This document shows positions 1-64,000 of a DNA stretch of 64,000 nt, one piece after another. Positions within the stretch are counted from its first letter, which is position 1. The number at the start of each line of letters is the position of its first letter. Source of the stretch: an uncultured Acidobacteriaceae bacterium (GTDB lineage Bacteria > Acidobacteriota > Terriglobia > Terriglobales > Acidobacteriaceae); NCBI GenBank assembly GCA_963761405.1, contig CAVXHH010000010.1, forward strand, positions 39,215-103,214. The letters run 5' to 3'. The translations under genes were made by a program, and so were the position numbers. The notes under the pieces are model-generated. The model made no database searches. It had not been told where the DNA came from and was given only the letters and a program-made list of their open reading frames with translations.

Positions 1-1
1 G

Positions 2-289
2 TTGATCGATATTTTTCTCGCCGACTCCAACTCACTGCTGGAGCACGTCTCAAACGCGGTGACCCGTCAGGATCCAGCGGGTCTGGAACGCGCGGCGCAT
101 AAATTGAGAGGGTCGGTGAGCATTTTCGGCAGCCGTGCAGCCACCCAGGCCGCGCAGGAGCTGGAGACGATGGGCCACCACTCGGATCTACCTCACGCGA
201 AAGAAGTGTTTGCGCAACTCAAAAGTCAGATTGCAGAGCTGGAGGAAGCTTTGGGTGAATTGAGACAGGAAACATGGTCAGGGTCCTGA
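2..289 (+). CDS. Hpt (histidine-containing phosphotransfer) domain protein, C-terminal part; gene begins upstream of the window
   Basis: The frame is open from the window edge to the stop at 287-289. 'AAHKLRGSVSIFGS' matches the HxxKG phospho-histidine motif, and the sequence has the helical character of Hpt domains. Confidence 0.6.
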   Translation: MIDIFLADSNSLLEHVSNAVTRQDPAGLERAAHKLRGSVSIFGSRAATQAAQELETMGHHSDLPHAKEVFAQLKSQIAELEEALGELRQETWSGS

Positions 290-436
290 TCAGAACCAAC
301 CTGATTTTGTTCGGCCAAGCTATCTTCAAAACAAATCAACAAGTTGTATCGTCAAAATATGAGTGGATCCGCTGATTAGGACACCTCAAAACGACAACGG
401 AACCGGCAAAGCCGGAACTCGGCTGGTATGCTATAG

Positions 437-838
437 GTGGCTGTGAGCGTCGCACATAAAATCCGCCCTAACCTGTCCAGGCTCACCTTTGTCTTCCTGG
501 GGTTGGCGATTTCCGTATTTACCTGGGGCCTACAGTACAAGCTCTCCCTTTATGCTCCCCCCCACTCCACGTCCCATGACATCCCTGAAGCCAAGCTGCT
601 ATCGAGAGATGAACAGGTAACGGTCCGTGATGGTTTACTTGTAAGTAGCACGGAAGCCTGGCCCCTTCTCGTGCAGGTCGTATCGTTCGGTCTCTTGGCA
701 TTTGTCTTACTGCGCCTTAACCTCAGCGGCGCCCCGCGGCTCGGTTGCCAGGCACTTGAAGCGAAGCGCCCAAGGCGCGTTTCCTGCCGCCCAGGTCTGA
801 ACGCCTTCTTTTTTCGTCCCCCTCCCGCCCTTAGCTAG
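437..838 (+). CDS. hypothetical small membrane protein
   Basis: 133-codon ORF (GTG start) with two hydrophobic segments (LTFVFLGLAISVFTWGL, LLVQVVSFGLLAFVLL), just upstream of the efflux operon. No family recognised. The R/P-rich tail weakens the call. Confidence 0.3.
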   Translation: MAVSVAHKIRPNLSRLTFVFLGLAISVFTWGLQYKLSLYAPPHSTSHDIPEAKLLSRDEQVTVRDGLLVSSTEAWPLLVQVVSFGLLAFVLLRLNLSGAPRLGCQALEAKRPRRVSCRPGLNAFFFRPPPALS

Positions 839-974
839 TTTCTCTTCCGAAAACACAAGCAGAACCATTCGGTTCAAGCCGAAACGCCGGTTGTCGCTGG
901 CGTGTCTCTGCGGGGTTAGTCCGTTATCGGGGCTTCGACCGGCCTTAAATCTATCGAATAGGTGCATTCCAGAT

Positions 975-2222
975 ATGCGAAAGCGAATCTCCTTGATTCT
1001 CGCCGTAGGCTTGGCGCTGCCTGTCCTTGCCGGTGTGATTGCGTGCAATTCCAGGAGCAGGAACTCGCAGGCGGATGCCGCGGAAATTCCGTCGGCAACC
1101 GTAGCCGCGGTCAAGCGGGGAAATATAGTACATACTCTCAATCTCGCCGGGCAGTTCCAGCCCTATCAGGTCATCGATGTTCACGCAAAAGTCTCCGGCT
1201 ATATCCGGCGCATTTACGTGGACATCGGTGACAAGGTCCGTCAGGGCCAGGTCGTGGCCGTCCTGGAAGTGCCGGAACTGAGCGCTCAATTGAAAGGCAC
1301 AGTAGCGGAAGTTGCCAGCCGGAAAGACGAAATCGCTCGCGCCCAGCAGGAAGTGCTGCGCGCGCAGTCCGAACACGCCTCCCTGCATGCCAACTACACC
1401 CGGCTGAAACAGGCCGCTGCTGGCCAACCCGGCTTGATCGCGGAGCAGGAACTGGATGACGCTCAATCGAAAGATTTGGCTTCGGAGGCTCAAATCGATG
1501 CAGCCAAGTCCGCGCTCAGCGCCGCCCGGCAAAACTTCGATGTTGCCGGCGCCGATAACGAGAGGGTCAGCGCTCTGGCGGATTACACCCGGGTCGTTGC
1601 CCCCATCGACGGCGTGATCATCTGGCGCTATGCCGATACCGGCGCCCTGATCCAGGCTGGCACCGCCTCCGATGTTCAATCCCTACCCCTGGTGAAGCTC
1701 TCGCAGAGCAGCTTGCTCCGCCTGCGCATTCCCGTTCCCGAAGATGCGGTCGAGTTCATCCACGTCGGGGCTCAGGTCAATGTGCAAGTGGATGCTGTCC
1801 ACCGCACCCTCGTGGGCAAGGTAGTTCGCTTTACCAGGGATATCAGCCTCGCTACGCGAACCATGGAAACCGAAATCGATGTCGAGAACAAAGACTTGTC
1901 CCTCACCCCCGGCATGTATGCCGACACCACCATCGAGTTGGAGCGAAGAGACCACGTCTTGACCATTCCCGTGCAAGCCGTCATCAACAACGGCAATCAA
2001 TCGTCGGTGCTCATCGTCGACGGTCAGAACCACGTGCAGACGCGGAATCTGACCCTCGGCTTGCAAGGTTCCAACCTGGTCGAAGTGAAGAATGGATTGG
2101 CGGAGGGAGATCGTGTCATCACCGGCGGGCAGGCGAACTACGAGGTGGGAGAAACCGTAAAACCGAGACTCGAACAGTTGCCGGCCTTCGACGTGAATGA
2201 AGAAAAGTCAGGGGGCGAGTAG
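975..2222 (+). CDS. efflux RND transporter periplasmic adaptor subunit (HlyD/AcrA-type membrane fusion protein)
   Basis: Lipoprotein-type signal MRKRISLILAVGLALPVLAGVIAC, a long coiled-coil segment, and a C-terminal beta-barrel pattern. ATG 975 was chosen inside ORF 891..2222. The stop lies 3 nt before the pump gene. Confidence 0.9.
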   Translation: MRKRISLILAVGLALPVLAGVIACNSRSRNSQADAAEIPSATVAAVKRGNIVHTLNLAGQFQPYQVIDVHAKVSGYIRRIYVDIGDKVRQGQVVAVLEVPELSAQLKGTVAEVASRKDEIARAQQEVLRAQSEHASLHANYTRLKQAAAGQPGLIAEQELDDAQSKDLASEAQIDAAKSALSAARQNFDVAGADNERVSALADYTRVVAPIDGVIIWRYADTGALIQAGTASDVQSLPLVKLSQSSLLRLRIPVPEDAVEFIHVGAQVNVQVDAVHRTLVGKVVRFTRDISLATRTMETEIDVENKDLSLTPGMYADTTIELERRDHVLTIPVQAVINNGNQSSVLIVDGQNHVQTRNLTLGLQGSNLVEVKNGLAEGDRVITGGQANYEVGETVKPRLEQLPAFDVNEEKSGGE

Positions 2223-2224
2223 CC

Positions 2225-5200
2225 ATGCCTAAGTTCGCTCTCAAGTATCCGTTCTTCATCATCATGATTTGTATGGTGATCATGGTGGTCGGCGTCACTA
2301 CCATTGCCGGTATGCCGGTGGACCTGTTTCCGAAAATCGATATTCCGGTGGTGGTGGTCGCGACCTTCTATTCCGGCATGCCCCCCCAGCAAATCGAAGC
2401 CGATATCACCGACACCTTCGAGCGCTTCTTCACCCTGGGCAGCAACATCGACCACATCGAGTCGCGATCGCTGACCGGCGTCAGCCTGATCAAGATCTAC
2501 TTCAAGCCGGGTACGGATGCCAATGCAGCCTTGAGCAATATCGCCAACCTGGCTCATGGCCGATCTGCGCCGATTACCCCCTGGCACCCTGCCTCCCGTC
2601 GTGCTCGGTATGGATGCATCGAGCCAGCCGGTGTGCCTGGTGACCTTGAAAGGGCAGGGGCTGAACGAGACCGAACTCAAGGATCTGGCCCAGTTCCAGG
2701 TGCGCAACCAGATTGCCAATGTGCCCGGCGCCTCTGTGCCCCAGCCCTATGGCGGACGCTACCGCCAGATCATGGTCTACGTCGATCCGCTCAAGCTGGA
2801 GGCGCACAACCTGAGCTTGATGGACGTGGTCCGTGCCGTGAATCAATCGAACCTCATCTTGCCCGCCGGCGATGTTCGCATCGGTCCCAAGGACTACAAC
2901 ATCTACGCCAATAGCCAGGTCACCACACCAGAGCTCATCAACGACCTCCCCCTGAAGTCGGTCGGCAATGCCTCCGTCATGGTAGGCGATATCGGCAAGG
3001 CGGAGGACTCGGGAACGCTTCAGACCAACATTGTGCGCATCGATGGCCAGCGTTCGGTCTATGTCCCAATCCTGAAGCAGGGCGGCGACAGCAACACCAT
3101 CACCATCGTCAACGGCATGAAGGCGGCGATCAAGAACCTGGTCGACATACCCGCGTCGCTCAAAACCGCCGTCGTCTTCGACCAGTCCATATTCGTCAAA
3201 TCCGCCATCAAGAACCTCATGAACGAGGGTGGCATCGGCCTGGTTCTTACCGCCTTGATGATCCTGTTGTTCCTGGGCAGCGTACGCGCTACCTTCGCGG
3301 TTCTCTTATCCATTCCCCTCTCCGCGCTCGCAGCCTTTATTTGCATCAGCGCCGGAGGCGGCTCTATCAACACCATGGTCCTGGCGGGGTTAGCGCTGGC
3401 CTTTTCCCGCTTGATCGATAACTCGGTCGTGGTGCTCGAAAACATCTTCCGCCACCTGGAGATGGGAGCCACGCCCGCGGTTGCGGCCGAGGTCGGTGGC
3501 AATGAGGTTCAATTGGCCGTGCTCGCTGCCACCTTCACGACCGCGATCGTGTTCTTTCCCGTTGCCCTCCTCTACGGAGTGAGCCGGTATCTCTTTACCG
3601 CCCTGGCACTGACTGTTGTCTTCGCCCTCTTTGCTTCCTATGCCGTAGCCATGACCGTAGTGCCGCTCTATTGCGCCCGGTTTATCAAGTCCGCTGACGT
3701 GGAACATGAACAAGTTGTGCAAACGGATGGCGCGGCCCTTCTGGCTCCAGCGCCAAACCAATCCTTCTTCCAAAGAATCGTTGCCAGTTTCAATCGCTGG
3801 TTCCAGAGAATGCTTGAACGGTACGTCGTAGTGGTGAATCGCTCCATATTGCGACCAGTCGCCACCGCCTTCGGCATCCTCGGCGTTGTCCTTCTCAGCT
3901 TTGCCTTATTTCCTTTGCTCGGCCGATCCTACTTTCCCCGCACTGACCCCGGTCAATTTGTCATTAATATCCACTGCCCCAGTGGAACCCGCATCGAGCT
4001 CAGCAACAATTACGTTGCCCAGGTGGAACAGGAGATTCGCGATGTGGTGCGTCCCCACGATCTGGATATGATCGTCTCCAATATCGGAATTACTCCCGAT
4101 CTCTCCGCCATCTATACCAGCAATTCGTCCATGGATACCGCGTTCGTGCAGGTGAGCCTGAAGCCGGGACACGAGATCGGAAGCTACGAATACATGGCCC
4201 GCGTGCGCAAAAAGCTCGCGAATGACATGCCTCAGTTGAGCACCTACTTCCAGGCCGGAGGATTGGTCGATTCCGTCATCAACCAGGGACTGCCGGCGCC
4301 GATCGATATTCAGGTAAGCGGCAACGACATGGATCAGTCGTTTGCCATTGCCAGCCGCATCGCCGCCCAGGTCAAGCAGCTCAAGGATGTCGGCGATGTG
4401 CTGATTCCTCAGAACCTGCGTTATCCCGGTGTGGCCCTCGACATAGATCGCGAACGAGCCAGCCTGATCGGGTTATCGCCCAAGGAGATCGTAGACAACG
4501 TCATTACCGCGCTCACTTCGAACGGCAGTGGTCGCGCCCAGTTACTGGATCGACCCCCGGACCGGGAATAACTACATGCTCACCGTGCAGTACTTCGACC
4601 AGAAGATCGCCCACATGAGCATGGACGACTTCAAGCAGATTCCCCTGCGGGCCGATGCCCAGGCTTCGTACACTCCCTTGCAATCGGTCGCGGCCATTAA
4701 GGAAATCAATACCCCTACGGAAGTGGATCACTATCAGATCCGGCGTGTGATTGACGTCTATGTGATGCCATCGACAGAAGCGCTGCAACACGTGAACCGC
4801 GAGGTCAACCAGATCATTGCCGGCGTCGAAAAGCCCAAGAACATCCGCGTCACGGTCCGCGGAAGCGTGATCAGCATGAATGAATCGTTCTTCCGCTTTG
4901 GCATTGGTCTGGTGCTCGCGATCGTGCTCGTATATCTCATCCTCATGGCTCAGTTCGCCTCCTTCGTCGATCCGTTCATCATCTTGATGGCCATTCCCCC
5001 TGGGCTCACTGGAGTGCTCATCATCCTGCTGCTCACCGGCAGCACCCTGAACGTGATGTCGCTGATGGGGGTGATCATGATGACTGGCATTGTGGTGTCG
5101 AACAGCATCCTCATCGTGGAGTTCGCCGGCCAACTTCATCAACAGGGCTTGAGCATCTCGGATGCGGTCGTGCAATCCTGCAAGATTCGCTTGCGTCCGA

Positions 5201-5415
5201 TTCTGATGACCTCGCTGGCCACGCTGCTGGGGATGATTCCGATGGCGCTGGGTCTCGAGGCCGGGAGCGAGCAATATGCGCCGCTCGCTCGCGCCATCAT
5301 CGGCGGCCTGGCCGTTTCCGTGGTGGCCACGGTCTTCCTGGTCCCCGCTGTCTACCTGATCATCCACGGCAAGGGCAAGCAGGCTCAGGCCGGGCAGGCA
5401 GGCACTCATGCCTGA
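2225..5415 (+). pseudogene. RND efflux permease (AcrB/CzcA-type, about 1060 aa) interrupted by two frame switches
   Basis: Three consecutive ORF pieces read as one 12-TM pump: 2225..~2555, ~2556..~4527 and ~4528..5415, each in a different frame. The junctions are ...ALSNIANLA / MADLRRLPPGTLPPVV and ...VITALTSNG / VAPSYWIDPRTGNNY. Confidence 0.85.
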
Positions 5416-5529
5416 CGACGCTCACCCGGCGTATCCGTCGCGGTTACGTTCTTTCTGGTCCCCGCCAAGCAGGCATCCGTCGATGGCCGGCGGAAGAACA
5501 AGAATGCGGTTGCACAAGAGGCATTAAGA

Positions 5530-6966
5530 ATGTCGAGAAGAAAAACGAATCCGCGTCATCATTTGTTAGTGATCCTGTCCCTGCTCGGCTGCGCAGCCGG
5601 CTCTGCGGCCCAGACGCCGGAGACTCATGCATCGCTGCCCGACGCTCCGCAGGTCCGCCTCATCGCCCAGGTTGGTCAATCGAATGTTCCTATGCCGCCG
5701 AAGCCCGCCAGCTCAGCGTCCGCGCCGCCGGCCGGCTCTCTTCCTCACTTGAATCGCGTGCAAGCCGAACAGATGGCCATCAAAAACAACCCCCGAATCA
5801 GCGTTGCCCATCTGCTCGCGTTAGCCCAGCATCAGGTCGTTCGCGAGTCACGAGCCGCCGAATTGCCAACCGCCACCGGGAGCATCACCGCCGTGGACGC
5901 AAAGGATGGCTCGCGTCTCTCATCCGGAACGATTACTGCCTCGCGCCTCTTTGAACACGCCGCCGCAGGCGGTAGCGGCACGCAATTGATCACCGATTTT
6001 GGACGAACCAAAAACCTGATCGCGTCTTCCCGGCTACAGGAAAAAGCGCAGAACGCGACCCTCCTCGCTACCACCGCGGATATTGTAGCCGCCACAGATC
6101 AGGCATTCTATGACGCACTGCAGGCCCAGGCCCTGCTGCGCGTGGCCCAGCAGAATGTCGACACCCGGCAGACGACGCAAACCCAGGTCGACCAGATGAC
6201 CAGGAACAACCTCAAGTCAACTCTCGATCTAAGCTTCGCGAACGTGAATCTCTCCCAGGCCAAATTGTTGCTGCTCGATGCCCAGAACAATCGCGATTCC
6301 ACCATGGCCGCCTTGGACGCAGTGTTGGGTCTCGATAGACAGGTTGTTTATCAGTTGGAAGACGAGACTACGCCCTTGCCGCCGCCGCCTCCGGACATCG
6401 AAGCGCTGACCCAGCTTGCTTTGCGGCAAAGGCCCGACCTGCAGGCGTTGGATTACGATCAGCAGGCAGCCGTTAAGTTCAGCCGGGCCCAGCGCGATCA
6501 GAGTTTCCCCACCATCAGCGCCGCGGGAACGGCCGGCAGTGTGCCCATTCGTCCCTCTCAGTTCTACAACTCCAACTGGTGGGGCGCTATCGGGGTAAAC
6601 CTCAATATCCCTATATTCACTGGCTTTCTCTATTCCGCCGAAGCTAAGGAAGCAACTCTTCGAGCGCAAGCCGGCGCAGAAAGGAGCCGCGATCTGCGAG
6701 ACCGGATCGTGCGCGATGTTCGTACCGCGTGGTTGGCCGCCAATACAGCATTCCAGCGCGTCAGCGTCACCGCCGAACTGTTGCAACAGGCGAATCTGGC
6801 ATTGACTCTCGCTCAGACACGATATCAGTTAGGGTTGAGTTCCATCGTGGAACTCAGCCAGGCGCAGTTCCAGCAAACCGACGCCGCCATCGGCAACGCC
6901 GACGCCCAGTATCAATACCGCCTCACCCTCGCGACCATCAACTATCAAATTGGCGCTACCCCATGA
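5530..6966 (+). CDS. TolC-family outer membrane efflux protein
   Basis: Signal peptide, two repeated alpha-helical/beta-barrel halves, and position after the adaptor and pump genes. The ORF is intact at 478 aa. Confidence 0.85.
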   Translation: MSRRKTNPRHHLLVILSLLGCAAGSAAQTPETHASLPDAPQVRLIAQVGQSNVPMPPKPASSASAPPAGSLPHLNRVQAEQMAIKNNPRISVAHLLALAQHQVVRESRAAELPTATGSITAVDAKDGSRLSSGTITASRLFEHAAAGGSGTQLITDFGRTKNLIASSRLQEKAQNATLLATTADIVAATDQAFYDALQAQALLRVAQQNVDTRQTTQTQVDQMTRNNLKSTLDLSFANVNLSQAKLLLLDAQNNRDSTMAALDAVLGLDRQVVYQLEDETTPLPPPPPDIEALTQLALRQRPDLQALDYDQQAAVKFSRAQRDQSFPTISAAGTAGSVPIRPSQFYNSNWWGAIGVNLNIPIFTGFLYSAEAKEATLRAQAGAERSRDLRDRIVRDVRTAWLAANTAFQRVSVTAELLQQANLALTLAQTRYQLGLSSIVELSQAQFQQTDAAIGNADAQYQYRLTLATINYQIGATP

Positions 6967-7168
6967 TCGAGCACTTAACACTGAAGGACCGCCTCCGCGA
7001 TATTGACTCCGCTGTCTCGACGAGGCGGTTACCATGCCGCTGATTGGTGAGAGACCAGAGCTGGATTTAAAGACCGTCGTCTACGGAACCGATTTTTCCA
7101 TCTTCTCCCAGAACGCAGGCCTTTACGCGGCCTTCCTCGCCGGACATTTCTCAACGGTGTTGATGGTA

Positions 7169-9504
7169 TCACGGCCGCTCTGGCCACGCGTGCCGGGGAT
7201 AGCGGCGCATCAGCTCGCGGCGGACTTGCGGATACAGCCGCTCCCAGAATCCTGCGAGATCGGAAGTGGTTTGCACCGCCCGCTGATTCGGCGCCAGCAG
7301 GTGGACCACCACAGGGTGTCTGCGCCGGCCCAATCCGCGGCGTTTCCCGCATGCCAAAGAAATCCTGCAAGCGGGAGGCGATCCAGGGCGGCTTGCCGGC
7401 TTCGTAGTGAACTTTCGTCTGCCGCCCATTCGGCAATCGAATGCGCGTGGGCGCGATCTCGTTCCAGCCTTCGCGCAACCATCTTTTGCTCCAGCAACGG
7501 ACACAGGTTTGCCGCCGCGTTCTTCAACTTCGTTGAAGCTTCGCAGCCCCAGGCACAAGCGTTTCAGGGCCTGTGGAATGTCAGGCGGCTCGAAGCCGGC
7601 GAACTGAACCCGCGCCACGAACTCATCAAGCGTCTCCTTATCGACAAAGCGATCGATGCCCGCTTCCAATGCTTTTTGCGCCAGCAGCTCGGCTGCGGCC
7701 TCCGCGTCCGGATGCCGCTCCTCGCGATTCCTGTATCACCAGCTCGTCATACAGCAGCGCGCTCACGGCTTCGACTCGCTCACCTCGCGCGGTTCCACTC
7801 CACGCCGGATTTCTCCCGCACATTTTCCGGAAATAACTCGATCAGCCACTCCGGCTCGATGCGCGCCGTCATACGAATCAACGGCAGCGGCTTATCCTTG
7901 CGATCCTCGGCATCGACCGCCACCATGAATTCGTAACGCGGCGGGTCGCCCGCCACCTCCGCCGAACCGCCTGTCGAGAGCAGCACCTGGTTGCCTGCGC
8001 GCCGCCGCGCCACCCGATCCGGAAACCCCGCCAGTACAGACATCAACAACGCGTCGTCGTTGTGGCTCGTCTGCCGGGCAGGGCGAGCAATTCTGCGCAG
8101 CTGTTCTACCTGCTGCCGGGTCCGGTAATCCTGATCGGAGTCGATGGCCGCCAGCAGATCATTTTTCTCCGAGCGCGCGCCCGACCCCAGCAGCGCCGCC
8201 GCGACGCAACCGTCTTCGCCCACCCCGCGCTCCATCGCCGCGATGAGAATGCGCGACAAGCCGCGGATGCAGTGGATACCGCGCCAGCTGCTGCACCAGG
8301 CTCTTCGGTGGCGCCCAGGCGGTCGAGCAGAGACTCGGCGCTTTCTACTGCCTCCGGCGGCGCATCCAACCATGCGAGGTCGATGGGACGAAGTTGCATC
8401 GCCCGCAGAGCAAGGCAAAGCTGGGAGAGATCGCTGCGCGCGATCTCCGGTGCGTCGTGTTCTGGCCGGCGCTGATAATCCTCCATCCCGTATAGAGACG
8501 CAGCACCCGGCCTGGCCCGGTACGTCCCGCTCGCCCTGCTCTTTGCGTTGCCGAGGCCTTGCTCACCCGGCCGACCTGCAGCGTCGGCAATCCTGTCCAT
8601 TGGGAGTGAGTCGCAATGCGCGCCAATCCGCTATCGATGACGGCGTTGACACCCTCGACCGTCACTGAGCTTTCCGCAACATTCGTAGCCAGAATTACTT
8701 TTCGTTGTTCAGCAGGCATGATCGCGCGATCCTGTTCCGCAGGGGACAGGTCGCCATGCAGCGGCAGCACCAGCAAATTAGCCCGCCGCGCGACGGTCTG
8801 GCTCTCGCGCATGGCGCGCCGGATCTCCGCGGCCCCGGGCAAAAAAGCCAGTACATCGCCCGAAGGATCTTCCGCGATCAGCAGCTCGAGCGCCTCCGTC
8901 AACTGTGTCTCCAGAGGCTCTTAGGGGAGTAGGGCAGATGCCGGATCGAAACCTCGAACAATCGTCCCTCTGACCGCAGGACCGGACAGCCGCCAAGATA
9001 TTCCGCGACATGACCCGGTATCGAGCGTCGCCGACATGACGATGATCCGCAGGCCCGGCCGCGTCTGCTGCAGGCGCTTGAGCAATGCCAGCGCGAGATC
9101 GCTCTCCAGGTGGCGTTCATGGAACTCATCCAGCACCACGGCCCCAACGCCCTTCAGCGTCGGATCGGAGAGCAGCCGTCGCGTGAGCACTCCTTCGGTA
9201 ACAAATCGCAACCCGAGTCCGTGAGCCCAATGGCCTCTTCAAACCGAACCTGGTAACCAGTGGTCTGGCCAACCGGTTCGCCCATCTCCCAGGCCACACG
9301 CCGCGCCGCCAATCGGGCAGCGATCCGCCGCGGTTCGAGCACAACCACTTCACCACTCACAATTTCAAGCAAAGCCGGCGGCACGCGGGTCGTCTTACCC
9401 GCGCCAGGCGGTGCCTCAATGACAAGGTTCGGACAATCGCGTAAAGACTCAATGATCTCCGGCAGAATCGCGTCCACCGGAAGTACAGGTTTGCTGATCA
9501 CCAA
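7169..9504 (-). pseudogene. hrpB: ATP-dependent RNA helicase HrpB (DEAH-box), fragmented by about 10 frame switches
   Basis: Minus-strand ORF pieces carry, in order, [37 protein letters not shown], and the HrpB C-terminal domain ending ...FWERLYPQVRRELMRRYPRHAWPE. The pieces are 9154..9504, 8921..9211, 8899..9147, 8345..8902, 8106..8600, 7780..8418, 7638..7823, 7169..7669, 7210..7527 and 7029..7478. They lie in alternating frames. Confidence 0.85.
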
Positions 9505-9597
9505 TTTTCATCGAAACACGCCCTTCGCAACCGTCAACGGGCCACGTCCTTTCCACCCTCTCCCCCATGCTTGCCCGACCCTCTGCTCTGCGAACTC

Positions 9598-9711
9598 GAG
9601 CAGTTTCACAATTGGTTTACACCAAAGCCGCCAACGTTTACGTGGTTTTCTCTCAAAGAAAACCACACCTCGCTGCTCTTACCAGACCTCTGTAATTGCG
9701 AAAATGCTTTA
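9598..9711. repeat. MITE-like element, short form (copy A)
   Basis: Termini are GAGCAGTTTCACAATT ... AATTGCGAAAATGCTTTA. The central hairpin is GTGGTTTTC-TCTCAAA-GAAAACCAC. About 85-90% identical by eye to copies at 19871 and 63358 (the latter inverted). Confidence 0.8.
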
Positions 9712-9722
9712 AACTTCTCCCC

Positions 9723-10547
9723 ATGATGTTCACGATGCCTCGAATACTCTCAAACTCACGGCTGCGGCTGTGCTTCTTTCTCTCGCGACTGCTCCTATGC
9801 AAGCGCAAGACTGGGCCAGGAACGCGCCTCGATGCATCGCCCCGCCATCACGAGTACGTCGCCTTCAAGCATGGCAGATCGTACCGTCCAGGCCTTCGTG
9901 GTTTACCCGAAGTCAAGACCAAGGCCCCAGTCGTCGTTCTGATCCACGAGATCTTCGGCCTCAGCGACTGGGCTAAGGAGATGGCCGACGAGCTGGCCGC
10001 ACAGGGATTCATCGTAATCGCTCCCGACCTGCTCTCCGGCTTCGGACCCCACGGCGGTGGCTCGAGTGAATTTTCCGAGCCAGGATGCCGCGGTAAAGGC
10101 TGTCTCCGGACTGAATCCAGACATCGTGACTGCCGATCTCGACGCCGCCGCCGACTACGGCAAACATCTTCCCGCCGCCAACGGCAAAATCGCCGTGATC
10201 GGCTTCTGCTGGGGTGGCGGCAAAGTCCTTCGCCTTCGCCGCCCATCGCAAAGATCTCTCCGCCGCCTTTGTCTTCTACGGTCCTGGCCCCGCGGCAGCG
10301 GTGACCACCATCACCGCGCCCGTCTATGGCTTCTACGCCGGCAACGACGCGCGCATCGGCGCCACCATCCCGGCTACCACCGCAGCCATGAAGGCCGCCG
10401 GCAAGAAATATCGAGCCCGTCACCTACGACGGCGCCGGTCACGGCTTCATGCGCGCCGGCGAAGATCCCACCAACACGGTCCCCGGAAACAAGACTGCGC
10501 GCGAGGAAGGCTTCGCCCGGCTCGTCCAACTGCTTCAACGGATGTAG
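9723..10547 (+). pseudogene. dienelactone hydrolase family protein with signal peptide, about 7 frame switches
   Basis: Reading across frames gives MMFTMPRIL / KLTAAAVLLSLATAPMQAQDWARNA / RLDASPRHHEYVAFKHG / DRTVQAFVVYP / EVKTKAPVVVLIHEIFGLSDW... / PSQDAAVKAV...GFCWGGGK / SFAFAAHRKD...AAGKKY / EPVTYDGAGHGFMRAG...LLQRM*. Confidence 0.8.
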
Positions 10548-10565
10548 AACACGAAAGGGAACAAA

Positions 10566-11718
10566 ATGGCCAAGGTCGTCTCGGTCGAGGCGCGTACCGT
10601 ACATATTCCTCTGCGCGTGGCGACTGCCTTTGCGCGTCGCAAGGTAACCTCACGCGATTACAGCCTGGTAAAGATCCGCACCGACGACGGGATCGAAGGC
10701 ATCGGTCATTGCTACGCCGGCCATTCCGGCGGGCAATGTCGTGACCACGGCAGTGCGCGAAATGCTGGCGCCCATGCTGATCGGCGTTGACCCCTACGCG
10801 ACCGAACTGCACTGGAAGAATATGTATCAGGAAGTGTTGCTGCATGGCCGCGTCGGCTCAGTCATGCGGGCGCTCAGCATTCTCGATACGGCGCTATGGG
10901 ACAGAAACGCCAGGGCGGCCAATCTGCCCCTATACAAGTATCTCGGCGCCGCCTACGAGGACACGGTTCCCGCCTATGCCAGCGGCGGCTACTACCTCGA
11001 CGGCAAGACGCCCGAAATGCTGGGCGAAGAAATGGCCGGCTACGTAGCCCTCGGCCTTGACGCCGTGAAGATGAAGGTCGGCCGTGGTGATCTGAGGTCA
11101 GAAGAGGCCAGGATCGCAGCAGCGCGCAAGGCCATCGGGCCGGACGTGCTGCTCATGCTGGACGCCAACAATGCCTGGTCCGATGTACCGACAGCCTTGC
11201 GCTTCATCGAACGCTACGCGCCTTATGACCCCTATTGGGTGGAAGAGCCCTTCAACCCCGATCAGATCGACAACCACGCCAAACTGGCGGCGGCCATCAG
11301 CATTCCCGTAGCCACCGGCGAAATCGAGGCCGGACGCTGGCGCTTCAAGGAATTGCTGGACAAGCAGGCAGCGTCCATCCTGCAACCCGACGCCCTGGTC
11401 TGCGGCGGCATCTACCGAATTCCGCCGCATCGCTGCGCTGGCCGATGCCTACGGTGTCACCATCTGCCCCCACTGGTTCCACGATCTGCACGCACACATG
11501 GTGGCGGCCTCGCCCAACGGTCAATTCGTCGAATACTTCCCCGACGAAAAAGTATTCAATTTCGCGAGATTATCGACCGCCAACTGAAAGTGCGTAACGG
11601 CGGCCTGGCACTCACAACCGAGCCCGGCCTGGGCTATCAATTCGACGAAAAGGCAATTGCCCACGTTACCAGTCAGATGCCTGGAAGTAAGGTCTGGAAG
11701 CTGAGGGTGCCCGAGTGA
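10566..11718 (+). pseudogene. enolase-superfamily enzyme (mandelate racemase/muconate lactonizing family), about 3 frame switches
   Basis: Motifs KMKVG, MLDANNAW, WVEEP and ATGE are present. Frame switches lie near 10735, 11412 and 11565. The segment TEFRRIAALADAYGVTICPHWFHDLHAHMVAASPNGQFVEYFPDEKVFNF is in another frame. Confidence 0.8.
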
Positions 11719-11840
11719 GCCAGACGCGTTTGGGTGAGTATCCGCGGCAGTGCCGTGAAGCGCGCCCTGCAATTTTTATCCTTTCCGAATCAAAGATCGT
11801 GCTTCGGTATCCAGACCCGACCTTCAAGGTAGAACGCCCC

Positions 11841-12632
11841 ATGGACTTTGGCCTCAAAGGATAAAACGGCATTGGTACTAGCCGGCGGTGGCGGCTTAGG
11901 CCGGGCAATCGCCGAATCGCTGGCCCAGCGAAGGCGCAAACATCGCCGTAGCCGGGATAAGGAGCCGATTCCATCGACCGGCACGCAAGCAGCATTGGCA
12001 GCCATCGGCGATCAAGAACCTCGGTCTTGATCTGGGACCTTTCCGACCTGACCCAAATCGACGGGCACATCTCGAAAATCGAACGCGAACTGGGCCCAGT
12101 CGACATCCTCGTGAACAACAGCGGCGGCCCGCCGCCGACGACGGCCAGCGGTCAGGATCCTGCCCTGTGGTCGAAACATTTTCAGGCCATGGTGCTTTCG
12201 GTCATCGCCACCACCGACCGCGTGCTGCCGAACATGCGAGCGCGGCATTGGGGCCGCATCATCACCAGCGCTTCCTCCGGCGTGGTGGCGCCCATCCCCA
12301 ATCTCGCCATTTCCAATGCGCTGCGCCTCTCGCTGGTCGGATGGTCCAAAACGCTGGCCCGCGAAGTCGCCAAAGACGGCATTACCGCAAACATCATTCT
12401 GCCCGGACGCATCGCGACCGACCGCATCAAGTTTCTCGACGAGGCGAAAGCCAAACGCGAAGGCCGCAACCTGGAGCAGGTGCTGGAGGAAAGTACGGCC
12501 AGCATTCCGGCCGGCCGTTTCGGCAAACCGGAAGAATACGGCGACGTGGTTGCCTTTCTCGCCAGTGAGCGAGCCGCCTACATCACCGGCTCCGTCGTCC
12601 GCGTCGATGGCGGCATGATCGCCGGCATCTAG
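11841..12632 (+). pseudogene. SDR-family oxidoreductase (3-oxoacyl-ACP reductase-like), at least 4 frame switches in the first 200 nt
   Basis: MDFGLKG* then KTALVLAGGGGLGRAIAESLAQ / EGANIAVA / GRDKEPI...AAIGD / ...LIWDLSDL...NNSGG...ITGSVVRVDGGMIAGI*. The Rossmann motif TGxxxGxG is present. Confidence 0.8.
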
Positions 12633-12857
12633 AGCATTTTCGCAATTACTGTGGTCTGGCAAGAGCAACGAGGTGTGGTTTTCTTTGAGAGAAAACCACG
12701 TAAAGGCCGGCGGCTTGCCGTATTTCCTGCCACGCAGCACTGGCCGGGAACAGTTATGTGCGACTTTCCTCAAAGAAAGTCGCATGCAGTTCGGTGGTTC
12801 CACCAACATCCACAGGAAATGCGGCTTCGGTCTACACCAATTGCGAAAATGCTTAGA
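12630..12857. repeat. MITE-like element, long form (copy B) carrying the nested 107-nt module (12718-12824)
   Basis: Termini are TAGAGCATTTTCGCAATT ... AATTGCGAAAATGCTTAGA. It is near-identical in layout to 30836..31064. Its first TAG is the stop codon of the SDR gene. Confidence 0.85.
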
Positions 12858-12896
12858 GATTGCAGTCAGGAGCGCACCATAACGGAGCAGATACCA

Positions 12897-13606
12897 GTGG
12901 AGTTAGACAAAAAACCAGGGCAACGCTCTCCTCCATAGCGACGGCAACCCTCACCACCGTGCTGCTGAAGAAAGGGCTGCGCAATGTCTGGCTGCGCGGC
13001 ACCAGACCGTTGCGCCCTGGACAAAAACGCGCCGTCGGCCCGGCCTTCACATTGCGCTTTGTCCCTGCGCGCGAAGATCTGGCTACACCCGAATCCTGGA
13101 GTTCGCCCGTCTCGACCCGCGCCGCAATCGAAGCGATGCCGCCTGACTGCATTGCCGTTGTCGACGCCATGGGCATCACCGACGCCGGCATTTTCGGAGA
13201 CATTCTCTGCGCGCGTATGAAGGTGCGCGGGGTTGCCGCGCTGGTCACGGATGGCGTCGTGCGCGATGTCGCCGGCGTGCTCGACACCGGTTTGCCGGTC
13301 TGGTGCAGGGGCGCGGCGGCGCCCCCATCGGTCGCCGGTTTGACGTTCGTAAATTGGCAGCAGCCGATTGGCTGCGGTGGGGTAGCGGTGTTTCCAGACG
13401 ATGTGATCGTCGTCGATGACGACGGCGCCGTCGTCATTCCCCGGGCGTTGCTGAATGACGTGGTAGAAGCAGCCGCCGAGCAGGAGAAGCTCGAGGCGTG
13501 GATTATGGCTGAGGTGAAGGCAGGAGCACCCCTGCCTGGCCTCTACCCGCCGAATGCGGAAAACAAAGCTCGCTATGAAGCATTCCGCAGCGAGACCGCC
13601 AAATAA
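12897..13606 (+). CDS. RraA-family protein (RraA / 4-hydroxy-4-methyl-2-oxoglutarate aldolase-like); N-terminus disturbed by a 1-nt frame problem in an A-run
   Basis: ORF 12860..13606 lacks a good start. GTG 12897 (GGAG 9 nt upstream) gives VELDKK, then falls out of frame at A6 (12909-12914). With A7 it would read VELDKKTRATLSSIATATLTTVLLKKGL. Confidence 0.7.
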
Positions 13607-13650
13607 GTCCAGGGAGATTGACGAAGCTAGCGACCGAACGTGCCGTGCAA

Positions 13651-13819
13651 TAAAGCATTTTCACTTCTGGTGCATACAGAGCAAACCGATCCCGACGCGG
13701 CTTTTCCCAAGAACCGGGGTCCCCGGCAGGCGAGCCTGCTGGGGTGGAAGAACCGGGGTGGAAGAAAAGCCGCACCTCGCCGCACTCACCTGTGCAGAGT
13801 AGAAGTGAAAATGCTCTAG
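13651..13819. repeat. second MITE-like element type (169 bp)
   Basis: Terminal inverted repeats are TAAAGCATTTTCACTTCT (13651-13668) and AGAAGTGAAAATGCTCTAG (13801-13819). The outer AGCATTTTC is shared with the other element family. Confidence 0.65.
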
Positions 13820-13828
13820 TATGGCGTT

Positions 13829-15575
13829 GTGCATGATCCAAAGGAACGGGACACCACCAAAGGCCTACGCAAGGGGCTCACCAGCTATGGCGATGCTGGC
13901 TTCTCTTTGTTCCTGCGTAAGGCCTTTATCAAGGCCAGCGGCTACTCCGAGGACGCGCTCGACCGCCCGATCGTTGGCGTTACTAATACCTTCAGCGACT
14001 ACAACCCATGCCACGGCAATGTGCCCGATCTGATCGAGAGCATAAAGCGCGGCGTTCTGCTTGCCGGCGGATTGCCCATGGTGTTTCCTACTATTTCTAT
14101 CGGCGAAAGCTTCGCTCATCCGACCTCGATGTTCCTGCGCAACCTGATGGCCATGGATACGGAAGAAATGATCCGCGCGCAGCCGATGGATGCAGTGGTG
14201 CTGGTCGGCGGTTGCGACAAGACTCTACCAGCCCTGGTGATGGGCGCCGCCAGCAATGATCTGCCCGCCATCGTTGTACCTACCGGGCCGATGGTGGTGG
14301 GCCATCACAAGGGTGAAGTGCTGGGAGCATGCACCGACTGCCGCCGGCTCTGGGGGCAGTACCGGGCCGGCGCCATCGACGTTGCCGAGATGGAACTGAT
14401 CAGCGGACGCCTCGCTCCCTCGGTCGGTACCTGCATGGTGATGGGGACCGCGAGCACCATGGCGTGCATCCTCGAAGCGATGGGGTTGGCATTGCCTATG
14501 AGTGCCACGGCGCCCGCCACCCACGCCGACCGGCGCCGCATCGCCGAGGCCAGCGGCAAGCGCGCCGCCGAGATGGCTATCGCCGGCGCGCCCATGCCGA
14601 GCAACCTGATTACCACCGCCTCGGTCCGCAACGCGATGATTGTGCTGCAGGCAATAGGCGGCTCCACGAATGGATTGATTCATCTGGCGGCCATAGCCGG
14701 CCGTGCCGGCGTTCCTATGGACCTGGCATCCTTCGATCAATTGGGCAGGGAAGTCCCGGTGCTGCTCAACCTCAAACCCTCGGGCACGCATTACATGGAG
14801 CATTTCCATCATGCCGGCGGCCTGCCTGCTCTCATGCGCGAGCTTGGCGTCGCTGCTCAATCTCGACGCGCCCAGCGTTGCCGGCGGCTCCATCGGGGAC
14901 GCGATTGCACAGGCAGAAGAAGTGCCGGGCCAGGATGTGATTCGCAGCATCGCCGCGCCGCTCAAGGTAGGGGGAGCCATGGCGGTGCTGCGCGGCAATC
15001 TGGCGCCAAACAGTGCGGTCATCAAACAATCTGCTGCTTCGCCTAACTTGATGCGTCACACTGGGCGCGCGGTGGTGTTCGACTCCGTCGAAGATATGAC
15101 TGCGCGCATTGACTTGCCGGATCTCGATGTGGGCCCGGAGGACGTTCTGGTTCTGCGCAATGCGGGCCCCAAGGGCGCGCCCGGCATGCCCGAGGCCGGC
15201 TACCTGCCGATCCCGATGAAGCTCGCTCGCCAGGGTGTAAAGGATATGGTTCGCATTTCTGATGCACGCATGAGCGGCACCGCCTTCGGCACCATCGTGC
15301 TGCACATCACGCCGGAGGCGGCCGTGGGTGGTCCCCTGGCAATTGTCGAGACCGGTGACCGGATCAGGCTCGACGTGGAAGCGCGCCGGATCGATTTGCT
15401 GATCGACGACGAAGAGCTGCAACGCCGTCTCGCGCTGTGGAAGCAATTGCCACCGCGATCCAACCGTGCCATGCGAGGCTACGCGCGATTGTTCCAAGAC
15501 AGCGTGTTGCAGGCCGACCAGGGGTGCGATTTCAATTTCCTCCGCGGTGAAGGCGACGCCAGTACGCTCTCTTAG
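13829..15575 (+). pseudogene. IlvD/Edd-family dehydratase (dihydroxy-acid / sugar-acid dehydratase) with one frame switch near 14840
   Basis: GGCDKT and CMVMGTASTM motifs are present. ORFs 13829..15046 and 14703..15575 join at ...HAGGLPALMRE(L) / ASLLNLDAPSVAGGSIGD. Confidence 0.85.
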
Positions 15576-15691
15576 CAGCAAACGTCATAACCACGACAAG
15601 TCGGCAACCTCCCCTGGCGTGAGCGATAGACCTGGATTGTATCGATCATTATTAACGGTTAGTATGAGCGATAGAAGGCCCGCTATCGCCC

Positions 15692-16798
15692 ATGACCTGG
15701 AACTGGCAAAGCTCGGATTGGCCCGATTTCAAGTGGGACCGCTCGCGGATTTCCGCCGCCGAAGAGCAGTTCGTGCTGGGTGCGGGCATTGCCATTGGGA
15801 CCGTCAAACACCTCGGTGAGGATGACCACAGCCAGTTCCTCGTGGAACTGATGAGCGGGGAGGCCGTGACCACATCGGCGATCGAAGGCGAAATTCTCAA
15901 CCGGGCCAGTGTGCAATCGTCCATCCTGCGCCAGCTTGGACTGGCATCTCCCGACAAACGACGTGTCCTGCCCGCAGAACAGGGCATTGCAGAGATGATG
16001 GTCGATCTTTACCGCTCACTCTCGCAGCCGCTTTCTTATGAAATGCTGTTTGGCTGGCACCGGATGGTCACTGCCGGCACGAAAGACCTCGCGGACATTG
16101 GACGATATCGCACAAGCCGGGAACCTATGCAGGTCATCTCCGCTCGAATTGGCGCTCCAATCGTCCATTTCGAGGCTCCGCCCTCGACACGAGTTCCGGC
16201 GGAAATGAAGCGGTTCATCTCATGGTTCAATCGCACCGCGCCGCACGGCACGGAACCGCTGCCGGTCATCACGCGCGCCGGAACAGCCCATCTGTATTTC
16301 GAGTCGATCCATCCTTTCGAGGATGGGAACGGGAGGATTGGGCGCGCCATCGCTGAAAAAGCGATGACGCAGAGCTTCGGCCATCCGGTATTCGTCTCTC
16401 TTGCGACGACCATCTTGGCACACCAAAAGCGATACTATCGGGCGCTCGCACGAGCAAATCGTCAGAACGAGATCACAGAATGGCTGGTTTGGTTCGCTGA
16501 GATTGCATTGGAATCGCAGCGCCGCAGTATCGCCCAGGCGGAATTCATCATTGCTAAAGCCAAGCTGCTCGACCGGCTGCGCGGTCAAATCAATGATAGA
16601 CAGCAAAGGGCGCTCCTGCGCATGTTCCGCGAAGGCCCCGAAGGATTCCAGGGTGGTCTGAGCGCAGGGAACTACGGCACTATTACTGGAGCTTCTGCTG
16701 CCACAACCACCCGCGATCTGGCCGACCTCACGGAAAAGGGAGCCCTCATCCGCACAGGCGAGCGGAGGCACGCACGCTATGCTCTGAACTTAACCTAA
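15692..16798 (+). CDS. Fic family protein (N-terminal DUF4172-like region plus Fido domain)
   Basis: HPFEDGNGRIGRA is the Fic motif HxFx(D/E)GNGRxxR. The N-terminus MTWNWQSSDWPDFKWD is typical of this subfamily. Intact at 368 aa. Confidence 0.9.
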   Translation: MTWNWQSSDWPDFKWDRSRISAAEEQFVLGAGIAIGTVKHLGEDDHSQFLVELMSGEAVTTSAIEGEILNRASVQSSILRQLGLASPDKRRVLPAEQGIAEMMVDLYRSLSQPLSYEMLFGWHRMVTAGTKDLADIGRYRTSREPMQVISARIGAPIVHFEAPPSTRVPAEMKRFISWFNRTAPHGTEPLPVITRAGTAHLYFESIHPFEDGNGRIGRAIAEKAMTQSFGHPVFVSLATTILAHQKRYYRALARANRQNEITEWLVWFAEIALESQRRSIAQAEFIIAKAKLLDRLRGQINDRQQRALLRMFREGPEGFQGGLSAGNYGTITGASAATTTRDLADLTEKGALIRTGERRHARYALNLT

Positions 16799-17112
16799 CT
16801 AAAGCGAAAGGCGAAAGCAGTCGCGAAAGAGCAGCAAGATGTAGATGCTTACCACCAAAGGGCGCCATCGACACCACTTCGTAGTATTTCAGCCTGGTCT
16901 GGCGCGATGCATGATGTAGCTGTGAAACAAACAAATCCCAACTTCGATGCACTGATGGTTTTCCTGGCCAATTGGGAAGGGATCGAGCGCGCGGCGCTCG
17001 GCAGGATCGTAACCGCAGGCCAACTGGCCGATGTGCAGGAACTCGAACGCCTGTTCGCGCTCCCCTCAGAAAAGCCAAGGGGCTTACGGCGTTAACTTGC
17101 TCGTCCGCCATC

Positions 17113-17140
17113 GAGCAGTTTCGCAATTCCGAAAATGCTT
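17113..17140. repeat. minimal 'empty' terminal-repeat pair of the MITE-like family
   Basis: GAGCAGTTTCGCAATT immediately followed by CCGAAAATGCTT. It abuts the stop codon (17140-17142) of the sugar dehydrogenase gene. Confidence 0.5.
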
Positions 17141-18909
17141 CAATGCTGGCTCAGGCCCCAGACATAGGCGGCAACAGCTTGCACCTGCTCGTCTGTCAAC
17201 TGCGCTCCTCCCATCGGTGGCATGGGGCTGCGATATTGTTTCGGCTGCGACACGCCCTCGATGATGGTCTTGGCGATCCCGGGGTAACTGCCATCGCTCC
17301 ACAACCATGTCTTGTCCGTTAGATCGGGACCCAGGGGAGTGCCCGTCCCACCGGCGCCATGGCAACCAGTGCACGACGCTCCGCCGACCTGGCCGTGGTA
17401 GACGCGATTGCCAAGAGCTACCATCTCTGGCGTGGCTCCAGGAGGAACCGGCGGATTGCCGGCGCCGGATGCGGGAGCCGCACCATCCGCTGCGTTTGTC
17501 TCAGCTTCGACGATATCGCCCGCCGGAGCGGACGCGCTCGGGCAGGGAGTGAAATCAGACGAGCCGGCTCCTGCGGACCCTGAATAGACTATGCGGTAGA
17601 TCCTTCCAGCAATGTCGTCGGACACGTAAAGCGAGCCGTCCGGGGCCACGGCAACACCGCTCGGACGGTGTACGGCCTTGTCTGGTGTCCTGATCGCGCC
17701 GGCAAAACCGTCGGCAAATATTTCACACCTGCCGGATTTCTCCAGGGATTGAAAGACCACGTTGTAGCCACCCTGGGGATAGGGAGCTCGATTCCAGGAG
17801 CCGTGGAAGGCAATGAATACGCCATCGCGGTAGCGTGCGGGAAATTGTTTCTGGTCGTAGAACGCCATTCCGTTAGGAGCCCAATGTGCGGGAAACGCCG
17901 CGACCGGGGCGATCTTGCTTGCGCAAACACCGACTTTTTTGCCGCCGTCCCCGCCGTACTCTGGCGCGAGCACCAGCTTCTGCTGGGCCGGGTCGTAATA
18001 GCATTCGGGCCAGCCATAGTCGCCGCCCGATTTCAAAAGCAGCAATTCTTCGGCGGGCAACGTGGCTTCCTGGTCAGGCCGGTATAGATCCGGCCAGTTG
18101 GAATGCAACTGGTCCCGTCCGTGTTGGGTTACATAGACACGATGGCCGGTTGTGTCGACGCCGAACCCTTCTCCGTTGCGTATACCGGTCACGAAGCGGT
18201 TGGCCGGCGAAAATATCTGGTTGGTCTTGTTGGCGTCAAATCGCCAGATGCCGCCGCGGTTCTCGAGTTCTGTACACGGGTCTGCCCCGGGCGATTTCAG
18301 CTCCCGGTTCTTTAGCTGGCATGCGTTCGTTGCCGTACCGACGTCGACATAGATAAATCCGTCGGCGCTGATGTAGAACGGGTGCATGGGGTGATCGCCG
18401 CCAAGAGGCAAGCCGGAAACCACGGTGACCGCGGGGCCCTGGGGCACGATGGAGCCGGCTGCCAAGGTATAGCGAACGATGCGATCGTTGATTTCCGCAT
18501 AGATTGCCCCTTTGTAGAGGCCGATGCCGGTGCCCCCGGCGCCGCCGGTTTGAGCGGTCTCGCCAAAACGTTCTTTCACATCGGCCTTGCCGTCGCCGGT
18601 CGTGTCCTTCAGCGCAACCAGAAATCCGCCTGCAGGTGGCTTCGGCTCTGGGGAGTAATCCTTGTCAGTCCAGGTGTTGACGTAAACCACACCGCCGGGA
18701 CCAACCACCAGGTGACGGGCGTGACCAATCTCATCAGCAAATATCGTCGCGCAAAATCCGGGCGGCAGCTTCAACCCGCTGTCATCGTTCGCGCATGACT
18801 GGGACCTGGTTTGCGCACCCGATGGATCTGGCGCCAACGAGCCGGCACACAGTACTCCGAACGCGGCGGTGGCAGGCAGCAAAGTTCTCAGTAGAGCTTT
18901 AAAGCGCAT
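17140..18909 (-). CDS. PQQ-dependent sugar dehydrogenase (SGDH-type beta-propeller) fused to a C-terminal c-type cytochrome domain
   Basis: Signal peptide MRFKALLRTLLPATAAFGVLCAG. Propeller-like body. The C-terminal CTGCHG heme motif is followed by a conserved ...SPMPPMGG... methionine ligand region. ATG 18909 is preferred over TTG 18924. Confidence 0.8.
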   Translation of the reverse strand: MRFKALLRTLLPATAAFGVLCAGSLAPDPSGAQTRSQSCANDDSGLKLPPGFCATIFADEIGHARHLVVGPGGVVYVNTWTDKDYSPEPKPPAGGFLVALKDTTGDGKADVKERFGETAQTGGAGGTGIGLYKGAIYAEINDRIVRYTLAAGSIVPQGPAVTVVSGLPLGGDHPMHPFYISADGFIYVDVGTATNACQLKNRELKSPGADPCTELENRGGIWRFDANKTNQIFSPANRFVTGIRNGEGFGVDTTGHRVYVTQHGRDQLHSNWPDLYRPDQEATLPAEELLLLKSGGDYGWPECYYDPAQQKLVLAPEYGGDGGKKVGVCASKIAPVAAFPAHWAPNGMAFYDQKQFPARYRDGVFIAFHGSWNRAPYPQGGYNVVFQSLEKSGRCEIFADGFAGAIRTPDKAVHRPSGVAVAPDGSLYVSDDIAGRIYRIVYSGSAGAGSSDFTPCPSASAPAGDIVEAETNAADGAAPASGAGNPPVPPGATPEMVALGNRVYHGQVGGASCTGCHGAGGTGTPLGPDLTDKTWLWSDGSYPGIAKTIIEGVSQPKQYRSPMPPMGGAQLTDEQVQAVAAYVWGLSQH

Positions 18910-19074
18910 GGACCATTCCCCCAAAAAACGAAAGCCGCAAACTTCTATGGAGAGAGCCTACTTGAAATAATCGGAATCCGACAGCTTTTCAGCCTCCGGA
19001 CCGACGGCGCGGATTTTTCGGCGAGATGCTCCGCCGGTCTGGTGAGGAAGAATTCCACAAGGCGGTACCGAAAT

Positions 19075-19108
19075 ACCGACCGCGTCCGAGACCTCGAACG
19101 CGGTCGGT
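19075..19108 (-). terminator. hairpin downstream of the RraA-like gene
   Basis: ACCGACCGCG-N14-CGCGGTCGGT (10-bp stem), followed on the minus strand by AUUUCGG. The U-tract is weak. Confidence 0.4.
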
Positions 19109-19121
19109 CTGGAGGGTGTGT

Positions 19122-19886
19122 TTACAAGCGGCCGAACTTCTTCACCGCTTCTTGAATGGACTTCGTGCTTTCGATGTACGCGTACATGCTGTGTTCTTTA
19201 AAGTCCAGTTGCTGTGACAATACCAGGACTTTCGGCGCGATCTCCCGGGGCACGACCACGATTCCGTCGCTATCTGCCGCCACAATGTCGCCGGCACTCA
19301 CCTTGATTCCGTCGCATACAACCGGTACGCCGGTGCCGGCGACACGATAGTGTCCAGCGGAAGTTGAGGGAACGATGCCGCTGGCATAGACAGGAAACCC
19401 AATCTTGCGCAGATACGCTACATCCCGTACGCCCCCATCGATGACTGCCCCAGCGAATTCGCGTGCCGCCATAGCAGTCCCCATCAGGCCGCCCATGCCG
19501 GCGATGTCTGCCCCATCCTGCACGCTCATCACATAGACCGAATCCTTTGCCCCCTGGTCGATCGCCGTGAGCATCGGCGTGAGCGCGTTTGGATCGTGGT
19601 TCTCTTCCTTCACCAGTTTTACGGTGACCGCATAACCTGCGAACTTTGTGGTGAAGATCGGCTGCATGTGGTGCGTCATGTATTGGCGTTGCCCGGTCAG
19701 CTGCTCGATCGCGTCGGAGACCGAAGAGACCTCCACGTGGCGGTACCCAGCCAGCATAGCCACAGGGTCGTTGGCATACACCGAGGCATCGGGAAATGTT
19801 TGTCCATGCAACAGCAATGTAAGCAGCAGGCAGGGAACGGCAAGCGCAGCTGCCAGAAACAATCCGCGCTTATAGCATTTTCGCAA
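19122..19886 (-). CDS. RraA-family protein with signal-peptide-like N-terminus
   Basis: RraA-like core (...SVSDAIEQLTGQ...GDIVAADSDGIVVVP...). It is preceded by KRGLFLAAALAVPCLLLTLLLHGQ. The only in-frame start upstream of that segment is TTG 19886, inside the terminal repeat of element copy C. Confidence 0.65.
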   Translation of the reverse strand: MRKCYKRGLFLAAALAVPCLLLTLLLHGQTFPDASVYANDPVAMLAGYRHVEVSSVSDAIEQLTGQRQYMTHHMQPIFTTKFAGYAVTVKLVKEENHDPNALTPMLTAIDQGAKDSVYVMSVQDGADIAGMGGLMGTAMAAREFAGAVIDGGVRDVAYLRKIGFPVYASGIVPSTSAGHYRVAGTGVPVVCDGIKVSAGDIVAADSDGIVVVPREIAPKVLVLSQQLDFKEHSMYAYIESTKSIQEAVKKFGRL

Positions 19887-19988
19887 TTGATGTAGACCGA
19901 AGCCACCGACCTTTACGTGGTTTTCTCTCAAAGAAAACCACACCTCGCTGGCCTTACCACACCAGAGTAATTGCGAAAATGCGTTAGA
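19871..19988. repeat. MITE-like element, short form (copy C)
   Basis: TATAGCATTTTCGCAATT ... AATTGCGAAAATGCGTTAGA, with the same central hairpin as copy A. Confidence 0.8.
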
Positions 19989-20068
19989 CCGCACGGCTTT
20001 ACGGTTGGTTGTTGGCAAAAGATACAGATCCACGGTTCTCTCCTTGTAGTGCAGCCACCGACGGCGGT

Positions 20069-21238
20069 CTACCAATCCAGAATCGCCCCGTCGGCCGCGC
20101 GCGCGACCGAGGTAGCGAAAGTCTCTTGTCGGAACGGATGTTTGGCTGCCTCCGCCTCGTCCACTTCAATTCCCAGGCCCGGCGATTCTGTCTTTGACCA
20201 GTAGCCATTTTCCATTTTCAAGGCATGCTTTACCACGTCCCATCGCCATGGCACGTCGGTGAGCATATCTTCCTGGATGAGAAAGTTTGGCGTCGATAGG
20301 GCGAAGTGGAGTGCGGCAGCGTTGGCAATCGGTCCCAGGGGGTTATGAGGGGCCACGCCCATATAGTAGGTCTCGGCGGCGGCCGCTATCTTTTTTGCTT
20401 CTGCAAGGCCGCCGCAGTGACACAAATCAGGTTGGATAACGTGGCACGCTTGCTGCTCGAAGACTTCGCGGAACTGGTAGCGGGAGACGAGCCGTTCGCC
20501 CGTCGCGATGGGTACACTCACCGCTTCACGCACCTGCCGCAGAGCCGCTATATTTTCCGGAGGAACCGGCTCTTCGCAGAAGTACGGACTGAATTCCTCA
20601 ATCGCATGGATATATTGGATTGCCATCGCGGGCGAGGTGCGACCGTGGAAGTCGATCATGATATCGATGTCGTCTCCTACGGCCACCCGCAGTTTCTCAA
20701 ACATCTGCGAAAACCGGCGGACATACTGTCTGCCCATCAAGGGCTCGGAATAGGGTACAAAGACAACCTTTAACGCTGTATAGCCACGGGCCACTACCTC
20801 GCCCGCAAGATCAATCAGAGGTTGGGAATCAAAAGTCTGATAGACGGCCTTCATATCGCCGCCGCCAAGGTGGGTATACATACGGACTCGATCACGCACT
20901 TCACCGCCAAGCAGCCGGTAGACGGGAACGCCCAGGGACTTACCAAAAATATCCCAACACGCTTGTTCTATTCCGCTGATTGCGCTCATGCCGATCACGC
21001 CCATGCGGAAAAATGAATGGCGATACAGCTTTTGATAGAGGTGCTCTATGTTGCGAGGATCTTCGCCGAGCAGCATAGGCGTGAAATCTTCGATGGCTCC
21101 GGCGACCGCCCGGGTCTTCCACTCGAGCGAAGCCTCTCCCCATCCGAAGAGCCCCGCCTGATCGGTTAAGACCTTAACGAATATCCAATTCCGCATCTCT
21201 GCGTTGACCACGACCGTCTCGACACCGGTAATCTTCAT
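20069..21238 (-). CDS. enolase-superfamily dehydratase (mandelate racemase / galactonate dehydratase-like)
   Basis: Intact at 389 aa. The N-terminal capping domain plus TIM-barrel pattern carries IDFHGR, CEEP and ATGE metal-ligand regions. Confidence 0.9.
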   Translation of the reverse strand: MKITGVETVVVNAEMRNWIFVKVLTDQAGLFGWGEASLEWKTRAVAGAIEDFTPMLLGEDPRNIEHLYQKLYRHSFFRMGVIGMSAISGIEQACWDIFGKSLGVPVYRLLGGEVRDRVRMYTHLGGGDMKAVYQTFDSQPLIDLAGEVVARGYTALKVVFVPYSEPLMGRQYVRRFSQMFEKLRVAVGDDIDIMIDFHGRTSPAMAIQYIHAIEEFSPYFCEEPVPPENIAALRQVREAVSVPIATGERLVSRYQFREVFEQQACHVIQPDLCHCGGLAEAKKIAAAAETYYMGVAPHNPLGPIANAAALHFALSTPNFLIQEDMLTDVPWRWDVVKHALKMENGYWSKTESPGLGIEVDEAEAAKHPFRQETFATSVARAADGAILDW

Positions 21239-21300
21239 AGGGCTCCTGAGCGAGAGGGTGGGACAGGCGCCGATGCCTGTAGTTGGGGGACCTGCGGTTC

Positions 21301-22884
21301 TTATTTCTTCAGCGGCGCCTTTGCGTGCTTCGGAATAGCCACACTCTCCGGGAGCGCCCAGGCGAACAACACGGTGCCGGAGCTGGTCAATAAATATTGG
21401 CGCCCGTCGAGTTCATAGGTAATCGGCGAGCTGCCTATGCGCGACCCTGAGCCGGCATGCCAAAGAGTCTTGCCGGTACTTGTTTCGAGAGCCAGGAAGT
21501 TTCCTGGAGCGTCTCCAGTGAAGGTGAGTCCGGAAGCTGTTGTCAGTACGCCCGCCCCCGAACCTCCCTCGCCAAGTTCGTGCGTCCATCGAATCTTGCC
21601 TGTCTGGTAATCGATCGCCTCCAGAACCCCTTTGCCCCAGAGACCATAATCTGCTCCCGCCCAGCCATAGGATCCATCCGCTGGTTTGTTGAAGTAGAGG
21701 CTATAGCTGGGATGGGCACTCACAATAAACAGACCTGTCTTCGGATCGAAGCTGGGCGACCGGTAGTTGGTCAAGCCACCCTCATCCGGCGCTATCAGCC
21801 GGCCGTCGGGCGCCGGATCTTTTGCCGGGTCAGGCATCGGTTGACCCTTTTTGTCCAGTCCCTGCGCCCAGTTCACCGGCCCGAAAGGAACGGTCAACAG
21901 GTTCTCGCCGTTCGTACGATCGAGGACAAAAAAATAACCGTTCCGTGAACTTTGCAACAGCATCTTTCGCGGTTTGCCGTGGAATGTACCGTCGACCAAT
22001 ACCGGTACTTCCACGGCGTCCCAATCGTGGGTGTCGTGCGGCGAGGGCTGAAACGCCCAGACCAACTTGCCCGTGTCGGGGTTCAGGGCCACGATGCTGC
22101 AGGTGTAGAGGTCGTCCCCGGGTCGGGAATTGCCATCCAACACCGGCGTCGGGTTTCCCGTTCCCCAGTAGATGAGGTTGAGGTCTGGATCGTAGGTCCC
22201 GGCCATCCAGGTGGTGCCGCCCGTGGTGACCCCAGGCCCCGGGGGAGGATCTACATCAAACGTCCACTGCTTCCGTCCCGTTTCCGGATCGATCGCATAC
22301 AAATACATGGGCAAATTATCCAGATCCCCGCCCACCCCCACGATGACGTGATTGCCCACGATGAGCGGCGCCACCGTCGACCAGTAGCCTTTCTTCGAGT
22401 CGTTGAGCTCGATGATCCAACGCACTTTGCCGTCTTTCGCGTTGAGTGAGACCAGATGCGCATCTGGAGAAACCGAATAGACCCAGCCCTTGTAAATGGC
22501 AACCCCACGCTGGCCGATATGCTCCCCATGATTCGGAGGATACGTGTAATGCCAGATCTGGTGGCCGGAGCGTGCGTCGACGGCCCAGATATTATCCGGG
22601 ACGGTAAAGTACAACACGCCATCCACCAGGAGCGGAGAGGACTTAATTCCTGCCTGCTGATTCGTCTGATAGGCCCAGGCAAGGCTTAAATTGGCCACAT
22701 TCTGCGGCGTGATCTGTGTCAGCGGGCTATGGCGCCGTCCGGAGTAGTCGCCGTGGTAGCTTGGCCAACTATCCGCCGGCGGGTGCAGAAGCGTCGCGGC
22801 GTCCACATCCTGCGCCTGCAGTGGATGCAAAGACAAAAGAACTACGGTGCTCGTGAGAAGCAGAGCGTTTCTTAGCAACTTCAT
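21301..22884 (-). CDS. PQQ-dependent dehydrogenase-like 8-bladed beta-propeller protein (quinoprotein alcohol/glucose dehydrogenase family)
   Basis: Signal peptide. The N-terminus ...WPSYHGDYSGRRHSPLTQI is typical of quinoprotein dehydrogenases. Repeated W-containing propeller blades. Intact at 527 aa. Confidence 0.8.
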   Translation of the reverse strand: MKLLRNALLLTSTVVLLSLHPLQAQDVDAATLLHPPADSWPSYHGDYSGRRHSPLTQITPQNVANLSLAWAYQTNQQAGIKSSPLLVDGVLYFTVPDNIWAVDARSGHQIWHYTYPPNHGEHIGQRGVAIYKGWVYSVSPDAHLVSLNAKDGKVRWIIELNDSKKGYWSTVAPLIVGNHVIVGVGGDLDNLPMYLYAIDPETGRKQWTFDVDPPPGPGVTTGGTTWMAGTYDPDLNLIYWGTGNPTPVLDGNSRPGDDLYTCSIVALNPDTGKLVWAFQPSPHDTHDWDAVEVPVLVDGTFHGKPRKMLLQSSRNGYFFVLDRTNGENLLTVPFGPVNWAQGLDKKGQPMPDPAKDPAPDGRLIAPDEGGLTNYRSPSFDPKTGLFIVSAHPSYSLYFNKPADGSYGWAGADYGLWGKGVLEAIDYQTGKIRWTHELGEGGSGAGVLTTASGLTFTGDAPGNFLALETSTGKTLWHAGSGSRIGSSPITYELDGRQYLLTSSGTVLFAWALPESVAIPKHAKAPLKK

Positions 22885-22913
22885 GTGGATCAGGACCCCT
22901 CCCCAGAACGGGT

Positions 22914-23729
22914 CTAATGAAGCGTCTGGATATAAGCCATCAGGTTGTGGATGTCGTCATCGGTGTATTTGCTGAACTGGGCCACGTGAGCGTCCACCGG
23001 CGAATCGACTTTGAACTTCACATCGTCTACACGCCAGGACCGGTACCTGCCCGTGTCGTCCCGCATCCCGATCGTGAATTCGTCCCGATAGGCTAGAATG
23101 CCCGCAATCGTTTCACCCGAGGGGAGGGTTACCGTTACTTTGCTCTTCACATCTCTGGGATACAGCATTCGTTCTTCCAACTGTAGACCTTGATAGCGGG
23201 AGGCGATGCCAGCCAGATCGCCCGTAGGCGAGTGGCATTTCGAACAGCCTCCAGCACCGTCAAAATAGGCCTTTCCGGCCTCGACGTTTCCGGTCTGAAG
23301 GTCAGACACATCCACGCCTTTCCTGCTACCGCTTTGGGCCAATGCTTTGGTCTGCTGCGAGTGGATAAAGGCAGCAAGGTTCGCGATCTGTTCGCCGGAC
23401 AACGGGAACGCCGGCATACCCTTGTCCGGCCGTCCGTGCATCACGACATCCCCAATCTTGTCTCCGCCAACGTCTGCGGAGACTAGCTTCGATCGGGTGA
23501 GATCAGGGCCCGTTTCTCCGCCGCCCGCATCGCGGCCGTGGCAGAAGGCACAATTCTGCTGGAAAAGCGCGCCCCCTGCCGTAACTGCTTCGGCTGAGAC
23601 CGTTGGTACAGAGTTTTGCGTTGCCGGGGTTGCGGGCGCCTGGGCAGCGTAAATGTGTAACTGTCTACCCTGGTAACCAGCGAGCCCGGCGATTGCCGCC
23701 AGGAATGCCAAATCCCGAAACCTCTTCAT
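22914..23729 (-). CDS. di-heme c-type cytochrome
   Basis: Signal peptide plus two CxxCH motifs (CAFCHG, CSKCHS). Lies immediately upstream of the quinoprotein gene on the same strand. Confidence 0.8.
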   Translation of the reverse strand: MKRFRDLAFLAAIAGLAGYQGRQLHIYAAQAPATPATQNSVPTVSAEAVTAGGALFQQNCAFCHGRDAGGGETGPDLTRSKLVSADVGGDKIGDVVMHGRPDKGMPAFPLSGEQIANLAAFIHSQQTKALAQSGSRKGVDVSDLQTGNVEAGKAYFDGAGGCSKCHSPTGDLAGIASRYQGLQLEERMLYPRDVKSKVTVTLPSGETIAGILAYRDEFTIGMRDDTGRYRSWRVDDVKFKVDSPVDAHVAQFSKYTDDDIHNLMAYIQTLH

Positions 23730-24060
23730 TCTTGTCACACCACCTTCAAAATTCGGGTTCTAATCTCACTTGGCGGGCGTGGATCCAGGTAAACGCGGGT
23801 GTGAGGCCGTGCTTCCTTCGGTCATCCCCAGAGTCCACTGATCGCCTCGAAATACATCTTCCGTTCCGAAGAGAGCGCACTGAATCTCCTTACAGATCCG
23901 GCCGAAGGCGGAATTTCGCCCGGAGAGCAGTTTATTGAGGATTGTGCGGAGACGCAATCCTTAGAGATTTCTGATCGCTCCGCTGCTATCGCCCGCTCGT
24001 GACCCACTCTTCGACAGGGAGCTTTGACCGTCGAAGCCAAATCCTCTAAAGTTTCGATTC

Positions 24061-24963
24061 ATGAGACGAGTCTTGCTGCTTGCGTTTGTCATCGCTTCCA
24101 TAACCCAAATGCCGGCGCAGACCGCCCAACGCCCCGCGATTACCGGCATCGCCTTCGCACGCTTTTATACGACCGATCAGGCTGGCGCCGAAAAATTCTA
24201 TGAGGGCACCCTTGGGTACAAACGCCTGCAGCAGGGTAGTACGTTGGTCTATCCGGTGAACGGGTCCCAATGGATTGAGGTTTTGACCTCCCCCGCGCCT
24301 CCTCAGCCGAACTTCCGTATGGCCGCCGTCGCATTCACCACCCGCAATGCAGCGGAGTTGGAGCGTTATCTGGCGGCCCATGGAGTTAAGGTGGAAATGC
24401 CATTGCACGCAGGGGAGTTCGGGGTCCGCGATCCTGAGGGTAACCTGATCATTTTCGTGCAGAGCCGTTCCAACAAACTGGTCGCCGGCGCGCCGCCCTC
24501 GCCCGATGCAGTCAGCAGACGCATAATCCACGTAGGCTTCATAGTGCGGGACGCTGCGAAGGAGGATGCGTTTTGGCGAGATGTGCTGGGCTTTCATCCC
24601 TATTGGCATGGCGGCGGAACGGCGCAACGGCCAGAGTGGCAAAGTGTCCAGGTGCCGGACGGTACTGACTGGCTGGAATACATGCTCAATGTGTCCCCGA
24701 CACCGACTCTAAAGCTGGCCGGGGTGATGGACCATCTCTCCCTCGGGGTGGCGCACATGCCGGATGCGATCGCGCAGCTGGAGAAGAACAAGTGTGAGGG
24801 ACCGAACTGTACCAGCAGCAAGGTCGGCAGCGATGGAAAGGTGCAGGTCAATCTCTATGATCCTGACCTGACCCGGGCGGAATTGATGGAATTCACGCCG
24901 GTTAGGGATCCTTGCTGCTCGCCGTTCCTTGGCAAGCACCCGGGCCCGGACGAAGATAAGTAG
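24061..24963 (+). CDS. secreted VOC (glyoxalase/bleomycin-resistance/dioxygenase) family protein, two-domain
   Basis: Signal peptide MRRVLLLAFVIASITQMPAQ and two tandem beta-alpha-beta-beta-beta-like halves. Intact at 300 aa. Confidence 0.65.
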   Translation: MRRVLLLAFVIASITQMPAQTAQRPAITGIAFARFYTTDQAGAEKFYEGTLGYKRLQQGSTLVYPVNGSQWIEVLTSPAPPQPNFRMAAVAFTTRNAAELERYLAAHGVKVEMPLHAGEFGVRDPEGNLIIFVQSRSNKLVAGAPPSPDAVSRRIIHVGFIVRDAAKEDAFWRDVLGFHPYWHGGGTAQRPEWQSVQVPDGTDWLEYMLNVSPTPTLKLAGVMDHLSLGVAHMPDAIAQLEKNKCEGPNCTSSKVGSDGKVQVNLYDPDLTRAELMEFTPVRDPCCSPFLGKHPGPDEDK

Positions 24964-24995
24964 ACTGAGCGGCCCTTTCGGTAACCTGGCCTTTG

Positions 24996-26942
24996 TTAGT
25001 TGCTTGAGGGGGCTGCATTCTGCCGCGCGCGCGCGCTATCTCGCTGCTTCTCTGTGGCGACCGCCGCGGTTGCATTTCCCGCCAGCCGATACGCAGACGC
25101 CAGGGCACTGTACACCGCCGCGTCGGGTGTGCCCGCGTCCACAGCCTGTTTTAGATATGCGACTGCGGACTCTGCCTGCTGTTGCGCCAACGCGGAGAGG
25201 CCACGCCGGTATAGGTTGATGACCGAGTCCGCGCTATTGGTATAGGAAGGATCGGTGAGATTCCATAGCTGCTGACGGTCTCCCCCGACCAGACGGAAAT
25301 TGATCGCTTGCGACGTGCTCTCACCGGTTTCCGGGTCAGTAACGTGGATGACCAGGCGATAGTTGCCAGGGTGTAGATCGGTGGTGGGAATATCCGTTCC
25401 CATCAGAAGATTGCCCGCGGGATCGAAACCGGAGCGATCTATGGTTTGTGTCTGCTCCTTCTTCGTGGCTACACCAAGCTGGCCGATCAGGTACGAAACC
25501 TGCAAATTTTTCCCCTTCAACGAGACCGGAGAACCTGGCTGCTCCCAGAGCTGGTAAATCACCCTGACCGGATCTCCGCCGGTAAGAGAGACGTTATCGG
25601 CACCCGTCACCGGAATTTTTACGCCTGCAAAGCTGAACGGTTGATCCTGCGCGTAGTCGCGCTGCGGGGTGGCGATCGAGGAAAAGACCACCTGGCTCAT
25701 GCCCAGGGTATGGTCAAAGGCAGGCACCAGAACGCCCCGCGTCTGGGCAAAGCTTTGCTTGGTGACCAAATTGGTCACGTCTACCTTGAGCTGGTACTTG
25801 CCGGGCACGGCGACCAGGCGGCCGGCTATCGCCAGGGGCCGAAGGCGTAACTGATTGACCTGGTCGGAAGTGAGAAAGTCGTGCAGGTCATGGGTGTCGG
25901 TGTAAATCACCTTGCCCTCGCTGCTCAGCAGCTGCGCTTCCACCGACAGCGAATAATAGACCCGTTGGCCGGCATCTTTCCCCAGCACAAAATCGCCGGG
26001 GTTCAATACCCGAAGCAGGTAATGGATGCTGGCCTGGTTCGTACCATCCCGGGTAGCCATGGCAGAAAGATCGCTATAGTCCTGGCCCAGCAGAACGCGG
26101 TGGGTTACGCCCTCCAGCAGTGCGCGCCGCCGCGCCAGCAGGTCGCGGTTTTCCGGCAGGTTGCGATAATCGCGGATCTTGTTGAGCAGCGCATCCGATT
26201 CCAGGGTAGGCGTTCCCGCCGTATTGTCTACCGGCTCATTGGGGAAAAGGGAGAGAGTCAGGTTGGCGACCTCATTTCCCAGGTCAGTCTTGATGATCTT
26301 TAGGGCTGCCTTCGGATCGTTGATCGCATTGGTGCTGTCGATCAGTGCGTCCGGACCGTCCTGGTAGGGAGAGTAAATCTTGAAGTCTTCCGCCCCACTT
26401 TTTTTGTAGAAGACGACGGAAAAATACGGCGCGAGGGCGCTTGCCGGGTCCTGATAAAACCAGGTTTCGATAGGCTTCAGCTCTCTGGCATTCAGATAGG
26501 CTCGCTTCTGCTGCGGAGCACCCAAAGTGATGTAGACCATGCCTCGGTCTGTGCTCCATCCGTCCAATGCCGCAAGCGAGCCAAAGTGAGTATTGGCATA
26601 TTCCAGCCGGCGGTAGTGTTCTTCCCGAAAGGTGTTGGTCGGAGAGTTTGGATCCGGATTACGAATGGCCCAGAAAGCTTCGATGAAATGGTCGCGATCC
26701 TGATTGCTGGTCAGACTCAGGAAGATAGCCTTCTCCTGGTTTGTGATCAGGTAGCTGACCTCCTCATCCAGCCAATGTTCATAGGTCGGCGGGAGCTTCG
26801 CATGCTTGGCTGCCCAGGCTGCGGGAGGGCAGAGTAGGGGCCCGACGACAAGAGCAACCAGAACGCCGGTCGCGTATACAAAACGCTTTAACAATTTAGC
26901 CTCACGTTTGCCGCGGTTTTCGGCTGCAGCAGAAGCCAACAT
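24996..26942 (-). CDS. GWxTD domain-containing protein
   Basis: Contains DGWSTDRGMVYITLGAP (the GWxTD signature), an N-terminal TM/signal segment and a C-terminal TPR-like tail. ATG 26942 chosen. Confidence 0.8.
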   Translation of the reverse strand: MLASAAAENRGKREAKLLKRFVYATGVLVALVVGPLLCPPAAWAAKHAKLPPTYEHWLDEEVSYLITNQEKAIFLSLTSNQDRDHFIEAFWAIRNPDPNSPTNTFREEHYRRLEYANTHFGSLAALDGWSTDRGMVYITLGAPQQKRAYLNARELKPIETWFYQDPASALAPYFSVVFYKKSGAEDFKIYSPYQDGPDALIDSTNAINDPKAALKIIKTDLGNEVANLTLSLFPNEPVDNTAGTPTLESDALLNKIRDYRNLPENRDLLARRRALLEGVTHRVLLGQDYSDLSAMATRDGTNQASIHYLLRVLNPGDFVLGKDAGQRVYYSLSVEAQLLSSEGKVIYTDTHDLHDFLTSDQVNQLRLRPLAIAGRLVAVPGKYQLKVDVTNLVTKQSFAQTRGVLVPAFDHTLGMSQVVFSSIATPQRDYAQDQPFSFAGVKIPVTGADNVSLTGGDPVRVIYQLWEQPGSPVSLKGKNLQVSYLIGQLGVATKKEQTQTIDRSGFDPAGNLLMGTDIPTTDLHPGNYRLVIHVTDPETGESTSQAINFRLVGGDRQQLWNLTDPSYTNSADSVINLYRRGLSALAQQQAESAVAYLKQAVDAGTPDAAVYSALASAYRLAGNATAAVATEKQRDSARARQNAAPSSN

Positions 26943-27064
26943 CGCCGGTTCACGCACTTCCAGTGTAATGGATTGGAAACGTGCAGGTGGCTTCCCCCGC
27001 ACCCACAAAAGAAAAAGGGAGGGAGATGTTTCCATCCCCCTCCCAGTGAATTACCAAACACCGA

Positions 27065-30000
27065 TCAGAACTCGAACCGTATCGATCCGCGGCTATAAAA
27101 CGCGCGTTGGAAGGACTCGGGCTTCAGGTAATCCACGTCGGGAACTCCATAGCTGAGAGCAACGTTCTGGTCGACGGCCGTCAGGGAACGAGAGTTGCTC
27201 ACGTTGAAACTATCAAAGGAGAACTTGATCTTGTACCGCTCACCCAAGGGTAGCGGGTAGTCTGCATGCAGATCGAGTTGATAGTTGGAGGGCTCGGTGC
27301 CGACAGTTCCACGGCCGCCGATCGGCACTTCGCCGGCATCGGTGTAGACAGGATGCGCGCCGAGTTGGCTGATCGGTTGCCCGGAAGTACCGCGGAGGCC
27401 GATGCCGCCGGTGAAACGCCTCATGAACCCGTTGGGGATGGTGTACGAACCGTACAGATTGCCCACCTGTCTCCGATCCGTATTCAGGTAACCCTCCTGG
27501 AACTGCTGACCGAGAAGGCCGAGAACGCCATTGGTAAAGTCATACAGCGAGCTGATGCTCGGGTCCGATTGTCCGTTATCGTTGCGGTAAAGACCCTCGT
27601 AGTTACCGTAGAGTTTGGCCCAACGGTAGTTCGCGCGTAGCAGGAAGTTGTGGCTAAAGTTCTTGTTTGCTTCGAGCTCCACCGCCTGGTAGTGGCGGTA
27701 TGGATTGGAAAAGCCATCGGGCTTTCCGTCCGGCGTAGGGGCACCGGCCGTCAGAACGTTGTAACCGCAAGCGCCACCCACTACCTGGCCCAGAGTGTTT
27801 TTCTGCAAGCCATAGTTGGCAACGTTGGAGCCCGTGGTGTTATTGCCGACTGCCGGGCAGTTGGCCGGTGGCCCAGCCGCTTGCGTGTAAGCCTGTTCTT
27901 GCTCGTTGACGAAAAGGTCAGTTTTCGCGCTTAGGTTCCCCACAACGAACTGCTGCCCGACAAAGCCTGCAAGAGCGCCTTCCGGCGATGCCCCCGACGT
28001 ATCCTCAATGATGCGCAGCAACCGGCGGTCCGTGTAGCGAGCACTCAGGACGAAGCCCTCGTATTGGCGCTCCAGCCCTCCGACATACTCCTCTTCGAGG
28101 TTCAACTTGGTATTGTGCGCAATGAAGATGGGCGACGCGCCGCCGCTGGCGGAAACGTTTCCGCCCTGCTGGCCGGCTGCGGGGTCACCGCTAATCAGGT
28201 GGGCCGCATCAAGCACGGGCACTACGGTGCCATACGGGCCAATTACGACATTGTTGTTTGCATCGGCTTCTGGCTTCCAATTGGCTTGGTAGACATCCAA
28301 TTCATTGGAGAGGTCACGCAGCGCGCCATCCTGCGGGAACGACTGGGTATAGCGACCCCAGTTGAAGAATACCTTCGACTTGCGGTCGCCAAAGGGATCG
28401 ACATTGATGCCCAGACGGGGAGACCAGTTGTCGTTGTAGGTATAGGACTGAGTCGTCGCGTTGAGTTGTTCCTCGTCCCACCGGATGCCGAGGTTGAAGG
28501 TGACAAAGCGGTTTAATGCGTAATTGTCGTTAGCATAGATAGCGTGATATGCCTCACTGGTCTCCGCAACTGGATTGCTGAAGATGCCGCGGGACTGCTG
28601 GAGATAGACCTGTGTGCCGTTGTAGAGAGGGCAGTCGGTGAGCGAGCAGTCGACCTTCCCGGTTGCCGGATCGGTGGCCGCGGGAAGCAGGTTGAACGCT
28701 GCATTCGTCGAGGCGCCTACGAGTGCCGGGTTGCTGGTGATGCCGGCGACATTAACCCCTGCGATGTTGGTGCTCGGGAAGTTGAATTGGCCGCCCGGGT
28801 AGGCTTTTTGCAATCGGTAGATGGAGTGACTGAACCCCCAACCCAAGGAAAGCGTGTGTTGGCCATGGAAATTGACAGTCTTTTCAGTGTCGATACCAAA
28901 GCCGTAGTCGTGGGTGACGGGATTCTGCAGAAACTGGACCCCCTGAGCATAGTACGCGGCTGCCTGGCGAAGGCCGGTGTAGTCCTCGATGAAGTTCACG
29001 TTGTCGAGTGGAGTTTCCGTAAAGTCACTTCGTTTGGCCGAGGCCGAGAGGTCCAACTGCCAGGTCGGCGAGAGGGAGCTGGTCAGGTGCAGCGTTTCGC
29101 TGCGCGTGCCGTAGATCCAGCGGCTGAAAGTGGCATTGCCGCCGACGTTTAGTTGAGGATAGAAAGGGAACGTGTCTTCATTCGCGACGCCGTATCCGGC
29201 ATTGGTCTTGGATGGATCGCCAAAAGCAGACGCATCCAGACTGGTGGCGTCATTCAACTTGAAGGTTACCTTGGCTGCCCAGCTGTTTACCGTTGTCTTG
29301 TTCGTAAAAGGGCCGTTGGCAAAGTTAGGAGACACAGATGGCGACTCCCAGAAAACCTTATTGAGGGCTGGGTTGTAGGCGCCATAGAAAAACAGTTTCT
29401 CCTTCAGGTTCACGCCGGGAACGTAGCCGCCGAACTCTGCGGAAGCGTCGTATTGGGGCTCGGACGCGATGTGACCGCGCACATTCACGCGTTGAAAATA
29501 ATTGTCCGCATACCGTTGACCTGCGCTGAAAGCGTCAGGGGCGAAAAAGGCTGCGAGCGCACCGTGGTACCCATTTCCACCAGATTTAGTGACGATTTGC
29601 ACGATACCGCCATCGCCCTTGCCATACCTGGGTTCGAAGGCTCCGGTTTTCACCTGCACCTCCTGGACGAAGGTTAGGTTAAGGCCAGTCCCTAGAGAAC
29701 CATAAACCGGGCTCCACACGCCCAGGCCACCATAGCCGCCATCGGTGATGTTTACGCCGTCGGCGATGTATTGGTTTTCCAGGCCGGTCGCACCCCCAAT
29801 CGCGGGATTAGCGTTACCGCTGCCGCCGGAGTTGGCAACTCCGGGCGCCGTATAAAACAAGCTACCTACATTTCGGGCCACCGGAACCTGGCTGTAGAAG
29901 GAGCTCGTGAGGTTGGAGCTAAGCGCCGTTGAGCCCGTATCAATACTCGTCTCCGTCGCATCCACCTGGATCGTCTGCGCGACGGCTCCTGCCTGCAGAA

Positions 30001-30355
30001 TCAGGTTCACGCTGTTGATGCGATTGATTTCAGCGTTAAGCGCCTTCGTAACCACTTTGTTGAAACCTTCGCGCTCCACAGTGATCGTGTACGCTCCGGG
30101 GGTAAGGCCGGTCACCACCCAGCGGCCGGAATCGTCCGTGGTGACGCTACGCGTGTCAGAATTGCCTACAACCGTCACCGATGCGCCCGGCACGACCGCG
30201 CCGCTGCTATCGGTCACGAGCCCCTGAAGGCCGCCTTTGGTCCCTGACAGTTCCTGCGCTGAAAGGGTTAGCACGCAGCTCGCGATCGCGAACGCCACTA
30301 GGACGAACAGGCTGCCTATCTTGGAAATACCGCTGCTGATTCTTGAGTTTGCCAC
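27065..30355 (-). CDS. TonB-dependent receptor with N-terminal carboxypeptidase-regulatory-like domain
   Basis: 1096 aa. Signal peptide. GLVTDSSGAVVPGASVTVVG beta-sandwich. Long beta-barrel ending in the aromatic terminus ...IRFEF. Confidence 0.9.
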   Translation of the reverse strand: MANSRISSGISKIGSLFVLVAFAIASCVLTLSAQELSGTKGGLQGLVTDSSGAVVPGASVTVVGNSDTRSVTTDDSGRWVVTGLTPGAYTITVEREGFNKVVTKALNAEINRINSVNLILQAGAVAQTIQVDATETSIDTGSTALSSNLTSSFYSQVPVARNVGSLFYTAPGVANSGGSGNANPAIGGATGLENQYIADGVNITDGGYGGLGVWSPVYGSLGTGLNLTFVQEVQVKTGAFEPRYGKGDGGIVQIVTKSGGNGYHGALAAFFAPDAFSAGQRYADNYFQRVNVRGHIASEPQYDASAEFGGYVPGVNLKEKLFFYGAYNPALNKVFWESPSVSPNFANGPFTNKTTVNSWAAKVTFKLNDATSLDASAFGDPSKTNAGYGVANEDTFPFYPQLNVGGNATFSRWIYGTRSETLHLTSSLSPTWQLDLSASAKRSDFTETPLDNVNFIEDYTGLRQAAAYYAQGVQFLQNPVTHDYGFGIDTEKTVNFHGQHTLSLGWGFSHSIYRLQKAYPGGQFNFPSTNIAGVNVAGITSNPALVGASTNAAFNLLPAATDPATGKVDCSLTDCPLYNGTQVYLQQSRGIFSNPVAETSEAYHAIYANDNYALNRFVTFNLGIRWDEEQLNATTQSYTYNDNWSPRLGINVDPFGDRKSKVFFNWGRYTQSFPQDGALRDLSNELDVYQANWKPEADANNNVVIGPYGTVVPVLDAAHLISGDPAAGQQGGNVSASGGASPIFIAHNTKLNLEEEYVGGLERQYEGFVLSARYTDRRLLRIIEDTSGASPEGALAGFVGQQFVVGNLSAKTDLFVNEQEQAYTQAAGPPANCPAVGNNTTGSNVANYGLQKNTLGQVVGGACGYNVLTAGAPTPDGKPDGFSNPYRHYQAVELEANKNFSHNFLLRANYRWAKLYGNYEGLYRNDNGQSDPSISSLYDFTNGVLGLLGQQFQEGYLNTDRRQVGNLYGSYTIPNGFMRRFTGGIGLRGTSGQPISQLGAHPVYTDAGEVPIGGRGTVGTEPSNYQLDLHADYPLPLGERYKIKFSFDSFNVSNSRSLTAVDQNVALSYGVPDVDYLKPESFQRAFYSRGSIRFEF

Positions 30356-30835
30356 GGAATGCTCTCCTTAAAAACAGGTGCACGGCCGACTTAGGTTGGA
30401 TGCCGGAAGCTGTCTATAAGGTTTGACGCTAGCCCGATAACACATCTTGCTGGTAAATCCCCAGATCCATTCGGCCCAAAGGGTAAGTCCCGTCCGCATC
30501 TAGCCCCGGACGCGTACCACCTGTAATGACCTAAGGAACAGCAATTGGATTGCCTAAGTAACCCAAAAGTGGGAGAAGCGCAATGATTTTTCCGTAAGAT
30601 GCATTGAATCAGTAAATTAATTAACACAAAAAAAGGCATTGCGGAGCGCCCAGAACGCCGCGAATATTCCATAAACCATAGTTTCATCCACCTCGGTCCG
30701 CTTTTTCGTAACTTTTTAATATAAATTTCATGCAGTCTTCATGGAGCTTGCAAAAACCTTCCGCGAAGCTGACTCTCCGCGGCGGAAAACATCACCGCCA
30801 CTGACCAAGTGGCCGGCCCGTCAGCTTGGATACCT

Positions 30836-31064
30836 TAGAGCAGTTTCGCAATTGGTGTGGTCCGACAAAGACTGCGAGGTGTGGTTTTCTCTTGAGAGAA
30901 AACCACGTAAAAGTCTGTCGCTTCCCGTATTTCCTGCCACGCAGCACTGGCTGGAAACAATTATGTGCGACTTTCCTCAAAGAAAGTCGCATGCAGTTCG
31001 GGGGCTCGAACAACATCCACAGGAAACACGGGTTCGGTCTACACCAATTGCGAAATTGCTCTAG
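30836..31064. repeat. MITE-like element, long form (copy D) with nested 107-nt module (30925-31031)
   Basis: TTAGAGCAGTTTCGCAATT ... AATTGCGAAATTGCTCTAG. Collinear with copy B over its full length. Confidence 0.85.
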
Positions 31065-31299
31065 CCTCGGGAGAGATAGCGAGCCAGTAGCTCTCCAAGC
31101 TTTCTTCCCGTAGTGTCAGAACCGTCTCCCTGCTCCTCAGGAGGGCTCAATTGTTGACAGTGTTACAGGCTCATTTCACCAAATCGCATCCGAAACGGGT
31201 GTCCCGCAATTAAATGTTTGTTTTGTTAGGCTTACTTTTTTGTTTCTTGTTAACTATGGAAAAAACTCGTCGGAATCAAAGGCTTCGAGCCGATGGAAA

Positions 31300-31521
31300 G
31301 ACGAATTTCTCAGGCAGGGCACTGCTGCCTCGCCGCAGCGAGCGTTAGCCGCGCCGCAATGCGTCGAAAATATTTTGGGCTTTACAGGCTGCGGAAAAAG
31401 GCGTCTTCAGGGTAGGCCGGGGATTTATCCCCGGCATTAACGTCGCCATCCTTGTGGCCTTTAGGCCCTGAGGTACGGTTTTTCGCGGGATTGCAGTCGA
31501 AAAGCATACCTCAGGGCCTAA
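31300..31521. repeat. REP-like mosaic repeat cluster 1
   Basis: Contains GGGCTTTACAGGCTGCGGAAAAA (31377-31399), the hairpin GCCGGGGA-TTTA-TCCCCGGC, and a 15-bp perfect inverted repeat TTAGGCCCTGAGGTA / TACCTCAGGGCCTAA (about 31460-31521). Confidence 0.7.
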
Positions 31522-32138
31522 AAGGCCGAAGAGTCTCGCCCGATTAAAGTACGGGCTTTAAACAGTTTTAGCTGCTTTTCCTGAGCAAGCCTGGTTGCAT
31601 TCGCAACTAGGGCACTGCGGCCGAAGTGAGCGAACACATCGCCAAGCTGCGCAGAAACCTGGCCTCGCATATGCCAGTAGGAGTCGTGCCTGGTGTTAGC
31701 AGTATAAGAAGCATCCTCAGCCTGATAGCGAGTGAAGAATCCCGGAAGATCCGCATCGGAAATGCCGCTTGCGATCGCGCGTAGAACAGACACCCCGGCG
31801 TCATGACGAGCGTTCATGTCACATAGAGTTTGTAGAAAGAAATCCGACTTGTCCTGGCCGATATAGCTACCGTGGGCGAAAAAGACGCCATCTAGAGAGA
31901 TCGTGATGCTCGTTGTCGCCTCGTATTCAGGGGCCAACGCCGCGTCTTGCGCGGTGAGACTTTGAGCGTCCTGAGCGGATATTCTGCCGAACTCCGTCGC
32001 CGACATGCTACGCGTCGGAGAGATCACCCTGACAGACCCGACTGCTATGCCATAGCCACCCGCGAGCGATTGGCGTGAGCGCTCCAGCAACGAACGCGAG
32101 TGGGTCCAACGGACATCGGCTGGCGGGGATTCGGTCAT
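31518..32138 (-). CDS. hypothetical protein (no recognisable family)
   Basis: 206-codon ORF from ATG 32138 (a TTG alternative lies at 32177). No signal peptide or motif recognised. Flanked by repeats and by a strong terminator of the upstream gene. Confidence 0.45.
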   Translation of the reverse strand: MTESPPADVRWTHSRSLLERSRQSLAGGYGIAVGSVRVISPTRSMSATEFGRISAQDAQSLTAQDAALAPEYEATTSITISLDGVFFAHGSYIGQDKSDFFLQTLCDMNARHDAGVSVLRAIASGISDADLPGFFTRYQAEDASYTANTRHDSYWHMRGQVSAQLGDVFAHFGRSALVANATRLAQEKQLKLFKARTLIGRDSSAF

Positions 32139-32334
32139 CACCGCTAATTTTACGGCGTGAGTTTTCAGACGCAGCAAGGGCGCCGGAGCTTCTATTCTCC
32201 GGCGCCCTTGCTCGTCATGCGCACCAATGTACGCGTTTGCGCCTCAATCGCAGCAGGGCAAACCAAGGCCGGGATCGCAACCCGATACCGGCAAGATGCT
32301 GGTGACAACGGGATGTAACCCGACCCGCATCAAG

Positions 32335-32369
32335 CCTAAAAGAAAAAGGGCCGGGATCGCTCCCGGCCC
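32335..32369 (-). terminator. rho-independent terminator of the TonB-dependent receptor gene
   Basis: GGGCCGGGA-TCGC-TCCCGGCCC hairpin 17 nt after the stop, followed on the minus strand by UUUUUCUUUU. Confidence 0.7.
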
Positions 32370-32385
32370 CTCAGGTCGTTAGCGT

Positions 32386-35300
32386 TTAGAAGATGACTTT
32401 AAGAGCTCCCTGAATCTGGCGAGCGCCCGTCGTGCCGTCGTTCTGCCCCAGCTGAGACGTGGAAATGCCAAACTGTGGCGAGGTGAAGGTCAAGGCTGCG
32501 GGCGAAGAGAAGTTGGGGTGATTGAGCACGTTATAGCTTTCTGCGCGAAAGACCACCTTCACTCCTTCGATCAGAGACTGCGTCTTTTGGAACACCACGT
32601 CCGTGTTTACGAAGCCCGGGCCATAGTAGGCATTTCGTCCGATCGACACTGGGACGTCGAAGGGTGCATTCGCGAAAGCGCCGGCGGATGGGCCGGTGAT
32701 TTTGCCACCGGAGACAATCGTTCCCCGGCCTGATGGGTAGGCTTTGCCAACCAATTGAGGACGATCCGTAAGCCCGGTATGCAGGTTATCGCGTGTGCCG
32801 CGCAAGTCGAACGGAAGCCCGGTCTGAACCTGTTGGATACCTGACAGCTGGATACCTTCGAAGATGCGGCCAAGGACGCCGTTCGAAAGGAACTGCTCTC
32901 CGTGGCCGATGGGCAGCGCGTACACAATGGCAGCCGTACCGCGCTGACGAACGTCAAAGGGCGAGTTGCCGTATTCCGCTTTTATGTTAAAGGTGTCGCG
33001 AGGCAGACCGCTATTGCCGGCGCCAGGAGCCAGGGGATCGCTCCCGTCGTCGAGCGAGTGCGCGAAGGTGTAGCTGCCTAGCAGGCTGAATCCACCCAGG
33101 CGCTGGGTGACTTTGATCTGGGCGGCGTTGTAATTGCTCGAGGCAATTGCGGTCTGCTGCAGGTCTTGGAAGAAGGCAGTATTGTTGGTCGCTCCGGCGA
33201 GGTAAAGATTGGTGAACTGCAGGGAAGATGGATCAGCGCCCGAAGCAATCAGTTGCTGAACCAATGCAGGTTGTGGCGGAGCACCATCGATTTCCCTAAG
33301 TAGATGGGTGCCGTGGCTGCCTACATAATCGATTTCAGCCGTAAGACCGCGCCCGAATTCGTGTTGCACACCAAGATTCCAGGTTTGGCTGCCGGGTATT
33401 TTCAGATGGGGGTCGATTGTGACCGGTGTGTTGAAGTCGCCGTTCGTGATGTTGGCGGAAGGAGTAAGGTTGCCCGGCAGAGGAGCACTGGCGACTACCG
33501 GCGTTGGGGTCCCAGGGATGAAGTTTCCATGCGCGCCCAGGTTCAACGGAAACTCGTTCAAGGAAGTCTGGAATGGCGGGTTCGACTTGGCGTTCCCGAA
33601 CAGGTTGTCGAAGACGCGATCATGGAAAATACCGTAGCCGGCACGGATTGCTGTCTTGCCATCTCCATTCGGATCATAGGCAAAGCCGATCCGTGGCTCC
33701 AGCAGTCTCAAGCTGTCGCTATAAAGCTGTCTGCCGGTGCCGGGGCCTACCGGGGTGAAGCTGAAATAGCCTACAGCCGGAACGGGAGCGGAAGCATCCC
33801 CGAAGAAGTTAGAGAAATTACCGTCTCTTTCATAAGGGACACCGTTGAACTCGTAACGGAAACCGAGATTCGCGGTGAATTTCCGTGAGATCTTCCAGTC
33901 GTCCTGGAAGAAAATTCCGAACTCATGCTGCACGAAGCGGGTCGTGTCTGTTGGCCGCCGGACGCCAGCACGGGTAAAGAATTGATATTCCGAGGAATTG
34001 GCGATTGCCCCCGTCGCTCCCCAGATCAAGTCTTGCAAGTTCAGATAACTGGCCGCGTTCGGGTCGGAATTGTAAGCCGGGACGCCATACGTCGTGAAAT
34101 TGTTCAGCGCCAGCAAGTTGCGCGAGAAAAAATTGTCGAAACTCGTGTCCTTCACGTCGCGGAACTCGCCCCCGAAACGGAGAGAGTGCGCTCCCTGCGT
34201 CAGCGAAAACGTATCGGCCAGTAACAGCGTAGAGCTGAGGCGCGCCTGACCATTGCTTTCGCCGAGGTCAACGCAACCGAGAGTGAAGAAATAAGGGATA
34301 TCGACATCGCGGCCATTGCCGAAATTGTCAAGCCCCGTAATGGCGTCGATGCCGTTGTGGTCACACAGGAAGGCCGCGTTGTTAAGGTTATAACCGGCGC
34401 GAAACAGGTTGCTTGCCTTCACACCCAGGCTGGAGGCGATGGAGATAACGCCGTTGTGGGTGGTGGCAGGAACCGAGGTGGTGCCGTAGCCCGGCAGCAC
34501 TTCATCATGAAACGGATCAGATTCGTTCGAGTGGGAATACTGATACCGCACGGTCAATTGATGTTTTTCCGTAAGCTTCTGGTCAAACCTGCCGGTGAAG
34601 CTATACGAATTCAACCTATCTGGCGAAGCAAACGCGTAAATGGTACTGACTCCGTCGCCCAGGTCGGACTGGCCTACGGGTGCGAGCGCAAGAATGCGGG
34701 ACACGGTAGGGTCGCGCGGCAGGCCAGTCAAGTTATTGGGATTTGCTGCATTGGTAAGATCCACGAAGGTCTGCGTTCCGTCCACCGGATCGGTATAGGT
34801 AAATACGCCGCTCTTGAAGGCCGCTGTCGGAGTAGTCTGGAAGGCAGTGGTGGTCGTCCGAAATCGCTGCGCCTCGCCATTGAGAAAAAAGAAGGTGTGG
34901 TCCTTCCAGGCGGGGCCACCGACCGAGGCGCCAAAGTCGTTGCGGACATATGGGTTTTGCGGGCCGTCCTCCTTCTTATTGAAGAAGTCTCGGGCGCCAA
35001 GGGCGTTGTAGCGTCCAAATTCGTAGGCATCCCCGTGGAAAGCATTCGTGCCGTCGCGGGTAAGCACATCGATAATGGCGCCGGTATTGCGGCCATACTC
35101 GGCATCAAAGTTATTCGTGATTACGCGGAACTCCTGCGCGGAGTCTGGATTCGCCGACGAGATACCGCCCTGCCCACCCGGCACGGACGTGTCATTGTTG
35201 TCGGCGCCATCGAGCAGGAAGTTGTTGTTGCGGTCACGCTGTCCGTTCACTGAAAATCCGCCGATGTTGTTCGTGCTGGTCACGACACCGGGCGAAAGCA

Positions 35301-35802
35301 GGACCAGCTGATAAGGATCACGCAGGATCAGCGGAAGGTCATTGATCTGCTGCGAATCGATCACCGTGGATAGCTCTGAGGTCTGCGTTTCGACAGGGGC
35401 GCCCTGCTCAGCAGCCACCCTGACAGTCTGATTCGCGGATCCCACACCCAACTTGAAGTTAACCGCCAGGACCTGGGCGATGGTGAGAACCAGACTGCTT
35501 CGCGTGTTGGCCGCGAAGCCTGTAGCGGTCACCGTCACGTCATAGCTCGAGGGTGGCAGACCAGCAAAATTGTAAACGCCGGCCGAGGAGGAGGTGACAG
35601 TCTGGGTAAGGGCCGTCGCCGTGTTGGTCGCCGTCAAGGTGGCATTGATCACAGCGCGGCCGCTGGGATCCAGAACCTGACCGGTGATGCTGCCAGTTTG
35701 TGCGAAAGCCTGCGAGGTAAACGAAAACAGAAGGATGGCGAAGGTCAGGAGGAGGCTCGCGGAAGAAATGAGGGGAGTCGTGCGAGAGTTGATGACAGTC
35801 AT
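32386..35802 (-). CDS. TonB-dependent receptor with N-terminal carboxypeptidase-regulatory-like domain
   Basis: 1138 aa. Signal peptide. GQVLDPSGRAVINATLTATN beta-sandwich. Barrel ending ...ALKVIF. Confidence 0.9.
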   Translation of the reverse strand: MTVINSRTTPLISSASLLLTFAILLFSFTSQAFAQTGSITGQVLDPSGRAVINATLTATNTATALTQTVTSSSAGVYNFAGLPPSSYDVTVTATGFAANTRSSLVLTIAQVLAVNFKLGVGSANQTVRVAAEQGAPVETQTSELSTVIDSQQINDLPLILRDPYQLVLLSPGVVTSTNNIGGFSVNGQRDRNNNFLLDGADNNDTSVPGGQGGISSANPDSAQEFRVITNNFDAEYGRNTGAIIDVLTRDGTNAFHGDAYEFGRYNALGARDFFNKKEDGPQNPYVRNDFGASVGGPAWKDHTFFFLNGEAQRFRTTTTAFQTTPTAAFKSGVFTYTDPVDGTQTFVDLTNAANPNNLTGLPRDPTVSRILALAPVGQSDLGDGVSTIYAFASPDRLNSYSFTGRFDQKLTEKHQLTVRYQYSHSNESDPFHDEVLPGYGTTSVPATTHNGVISIASSLGVKASNLFRAGYNLNNAAFLCDHNGIDAITGLDNFGNGRDVDIPYFFTLGCVDLGESNGQARLSSTLLLADTFSLTQGAHSLRFGGEFRDVKDTSFDNFFSRNLLALNNFTTYGVPAYNSDPNAASYLNLQDLIWGATGAIANSSEYQFFTRAGVRRPTDTTRFVQHEFGIFFQDDWKISRKFTANLGFRYEFNGVPYERDGNFSNFFGDASAPVPAVGYFSFTPVGPGTGRQLYSDSLRLLEPRIGFAYDPNGDGKTAIRAGYGIFHDRVFDNLFGNAKSNPPFQTSLNEFPLNLGAHGNFIPGTPTPVVASAPLPGNLTPSANITNGDFNTPVTIDPHLKIPGSQTWNLGVQHEFGRGLTAEIDYVGSHGTHLLREIDGAPPQPALVQQLIASGADPSSLQFTNLYLAGATNNTAFFQDLQQTAIASSNYNAAQIKVTQRLGGFSLLGSYTFAHSLDDGSDPLAPGAGNSGLPRDTFNIKAEYGNSPFDVRQRGTAAIVYALPIGHGEQFLSNGVLGRIFEGIQLSGIQQVQTGLPFDLRGTRDNLHTGLTDRPQLVGKAYPSGRGTIVSGGKITGPSAGAFANAPFDVPVSIGRNAYYGPGFVNTDVVFQKTQSLIEGVKVVFRAESYNVLNHPNFSSPAALTFTSPQFGISTSQLGQNDGTTGARQIQGALKVIF

Positions 35803-36510
35803 TGAATGGCCCTTCGTTTTCAGGATTTCTAGAGAGTACTTAGCCTAAAGATCAATTTACGCTGCAAGTCGAGTACCATTCCCGCGTACCACCCGATTTG
35901 TGGCTGCGACCGTTCCAATTTCGTTAATCCCTGCTCAAGGGAAGAAAACTGGAGAAACGAACTAAGAGAGGTTTTCGCGTAAGCTCACCGTCGTCGTCGA
36001 TTCGAAGCCCTGGGATCGCGTCTAGATGTTGCAATGCGAGTGCTTAGTTCGGTCCGGTTTAGTCCAGGACCCGCCCAGGCTCTCCTACTTCGACCCCACT
36101 AGAGCACCTCCGTTGTCGAAACGATTTGCCCGCGCTGCGCGAACGGCGGTTCGATTCAGTCAAATCGAGCTCAGGGAATGGCAAAGCAAATTATTAAATT
36201 TCGAGGAAAAGAGCGGCAGAGAATATGTTTTTTCATATGCGTGTCATTTCCCCGGCGTGTTCAGAGCCTGTGGAGAGGTTGGCCGGCGCAAGATACGGCA
36301 GGTCCTGGCACAGCACCAGGAGGCTCATTGCCACCATGCGGCCCCTGGCCACCGTACGTTGTGGACCGGCCGGCACTTTGGCCATTGGGTCCGGTGAGCG
36401 TTTCCTTTGTCGCGCCGGCCTCGCGCTTTACGTTGCGCGTGCCTGTTTGACCGTAGGGCCCGTTGGTCGTGGATTGAAACCCGTGCCCTTCCCTTGAGAT
36501 TCATTCGTTC

Positions 36511-37077
36511 CTATTTTGCGCTAGCGCTCATCGCTTTGCGCATCTGAGCTTCTGCCGCATCGCTCCAGTATCTGCAATTAAGCTGCAGGAACACGGAGGT
36601 ATAAGGAACCGTCATAGTCGTTTTCAAGACGAGAACGTGAAACGTCTTCCCCACTTCGTCCACCTTGGCGATGATTTGTTCATGTGGCAGCGACGTGATC
36701 GCTCGTCCCCTGAGCGTTGTTTTGATTCGCTCGCGGTACTCAGTCACTCCGGGCGCATCTTTCTCGGGAACGAACGGGAGCTCGGCATCCATGTAGACGA
36801 TGGGCCTCACCTGGATCGAGCTGTCGATCGCGTCCAGAACGGTGCGTACCACCTCTATCTGGTCTGCGTTGGTTTCAATCGTTTCCACACCCGCCGAGCT
36901 CTGTAAGGGATACGCGGAATCGACAATCATGATCCAGTTGCGATGGCCGAGCAAAGGCAATACCCGCCCCAGTCTTGTTTGCCACTCCGCCGTGGGCCGC
37001 TGCGCACCGGCCGGGAGATGGGTCAGCATCACCAGTGACGCCAACAGGGATACGATTGCCTTGCGTCTGCCGATCAT
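36511..37077 (-). CDS. RbsD/FucU (sugar mutarotase)-like protein with signal peptide
   Basis: LGHRNWIMIVDSAYPLQS resembles the FucU MGHGDEIIFSDAHFP region. The C-terminal ...FHVLVLKTT...YTSVFLQLNC resembles the FucU tail. The ATG overlaps the fucP stop (ATGA at 37074-37077). Confidence 0.55.
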   Translation of the reverse strand: MIGRRKAIVSLLASLVMLTHLPAGAQRPTAEWQTRLGRVLPLLGHRNWIMIVDSAYPLQSSAGVETIETNADQIEVVRTVLDAIDSSIQVRPIVYMDAELPFVPEKDAPGVTEYRERIKTTLRGRAITSLPHEQIIAKVDEVGKTFHVLVLKTTMTVPYTSVFLQLNCRYWSDAAEAQMRKAMSASAK

Positions 37078-38402
37078 GCGTTCCCTCCTGCAAAAGCCTC
37101 TCTTCGCTTCATGCGGACCCCGAGAAAGGAGTAGAGCGCGATGCCGCAGTAGCAAACGAACGGCACCATGTAGGCCTCCGCGATACTGTGTTGCGTCTGC
37201 GAGATCCAACCCATCAGCGGCGTGAGCACGGCGCCTCCGACAATCGCCATCACGATCAGCGATCCCCCAATTTTCGTATTCCGATCCAGCCCGTCGATGC
37301 CCAAAGCAAAAATCGTAGGGAACATGACTGACATAAAAAAGCTGGTGACGAAGATGGCCCAGAGTCCTACCCAGCCGGGGAAGGCCACCCCCACAGCCAC
37401 CAGGGCAATATTCACCAGGCTATACACGCCCATCAGGGTAGCCGGCTTGACGTAGCGCATCAGGGCCGCCGAGCTGAACCTACCCAAGCCGAACGCAACC
37501 AGCGTGCCGGTAAGAAAGTAGCCGGCGATCTTTTCCGGCTCATGCGTCCCATCCTGCACGTACTGGATAAAGTAGCTCCAGGTGCCAACCTGGGCGCCCA
37601 CATAGAGGAATTGCGCGACGATGGCGAAAAGAAAATTAGGGTAACGCAGCAACTCTCTAAAGCTGCCGTGATCCTGTTGCGCGTCCTCGTGCTCTCTGGC
37701 AATGGCAGGAAACTTCGTACGCGCGATCATGAAAGCCCAAATGAGCGCAATGAGCCCAACCACCAGGTAGGGAACCACCACGCGCATCGTCTCGTGCTTC
37801 AGGTAGGCGTCATACGTATGGGCGGCGCGCATCGCGGCTGTCTGTTGCGGTGTGAGCTCTACACCAGAAAAGATGAAAATTGTGCCGCCCAATACCCCAC
37901 TGATAGCTCCCAAAGGATTAAATGCCTGAGAGAAGTTCAAACGGCGGGCGGCGCTTTCAGGCGAACCCAGCTGCGCGATGAAAGGGTTGGAAGCTGTCTC
38001 CAGAAATGAAAGCCCGCTGGCAATGACGAACAGGGCGAAGAGGAAGAAACCGTAGCGCCCCATGAGCGCGGCCGGCCAGAAAAGGAATGTTCCGCTGGCG
38101 AAGAGAAGCAGTCCCACCACGATACCGAATTTATAGCCCATCTTGCGCATCAACAGCGCCGCGGGAATGGCCAGTACAAAATAACCCATGTAGAACGCCG
38201 ACTGCACCAGTCCAGCTTCAAATCGAGTGATGGCGAACGACTTCATGAACTGGCGAATGAGAACGTCGTTCAAATTGTTCGGAACCCCCCAAAGAAAGAA
38301 CAGCGCGGTTACCAGGAAGAAGGGAACAGCCAATCCCTTGGAGAACAGTGGCTGTGTTGTATGCGCGACTTCTTTCGGGTCCGTAGACAGAGGCACCAGC
38401 AT
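37074..38402 (-). CDS. fucP: L-fucose:H+ symporter permease (MFS)
   Basis: 442 aa, 12 TM. The N-terminal FFLWGVPNNLNDVLIRQFMKSF...GLVQSAFYMGYF pattern is typical of FucP. Confidence 0.85.
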   Translation of the reverse strand: MLVPLSTDPKEVAHTTQPLFSKGLAVPFFLVTALFFLWGVPNNLNDVLIRQFMKSFAITRFEAGLVQSAFYMGYFVLAIPAALLMRKMGYKFGIVVGLLLFASGTFLFWPAALMGRYGFFLFALFVIASGLSFLETASNPFIAQLGSPESAARRLNFSQAFNPLGAISGVLGGTIFIFSGVELTPQQTAAMRAAHTYDAYLKHETMRVVVPYLVVGLIALIWAFMIARTKFPAIAREHEDAQQDHGSFRELLRYPNFLFAIVAQFLYVGAQVGTWSYFIQYVQDGTHEPEKIAGYFLTGTLVAFGLGRFSSAALMRYVKPATLMGVYSLVNIALVAVGVAFPGWVGLWAIFVTSFFMSVMFPTIFALGIDGLDRNTKIGGSLIVMAIVGGAVLTPLMGWISQTQHSIAEAYMVPFVCYCGIALYSFLGVRMKRREAFAGGNA

Positions 38403-38586
38403 CGAAGCGTGTGTCCTTTCCTGGTTTGTAACTAATCAATCTCCACAAAGGTGGACGTGGATGCCCAGCTCCGCCATCATCGCCGCTTTGGCCGCCGGCG
38501 CCTGGTCGGCTACCTGGCGAGTGGGAGCAACGATAGCAGTTGCACCACGCTCGTGGCAAAATGGTGTGCGCCGATGTTTCGAAGGC

Positions 38587-38608
38587 TAAAGCATTTTCGC
38601 AATGCTCT
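38587..38608. repeat. solo/minimal terminal repeat of the MITE-like family
   Basis: TAAAGCATTTTCGCAATGCTCT. It contains ATG 38602, which opens the longest version of the following ORF. Confidence 0.45.
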
Positions 38609-38631
38609 GGCGAATCATCGCAGGTACAGGA

Positions 38632-39690
38632 ATGGAAGCAGTCTCGAGACCCTGGGTCGTACTGGTCGGGGGATTTTTAGGATCAGGCAAAACCACGTTG
38701 ATCCTGGCCGCGGCGCGTGAACTGGACCGGCGCGGTTTGCGCAGCGCCATGGTTTGGAATGATCAGGGCCATGACCTGGTCGACCGCCGCTATGCAGATC
38801 TGTCGGGCGTCCGCTCTGAGGAAGTCACTGGCGGGTGCTTCTGCTGCCGCCTTTCCGGCCTGATGCATGCCATCGGCGATCTCCGCGCTCATTCGCCCGA
38901 TGTGATTTTCGCGGAACCGGTGGGAAGCTGCACCGATCTCTCCGCCACCGTGCTTCGGCCACTGCTCGAATACAGCGACACCTATCGGCTCTCGCCGCTT
39001 ACCGTCCTGGTCGATCCGCTTCGCGCCCGCGGCATGCTCGAAAAGAATGCCGACCCCGACATGCGGTTTTTGTTTGACAAGCAAATCCAGGAAGCCGATC
39101 TGGTCTGTTTCACCAAGTCCGACCTCACCTCCGAATATCCCCAAATCGACGCCCCGCACGTGCGCCGGTTAAGCGCCAGGACGGGGCAGGGTGTCGTTGC
39201 CTGGTTAGACGAGGTTCTCTCTGGTGCAATTGCCGCCGGCGAGCAAAGGCTGGAGATTGATTACTCCGAATATGCCCGGGCGGAGGCGGCACTTGCCTGG
39301 TTGAATCTGCGAGCGCTTTTCGAACCTGGGAATTTGCTCTCTCCGGCGATGCTCCTTGGGCCCTTGCTCGACAGCATCGATGGCGCGCTCACCGCCGGCA
39401 AAATCTCCATCGCCCACGTGAAAGCAACCGTTACCGCCCCCACGGGTTGGGTCAGGGCAGCGATCTGTGCGAATGGGCAGGAACCAATGGTCGACGGGGA
39501 TCTCGACGCCTCACCTGCCGGCAAGTTGGAGTTACTGCTCAACCTTCGCGCCGTCGGCGATCCCGCCGAGGTGCGCGCGATTGTGGAGCGGGAGGTTCAT
39601 AGGCTGGACGCCGGCCTTACCCAATGTACTGTCGACTGCTTTAGCCCCGCGCCGCCTGTTCCGGAGCGCCGTATCCCTGTGGCGGGATAG
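38632..39690 (+). CDS. COG0523/CobW-family G3E GTPase (putative metallochaperone)
   Basis: P-loop GGFLGSGKTT and CxCC motif GGCFCC. Start ATG 38632 (MEAVSRPWVVLVGG); the alternative ATG 38602 lies in the repeat remnant. Confidence 0.75.
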   Translation: MEAVSRPWVVLVGGFLGSGKTTLILAAARELDRRGLRSAMVWNDQGHDLVDRRYADLSGVRSEEVTGGCFCCRLSGLMHAIGDLRAHSPDVIFAEPVGSCTDLSATVLRPLLEYSDTYRLSPLTVLVDPLRARGMLEKNADPDMRFLFDKQIQEADLVCFTKSDLTSEYPQIDAPHVRRLSARTGQGVVAWLDEVLSGAIAAGEQRLEIDYSEYARAEAALAWLNLRALFEPGNLLSPAMLLGPLLDSIDGALTAGKISIAHVKATVTAPTGWVRAAICANGQEPMVDGDLDASPAGKLELLLNLRAVGDPAEVRAIVEREVHRLDAGLTQCTVDCFSPAPPVPERRIPVAG

Positions 39691-39748
39691 CGCTGCGCGA
39701 CTGCGCAGATCGGGTCGCGCTGTCGATGTCGTGGTCCGAGGAGCTGCC

Positions 39749-40612
39749 TCAGACGCGCTTGGCGTTGACCTTGGTGGCGAGTCCGGCTTTCTCCAATATC
39801 CAAATTCCCAGGTAATTTACATCGAGTTCATACCACGCCATGCCGTGGCGAGCCGAAACCGGGTGTGCGTGGTGGTTGTTGTGCCATCCCTCGCCTCCGG
39901 TCAGCAGGGCTACCCACCAGTTATTGCGGGAGTCGTCCCGGGTATCAAAGCGGCGAGAACCCCAGATGTGCGTCGCGGAGTTCACCAGCCAGGTCACGTG
40001 AAGGCCAACGGTGACGCGAAAGAAAATCCCCCACAACACCCACGGCCAGCCGCCGGCCGCCAGCAAAGCAAAACCCAGCACCGTTACCGGCAGCCAGTGG
40101 AACCGGTTCAGCCAGCGGTAGAAGCCCTGTTTCATGAGGTCGGGGGCATAGCGTTGCAGCACGCTACTGTCGTTGTGCAGCGAACCAGTCAGAATCCAGC
40201 CCATGTGGGACCACCACTTGCCGTCGCGCGGGGAATGGGGGTCGCCCGCCTTATCGGTAAATTGATGGTGCAGGCGATGCACGGCCACCCAGTACACCGG
40301 GCTGCCCTGCAGAGCCATCGTGCCCAGGATGGCCATTGTGTACTCCAGCCACCTCGGAACAAGGTAGCCGCGATGCGTGAGCAGCCGGTGGTAGGCCATG
40401 CCAATGCCGATGTCCTGGGTTAGAACCCAGGTAATACCAAAGACGGCCAGGGCCGACCACCGAAACTGGAACAAGGCTGCCACCGCTCCGAGGTGGAAGA
40501 TGCCGATAATCAGGGCAAAACTCCAATGGATTTTGTCCTGGTCGGGCCCCGGCGCCGTCTGCAGCGAGGCTGCTTCCAATGCCGCGTCTACCGAATTTGT
40601 CGAAGTTGCCAT
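39749..40612 (-). CDS. acyl-CoA (delta-9-type) fatty acid desaturase
   Basis: Three histidine boxes (HRLLTHR, HRLHHQ, HNNHHA) and four TM segments. ATG 40612 chosen inside ORF 39749..40801. Confidence 0.85.
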   Translation of the reverse strand: MATSTNSVDAALEAASLQTAPGPDQDKIHWSFALIIGIFHLGAVAALFQFRWSALAVFGITWVLTQDIGIGMAYHRLLTHRGYLVPRWLEYTMAILGTMALQGSPVYWVAVHRLHHQFTDKAGDPHSPRDGKWWSHMGWILTGSLHNDSSVLQRYAPDLMKQGFYRWLNRFHWLPVTVLGFALLAAGGWPWVLWGIFFRVTVGLHVTWLVNSATHIWGSRRFDTRDDSRNNWWVALLTGGEGWHNNHHAHPVSARHGMAWYELDVNYLGIWILEKAGLATKVNAKRV

Positions 40613-40758
40613 GTCCCCATTCCGCCTTCCACCGTAGGCTAGTTGGCGCAAGCCCCGAGCGGTGTAAGAGTTGCGTAATACCTGGTTTTGGGTCTGCGGG
40701 CGATCCTCTCTCCCATCCTCTGAAGCCGCGCCGTCGTTACTTGTGGTAGTTACGAAGT

Positions 40759-40783
40759 CGGTCGTATACTGAATATGCGACCG
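40759..40783. promoter_or_regulatory. candidate IscR operator (25-bp imperfect palindrome) upstream of iscR
   Basis: CGGTCGTATAC-TGA-ATATGCGACCG (9 of 11 positions symmetric), 36 bp upstream of the iscR ATG. The length matches IscR type-1 sites. Confidence 0.35.
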
Positions 40784-40818
40784 CGAAGGTCGGGATTGCA
40801 TCCTATGGACAAGCGGGA

Positions 40819-41283
40819 ATGCTAAGGCTAACGAAGAAGGCGGATTACGGCTTAATGGCGCTGAAGTTCCTTGCCGAACGCGCCAACATGCCTTCCCTAA
40901 GTGCCAAGGATATCGCTGAGGCCTATGGCATTCCGCCTCAGCTGCTGGCCAAGATTTTGCAGCGACTCACCAAGGCAGGGCTGCTTCGCTCCCACGCCGG
41001 AACCAATGGCGGCTACGCGCTATCCCGGCGGCCTGAAGAGATTACGGCGTTTGAGGTGATCGGGGCTATTGACGGACCGCTTTTTATTACTTCCTGTGCC
41101 ACCGGGCCCCGCGGTTGTGACCTCACCGACAGCTGCACAGTCAAGGAGCCGTTGCGTAAGGTGAATGAGAGCATCTCGGATGTGTTGAAGGCGATTCGCG
41201 TAAGCGACCTGTGTGAGCCTGAGGACAGCCGAAAATACCACGGCAAGTCGATCGAACCTATGCTGGTGAGTTTGGGCGGCTGA
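40819..41283 (+). CDS. iscR: Rrf2-family transcriptional regulator IscR
   Basis: [15 protein letters not shown]... winged-helix N-terminus, Cys cluster [14 protein letters not shown], and first gene of the isc operon. Confidence 0.85.
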
Positions 41284-41320
41284 GCCGCGGTTCAAGAGTG
41301 ATAGAGATCAGGAGAACGCA

Positions 41321-42574
41321 ATGAGCACCGTTGAGAACACAGTGAAGGCCCCGGCAAACGTAAAGTTGCCGATTTACATGGATGATCACGCGACCACGCC
41401 GATGGACCCGCGCGTGCTGGAAGCGATGATTCCGTACTTCACTTCGAAATTTGGTAACGCCGCCAGCCGCAACCACTCCTTTGGATGGGAAGCTGAGCAG
41501 GGTGTTGAGCGCGCGCGCGAGCAGGTTGCGAAGTTGATCGGCGCCACCGCCAAGGAGATCATCTTTACCTCCGGCGCCACCGAGAGCAACAATCTGGCCA
41601 TCAAGGGCATTGCCGAGATGTACCGCGAACGCGGCAATCACATCATTACCCAGGTAACCGAGCACAAAGCCGTGCTCGACACCTGCAAGCGGTTGGAAAA
41701 GTACGGCTACCGCATCACCTATCTGCCCGTAAAGGCAGACGGCCTGATCGACATTGAAGACCTGAAGCGGGCCATCGACGACAAGACCATCCTGGTCTCT
41801 ATCATGTTTGCTAACAACGAGATAGGTGTCATCCAGCCGGTAGCGGAGATAGGCAAACTCTGTCACCAGCACAACGTGATTTTCCACACCGATGCGGTGC
41901 AGGCAGTGGGTAAGATCCCGGTGGACGTAAATGCCATGAACATCGATTGCCTGTCCCTGACCGGGCACAAGATCTACGGCCCCAAGGGGTGTGGCGCTTT
42001 GTATGTCCGGCGGCGCAATCCCCGAGTCCAGATTTCCGCGCAGATCGACGGTGGCGGCCACGAACGCGGCATGCGCTCCGGTACCCTCAACGTGCCCAGC
42101 ATCGTGGGCCTGGGCAAGGCCTGCGAGATTGCGGGCGAAGAGATGGCTGCCGAGGCAGAGCGGCTGGGCAGGTTCCGCGATAAGCTGAAGGCCAGGCTGG
42201 AATCCAATCTCGACTATCTCCACGTCAATGGCTCCATGGAGCACCGTCTGCCGGCCAACTTGAACGTGAGCTTTGTCTACGTCGAGGGTGAGTCGCTGCT
42301 GATGGGTATCAATGATGTAGCAGTTTCCAGTGGATCGGCCTGCACCTCGGCGTCACTTGAGCCATCTTATGTATTAAAGGCTCTAGGGCTCGGCGACGAT
42401 GTAGCGCACAGCTCGATTCGTTTTGGGTTGGGCCGCTTCAATACCGAAGCTGAGGTCGATTACGTTGCCGACAAGGTGATCGACGTGGTGCAAAAGCTTC
42501 GTGAGCTCTCACCGCTTTACGAAATGGTGAAAGAAGGCATCGACATTTCAAAGATTGAGTGGCAGGCACACTAA
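41321..42574 (+). CDS. iscS: cysteine desulfurase IscS
   Basis: PLP-lysine region [12 protein letters not shown] and active-site loop [16 protein letters not shown]. 417 aa. Confidence 0.95.
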
Positions 42575-42627
42575 AATTCTTTTGGTGTAAAGCACAACTA
42601 CGCTGCATACGAAATACGGAGACGGAA

Positions 42628-43044
42628 ATGGCATATAGCGACAAGGTAATTGATCACTACAACAATCCTCGGAATGTGGGCCAGATGGATAAGAGTCAGT
42701 CTGAGGTAGGTACCGGTCTGGTGGGCGCCCCGGAGTGCGGCGACGTCATGCGGTTGCAGATCCGGGTGAATCCCGAAACCCAGGTCATTGAAGAAGCGAA
42801 GTTCAAGACCTTCGGCTGTGGTTCCGCTATCGCTTCCTCCTCGCTCGCAACCGAGTGGGTCAAGGGCAAAACGATTGCCGAAGCCATGCAGATCAAGAAC
42901 ACCGACATTGTGAAGGAACTGGCGTTGCCGCCGGTCAAGATTCACTGCTCGGTGTTGGCGGAAGATGCGATTCGCGCCGCCATTGGCGATTGGAAAAAGA
43001 AGAATGGCGTGACCGAGTCAGCAGAAGTGGCTGCCTCCGTATAA
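42628..43044 (+). CDS. iscU: Fe-S cluster assembly scaffold IscU
   Basis: MAYSDKVIDHYNNPRNVG, GAPECGDVM, FGCGSAIASS and PPVKIHCSVLA. ATG 42628 lies within ORF 42559..43044. Confidence 0.95.
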   Translation: MAYSDKVIDHYNNPRNVGQMDKSQSEVGTGLVGAPECGDVMRLQIRVNPETQVIEEAKFKTFGCGSAIASSSLATEWVKGKTIAEAMQIKNTDIVKELALPPVKIHCSVLAEDAIRAAIGDWKKKNGVTESAEVAASV

Positions 43045-43108
43045 CGAATCATCGAATACGTGGGACGTCTCGCCCAAACTGGGCGAGAGTCCCACGCGAG
43101 AAGGCAAG

Positions 43109-43486
43109 ATGGATTTAGCTGTCCTCAATGCCGAAAACGCCACACCCAATCAGAAGGGCATCCAGGTAACGGAGCGCGCTCTGAAACGGATTCGCGTCGC
43201 CATGGCCAAAGAGGGTGTCTCTCCGCAAGAGGGTGGCCTTCGCCTGGGCATTCAGGGCGGCGGCTGCTCCGGCCTTTCGTACAACATTCGTTTCGATTCT
43301 CAGCCGCGTGAGCGCGATCGCGTGTACAACTTTGAAGAGGTTCGTGTCTTCGTCGATCCCAAGTCGTTTATCTACCTGCACGGCATGATCCTCGACTACG
43401 AAGAGACGCTGATGCGGCAGGGTTTCAACTTCATCAATCCTCACTCGACCAAGTCTTGCGGTTGCGGTTCTTCGTTTTCGGCGTAG
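43109..43486 (+). CDS. iscA: iron-sulfur cluster insertion protein IscA/HesB family
   Basis: GGGCSG...NPHSTKSCGCGSSF signature. Confidence 0.9.
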   Translation: MDLAVLNAENATPNQKGIQVTERALKRIRVAMAKEGVSPQEGGLRLGIQGGGCSGLSYNIRFDSQPRERDRVYNFEEVRVFVDPKSFIYLHGMILDYEETLMRQGFNFINPHSTKSCGCGSSFSA

Positions 43487-43517
43487 AGCGGTTTCACGTC
43501 GGAGTCTGCTTCGCCCT

Positions 43518-44222
43518 ATGCAAACGATGGAAACAGTCAGTGCACCCGCAAAATGCTGGTCCTGCGGCCGGCAAGGCGCGGACGGGCAGCCTTTTTGCGC
43601 CGGATGCGGAAAGGTGCAGCCGCCGCGGCAGACGGATTACTTCGCTATGTTCGGGTTGCCGCCGAAGCTCGATCTTGATGTGCAAGCGCTGGAGAAGCAG
43701 TTCTACCGCTACAGCCGCAAGCTGCATCCCGATGTGCATGCGCGCGCATCGGTCGAAGAGCAGGGGTGGAGCCTTGCGCAAGCCTCGCTTCTGAACGATG
43801 CGTATCGAACCTTGAAGAATCCGCTGGAGCGCACCAAATATCTTCTCCAGCTCGAAGGGGTGCAATTCGAAGACCCGCGTGGCCAGGGTGATGGGAACCC
43901 CTCGAAGGTACCGGCGGATCTATTGGAAGAGGTTTTCGAGTTGAATATGCAACTTGAGGAGTTGCGCCAGAATCAGAAATCGGGGGAAGACGATCCACAG
44001 TTGCGCGGCGATCTCGGGAGCGCAAAGAGCCGTTTTTCCGGGCAGTTGAGCGCGCTTGACCAGCAGGTGCGGTCGCAATGGTCAGCCTGGGACGCCGCAT
44101 GGGAGCAAAGTAACGAAGCCGGAAAGACCGCGGCCAAAGAAGCGATGACGGCGTTGTTGCAGCGTCGCAGTTACCTGCAGAATCTGGTGCGCGACGTGGA
44201 CCAGACCCTGGGAGAGTCCTGA
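43518..44222 (+). CDS. hscB: Fe-S assembly co-chaperone HscB with N-terminal tetracysteine segment
   Basis: J-domain with HPD (KLHPDVHA). N-terminal CWSCG...CAGCG. Position between iscA and hscA. Confidence 0.85.
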
Positions 44223-44227
44223 GAGTT

Positions 44228-46165
44228 ATGGCGGAAGAACGCGTAGTCGGTATAGACCTGGGCACGACCAACTCGTTGATCGCCTTCATGCAAGGCGAGA
44301 AGCCAGTGGTTATCCCAGGGGAAGATGGTTTGAACCTGGTGCCCTCCGTGGTCGCTCTGGGACCCGCTCGCGAGGGTGGCCGCCCCGTCATGCTGGTCGG
44401 CAACGGAGCACGCCACACGCTGCTCGATACGCCCGAGAAGGCCGTCTATTCGGTCAAGCGCCTGATGGGTCGCGGTGTCGAAGATGTTGCTGAGGAATTG
44501 AAGTTTTTTCCCTTCCGCCTGGTCGATGACCTGCAGCCGGGAGAGGTGTTGCGGATTCGCCTCGGGGAGGCGGAGTTCACGCCACCGGAGATTTCGGCGC
44601 ACATCCTTCGCCAGCTGAAGCACAACGCCGAGCGCTATTTTGGCGCACCTGTCGCGCAGGCGGTCATCACCGTGCCGGCCTACTTTAATGACGCGCAACG
44701 GCAGGCGACCAAGGATGCGGGACGCATGGCCGGCCTCGAAGTGCTGCGTCTCGTAAATGAACCTACAGCGGCGGCTCTCGCTTATGGGCTCGATCGTCAA
44801 AAGGAAGGCATCATCGCCGTGTATGACTTCGGCGGTGGCACCTTCGACGTCTCGATACTCAAGCTGCACGAAGGCATTTTTGAGGTCATCGCCACCAATG
44901 GCGATACCCACCTGGGCGGCGATGACATTGACAATCTGTTGATCGCCATCGCGCTCGACGACATTGCCGGCGATCTGGGAACCGACGTGCGCCGTCAGCC
45001 GGAAACGATTCAGGCCATACGCAAAGCTGTGATCGAGGCCAAGATTGCTCTCTCTTCACAGTCTGTCGCTCAAATCGATATCCAACTGCCCCAGGGTGGC
45101 CATTACCTTCGTGAACTGTCTCGCGACCAATTTGAGCAGATGATTCTGCCCATCGTCACCCGCACCATCGCTCCCTGCCGCGACGCGCTGCGCGATGCGC
45201 ACTTATCTGCTGATCAAATTGACGAAGTCGTGTTGGTGGGCGGTTCCACGCGCATTCCCGCGGTGCAGCGGCTGGTCAGCGAAGTCTTTGAGCTGCCCCG
45301 GCGAGGCAAAGCTCCCCGCACCGAGCTCAATCCCGATGAGGTGGTTGCGTTAGGCGCGGCCGTGCAGGCCAATATTCTGGGCGGTGGATCGAAAGCCACC
45401 GAGGATATGCTTCTCCTCGATGTGACCCCGTTATCCCTGGGAATCGAGGCATTGGGTGGAGTGGTCGCCAAGATCATTCAGCGCAACTCGACCATCCCCG
45501 CTTCCGCTTCGGAGCATTTCACCACCGGGGTCGATGGGCAAACGAATGTCGCCATCCATGTGCTGCAGGGCGAACGCGAAATGGCGAAGGACTGCCGCTC
45601 GCTGGCGCGCTTCGACCTTAAGGGAATTCCTCCTATGACCGCGGGGTTGCCGCGCATCGAGGTTAAATTCCTTATCGACGCCAACGGCATCCTGAACGTG
45701 TCGGCGCTTGAGCAGCGCAGTGGCAAGCAGGCCGAGGTTTCGGTGAAGCCGGCCTATGGGCTTACCGACGAGCAGGTAGAGTCGATGATTCTCGAATCCT
45801 TCGATCACGCCGAAGAGGATATTCATCTCCGCCAGTTGGTTGAAGCCAGAAACGAAGCGGATACTATTCTCAGCAAGCTTGAAAAAGCTCCGTCGAGTCC
45901 CGCATGGCGGTTGCTTACTGCCGGCGAACTTGCGCAGATCGCCTCCTTGAGCGCCGAGTTAGACGTTTTGCGGCGGGGCGACGATTTGCAGGCGTTACGC
46001 GCCGGCACCGATGCGCTCGACAAAGCGACTCACCGCCTCGCTGAACTCATGATGGATGACGCGGTGTCGAGCGCCATCAAGGGCCAGACCATGCAATCGG
46101 CGGACGAACAATTAGGCCAGGGCCCCGCTGCCCCGCACCCCATCGCACAGGCCGAGTTTCAGTGA
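44228..46165 (+). CDS. hscA: Fe-S protein assembly chaperone HscA (Hsp70 family)
   Basis: [19 protein letters not shown] and VGGSTRIP Hsp70 motifs. 645 aa. Confidence 0.95.
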
Positions 46166-46184
46166 TAGAAAGCATGCATACACC

Positions 46185-46595
46185 ATGAATCAGAATCAGA
46201 ACGCCAAGCCGGATAACGTGGTCCGAATCACTTTTCTTCCTGAAGGCCGGACAGTGGAATTCGCTTATGGCACGCTACCCTACGGGCACCATGGAAAACC
46301 CATGTCGTTCCTCGACGTGGCCGAGCATTTCGACATTTTCCTCGACCACGCCTGTGGCGGTGTCTGCGCTTGCACCACCTGTCATCTTTGGACCAAGGAG
46401 GGCAGCGAGTCACTCACACCCGCGGACGACGATGAGCTCGACCGGCTGGATATGGCTGCGGATCAACAATTAAATTCCCGCCTCGGTTGCCAGGCCGTGA
46501 TCACTGCTCCGGGGAACTATGTGGTCGAGATTCCAAAGTGGAACCGCAATTATGTTTCCGAGGGCAAGCCCCTCACCCTGGCCGAACAGAAGTGA
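46185..46595 (+). CDS. fdx: ISC-type [2Fe-2S] ferredoxin
   Basis: CGGVCACTTCH...C motif. Lies after hscA. Confidence 0.9.
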   Translation: MNQNQNAKPDNVVRITFLPEGRTVEFAYGTLPYGHHGKPMSFLDVAEHFDIFLDHACGGVCACTTCHLWTKEGSESLTPADDDELDRLDMAADQQLNSRLGCQAVITAPGNYVVEIPKWNRNYVSEGKPLTLAEQK

Positions 46596-46605
46596 GAGGT
46601 TGACG

Positions 46606-46821
46606 ATGGCGCGCGAGATTACCTGGAGTGACGCGGAAGAAATTGGGATCCAGTTGCAGGAAAAATTTCCTGACCTCGATCCCTTCACGGTGCGCTTTAC
46701 CGACCTGCACAAATACGTCACCGCGCTCGACGGCTTTACCGATGACCCCGCAAAGTCAAATGAGGCCAAGCTGGAGGCCATCCAAATGGCCTGGCACGAA
46801 GAGTACAAAGACGCTCAGTAA
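46606..46821 (+). CDS. iscX: Fe-S assembly protein IscX
   Basis: MAREITWSDAEEIGIQLQEKFPDLDPFTVRFTDLHKYV... is the typical IscX/YfhJ sequence. ATG 46606 lies within ORF 46519..46821. Confidence 0.85.
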   Translation: MAREITWSDAEEIGIQLQEKFPDLDPFTVRFTDLHKYVTALDGFTDDPAKSNEAKLEAIQMAWHEEYKDAQ

Positions 46822-46960
46822 CCATCACGGTTTCTTGAAAAGGAAGCTGCAAAACGCGGGCTCGTTCCGATAGTAATCGGGATCGATCACACTATCCGCG
46901 GCATCAAGGCTGTCATCCGTTATGTATTCCCAAGTGCGCCTCCCGTCAGGAGTGGAGAGT

Positions 46961-47416
46961 TCAACGCCAATAGAAAGCATTGCGGAAGAGTTCAATCCCC
47001 GCAGGTCCCTCATTTTCGTAGATCGCTAACACGTCGAAGCGGACTTGCTGCGGTACAACGGGTAGGGCCAGAAGATATTGGCGTGCCAAGCGTCGCAGCA
47101 CGCGGGTCTTGTCCGCGTCCACCGCCGATTCTGCTGTAAATACACTCCGGTAGGTGCGGGTTTTCACTTCAATGAAGCAGAGAGTATTCTCTTCCCACCC
47201 GATCAGATCAAGGTCGCCACGGGCTTTTGCGCTGCGCCAGTCGCGCGCCACGATTGTGTAGCCGCGGCGGCGCAAATAGAAATACGCAGTATCTTCGCCG
47301 CGCCTCCCCAGTTCCAGGTGGGCTGGCCGTCGGGGGCGTCTCTGCAGGCGGCCAGCAAGAGCGTCGCTAGCGTGAACAAACCCTTCGAGCAGCCGTAGCG
47401 TAAACATGGGCTCCAT
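46961..47416 (-). CDS. YraN-family (UPF0102) endonuclease-like protein
   Basis: GEDTAYFYLRRRGYTIVARDW...GDLDLIG...LCFIEVKTR core. ATG 47416 lies within the long ORF 46961..47863. Confidence 0.8.
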   Translation of the reverse strand: MEPMFTLRLLEGFVHASDALAGRLQRRPRRPAHLELGRRGEDTAYFYLRRRGYTIVARDWRSAKARGDLDLIGWEENTLCFIEVKTRTYRSVFTAESAVDADKTRVLRRLARQYLLALPVVPQQVRFDVLAIYENEGPAGIELFRNAFYWR

Positions 47417-47633
47417 TGTCTCCGGAATAGGCCGGATTGCCAACACGAATGAAAATCCTTTAGATCCGTCGTCCGACGGCTTCGCCGACCCGTGAGAGAT
47501 GAATCGGGAGATTTGTCTGTTGTTACGAAGCCCGACTTCAGGTTGCGGAAAAACTCGACGAGATGAGAGGTTCGGAGCAGATGGAAAAGGAGCAGTCCCG
47601 AAGGGACGGCTGAAAGTCAGACCTGTGCAGATT

Positions 47634-48400
47634 GTGCGCTGAGCAGCGCGTTGTTCAGGAGGGTTGAAGTCCCTCTGGTTCTCAGATGAGGAGGGCCATA
47701 TCCGAAAGCGGGGGTAATGCCTCGCTGGCCGCAGAGGCGAGATGGTTCTGCGGAGGGCAGGGTGTCCATTGTGAGATGGAATCCGAAGGGCATGAGGAGA
47801 AGTACCGGGCCGTAATCGAGGGGGCAGCCCCGACGATGAACCGGTCGGCCAAAGGTGGGGCAAGGTCGAGCCTGCAATTTGGAGGCGAAGGCGTTCTCAT
47901 TCACCCACCGCACCAAGGTGTTTGCGGACGGCACGGTACGGAAGAACAGCGCGTGACCTCAGGAGGACTGACAGTGTTTCCGGTTGGCATCGGAGTAAGC
48001 GGACCTATAAGCGAGAGCGAAATGGCGAGCGATGCGCTGTCAGTAGTCGGACGGCTGAAAAGTACCAGAAGCGTGGTGAAAGCCATGTGACCGGGCAACC
48101 GGCGACAGAAATGGATCGGGGAAGTCAGCCGACGAAGATGCTGGGAAGAGAGAGGAAGACCAATGAGTAAGGGCGCGGAGGAGGATCAGTTCCTTAAGTG
48201 ATATACCCGTACGCTTCGCCCGAGGAAACTGTTGGACGGATCGACCCAACGGGGGCAAGCGAAGGACCATTCCTTTCTTCTCCTGCTTCCCGGAAGAGTG
48301 AGCCTTCGTGAAAGCCGTGTGCGGGAAAACCGCATGCACGGTTTGAGCGGCGGACGGTGGCTAGCATCTGGGCAACCCGATGCGCCACCTCCGACCCGAC
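47634..48400 (+). mobile_element. group II intron ribozyme without an intron-encoded protein (ORF-less, 767 nt)
   Basis: 5' GUGCG (47634-47638). Domain-I element GGGUGUCCAUUGUGAGAUGGAAUCCGAAGG (47760-47789). Near-consensus domain V AAGCCGUGUGCGGGAAAACCGCAUGCACGGUUU (48312-48344). Domain VI hairpin 48349-48396 with bulged A 48394, and 3' end ...CCGAC at 48400. The domain IV position holds only a 12-codon ORF (48163-48201). Confidence 0.75.
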
Positions 48401-48404
48401 AGCT

Positions 48405-48900
48405 CTTCTGAAGAAGTTTGCTGGCCGTGTTTTTGGGTGGAAGCCCCCTGCTTTAGCAGGGGGGCAACGCTTTAGCGTTGCCGGAAGAAATCCGACCTCT
48501 CTATCCTGCGCTTTAGCGCTGGGCTTGTATCAGGGCACGACTGCCTCGCCGCAGCGAGCGTCAGCCGTGCCGCAAGATCGAAAAAATGATCTGGGCTTTA
48601 CAGGCTGCGGAAAAACTCCTGTTTTGTATCAGGGCACGACTGCCTCGCCGCAGCGATCGTTAGTCGTGCCGTAAATAATTGAGAATACGTTGGGCTTTAG
48701 CCCCTGCTGGATCCTCTTGACCTCAACGTCCTGGGCTATTTTCAGCCGTCCCTGCGGGACTCGCCCCATTTCCTAAAATGTAGAATTTCTCGGCCGTCGT
48801 AAGCTGTTGATTGTAAACCCACAATGGGCTTTTCCCGCTTTTCTCGCTTTTTTCGCATACCTCGCTTACCTCTCTTTTCTCGCACATAGGCCTATTTTTT
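48405..48900. repeat. REP-like mosaic repeat cluster 2
   Basis: Three GC-TTTA-GC hairpins (48444-48463, 48464-48481, 48508-48519). Two TGTATCAGGGCACG...CGTGCC units (about 48526-48572 and 48625-48671). GGGCTTTACAGGCTGCGGAAAAA at 48593-48615. TTTTCAGCCGTCCCTGCGGGAC at 48739-48760. TTTTCTCGC-type direct repeats at about 48833-48895. Confidence 0.75.
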
Positions 48901-49006
48901 CGCCCGGTGAGGGGGCTGCGGGAGCGAGCAGATGCATTGCGTGAAAACTCCGGGACTGAACGCGTGCCCCTCTGCTTATCCCCTGGAAATTGCCCGAGAC
49001 AGCCAG

Positions 49007-50008
49007 CTAGTAGTGCCGGTACCAGCTCTCCACTATCCGAGCGTATGCATCCCCATCCCAGTCCATAGGCTGGAATCGTGGCAGCACAAAGCGGTTGGAA
49101 GTCCGGGTAACAAGGCCGCCAAAGTTGGAGCAGGCGCACTCGAATCCATTCGCCCGCACCGTGTCGACTGTATGTCGGGTGTAGTGGTTCTTCTTGCCAA
49201 AGGGATAGGCGAAGCTGGTGATCGTCTTGCCGGTGAGTGCTTCCAGCCGCCCCTTGCTGCCCCCAATTTCATGCTGTTGCTGGTCGGACGGCAGCAGTGC
49301 CAGGACGGGATGGGTAAGGGTATGGGCGCCAATCTCCACCAGGTCTCCAGAAGCTAGCTCGCGCAACTCATTCTCGGTGAGGCACCGATGTTGCCGGCGA
49401 TCCCCATATGTCGCACCTCTACGCAGCTGTTCGAGTGCCTGCTCCCGCTCCGCGTCCGATAGTGTCACCAGCATTCCATAAAGTGTCAGGTATGCCGCTT
49501 GGCGGGGTCCCGGGGCGTCTTCCCATGCTCTCCAGCTTCTATCCGGATCCACACCCGGCGACTCGGCGGATTGCGGCGGAAAGGCATAGGCGTAGTCGTA
49601 GCCCTTCAAATTCAGACTTAACTCCTGTTGGCGCGTCGCCGGGTCGAGGATGAGCTTCGCCAGCTCATCCCACCAGAGGTTGTCAGGAACATTCAGATAT
49701 CCAGGGGTAACAAAGACGGTAGCCGGCACACCCGACGACTCCAGTGCAGGCTTAGCGGCGTGTAAGTTATCCGCGTAGCCATCGTCAAAAGTGATGCAGA
49801 CGGGCCGGGATGGAAGATCTTTGTCCGATCTTGCCCTGGCCAGCTCTTTGAGCGATACCGGATTGGCGATCGTCTTCAGAACCTGCAAATGCTGGGCAAA
49901 ATGCTCTGGGCTCACCCCGAGTGCCCATGGGTCCACGTTCGCCTCAGCCACGCGATGGTAGACGAGGATCATGGCCTTCTTGTGAAAGACGGTGCGGGCC
50001 CGATGCAT
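49007..50008 (-). CDS. polysaccharide deacetylase (NodB-homology, CE4) family protein
   Basis: ILVYHRV...ITFDDGYADN...THP motifs. ATG 50008 chosen, because the longer ORF overlaps the upstream GT2 gene. Confidence 0.8.
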   Translation of the reverse strand: MHRARTVFHKKAMILVYHRVAEANVDPWALGVSPEHFAQHLQVLKTIANPVSLKELARARSDKDLPSRPVCITFDDGYADNLHAAKPALESSGVPATVFVTPGYLNVPDNLWWDELAKLILDPATRQQELSLNLKGYDYAYAFPPQSAESPGVDPDRSWRAWEDAPGPRQAAYLTLYGMLVTLSDAEREQALEQLRRGATYGDRRQHRCLTENELRELASGDLVEIGAHTLTHPVLALLPSDQQQHEIGGSKGRLEALTGKTITSFAYPFGKKNHYTRHTVDTVRANGFECACSNFGGLVTRTSNRFVLPRFQPMDWDGDAYARIVESWYRHY

Positions 50009-50070
50009 GCGCCGTGCCGCCTTCTTCAGCGTGTTTCGGAACGGAATGTTCTGGGGAACGTTGATTTGTA

Positions 50071-51015
50071 CTACCTCCGGACCTGCTGGACTTGCCCTGG
50101 GGATGCCGGCGCTGCATTCCGCTGTACGAAAGCCGGCAGAACGCGCAGCAGAAGCAGCAATAATCCCTGAGGATAACGATAGGCAAGGATTTGGAGCTTC
50201 CGGCGAAGATGATCCGGACGTATCGCCGCATGCGATCTCGCCACCTCCGACGCAAGTTGCCGCCCGTACTGTCTTCGCCAGGATCTGATCCCATCGCAGA
50301 ATGCGAGCAGGCGGTGGACATCGTAGCGAACATACCTCGCCTGCCTGCGCAATACCTGCAGGGTGGTGGTCAACATCAACTCTGAGTTGCGCGACGTGTT
50401 TGTTCCGTGCATCCGGTACTCGGCGACGATCACGGCGTGGCAACAGATCGGCCGCACGCGTGCAATGCGCAGGTAAAGATCGTAATCTTCAGCCACACGA
50501 AGCGCGGTATCGAATCCTCCCACCTCATCGAAAATGCTTCTGCGGAACAATACAGAAGAAATCATTTCGATGAAATTGCTCTTCAGCAGCGCCTCATAGT
50601 GCCGGCGGGGTTCACACGCCTTATCGGAGTTTCCTAAGTGGGAACCGTCGGCCGCGATAAACACGTGATCTCCTACCGTGATGGCGCAATCCGGGTGCGC
50701 TGCGAGCGCATGCAGTCCAGACTCGATCGCTTCCGGCCGCAGGCGGTCATCCGCGTCCAGAAAGACAACGTAACTCCCCTTACTCTCCCGAATACCCGCA
50801 TTGCGTGCTACCGACAGGCCGAGGTTCTGCTGCCGTATGTAGCGGACGGGAAGCCGTTGAGCAATCTCCGGGCTGCTATCCGTGGATCCGTCATCGATCA
50901 CAACAACTTCTACTGCCCCATAGCTCTGCGCCAGGGCGCTCCTTAGTGCTTCTTCAAGAAACACCGCCCCGTTATAGCAGGGAACAATCACTGTTACCAA
51001 GGGGACGTTATTCAT
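50071..51015 (-). CDS. glycosyltransferase family 2 protein
   Basis: VIVPCYNGAVFLEEALRSALAQSY...VIDDGSTD...FLDADD (GT-A fold, DxD). Confidence 0.85.
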   Translation of the reverse strand: MNNVPLVTVIVPCYNGAVFLEEALRSALAQSYGAVEVVVIDDGSTDSSPEIAQRLPVRYIRQQNLGLSVARNAGIRESKGSYVVFLDADDRLRPEAIESGLHALAAHPDCAITVGDHVFIAADGSHLGNSDKACEPRRHYEALLKSNFIEMISSVLFRRSIFDEVGGFDTALRVAEDYDLYLRIARVRPICCHAVIVAEYRMHGTNTSRNSELMLTTTLQVLRRQARYVRYDVHRLLAFCDGIRSWRRQYGRQLASEVARSHAAIRPDHLRRKLQILAYRYPQGLLLLLLRVLPAFVQRNAAPASPGQVQQVRR

Positions 51016-51039
51016 AAAGTGGTCGATGTGCTCGGAGCA

Positions 51040-51345
51040 TTTGTATCAGTGTCTGGATTGGGGCCCGGCTTGCGTCGCCGCAGCGAGCGTTAGTCGGGCC
51101 GTAAGTGTCTTGAAAACATCTTGGGCTTTACAGGCTGCGGAAAAACTCCGTTTTGTATCAGGGCACGGCTTCAGTCGTGCCGCAAAAAGCCGCAAATGAC
51201 AAGGGCTTTAGCCCCTGAGGGCAATTTTCGAATCGAAAGAGAACCGTACCTCAGCGGCTTAAGCCATAAGGCGCACAAGATATTTGCGGCACGGCTGAAG
51301 CCGTGCCCTACCTGAGAAGTTTGTCTTTCCATCTGCTCGAACGCT
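51040..51345. repeat. REP-like mosaic repeat cluster 3
   Basis: GGGCTTTACAGGCTGCGGAAAAA (51123-51145), TGTATCAGGGCACGGCTTCAGTCGTGCCG (51154-51182), GGGCTTTAGCCCC (about 51211), and GGCACGGCTGAAGCCGTGCC (about 51287-51306). Confidence 0.75.
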
Positions 51346-51912
51346 TTAGTCTGTCGAGTTTTTCCGTAGCCTGTTAAGCCCCCGCGGCCCTCCCGAATCA
51401 GCCGTTACAGTTCTCTGGGAGCTCGAATGAATCGTATATCGACTACCCTCCGGGATAGGCTGTGCGGCAATAAAATGGCGCTGGCCTTTGTTGACTGCGG
51501 AGATACATCTGCACTGTTCTGCGTCGTCTTGATTACTTTCAGCTATGCGGAGAGCGCACAGCCTTTGCGTTAGCCGCCCGCAATCCAGCTCCGGCTGTTC
51601 TAGATTCGTACACGCCTCTGGCGATGTCCACCCAAGCGGCGCCGTCAATCGCGAAGGCAGGTGGCCCGTTGCGGCCAGGACCCCGCCATAGTCTTAGCCA
51701 CGAGAAAACCAGGGCTCCAGATCTCCGGGAAGAAACAAACTCCCGTTTCATCCCTCGTGGGTCGGCATAGGGAAAAAGGAGTCGTCCCAGAGGGGCGGCT
51801 GAAAGTAGCCAGGATGAAATCCTGGGCAACCACGGCACGTCAGTGCCGTGGGTTGCCCAGTAGGAAGCGGCAAAAATTGTGAACCCGCTCTAAACTATTC
51901 ACAGTAACCGAC

Positions 51913-52590
51913 GTGAAAAACCCCATCACCATTTCGAAAGAAGACTACCTGAAGGCCGTTCTGGAAGCGGAGAGCGAAGGCCAGGCAGTCATCCCGGCAA
52001 CGCTGGCGCACTGGTTGTGTGTGTCTCCGCCGGCGGTCACCATGGCGATCAAGCGCCTGCGGCGCGATGGTTTTCTTGAAGTCAAGCCGGATGGCATTGT
52101 AAGGCTCACGCCCAAGGGCAAAAAGACAGCGTATCGAACCGCCTTGCGCCACCACCTCATCGAGCGGATGCTGGCGGAGATGTTCGGCATGGAATGGTTT
52201 GAGGTGCATGACGAAGCCGAACGCCTGGAGCATGCCGTGTCGCCTGCATTTGAGGCTAAACTGTTGGAAAAACTGGGCTCGAAGGGAACCTGCCCACACG
52301 GCAACTGGGTCTTGCCGGAAAGTCCGGAGCAGCGTGGGAAACGCGGGATGGTATTGCTTTCAGACGCCGCCGAGGACTCCGGATACACCGTGGTAAGCCT
52401 CTATGAGCGTGACCAGAAGTTGTTGCTCTTTCTGCACCAGGCCGGCATAGCGCCCGGTGGCCGGGTCAACGTTCTGGCCAAGAATTACGACCGCACCATC
52501 TCGATTGAGACCACAGCGGGGCGTTCCACGTTAGGCCACCCTGCGGCGGAAAATGTCTGGGTCAAACGGAGGTCCGGCGGGAAAGCATGA
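51913..52590 (+). CDS. DtxR/MntR-family metal-dependent transcriptional regulator
   Basis: SKEDYLKAVLEAE...VSPPAVTMAIKRL HTH, then the metal-binding helix HHLIERML...HDEAERLEHAVS and a C-terminal FeoA/SH3-like domain. GTG start. Confidence 0.85.
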   Translation: MKNPITISKEDYLKAVLEAESEGQAVIPATLAHWLCVSPPAVTMAIKRLRRDGFLEVKPDGIVRLTPKGKKTAYRTALRHHLIERMLAEMFGMEWFEVHDEAERLEHAVSPAFEAKLLEKLGSKGTCPHGNWVLPESPEQRGKRGMVLLSDAAEDSGYTVVSLYERDQKLLLFLHQAGIAPGGRVNVLAKNYDRTISIETTAGRSTLGHPAAENVWVKRRSGGKA

Positions 52591-52714
52591 CCTCGCACAG
52601 AATGGTTTTAGAATTACCTAAGCGTTGGGAACGGAGGTTTTCTCCGGCATTCCCAAAGTAATGGAATATCGAAGAGTTGTCGCATTGCGAACAGGTGTCG
52701 TTGAGGTAGCCTCG

Positions 52715-52888
52715 ATGCGAATGAGGAATCTTTCCTTTATCTGGTTTGTGGGCGCCGTGGTGTGGTGGATTGACGCCGCTGTAGCCGTCCACTACGGCAA
52801 CAAGCCGCATGCCGTCCTGGCGCTTGCGGTGGCCTGCGTGTTCTTTGCCGCCGGCATTGTGTGGGTAAAGAGCACCGAGAAGCGGTGA
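52715..52888 (+). CDS. small two-TM membrane protein (hypothetical)
   Basis: MRMRNLSFIWFVGAVVWWIDAAVAVHYGNKPHAVLALAVACVFFAAGIVWV. GAGG lies 9 nt upstream of ATG 52715. Confidence 0.4.
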   Translation: MRMRNLSFIWFVGAVVWWIDAAVAVHYGNKPHAVLALAVACVFFAAGIVWVKSTEKR

Positions 52889-52901
52889 TTCCGAAACTGC
52901 T

Positions 52902-54512
52902 TTAGGAATTCTGAAAGCGCGTCTCAATCAGATCCAGTTCGCGCTCGATGGTTCTCAGCACTTCATCATTGATCTTGTCCTCGTTGCGCAGGCTGACCGC
53001 CGTGGAGCGTTCGAGCGCCCATAGTTCCCGGGTAAGATTGCGTTCGTAGCGGGCCACGGCGACCTCTCGTTTCTGCTTCGTAGACTCCCCACGGCCTCCG
53101 AGCAGCGTAGCGCGGGTGCGGTAGTGGCGCATCTTGTCTTCGTAAATCGCTGCATGTTCTGACTTTGCTTCCCGTGCCAGATTCTCCAGATAGGCGAGCA
53201 CGGTGTTCAGGATGAGAAGACGCGCCTGCTGCTCTTCAGCGCCGCCCTCGCCGCCGGAAGACAGTCCCAGTCTGGTAATAATCACCGGCAGCGATAGCCC
53301 CTGCAGCACAAGGGTCGCGAAGATCACGCAGAACGTAAGAAAGATGATGAGGTTTCGCTGGGGAAACGGGGCGCCGTTCTGCAACGTCGTTGGCAATGAG
53401 ATTGCGGCCGCCAGGGCCAGTACCCCGCGCATGCCGGTCCAGGCCACAATAAAAACCTGTTTCCCGCTGGGCCTTGGCTCCGTCTGATGCAGCCTGTGGT
53501 GCCGAATCCAATAGGAGATCATGGCGCCGGGATATACCCAGATGATTCTCAACGCCACCACCAGGATCGCGAACGTCGCTCCGTACCACGTCAGTTGCCA
53601 TGCGGAAAGATCGTGGATCCCGCTGAGCACCAGCGGAAGCTGCAGGCCCATCAGAATAAAAATAATCCCGTTAAGCGCAAACTCGAGTGTCTTCCACACC
53701 GCCGAGCTGTCCAGCCGTGCGTTGATCGACAGCACCTCTGAGTTCTTTCGCCCAAGATAAAGCCCGCAGGCAACCACCGCCAGCACCCCCGAAGCGTGAA
53801 TGCCCTCGGCCGCAAGATAGGCAAAGTAGGGGGTGGCCAGCGAAAGCGTGATTTCGACCGGGGCGTCGGTGATGTGCAGCGATATCTTATGAATGATCCA
53901 CGCAGATAGCAGTCCAATCGACAGTCCGCCGCAGACCAGCCACAACAGTTCCAGCATCGCGACGCCCACCGTGGGCCGCTGCCCGGCAACCACCAGCGCA
54001 ACCGTAAATTGCAGAGCGAGCAGGCCGCTGGCATCGTTGACCAGGCTCTCCCCTTCCAGTATGTCGACGATCCGGCGCGGCAGACCGAGACGTTTTGCAA
54101 TGGCCCCGGCGGCGATGGCGTCGGTCGTCGAAACCACCGCTCCCAGAACGGCGCCGAGGCGATAATCGAATCCGGGAATGAGCCAGCCCGTGCCCAGTGC
54201 GACGCCCAGCACCGTAAAACCAACCAGGCCAAACGCAAGCATCAGAATGCTGGCCAGGTTATGGTGAAAGTCTCGCCAGGACGTGTTAAACCCACCGATG
54301 TACAGTAACGGCGGCAGAACCACCAAAAAGACCACGTCGGGATCGAGTGCCATGTGAGGCAGATTCGGCAGCAGCGAGAGAACCACGCCACCGAGAAACA
54401 GCACAATTGGATAAGGAGTTTTGAAACGCTGCGCAAGGGTGGCCAGCCCGGCGACGAGGAGCACCAGAAAAAGCAGTGTGAGCTCGAGGTGATGTATACC
54501 GGCGGCCTGCAC
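52902..54512 (-). CDS. Na+/H+ antiporter (CPA1/NhaP type)
   Basis: 536 aa, about 12 TM segments plus a cytoplasmic C-terminal helical tail. Typical ...ESLVNDASGL... motif. Confidence 0.9.
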   Translation of the reverse strand: MQAAGIHHLELTLLFLVLLVAGLATLAQRFKTPYPIVLFLGGVVLSLLPNLPHMALDPDVVFLVVLPPLLYIGGFNTSWRDFHHNLASILMLAFGLVGFTVLGVALGTGWLIPGFDYRLGAVLGAVVSTTDAIAAGAIAKRLGLPRRIVDILEGESLVNDASGLLALQFTVALVVAGQRPTVGVAMLELLWLVCGGLSIGLLSAWIIHKISLHITDAPVEITLSLATPYFAYLAAEGIHASGVLAVVACGLYLGRKNSEVLSINARLDSSAVWKTLEFALNGIIFILMGLQLPLVLSGIHDLSAWQLTWYGATFAILVVALRIIWVYPGAMISYWIRHHRLHQTEPRPSGKQVFIVAWTGMRGVLALAAAISLPTTLQNGAPFPQRNLIIFLTFCVIFATLVLQGLSLPVIITRLGLSSGGEGGAEEQQARLLILNTVLAYLENLAREAKSEHAAIYEDKMRHYRTRATLLGGRGESTKQKREVAVARYERNLTRELWALERSTAVSLRNEDKINDEVLRTIERELDLIETRFQNS

Positions 54513-54649
54513 GGGTATTCTCCAGAAGCTCCAGCTTAACCTTCAGACGAACCGCGAGAAAAGCTGGCTACCCTCCGTAATAGGCAAAGGGTGGAATCGG
54601 CAGCCCCATTTCGGCCGCAAATCCCACCCCTTTTCCGGCAAATCTAAAT

Positions 54650-56059
54650 CTAAACGGTGGCCGAGGCTACGTCGGCTGCGTGTGCGTGCTCCCGCTCCGC
54701 CTGTGCTATGCACTGTTCGAGAATATCGAGGCCAATCGTCGCCTCATGCTGATGGATGATCAGCGGCGGCGACAGTCGAAGAGAGCTTTCTCCGCAGCCC
54801 AGCAACAGCAGACCCTGTTCAAACGCCAGGGAGACGATTCGGTCCCGCAACGCTGGTGCGGCCTCGCGGGTCAGCTGGTTCTTGACGATCTCAATACCGA
54901 TCATCAGCCCCCTGCCGCGAACCTCGCCCACAATGGGGTGCTTCGCCGGCCAGTCACGCAGCCGGGAGAAGAAAACCTCTCCCATGCCGGCCGCGTTGGC
55001 GATGCCTTCGCGCTCCAGAACATCCATGGTCGCGATCGCCGCGGCAATGGCCACCGGGTTGCCGCCAAAAGTGGAGGCATGGGAGCCGGGCACCCAATCC
55101 ATCAGATTCGCTCGCGTCATGCAAATCCCCAGCGGCATGCCCGAAGCGATTCCTTTGGCGATGCAAACCATATCCGGCTGCACGCCGGAGTGCTCCACCG
55201 CCCACCATTTCCCGGTACGGCCAGCTCCGGATTGCACCTCATCCACCACCAGCAGAATGCCGTGCTTATCGCAGATGCGGCGCAGCTCCTGCATGAAAAT
55301 ATCCGGCGCCACGACGTAACCGCCTTCGCCCTGGATGGGCTCAACGAAAATCGCGGCAACCTCCTCCGGCGGCAGTGTCGTCTTGAACAACTTCTCTTCG
55401 ATGTAGCGGGCGCAAGCCAGCGCAAAACGCTCCTCCTCCTGGGGCCCCCCGCTGCAGCCGCGGTAAGCATACGGATAGCGCACATGCGTGACCCCGGGAA
55501 CCAGCGGCGCAAATCGGCGCCGCTGCTGCGGCCTGGAGGCGGTGAGCGAAAGTGCGCCCATCGTCCGTCCGTGAAAGGCTCCAAAAAAGGCGATCACGTT
55601 CTGCCGGCCGGTATGGTAGCGGGCCAGCTTCAGCGCGCACTCGATCGCTTCCGCCCCCGAATTGCCGTAGTAGAAACGATGCGGCCCCGGCATCGGCGCG
55701 ATCGCCGAAAGCCGCTCTGCCAGGGCAATCATGTGCTCGTAGTAGAAATCGGTGCCCGAGATGTGTATCAATTCTGCTGCCTGTTTCTGGATGGCCGCGA
55801 CCACCTCCGGATGGCAATGCCCGGTAGAAACCACCGCAATCCCGGCGGCAAAGTCCAAAAACTCGTTTCCATCCACATCTGTCACGCGCACACCCCGGCC
55901 GCTCTTCGCAACCATCGGATACGAACGGGTGTAGCTCGGGGAAACATAGCGATCGTCCGCGGCGACAATCGCCCGGGCTTTCGGCCCAGGAAGCGGGCCG
56001 GTAATCTTTGGGCCGTATTGGGCCAGGAGCGCACTGCTTACGTGACCATTCTTCTGCAT
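54650..56059 (-). CDS. class-III PLP aminotransferase (4-aminobutyrate/acetylornithine aminotransferase family)
   Basis: FVEPIQGEGG and DEVQSGAGRTGK motifs. ATG 56059 (MQKNGHVS...) lies inside ORF 54650..56167. Confidence 0.85.
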   Translation of the reverse strand: MQKNGHVSSALLAQYGPKITGPLPGPKARAIVAADDRYVSPSYTRSYPMVAKSGRGVRVTDVDGNEFLDFAAGIAVVSTGHCHPEVVAAIQKQAAELIHISGTDFYYEHMIALAERLSAIAPMPGPHRFYYGNSGAEAIECALKLARYHTGRQNVIAFFGAFHGRTMGALSLTASRPQQRRRFAPLVPGVTHVRYPYAYRGCSGGPQEEERFALACARYIEEKLFKTTLPPEEVAAIFVEPIQGEGGYVVAPDIFMQELRRICDKHGILLVVDEVQSGAGRTGKWWAVEHSGVQPDMVCIAKGIASGMPLGICMTRANLMDWVPGSHASTFGGNPVAIAAAIATMDVLEREGIANAAGMGEVFFSRLRDWPAKHPIVGEVRGRGLMIGIEIVKNQLTREAAPALRDRIVSLAFEQGLLLLGCGESSLRLSPPLIIHQHEATIGLDILEQCIAQAEREHAHAADVASATV

Positions 56060-56503
56060 GATGCTTTCTCTGCTTTCTCGGCGTACCGTATCGGCGCCGG
56101 GCCTGACCGGATTTCCAGCTGCCATCCAAATCAGGGTGTGCGGCTCTTTCGTTGAGGAAAGCCGCATGAAGCTCTCTCGACACCATCAGTCCGGCTGCAA
56201 GTCCCGGTAGAAGGTGGGTCGATGGACCGCCTGCATCGGGGCGCAAGGCGGACAGAGGCTGGGCAGCGCTTCGGCGGAGTAAAGCTAGTCACCGCCGAAG
56301 AGACTAGGTCGGGTACCCGCGGGGAGCACCCCGGAAAGCCTGGGTGGCGCGATGGGACGCGCAGACCAGCGCAAGCAAAGCGCCGGCATGGAAGAACCGC
56401 CGGTATCCATCTTGCACCGTTTTTGGCTTTCCACCCGCATCCAGAATGTCCTCTTGCACCCTAAGCCTAGCACGGCTCTTTGGCGAGTTGGTTGTTCCTG
56501 AAC

Positions 56504-56610
56504 CCGTATTTCCTGTGGATGTTGGTGGAGCCACCAATCTGCATGCGACTTTCTATGAGGAAAGTCGCACATAATTGTTCCCGGCCAGTGCTGCGTGGCA
56601 GGAAATACGG
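56504..56610. repeat. stand-alone copy of the 107-nt multi-hairpin module (inverted relative to copies in B and D)
   Basis: CCGTATTTCCTG ... CAGGAAATACGG closing inverted repeat, with internal GCGACTTTC/GAAAGTCGC and TTGGTGG/CCACCAA hairpins. It has no outer element termini. It lies 17 nt downstream of the cysS stop. Confidence 0.75.
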
Positions 56611-56626
56611 GGAATCGACCGTGAGA

Positions 56627-58105
56627 CTATTTCCTCTTCCAGCGGGCGCCATCTTTGGAGTCCTCGATCGCGATTCCGAGCGCGGCCAGCTGGTTGCGGA
56701 TACCGTCGCTTCGTGCAAAATTGCGTGTGCGGCGTGCCTGCTCTCGCTCTGCCAGCAGTGCATCGATTTGCTGGTCGCTGAGCGAATACGCGGCCACAAG
56801 CTCCGGCGCTGCCTGCTCGCCCCGTCCTTCGTCCTGTGCCCATTGCAGGGAGGCACGAGAAATCTCGGCATCGCGGTCTTCAAGAATGCCGAAGACTTCA
56901 TCGAAGCGCCGTAATACTTCCTCGATGCCGGTGACGTTCTCGGTGTAAAGCTTGCCCGCGTCCGCTGCCACGTTGCCCGCGCGCACCAGGTCGAAAATCG
57001 CTGCTCTGGCCTCCGAGGTATTCAGATCGTTGGCCAGTGCCGCGTAAAAGTTTTGCTGCGCCTTCTCCGTCTGGTTTCGCAGCTCTTCATTCAACCCCGC
57101 CGGCCAACCTGCGCCGCGGATTCGCTTTGCGAAGGTGCGCACCCGATCCACCGCGCTCGCCGATTCCGTCAAACCTTCCATGGTGAAGTTCAGCGGGTGG
57201 AGGTAGGGAACCGAGATCAATAGAAAACGGATCGCGGAGGCCTTGTAGCCCTTGAGCAGCAAATCACGCAAAGTGAAGAAGTTGCCTTCGGACTTCGACA
57301 TCTTGCGGCCGTCGACCAGCAAAAAACGCACATGCATCCAGTGGTATGCCAACGTTTTTCCGGTTGCCGATTCCGACTGTGCGATCTCATTCTCGTGGTG
57401 CGGGAACATCAGGTCTTCGCCCCCGGCGTGCAGGTCGAAGCTCTCGCCCAGGTATCTGAGCGCCATCGCCGAGCACTCGATATGCCACCCCGGCCGCCCC
57501 GCGCCCAGAGCTGTGTTCCAGCTCGTCTCGCCAGGCTTGGCAGCCTTCCACAAAGCGAAGTCGCGGGCCGAATCCTTGTCGTACTCGTCCACATCCACCC
57601 GCGCCCCGTCGTTGATCGCAGAGAAATCTTTCTTCGCCAGCTTGCCGTATTCCGGAAACCCGGCAATGCGGAAGTACCACGAGCCGTCCGGTGCTTGATA
57701 GGCAAGATTCTTGGCTGCCAGGCGCTCGATCAGCGTCACCATCTGGGGAATATTTTCCGTAGCGCGCGCCACGATTTCGGGCCGCTCGCACCCCAGGGCA
57801 TCCAGGTCCTGGAAAAACGCCCGTTCGTATTTCGCCGTATATTCTTCGATCTTCATGTGCGCGGCCGACGCATTGCGGATGATCTTGTCGTCCACGTCCG
57901 TAATATTCATTACCTGAAGAATCTTGCGCCCCTGTTGTTTAAGAAAGCGGCGCAAAATATCCAGTTGCAGGAACGTACGGAAATTACCGATATGGCCGTA
58001 GTCGTAAACCGTTGGCCCACACACGTAAATGCGCAGGGTCTCGCCATCGATTGGTTCGAGATCTTCGACAGTATTGGAGAGTGTATTGAAGAGACGGATG
58101 ATCAT
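56627..58105 (-). CDS. cysS: cysteine--tRNA ligase
   Basis: HIGN (YDYGHIGNFR) and KMSKS (RKMSKSEGN) class-I motifs. 492 aa. Confidence 0.95.
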   Translation of the reverse strand: MIIRLFNTLSNTVEDLEPIDGETLRIYVCGPTVYDYGHIGNFRTFLQLDILRRFLKQQGRKILQVMNITDVDDKIIRNASAAHMKIEEYTAKYERAFFQDLDALGCERPEIVARATENIPQMVTLIERLAAKNLAYQAPDGSWYFRIAGFPEYGKLAKKDFSAINDGARVDVDEYDKDSARDFALWKAAKPGETSWNTALGAGRPGWHIECSAMALRYLGESFDLHAGGEDLMFPHHENEIAQSESATGKTLAYHWMHVRFLLVDGRKMSKSEGNFFTLRDLLLKGYKASAIRFLLISVPYLHPLNFTMEGLTESASAVDRVRTFAKRIRGAGWPAGLNEELRNQTEKAQQNFYAALANDLNTSEARAAIFDLVRAGNVAADAGKLYTENVTGIEEVLRRFDEVFGILEDRDAEISRASLQWAQDEGRGEQAAPELVAAYSLSDQQIDALLAEREQARRTRNFARSDGIRNQLAALGIAIEDSKDGARWKRK

Positions 58106-58205
58106 CCGGGCTGGAGTCTTGGGTTTTGCGAGTATTTGGTAGCTAACACGTCATCGTACCGTCTTGAACGATCGAACGTCCACTCGGGTTGCATTTCCTT
58201 GCGGC

Positions 58206-58790
58206 CTACGGCAAGAGCCGCTTGACCTCGGCAATCGATTTGCCTTTCCAATGCCGGGTGAAGTTGTCGAGCGAGCAGAGGCTGGCGCTGCGCATCCGGT
58301 CTACATAAAGCGTGCCCAATAGATGATCGATCTCATGTTGCAGGATGCGTGCGTGCCACCCTGAGGCGCGAATCACTTTGGCGCGGCCATTTTCATCCAG
58401 ACATTCGACCTTCACCTTTCGCGCGCGGGGTACAAGCGCCATCAGGCCGGGGACGCTGAGGCAGCCTTCAAAAAATTCCATCTCCACCTCGGATTCGAGC
58501 GTCAAAATCGGATTGATGATCACATGAAAGGCCACCGGCTTGCGCTCCCTCTCGGCCAGCACTTCCCGGCTCAGGTCTTTCATGTTTTCTTCGCGGTCTT
58601 CGATCACCGCGAGTTGTAACGGCAGGCCTACCTGGGGCGCGGCCAAGCCGACGCCCGGAGCATCCAGCATGGTCTCGCGCATCGCTGCGATCAGTTCCTG
58701 CGTGCTGGGCAGCCGTATTTCTTCCGGTTGCAGCGCCTTGGCGCGGGTGCGCAATACCGGCTCACCCACCGCTCTGATCTTTAGAATCAA
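58206..58790 (-). CDS. def: peptide deformylase
   Basis: GVGLAAPQVG, EGCLSVPG and HEIDHL motifs. No in-frame ATG is suitably placed. TTG 58790 gives (M)ILKIRAVGEPVLR and overlaps the tsaD stop by 4 nt (TTGA). Confidence 0.9.
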   Translation of the reverse strand: MILKIRAVGEPVLRTRAKALQPEEIRLPSTQELIAAMRETMLDAPGVGLAAPQVGLPLQLAVIEDREENMKDLSREVLAERERKPVAFHVIINPILTLESEVEMEFFEGCLSVPGLMALVPRARKVKVECLDENGRAKVIRASGWHARILQHEIDHLLGTLYVDRMRSASLCSLDNFTRHWKGKSIAEVKRLLP

Positions 58791-60031
58791 GGGGCTACCC
58801 CTTTGAGAGCTGGGGCTGGCACGGGCGCGCTTGCGGGCCCTCCCAGGGCCAACTTTGGATCGGCGGTCAGGTCCAGGGGGGCCCATCCGCCTGCCAGCAG
58901 CTTCGGCCACGCGGCCGCCCCGATCATGGCCGCGTTATCGGTGGAGAGTGCAACCGAAGGAAAGGCAATCGGCAGGTTGCGTCTTTCCGCTTCGGCCGTG
59001 AAGCGTTCCCGCAGTTCGCGGTTCGCCGCGACTCCTCCTGAAACCAAAATAATTTCCGCACCCAGAACTTCGGCAGCCTGGAAGGTTTTTCGTTTCAGAT
59101 CGTCGACCACCGCGCGTTGAAAGGACGCAATGAGCCCCAACGTCTTGGCGTCGCATAAAGGGAGTGCGTCCGATGGGCCCGGCCTATCCAGCGCACTCAG
59201 CGCCTCTCGCCGCCGCTCGATCGAAGGGTAAAGGTCGTGGATCTGGACAAAACGCAAAACCGCCGTCTTCACTCCACTGAAGGAGAATGGGAATCTGTCT
59301 TCGCTCCCGGCCAAGCCGGGGCGATGAGCTTTCTTTTTGACCTGGGTGAGCGTAAAGGCGACCGATGAAGGATCCCCGTGGGGGGCCAAGGCGTCGATCC
59401 AGGGGCCACCCGGGTATCCCAATCCCAGCAACTTGGCGACCTTATCGAAAGCCTCGCCGGCCGCATCATCGAGCGTAGCGCCCACGTTGCGATAATCAAA
59501 GCCCCCATCTGGGTCCCGGGCCGTATCGCGCCGGACTAGATAAAGGTGGCTATGCCCGCCGGAGACAACCAGGGCCAGGGATCGGGCATAGGACTCGCTC
59601 AGCGTTTCGCCTTGCGCCAACAGAACCGCGTGGATATGACCCTCAAGGTGGTTGACGCCAATCAGCGGCTTGCCCACGGCAAAGGCCAGTGACTTGGCAT
59701 AGGCGACACCTACCAGCAACGCGCCCGCCAGGCCGGGGCCCTCGGTCACGGCGATGGCGTCGAGATCCGCCAGGCCGACGCCCGCTTTGTCGAGTGCGGC
59801 ACGGACCACGGGAACGATGTTGCGCAGGTGTTCTCGCGAAGCCAGTTCGGGTACCACCCCACCATACGGCGCATGGATGGCGATCTGCGAGGCCACAATG
59901 CTCGAGAGTACGCGGCGCCCGCGCTCCACGACTGCCGCTGCGGTCTCATCGCAAGAGCTCTCAATGGCCAGAACCAGGCCGCTGCCCGGGCTGCGGCTCT
60001 CCGCGGCTTTAGAAAGCGGGGATTGACTCAC
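58787..60031 (-). CDS. tsaD: tRNA N6-adenosine threonylcarbamoyltransferase TsaD
   Basis: LAIESSCDETAAAVV and GVNHLEGH motifs. GTG 60031 is the likely start; the longer ORF to 60073 would overlap cca. Confidence 0.9.
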   Translation of the reverse strand: MSQSPLSKAAESRSPGSGLVLAIESSCDETAAAVVERGRRVLSSIVASQIAIHAPYGGVVPELASREHLRNIVPVVRAALDKAGVGLADLDAIAVTEGPGLAGALLVGVAYAKSLAFAVGKPLIGVNHLEGHIHAVLLAQGETLSESYARSLALVVSGGHSHLYLVRRDTARDPDGGFDYRNVGATLDDAAGEAFDKVAKLLGLGYPGGPWIDALAPHGDPSSVAFTLTQVKKKAHRPGLAGSEDRFPFSFSGVKTAVLRFVQIHDLYPSIERRREALSALDRPGPSDALPLCDAKTLGLIASFQRAVVDDLKRKTFQAAEVLGAEIILVSGGVAANRELRERFTAEAERRNLPIAFPSVALSTDNAAMIGAAAWPKLLAGGWAPLDLTADPKLALGGPASAPVPAPALKGVAP

Positions 60032-60063
60032 CTTTCTATAGTAGTAGACACGGAGTAGTAGAC

Positions 60064-61485
60064 ATGGCCACACCCGCAGGCAACCAGGCAGAGGAAGCTG
60101 CCGCGCAGATCGTCGCCCGGCTGCGTGCCGCCGGCCACCAGGCCTGGTTCGTTGGCGGGTGCGTGCGCGACCTGCTGCTGGGCCGCGAGCCTAAGGACTT
60201 CGACGTGGCAACGAGTGCCCCGCCACAGCAGGTGCTCACCCTCTTTGAAAGGACCTTTTCGGTGGGTGCGCACTTCGGTGTCGTTCTGGTCTCGAGCGAA
60301 ACCTCAGACCATCCGGGTGAAGAAATTCTGACCGAGGTCGCGACCTTTCGCAGTGATGGCGCCTACTCCGACGGCAGGCGCCCGGATGCCGTGCGGTTCT
60401 CCACCAGCCCGCAAGAGGATGTGCGGCGCCGGGACTTTACCATCAACGGCTTGCTGCTGGATCCGGAGGCGCTCGCCGAAACCAGGATGACCGGCAAGAC
60501 CCACACGGCCGACAGTCTCAAAGACGCAGTCCTCGACTTTGTCGGGGGCGTCGAAGACCTGCATGCCGGTGTGATACGGGCCATCGGAGACCCGGCCGAG
60601 CGTTTTGCTGAAGACAAATTGCGCATGCTGCGGGCCGTGCGCTTCGCCGCGCGCCTGGCGTTCGAGCTTGAGCCTGCGACGGCGAGAGCGATCCGGCAAC
60701 TTGCGCCCGCCGTGAGCCAGGTAAGCCGCGAACGCGTTCGCGAAGAATTAACCCGCATGCTCACCGAGGGCCACGCAGGCCGTGCGTTCACCTTGCTGGA
60801 TCAGACTGGGTTGCTCTCCCAGGTGCTGCCTGAGGTGGCCCGCATGAAGGGAGTCGCCCAGCCCCCGCAATACCATCCGGAGGGGGACGTATGGGTCCAC
60901 ACGCTCTTATTGCTTGACCAGTTGCCGGCCGGGTGTCCGATGGCCCTGGCGTGGGGCGCCTTGCTGCATGACGTTGGTAAGCCCGCGACTTTTCGCGTGG
61001 CGCCCGACCGCATCCGTTTCGACGGGCACGCAGAGGTCGGGGTGGGTATTGCCGAAGAAATTTGCCGGCGTCTCCGGTTTCCCAACCACGAAACCGAGCA
61101 GATTCTTTCCCTCATCGCCAACCACATGCGTTTTGGGGACGTGCGCAAGATGAAGGAGTCCACTCTGAAGCGGTTCTTCCGCCTGCGAGACTTTGACCAG
61201 CATCTGGCCCTTCACCGTGTCGATTGCCTCGCCAGTCACGGATCTCTCGAGTTGTATGATTTTGCCCGGCAGCGCTTTGAGGCCCTGCCTCAGGAGCAGG
61301 TGCGGCCAACCCTGCTGGTGAATGGCAAGGATCTGATTGCAGCCGGATACCAACCCGGCCCGCAATTTTCTCAGATGCTCGCAGCGGCCGAAGATGCCCA
61401 ACTGGAAGGAGCGATTCACACCCGCGAACAGGCCCTCGCGGTTATTCAGGAACGTTGGCCCCGGCGCGGCTTTACCGTTTGCTGA
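60064..61485 (+). CDS. cca: CCA tRNA nucleotidyltransferase (PolyA_pol head plus HD domain)
   Basis: VGGCVRDLLLG...DFD nucleotidyltransferase motif and HD-domain LLHDVGK. 473 aa. Confidence 0.85.
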   Translation: MATPAGNQAEEAAAQIVARLRAAGHQAWFVGGCVRDLLLGREPKDFDVATSAPPQQVLTLFERTFSVGAHFGVVLVSSETSDHPGEEILTEVATFRSDGAYSDGRRPDAVRFSTSPQEDVRRRDFTINGLLLDPEALAETRMTGKTHTADSLKDAVLDFVGGVEDLHAGVIRAIGDPAERFAEDKLRMLRAVRFAARLAFELEPATARAIRQLAPAVSQVSRERVREELTRMLTEGHAGRAFTLLDQTGLLSQVLPEVARMKGVAQPPQYHPEGDVWVHTLLLLDQLPAGCPMALAWGALLHDVGKPATFRVAPDRIRFDGHAEVGVGIAEEICRRLRFPNHETEQILSLIANHMRFGDVRKMKESTLKRFFRLRDFDQHLALHRVDCLASHGSLELYDFARQRFEALPQEQVRPTLLVNGKDLIAAGYQPGPQFSQMLAAAEDAQLEGAIHTREQALAVIQERWPRRGFTVC

Positions 61486-61489
61486 AAAC

Positions 61490-62380
61490 GCGGTTTTTGT
61501 ATCAGGACACGACGGCCTCGCCGCCGCGAGCGTTTCCGGCCCTCGGATGCGGAAGCGCGGCGCTGCCCGGCTCTAAAGATGTTACTAAAGACACCTCTTG
61601 CACCCGCCCCAAATCCGTACTACCGTGAAATTAGGAAGTTGTACGTCAGCGCCGTCTCACCACGTCCCTGCTTGGCCTTGCACCGATCGCTCGCCCGTGC
61701 ATCCGCCCCCAGTCTCCGGGAACGCATCAGCCTCTGCAGGCAGGATGCCCCGGTGTTTCGCAAACAGTAGTGTGACCTTCGAAGTGACAGATACGTCTGT
61801 CCGCGGCATTCCGCGCCCGCCCCACGCCCCGAATGGGCGCCTGCGGAGAGCGGAAATCACCGTGCGAGCAGGGTACGCTCAGTGCGTCCTCTTGATGGAG
61901 CAGTTTTGACAACTTGGAACACTCTCACGCCGGCGCCGGTGTTCTCCCTGTCGTCGGCTGTCAGAAAAGTCGTTCGCGCCGGGCCGCCGAACGGCTCCGG
62001 CAAGCTCGACCGCGATCGGCTCCTTGCGCAAGCGATCGCGGCCCTGGGTGTTTTCATTTGCAAATCTTGAGCACCTTGCCCCATCCCACTTGAGCACCTT
62101 GCCCGCTTTTCGCTCTTTTGGGTTTTTTTCGATCCTCAGCGCATTTTGCTTTGTATCAGGGCACAACTTTACAAGCTGCGGAAAAGCCCGGTTGAGTCCC
62201 GGGAGGGGGGGCTTAGTGCGTTAGTGCGTACTTTTTAGCCATTTCCCGTCGGCAGAGCCAGACTGTTCCAGCCCACTCGTGGTGTCCGCCCCACAGCTCC
62301 AAGCTAATTTGGACAGCTCTGATTTTCAGCCGTCCCTTCGGGACTGGATTGGGGAACCGTACGCCTCGACTCCGAAAATG
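61490..62380. repeat. REP-like mosaic repeat cluster 4 (with unique spacers)
   Basis: TGTATCAGGACACG... (61498). Direct repeat CTTGAGCACCTTGCCC x2 (62066-62081, 62089-62104). TGTATCAGGGCAC plus CTTTACAAGCTGCGGAAAAG (about 62152-62190). TTAGTGCG x2. TTTTCAGCCGTCCCTTCGGGAC (62323-62344). Confidence 0.65.
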
Positions 62381-62385
62381 GTAGG

Positions 62386-62419
62386 GCCCCCCTCCCAGCG
62401 GAACCGCCGGGAGGGGGGC
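62386..62419 (-). terminator. terminator hairpin of the superoxide dismutase gene
   Basis: Perfect 11-bp stem GCCCCCCTCCC / GGGAGGGGGGC with a 12-nt loop, starting 10 nt after the stop. The minus strand continues ...CCAUUUUCGG. Confidence 0.55.
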
Positions 62420-62428
62420 TACGCACCT

Positions 62429-63040
<612 letters not shown>

Positions 63041-63357
63041 AATATCCTCCTGGATTGATCCCTCATCCACCAGGGATGAGTCTCGGAACAACTTGCCCGG
63101 ATCGGGGCATCATGGGGGTTAAAGAAACCGTTGGTGGACAAAATCACCAGGCGCAACAGCTGCGCCCGCTTTGCCCTCTCCAATACTGCGTCTCCATGCT
63201 ATCGGATGCAACCCAGCCGGGCTGGGTTCTCGAATCTGAGCTCACGGCCGCCATCGGTTTCATGGCAAGAAAGTACCAGTTACCAGCCAGCCCCCCAATG
63301 TCCTTTGCTGTGATCCTGGCGAAGCCCGGGTTTACACTCAGAACAGTTTTGCCCTGC

Positions 63358-63473
63358 TAAAGGATTTTCGCAATCACTGCGGTGTGGTAAGAGCAGCGAG
63401 GTGTGGTTTTCTGTGAGAGAAACCACGTAAAGGCCAGTCCTTACGGTCTGCACCAATTGCGAAAATGCCTTAA
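63358..63473. repeat. MITE-like element, short form (copy F, inverted relative to A and C)
   Basis: TAAAGGATTTTCGCAAT ... AATTGCGAAAATGCCTTAA, with the GTGGTTT.../...AAACCAC hairpin. Confidence 0.8.
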
Positions 63474-63524
63474 GCAGCGCGGGGTTTATCAGCTTTTTTG
63501 GCTTTTTTTGAGAACAGATCTGCT

Positions 63525-64000
63525 TTGACCCGGACACGAATAACCCGCAGGCAGCTTCTACGCCAGGCGGGCGCCACCGGAGCGCTCGCCTTTGGCGCGT
63601 CAGGTCTGGCCGCCGGCGAAGGACTTCAAGACCAGTCACCTCCCACTCCCAACACCGGAAACTCCCCTAAGACCGAGTCCCAGGCCGCCGAAAAGTACGC
63701 TCACCCGCCGGGCGTCTTTATCAACCGCCCGCTCACCCAGGTCTCGAGGATTGCCGAGGCCCTGCTCGACGATATGATGGGCCGCAATTGCGATTTTTTC
63801 TTCAACGAAGCCAGTCCGCGTAGCGGCCTCGTGCGCGACCGGGCCCCGGTAGAAGGACGATCTCTCAGCCGCGTCGCCAGCATTGCCGCTACCGGCTTTG
63901 GATTGAGTGCTTTATGCATTGCCGCCAAATATAACTATCTGCGCCCCCTGGATTGCGAGCAGCGGGTCGAGAAGACCCTCGCCTTTCTCCTGGAAGAATG
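63525..64000 (+). CDS. Tat-signal secreted protein, N-terminal part (possibly glucoamylase-like/DUF3131-type); continues beyond the window
   Basis: Frame open from 63474 to the window end, so it is absent from the closed-ORF track. Twin-arginine signal TRRQLLRQAGATGALAFG. ...FFFNEASPRSGLVRDRA...IAATGFGLSAL... The start (TTG 63525 or 63498) is uncertain. Confidence 0.55.
   Translation, partial: MTRTRITRRQLLRQAGATGALAFGASGLAAGEGLQDQSPPTPNTGNSPKTESQAAEKYAHPPGVFINRPLTQVSRIAEALLDDMMGRNCDFFFNEASPRSGLVRDRAPVEGRSLSRVASIAATGFGLSALCIAAKYNYLRPLDCEQRVEKTLAFLLEE

Follow-up and report, generated by a model that had tools for sequence, protein, structure and literature searches.

This locus raises the question of how a group II intron that encodes no protein of its own came to lie between two bacterial genes, and whether it has been served in trans by a protein encoded elsewhere. 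The locus is part of a 64,000-nt stretch of DNA from an uncultured Acidobacteriaceae bacterium, here called the window. An inspection of the letters and open reading frames without database searches (the sequence-only reading) had proposed a structurally complete intron at 47634–48400 on the plus strand. We found that this segment is a genuine, structurally complete six-domain group II intron of 767 nt without a reverse transcriptase (RT)/maturase. When the whole window was scanned, the only Rfam family with a match at or above its gathering score was RF00029 (group II intron domains V/VI), at 48310–48400 (43.6 bits, gathering score 40, E 2.9e-5). The covariance models thus recognized domains V and VI but not the upstream domains, because none of the families group-II-D1D4-1 to -7 had a match in the window even at E<=10. 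Consequently, the case for domains I–IV rests on homology and covariation and not on Rfam. One relative of the intron showed a D1D4-3 match below threshold (29 bits versus 32).

Both ends of the intron can be placed with single-base precision: in about 45 relatives, homology begins exactly at GUGCG (47634), where the 5′ end had been read from the letters, and breaks exactly after ...CCGAC (48400), the proposed 3′ end. The position of the 3′ end is confirmed by an uninterrupted paralogous target at 62303–62346, which aligns across the joined exons. The termini are of the 5′ GUGYG / 3′ AY type (GUGCG at 47634 and ...GAC at 48400), and the 767 nt fold better than shuffled sequence (z = -5.9). A consensus fold was calculated for the window copy together with 18 full-length relatives, from which the ORF had been removed before alignment. 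The features of the intron are as follows.

47634 to 48400, plus strand: complete ORF-less group II intron, 767 nt (homology boundaries, empty site, RF00029 match, six-domain consensus fold)
47634 to 47962, plus strand: domain I, with 5′ GUGCG (consensus fold and covariation)
47963 to 48048, plus strand: domain II (consensus fold and covariation)
48049 to 48131, plus strand: J2/3 and domain III (consensus fold and covariation)
48132 to 48311, plus strand: domain IV remnant (alignments with full-length relatives; same junction in a second ORF-less copy, L166)
48312 to 48344, plus strand: domain V, with the AGC triad at 48313–48315, the bulge U48335 G48336 and the loop GAAAA (RF00029 and covariation; 100% identical in L166)
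48349 to 48396, plus strand: domain VI, with the putative branch-point A48394 (RF00029, homology end, consensus fold)

In the fold alignment, 98.5% of the cells are standard pairs, and 28 pairs show a compensatory change; compensatory changes were seen in five pairs of domain V and three pairs of domain VI. In a tool-made alignment of domains I–III (22 sequences), 18 pairs had changed on both sides, compared with 5.3 ± 1.7 in shuffled controls (0 of 500 reached 18) and 2–6 in slid controls. The expected six-domain fold was therefore obtained, with covariation well above the controls. The hallmarks that had been read directly from the letters can be placed within this fold. The domain I segment at 47760–47789, which had been likened to the corresponding region of the Oceanobacillus intron, is present; across the family alignment (columns 199–233) it folds into a hairpin that hardly varies. 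Domain V has the 33 nt, the AGC triad and the 2-nt bulge that had been described, but its GAAAA loop is a pentaloop and not a strict GNRA tetraloop. Domain VI contains 17 consensus pairs, and A48394 is unpaired with six nt after it, as had been proposed. Together with the covariance-model match, the base-exact boundaries and the empty site, this fold bears out the earlier identification of a structurally complete ORF-less intron.

The full-length relatives of the intron encode a protein. A D5-pattern scan of species-representative genomes gave, among the matches listed, three Terriglobales/Acidobacteriaceae MAG loci (L088, L103 and L105) with 85–91% identity to intron nt 1–642 and 80–96% identity to nt 641/666–767. 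Between the two matching parts, these loci contain about 1.2 kb of extra DNA coding for a protein of 431–435 aa with Pfam RVT_1 (E ~1e-40) and GIIM domains and a TIGR04416 score of 385 bits. No endonuclease domain was present in this protein, the IEP, in the three loci, and its best solved-structure matches are IIC RTs (6ar1, E 3e-63; 7uim). The 25-mer at 48040–48064, in J2/3 and domain III, was found as an exact match in 43 metagenome copies, on 43 contigs from soil and peat. Full-length members of the family measure 1.95–2.03 kb. They are like the window copy in their ribozyme domains (85–91% identical), their 5′ and 3′ ends and the GAAAA loop of D5, and differ from it in carrying their own IEP of 431–435 aa, in having the EBS1 sequence ACUAUG, and in usually lying within or beside domain IV of host introns.

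This last property follows from the surroundings of the relatives. Full-length copies lie 90–260 nt downstream of matches to Rfam D1D4-3, -4 or -6, and an outer D5/D6 lies 135–190 nt downstream of the inner introns of L103, L148 and L150, which places the relatives, as nested introns, within or beside domain IV of other group II introns. In the twintrons of L103 (5935–3352, minus strand), L148 (1049–3630) and L150 (1–2504), the outer intron belongs to the Rfam D1D4-6 type and lacks an ORF, so the protein of the inner intron may serve both. Nesting at three levels was observed in L147 (10858–13773) and L126, where a D1D4-3 host intron holds a family intron that is itself interrupted in domain I (nt 183/187) by a 2-kb insert with a D1D4-4 match. 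A location of the window copy within a degraded host intron was considered and rejected, since no D1D4 match or second D5/D6 match lies nearby and the flank is a repeat with an empty paralog.

Fragments of the family and more distant relatives also occur on plasmids of Cupriavidus, Paraburkholderia, Bradyrhizobium, Microvirga and Alicyclobacillus. The blast search of plasmids returned only 5′ fragments (nt 1–642) and distant relatives, and no complete ORF-less copy. The 5′ fragments of nt 1–642, found on Cupriavidus sp. P-10 plasmid pMTS2 (L164, 43128–43848) and on other plasmids, show 85–86% identity, and those on betaproteobacterial plasmids adjoin an ISL3 transposase and a recombinase. The plasmid fragments indicate horizontal spread of the intron family beyond Acidobacteriota.

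Comparison with the relatives reveals what the window copy has lost. An RT-maturase of 431–435 aa is encoded in domain IV of every relative that spans this domain (29 of 29), with an insert of at least 1 kb in each, and the window copy is short of about 1.19 kb of it. A Shine-Dalgarno-like GGAGGAGGA at 48177–48185, which precedes the IEP start codon in the relatives, is still present. The true IEP start aligns with 48194–48196, which in the window reads TTA and is dead. It is followed by a recognizable N-terminal IEP stub of about 26 codons (48194–48272) with three frameshifting indels. Homology to the IEP is lost near 48272 and picked up again at 48285–48311, where the last nine codons and their TGA stop lie just before domain V; the deletion junction lies at about 48272/48273 (junction sequence CCATTCCTTTCTTCT). 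As judged from these alignments, the RT gene has been lost from a member of the IEP-encoding family via one internal deletion. The miniature reading frame at 48163–48201, which had been described as the only content of domain IV, does exist, but it is not an IEP remnant, because it lies 5′ of the true start and its ATG is GTG in the relatives. Pfam detected no domain in the 134-aa internal ORF, and tblastn with the IEP of a relative detected no RT encoded anywhere in the 64-kb window, in agreement with the claim that the intron lacks one. A member of the family with a partly deleted frame was also observed: in L137 (intron of 1789 nt), about 160 nt are deleted inside the IEP ORF, and this copy is intermediate and degenerate.

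A second ORF-less copy was found on a different metagenome contig, ena:ERZ25039604:contig_39515 (L166), at 1570–806. It was found by a protein search with a spurious antisense ORF that spans the deletion junction, in which match P0007 had the window-specific part of the ORF. The L166 copy can be aligned over the full 767 nt (90% identity), encodes no IEP, and has the identical deletion breakpoint, the same frameshifts and indels and the same altered EBS1 as the window copy. Apart from the intron and short repeats, the two contigs have no sequence or genes in common. A second protein search with an antisense ORF gave one partial match and no further ORF-less copy, and a junction scan of viral contigs gave no match. 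The ORF-less copies found therefore number only two, one of which (L166) looks degenerate.

The sequences around the insertion point show how these copies are matched to their targets. The elements involved, including the repeat next to the target, are the following.

47594 to 47617, minus strand: Acido-Lenti-1-like repeat, linker and 3′ hairpin with the stem GUCCC/GGGAC at 47595–47607 (RF01687 partial, 17 bits)
47615 to 47633, plus strand: 5′ exon target module AGTCAGACCTGTGCAGATT, with IBS1 CAGAUU at 47628–47633 (homologous to the L166 5′ exon and two empty sites)
47876 to 47881, plus strand: EBS1 AAUUUG (95% complementarity to exon positions -1 to -6 over 28 copies)
48401 to 48402, plus strand: first bases of the 3′ exon, AG, with the A at +1 conserved in all copies (homology end, copies compared)
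62303 to 62346, minus strand: empty paralogous target, consisting of a repeat hairpin and TCAGAGCTGTCCAAATT/AGCT (the slash marks the insertion point here and below), with IBS1 CAAAUU (aligns across the joined exons)

In the window, EBS1 AAUUUG pairs with IBS1 CAGAUU at six of six positions, one of them a G-U pair. Full-length relatives have the EBS1 sequence ACUAUG, or a one-base variant of it, paired with IBS1 CAUAGU, and their 5′ exon motif is AGAAGTC[AG]G...CATAGT/A. The ORF-less lineage has EBS1 AAUUUG with IBS1 CA(G/A)AUU and the target module TCAGA..TGT.CA.ATT/AG (target sequence TCAGASYTGTSCARATT/AG). The underlying EBS1 changes, 47877 C>A and 47879 A>U, were found only in the window copy and L166, and both match the new IBS1. 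The 5′ exon of L166, TCAGACTTGTCCAAATT/AG, is a perfect match to EBS1. Empty target modules are present in both contigs. The one in L166 is at 343–359, about 450 nt from the intron copy; the one in the window at 62303–62346 reads ...GGCTGAAAATCAGAGCTGTCCAAATT/AGCTTGG on the reverse strand, and its IBS1 CAAAUU matches the intron EBS1 perfectly, yet this site is unoccupied, 14 kb away. A search for EBS2/IBS2 detected no loop that covaries with exon positions -7 to -20, and the best candidates reached 83–89% complementarity without convincing covariation. The presence of the same deletion at unrelated loci, with EBS1 and IBS1 matched in each, suggests that the intron moved after its ORF had been lost.

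The intron occupies the plus strand of a 1.6-kb spacer between yraN/UPF0102 (about 46961–47412) and a polysaccharide deacetylase gene (49007–50443), both on the minus strand, so that its earlier placement outside any gene was correct. No sigma-70-like promoter was detected upstream of the intron on the plus strand. The Acido-Lenti-1-like repeat at 47594–47617 forms an inverted repeat with 48740–48761, and on the minus strand its hairpin and the T-run after it resemble an intrinsic terminator. Copies of the repeat in the window lie at 47594–47617 (minus), 48722–48761 (plus), 51784–51801 (minus) and 62313–62346 (plus). Their core, CAGCCGTCCCNNNGGGAC, has five matches in the window versus 0.2 expected. 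The window copies remain below the RF01687 gathering score of 37 bits (30 and 17 bits); in L088 (56 and 48 bits) and L166 (53 and 43 bits), copies adjacent to the introns exceed it. In L088, four Acido-Lenti-1 copies in alternating orientation occupy 4122–4326, about 90 nt past the 3′ end of the host intron.

Several other repeats were observed in the same intergenic regions. A second dispersed repeat of about 50 nt, TTGTATCAGGGCACGACTGCC...CAGCCGTGCC, has a hairpin and is similar to a REP or MITE element; its copies are given in the next line.

48525 to 48575, 48624 to 48674, 51122 to 51167, 31315 to 31399, 61495 to 61534 and 62150 to 62185: repeat of about 50 nt, TTGTATCAGGGCACGACTGCC...CAGCCGTGCC

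The spacer 3′ of the intron (48440–48520 and 48828–48883) also contains successive short hairpins whose loops read CTTTAG (e.g., CCCCCTGCTTTAGCAGGGGGG and CAACGCTTTAGCGTTG) and a 9-nt tandem repeat, GCTTTTCTC, in at least four copies. In addition, one strand of the Acido-Lenti-1-like linker and hairpin, TTTTCAGCCGTCC (48739–48751 and 47604–47615), is the exact reverse complement of 13 nt of the intron, GGACGGCTGAAAA, which form the J2/3–domain III strand at 48049–48061. This complementarity could be due to chance (E ~0.3 within the window) or to a shared origin.

The position of the hairpin bears on the class of the intron. Group IIC introns (Oceanobacillus iheyensis, GsI-IIC) likewise have an IEP without an endonuclease domain and a hairpin upstream of the insertion site, and the IEP of the present family finds its best structure matches among IIC RTs. 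However, the end of the hairpin is separated from IBS1 by 20 nt here (and from the intron by 26 nt), and it is on the opposite strand that the hairpin reads as a terminator. Furthermore, IBS1 has the full 6 bp, and the domain I of 329 nt and the core of 587 nt (domain IV excluded) are larger than those of IIC ribozymes. Hairpin distance and strand, the 6-bp IBS1 and the size of the ribozyme speak against an assignment to group IIC.

To describe the pattern of change since the deletion, we scored derived changes in both ORF-less copies against 18 full-length relatives. Ten changes are common to the two copies: two in EBS1, one at an unpaired position of domain VI and seven in domain IV. Twelve are found in the window copy only, two in domain I, both of which keep the pair, and ten in domain IV. 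The L166 copy has 32 of its own; 23 of these lie outside domain IV, where eight break pairs, and some fall on otherwise invariant J2/3–domain III positions. The private changes of the window copy therefore amount to two, both pair-preserving, in the 587-nt core, against about ten in the 180 nt of domain IV, although those at 48141–48154 (domain IVa) may partly be an alignment artefact. The same comparison carried out without L166 gave five changes in the 587-nt core and 17 in the 180 nt of domain IV (Fisher p = 9e-8).

The identity between the two ORF-less copies is uneven along the intron. It reaches 100% in domains V–VI and 97.5% in the 3′ half of domain I, but only 77% in domain II and 83% in domain III; domains II and III of the window copy are instead 95–98% identical to those of L103. 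This mosaic pattern indicates that recombination among family members has occurred. Gene conversion by full-length copies could account for the intact core without any selection for function. Thus, the window copy appears to be either still constrained or refreshed by gene conversion, and by either route related copies are, or were, present in the same genome.

We consider it likely, with reservations, that the window holds a non-autonomous group II intron that was mobilized in trans, having passed through a deletion, a retargeting of EBS1 and insertion by reverse splicing in dependence on a protein supplied in trans. In such a course of events, a member of an intron family that is common in Terriglobales (Acidobacteriota) would have lost about 1.19 kb of the domain IV reading frame in a single deletion. 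The ORF-less descendant would have kept all ribozyme domains, and its EBS1 would have changed from ACUAUG to AAUUUG. It would then have reverse spliced into the module TCAGA..TGT.CA.ATT/AG beside Acido-Lenti-1-like hairpins, at no fewer than two separate loci. Because the ORF-less intron has no protein of its own, its splicing and its past mobility would have needed a trans-acting protein from a full-length relative. We infer the insertion by reverse splicing after ORF loss, the dependence on a trans-acting protein and any present-day activity from sequence comparison. The second copy with the same deletion at another locus makes it probable that the ORF-less intron spreads with a helper protein. 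The sequence-only reading had left a choice between service in trans and a disabled relic; of the two, the evidence favors the former, given the second same-deletion copy, the retargeted EBS1 and the intact ribozyme beside a decaying domain IV. On the other hand, the perfect target at 62303–62346, which is empty, and the decay of the L166 copy speak against vigorous activity at present. A more far-reaching version, in which the ORF-less lineage is an active non-autonomous retroelement specialized, via its altered EBS1, on the multi-copy module linked to Acido-Lenti-1, is a possibility that we put forward only tentatively.

A different outcome of the same deletion would be a stranded relic, in which the intron, whether it arrived without its ORF or lost it in place, is now immobile, unspliced and without a helper, and looks intact because it is young or has been subject to gene conversion. 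The absence of an RT from the window, the lack of a plus-strand promoter, the antisense orientation of the intron relative to its neighbors, the vacancy of a perfect target nearby and the visible decay of the sister copy L166 are all consistent with such a relic, and the mosaic pattern fits gene conversion. It is less easily reconciled with the contrast between the domain IV remnant, which has accumulated numerous changes, three frameshifts and the loss of the start codon among them, and the 587-nt core, which has acquired two changes that preserve pairs. The same deletion at two unrelated loci, with EBS1 and IBS1 matched in each, implies movement after ORF loss, and gene conversion itself needs related copies in the same genome. 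Taken together, we regard a stranded relic as unlikely.

Much less probable, in our estimate, is a protein-independent self-splicing intron like C.te.I1 of Clostridium tetani that needs no maturase in vivo. The ribozyme is complete and well conserved, as such an intron would require, and one independent ORF-less bacterial intron is documented (PMC4424553). Nevertheless, the window intron derives recently from a protein-encoding family, and it has kept domain IVa and the Shine-Dalgarno region, which is a protein-binding site in other introns. Two insertions after ORF loss would need a reverse transcriptase, and since no gene is interrupted, nothing selects for splicing alone. Finally, although no Rfam D1–D4 family matches, the notion that the segment is no intron at all but belongs to some larger conserved non-coding RNA, or is a set of motifs assembled by chance, can be dismissed in view of the 85–91% identity, end to end, with elements that carry an RT-maturase in domain IV, the exact homology boundaries, the empty site and covariation far above the controls.

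The preferred reading, mobilization in trans, has precedents. ORF-less bacterial group II introns that rely on the proteins of related introns are rare but documented (PMC4424553, PMC2882425), and related introns, whose proteins may serve them in trans, are almost invariably found alongside them (PMC4424553). The closest parallel is TeI3 of Thermosynechococcus elongatus, which combines one deletion in domain IV that left ORF remnants, a diverged EBS and twintrons with trans-mobilization demonstrated by experiment (Mohr et al. 2010, PMC2882425). The window intron is like TeI3 in having one domain IV deletion that leaves N- and C-terminal ORF remnants and a disrupted frame, in having copies at different sites with identical breakpoints, and in an EBS that has diverged to new targets and pairs well with the flanking exons. 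In both cases the parent family makes twintrons by insertion into domain IV of other introns. The two differ in their hosts (Cyanobacteria versus Acidobacteriota), in the number of copies (17 versus 2) and in the protein, because the TeI4h IEP has D and En domains and the IEP family described here lacks an endonuclease domain. Moreover, the target of the window intron is a module beside a dispersed repeat, and mobilization by the protein of a related intron, demonstrated for TeI3, is inferred here. On this comparison, the window intron matches the TeI3 precedent and would add to the documented ORF-less introns without constituting a new kind of system.

Two other systems show a more limited resemblance. 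As with the nested ORF-less and RT-encoding introns of Methanosarcina acetivorans (Dai & Zimmerly 2003, summarized in PMC4424553), the present family homes into group II introns, some outer introns (L103, L148 and L150) are ORF-less, and the flanking exons are non-coding. The window copy differs from the M. acetivorans introns in that it is not nested but lies in a repeat module, and its host is bacterial. C.te.I1 is also a bacterial group II intron without an IEP, but it has no related IEP in its genome, lies in a coding context and undergoes alternative splicing (PMC4424553), whereas the window intron is intergenic and a recent derivative of an IEP-encoding family.

In the present case the lineage is acidobacterial, its parent family can be traced, its deletion is defined and its EBS1 has been retargeted, and targets are known in both the occupied and the empty state. 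Because the parent family, the deletion, EBS1 and the target sites are all in hand, it is directly testable. ORF-less elements of this kind serve as a model of how introns could become dependent on shared trans-acting splicing machinery. The case also connects intron homing sites with Acido-Lenti-1, an orphan repeat motif of Rfam; this motif has been reported to occur sometimes near group II introns (PMC2864571 supplement). If the ORF-less lineage is indeed active and specialized on the Acido-Lenti-1-linked module, it would represent the second natural bacterial system of trans-mobilized ORF-less group II introns, after that of Thermosynechococcus, and would provide a mechanistic reason for the unexplained proximity of Acido-Lenti-1 to group II introns.

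Follow-up and report, generated by a model that had tools for sequence, protein, structure and literature searches.

The 767-nt element at positions 47634-48400 of the window (the whole 64,000-nt stretch of DNA analysed, C10:39215-103214 of a 6.09-Mb, 14-contig assembly, G000, which is 89% complete) is a group II intron, predicted to be self-splicing and lacking an open reading frame (ORF), and all six of its full-length copies in this genome are inserted at one and the same bond in the terminal inverted repeat (TIR) of a multicopy MITE-like element. The history that we consider likely runs as follows. An intron lineage with an endonuclease-less protein would have altered its EBS1 at two positions, from ACUAUGG to AAUUUGG, and this change would have redirected homing, previously into the 5′ region of the protein gene of another intron, to CCAAATT^A, a site 17 nt inside the TIR. 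The RT/maturase ORF would have been lost in a derivative through one deletion of about 1.2 kb, and this ORF-less derivative would have retrohomed into pre-existing MITE ends in both orientations, the protein presumably being supplied in trans by a full-length sibling. The site at 62301-62322 would be one of roughly 45 targets not yet hit.

The features of the window are the following, each with its strand.
47595..47616, plus strand: REP-like hairpin unit (13-nt hairpin and GGCTGAAAG), which flanks the MITE and lies outside the intron site
47617..47633, plus strand: 5′ exon (IBS region), the outer 17 nt of the left-type TIR of the MITE
47634..48400, plus strand: predicted ORF-less group II intron, 767 nt, with a GUGCG start and an AC end
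47876..47882, plus strand: EBS1 (AAUUUGG) in a hairpin loop with a covarying closing pair
48276..48298, plus strand: domain IV deletion scar, from comparison with full-length relatives
48310..48400, plus strand: domains V and VI (Rfam RF00029)
48401..48728, plus strand: 3′ exon, the rest of the host MITE, cut off before the right-hand TIR (blastn against a full MITE)
48740..48760, minus strand: hairpin unit within an uninterrupted REP doublet, a putative empty MITE target
51784..51804, plus strand: hairpin unit within an uninterrupted REP doublet, likewise a putative empty MITE target
62294..62300, minus strand: further part of the right-type MITE end, which together with 62301-62305 comes to 12 nt, after which similarity stops
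62301..62322, minus strand: putative unoccupied homing site, made up of the 17-nt TIR (62306-62322) and AGCTT (62301-62305)
62323..62344, minus strand: REP-like hairpin unit beside the empty site

The assignment to group II introns draws on several features. The element has a GUGYG-type start (GUGCG at 47634) and carries domains V and VI, whose match to RF00029 scores 43.6 bits against a gathering score of 40 and stops exactly at 48400; this match and an AY 3′ end were found in all six copies. The fold is supported by covariation, with compensatory changes at 21 of the 178 predicted pairs of the consensus and few pairs broken, the minimum free energy of the intron has a z-score of −5.9, and EBS1 pairs with IBS1. 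The Rfam D1-D4 class models gave no match to the intron even at E ≤ 10. Both ends are also fixed independently, since filled and empty sites differ by exactly 767 nt; the ends proposed in an earlier note on this DNA, 47634 and 48400, are thereby upheld genome-wide.

That note had compared the intron site with a second locus, reading the reverse complement of 62296-62331 as its uninterrupted form. The reading is correct, with the junction between 62306 and 62305, and over the stretch quoted there the joined exons of the occupied site agree with the empty site at 26 of 31 positions. Positions 62332-62344, read on the minus strand, give the hairpin GTCCCGAAGGGAC, which recurs at 47595-47607, upstream of the intron. 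Within the window, the motif of hairpin plus GGCTGAAA has four matches against none in 100 shuffles, and the 18-nt junction motif has one match against 0.04 expected. The two loci had been taken for paralogous copies of one dispersed repeat, and the roughly 50 copies of the 17-mer in the genome bear this out. An insertion at the edge of the repeat had also been considered, as only AGCT is similar on the 3′ side. Similarity does stop after AGCT(T), but the insertion is internal, 17 nt inside the TIR: the stop arises because the 47.6-kb locus is a left-type end and the 62.3-kb locus a right-type solo end, and against empty sites of its own (left) type the 47.6-kb 3′ exon aligns over about 200 nt (>150). 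This exon matches a full MITE copy at query positions 18-218 and 145-248 (blastn), and the 5′ exon at 47617-47633 departs from the left-type consensus at −7 and −4. At 62.3 kb, C10:101508-101535 is a 100% match to MITE query positions 329-356 (blastn), and the MITE end there is probably a solo or truncated right-type end. The empty site at 62301-62322 has the same sequence from −44 to +12 as the occupied sites on C5, C2 and C13.

Judged by its sequence, the dispersed repeat is the TIR of a MITE-like element of about 350 bp. The sequences downstream of the 17-mer form two classes that occur as inverted pairs about 340 bp apart, from which we infer the two ends of one element with a TIR of about 22 nt. 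The element measures 317-450 bp, contains no ORF and is present in about 13 two-ended and many one-ended copies. A 7-bp direct repeat flanks the copy that lies in unique DNA at C13:1450144. Most copies are found inside a REP-like doublet (a hairpin, GGCTGAAAATAGCC and a second hairpin), with CTGAAAA duplicated, and uninterrupted REP doublets, representing empty MITE targets, exist as well, two of them in the window. Some MITE copies carry inverted hairpin flanks on both sides, which simple duplication does not explain. Genome-wide there are 95 REP-like hairpin units, comprising 22 that adjoin this TIR, 20 uninterrupted REP doublets and 53 in other contexts. The hairpin unit is the preferred target of the MITE itself, whose insertion there comes with a 7-bp duplication, and is no part of the intron site. 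The earlier description of the repeat as hairpin, GGCTGAAA and TCAGA must accordingly be revised: the target is more aptly described as the TIR of the MITE-like element, with the hairpin a separate REP-like unit.

Of 67 genomes of the genus, 44 have the TIR motif, at the head of diverse element bodies. An autonomous insertion sequence with the same ends was sought as well: no TIR pair 0.6-4 kb apart and no IS1380-type transposase were found in G000, and no transposase adjoins the TIR motif in 11 loci from relatives. As these searches yielded no autonomous partner, we keep to the cautious name 'MITE-like', which is drawn solely from the TIR, the duplication, the size and the empty sites. The MITE is also modular, as seen throughout the genome and, in the window, at 48623-48728 and 61490-62170. 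Its first ~183 nt often occur alone, and an internal 'tttgtatcagggcac' hairpin unit, at query positions 145-226, is in turn dispersed on its own in about 100 copies. Besides the TIR, the unit of hairpin plus GGCTGAAA precedes at least two other recurrent sequences and seems, from these arrangements, to be a hotspot for several elements.

The nearby hairpin raises the question of class C-like targeting. Class C (IIC) introns insert 3′ of terminator or attC stem-loops and have a short IBS1 and a compact ribozyme. Common features are the endonuclease-less protein of the intron lineage, for which the best solved-structure match (obtained with the protein of a metagenome copy described below) is the GsI-IIC RT, and a hairpin that is often near. 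If the upstream GTCCCGAAGGGAC hairpin were the feature recognised and the shared sequence secondary, its presence at five of six occupied sites would be accounted for, as would the T at −17 of every occupied site, which correlates with the hairpin-type flank. We nevertheless regard such targeting as highly improbable. A gap of 26 nt separates the hairpin from the insertion point downstream of it, 20 of the 42 empty sites have the hairpin as well (Fisher p = 0.19), and it is absent from two of seven independent insertions, C9:109146 and the metagenome copy, so it is no determinant for the intron. Further, the intron has no adjoining 5′ stem-loop, its IBS1 spans 7 nt, its ribozyme is about 740 nt long and no such hairpin is found at the ancestral sites. 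Unlike class C introns, it thus recognises sequence through a 7-bp IBS1, has a dispensable and distant hairpin and possesses a large ribozyme. The earlier suggestion that it is analogous to, yet distinct from, the introns of terminator hairpins is correct in this contrast.

Homing into a multicopy repeat, which the earlier note had raised as a possibility, is well supported by the genomic copies. A blastn search of G000 found the 767-nt element at full length six times, plus a single 3′ fragment. The flanks are alike in all six (...TGTCCAAATT^GTGCGC...CCGAC^AGCT); the insertion bond is always CCAAATT^AGCT, with AGCT(T/C) following the intron, and every copy lies in the repeat, to which EBS1 is complementary. 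The TIR 17-mer ending in CCAAATT occurs about 50 times, with none expected by chance. Scoring the repeat copies for the intron, as had been proposed, yielded six occupied and 42 (strict) or 46 (looser) empty sites of the form ...CCAAATT^AGCTT, and perfect sites such as 62301-62322 are still empty. As the region is a field of mosaic repeats, the similarity at 62.3 kb might have arisen by chance or simply from generic REP repeats, and so have been uninformative about the boundaries. This reading has practically no chance of being right given the abundance of the 17-mer and the exact, single bond that sets filled sites apart from empty ones; the identical junctions of the six copies and the census of empty sites rule it out. 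A scan of one-genome-per-species contigs for the exact junction gave no further match.

Target recognition can probably be traced to EBS1. In the intron this loop reads AAUUUGG and forms seven of seven Watson–Crick pairs with CCAAAUU of the consensus site. Of the pairings that the earlier note had proposed for examination, that of EBS1 with the site does hold and points to the same 5′ boundary, whereas the EBS2 candidate is inconsistent among copies. In duplex scans of domain I against −18 to −8, this putative EBS2, on the 3′ side of a hairpin at intron positions 96-121, lay at homologous positions in G012, G074 and one G000 copy and was missing from the C13 copy, the metagenome copy and G075. 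The same hairpin is remade in the C13 copy by ten clustered substitutions at 1526775-1526790 (intron positions 100-114), giving a different but paired stem, and the relatives from G012, G067, G074 and G011 have an extra 76-nt stem-loop at this point. The base at +1 of the target is A, and a U-A pair between EBS3 and IBS3 is likely.

Relatives of the intron place this pairing in an evolutionary context. We compared 14 full-length copies, and one more with a readable 5′ flank, from G012, G067, G074, G075, G011 and G016; two unpublished genomes, G029 and G036, also matched and were left out of all claims. The full-length relatives, of about 1950-2030 nt, come from five sister genomes, G012, G067, G074, G075 and G011. 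Wherever their loop is readable, EBS1 is ACUAUGG, and their sites read CCAUAGU, CCGUAGU, CUGUAGU or ACGUAGU (YNRTAGT^A), always with A next, the single G011 copy being a poorer match. Two positions thus differ in EBS1 and, correspondingly, two in the target. The canonical site of this ancestral type is located near the 5′ end of the protein gene of another intron, within its 5′ part. A perfect copy of it, ending in CCATAGT^ACC, is present in G000 at C5:499984-500003, near the start of the RT gene of the resident C5 intron, and is unoccupied. Conversely, G012 contains the TIR motif 14 times, yet none of its four introns is located there. Positions further upstream may matter as well: −17 to −13 read TCAGA at all six occupied but only 17 of 42 empty sites (Fisher p = 0.008, the sites being related copies), the TIR variants CCAGA and TCACA are never occupied, and the ancestral site has TCGGA at −17 to −13. 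The TCAGA bias may reflect recognition by the protein or by EBS2.

Comparison with G075 shows that about 1210 nt of domain IV, holding the RT+X ORF, are replaced in the 47634 intron by about 23 nt of filler. The scar is identical in all six G000 copies, none of which has an RT/maturase domain. The protein of the relatives consists of RVT_1 and GIIM domains without an HNH/endonuclease domain. A full-length copy of 1954 nt, with 91% identity to those of G000, is found on the metagenome contig Ga0116226_10141832 and has an intact frame of 440 codons that is 88% identical to the RT+GIIM protein of G075. It has the EBS1 AAUUUGG and sits in the same 17-nt target, with a different 3′ flank and no hairpin; it represents the parental type.

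A helper protein would presumably have acted in trans. A tblastn search found no cognate protein in G000, where the best matches, at 41% and 30% identity, belong to interrupted RT genes. The helper has probably been lost or lies within the unassembled ~10% of the genome. According to reviews, bacterial ORF-less introns nearly always accompany related protein-coding introns (PMC4424553). It seems quite improbable that the intron multiplied through a heterologous protein 30-41% identical, perhaps from resident introns whose split RT genes could be restored by excision; on this reading G000 holds no intact group II RT.

The main competitor to repeated retrohoming is spread at the DNA level, in which an intron-bearing MITE transposed, or recombination or gene conversion acted among MITE ends, with no further retrohoming. 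The repeat flanks do provide homology for conversion, three copies are 100% identical (which could also stem from gene conversion) and no cognate protein is found in G000. Further, the window copy is a mosaic, evidence that recombination or template switching does take place: its domains II-III, at intron positions ~316-570 (47949-48202), resemble the full-length G075 intron, whereas the other five copies resemble the metagenome copy there, EBS1 and the deletion scar being common to all six. This suggests an exchange between intron lineages by one of these two routes. Despite these points, DNA-level spread appears unlikely. Left-type ends are occupied four times and right-type ends twice, the three identical copies are located in both types, and what the two types have in common around the site is limited to 17 nt on the upstream and 5 nt on the downstream side, which makes them a poor substrate for recombination. 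The host MITEs do not group together; every one of them is closest to intron-less MITEs, which argues against passive spread on a transposing MITE. The metagenome insertion at the same 17-mer is independent, and the exact match between EBS1 and site is not needed by a DNA-only route. Retrohoming into pre-existing ends, presumably by an RNA-mediated route, is the reading that we prefer. Relative to the identical three, two further copies have 3 and 11 differences and the window copy has 56; the last is the most divergent of the six and, on this measure, the oldest. Insertion may have been primed at the replication fork. Four to five of the six copies would fit insertion into the lagging-strand template, as judged by a GC skew that is weak on fragmentary contigs.

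The closest precedent, by analogy, is RmInt2, which occupies both inverted repeats of ISRm17, so that targets are doubled and one is always on the lagging-strand template (PMC4615759); RmInt1 is located in ISRm2011-2 (PMC5894124). Like RmInt2, the present lineage has an endonuclease-less protein, every copy is located in an inverted repeat of a transposable element that is present many times and offers two oppositely oriented sites, the +1 base is A, and distal 5′-exon positions appear to matter. Unlike RmInt2, the host in G000 is a non-autonomous MITE-like element for which no transposase was found, and the proliferating form is ORF-less, with no cognate protein. With class D (RmInt1/RmInt2) it shares only the endonuclease-less architecture and the inverted-repeat targeting. 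The ORF-less TeI3-type introns of Thermosynechococcus elongatus are mobilised in trans (PMC2882425; review PMC4424553) and offer a second parallel: an internal ORF deletion followed by several near-identical copies, with target specificity diverged within one lineage. In T. elongatus, however, related protein-coding introns reside in the same genome, whereas none was found in G000, and the T. elongatus targets are not transposon ends. Homing into the ORFs of other group II introns is known from the Methanosarcina twintrons (Dai and Zimmerly 2003, cited in PMC4424553 and PMC5894124). Similarly, the ancestral-type relatives with ACUAUGG lie in the 5′ part of another intron's protein gene; unlike the twintrons, the G000 lineage would have left that niche for the MITE repeat, with the old site kept but unoccupied.

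Introns that home into the inverted repeats of transposons are already described, as are ORF-less introns dependent on help in trans, and the case is a clean example of a known nesting that adds no new principle. Among the papers searched, none joins group II introns, miniature inverted-repeat elements and retrohoming. The interest of the case is that it would represent natural retargeting, in which two base changes in one RNA loop shift the niche of a retroelement from an intron gene to miniature-transposon ends, with the ancestral, parental and ORF-less stages all surviving among sister genomes. In addition, exact intron boundaries are now available for annotation, and the ribozyme sequence inside spurious ORFs and repeat fields of this genus is explained.

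Some observations outside the window concern other group II introns of G000. In four of them, belonging to two lineages, the RT gene is split at the same codons (FFD of RT motif 2): C5:~499.9-504.2k (L055), C13:~1457.2-1461.7k (L056), C2:~694.9-699.5k and C8:~90.7-95.2k. Three of these composite 4.5-kb introns are 100% identical. The insert is 2.72 kb long and 99.96% identical, has, on the opposite strand, a gene for a large serine recombinase of 749 aa and is bounded by an imperfect 8-9-nt direct repeat, so that precise excision would restore the frame; it looks like a recombinase element targeting a conserved RT-gene motif. Finally, C4:107431-107495 (minus strand; L057) is a 5′-truncated relic of an ancestral-type intron, 85% identical, that retains half of domain V and domain VI. 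The sequence that comes after it is similar to the start of the protein gene of another intron, and a TIR-like 17-mer lies 1.7 kb away at C4:105706.
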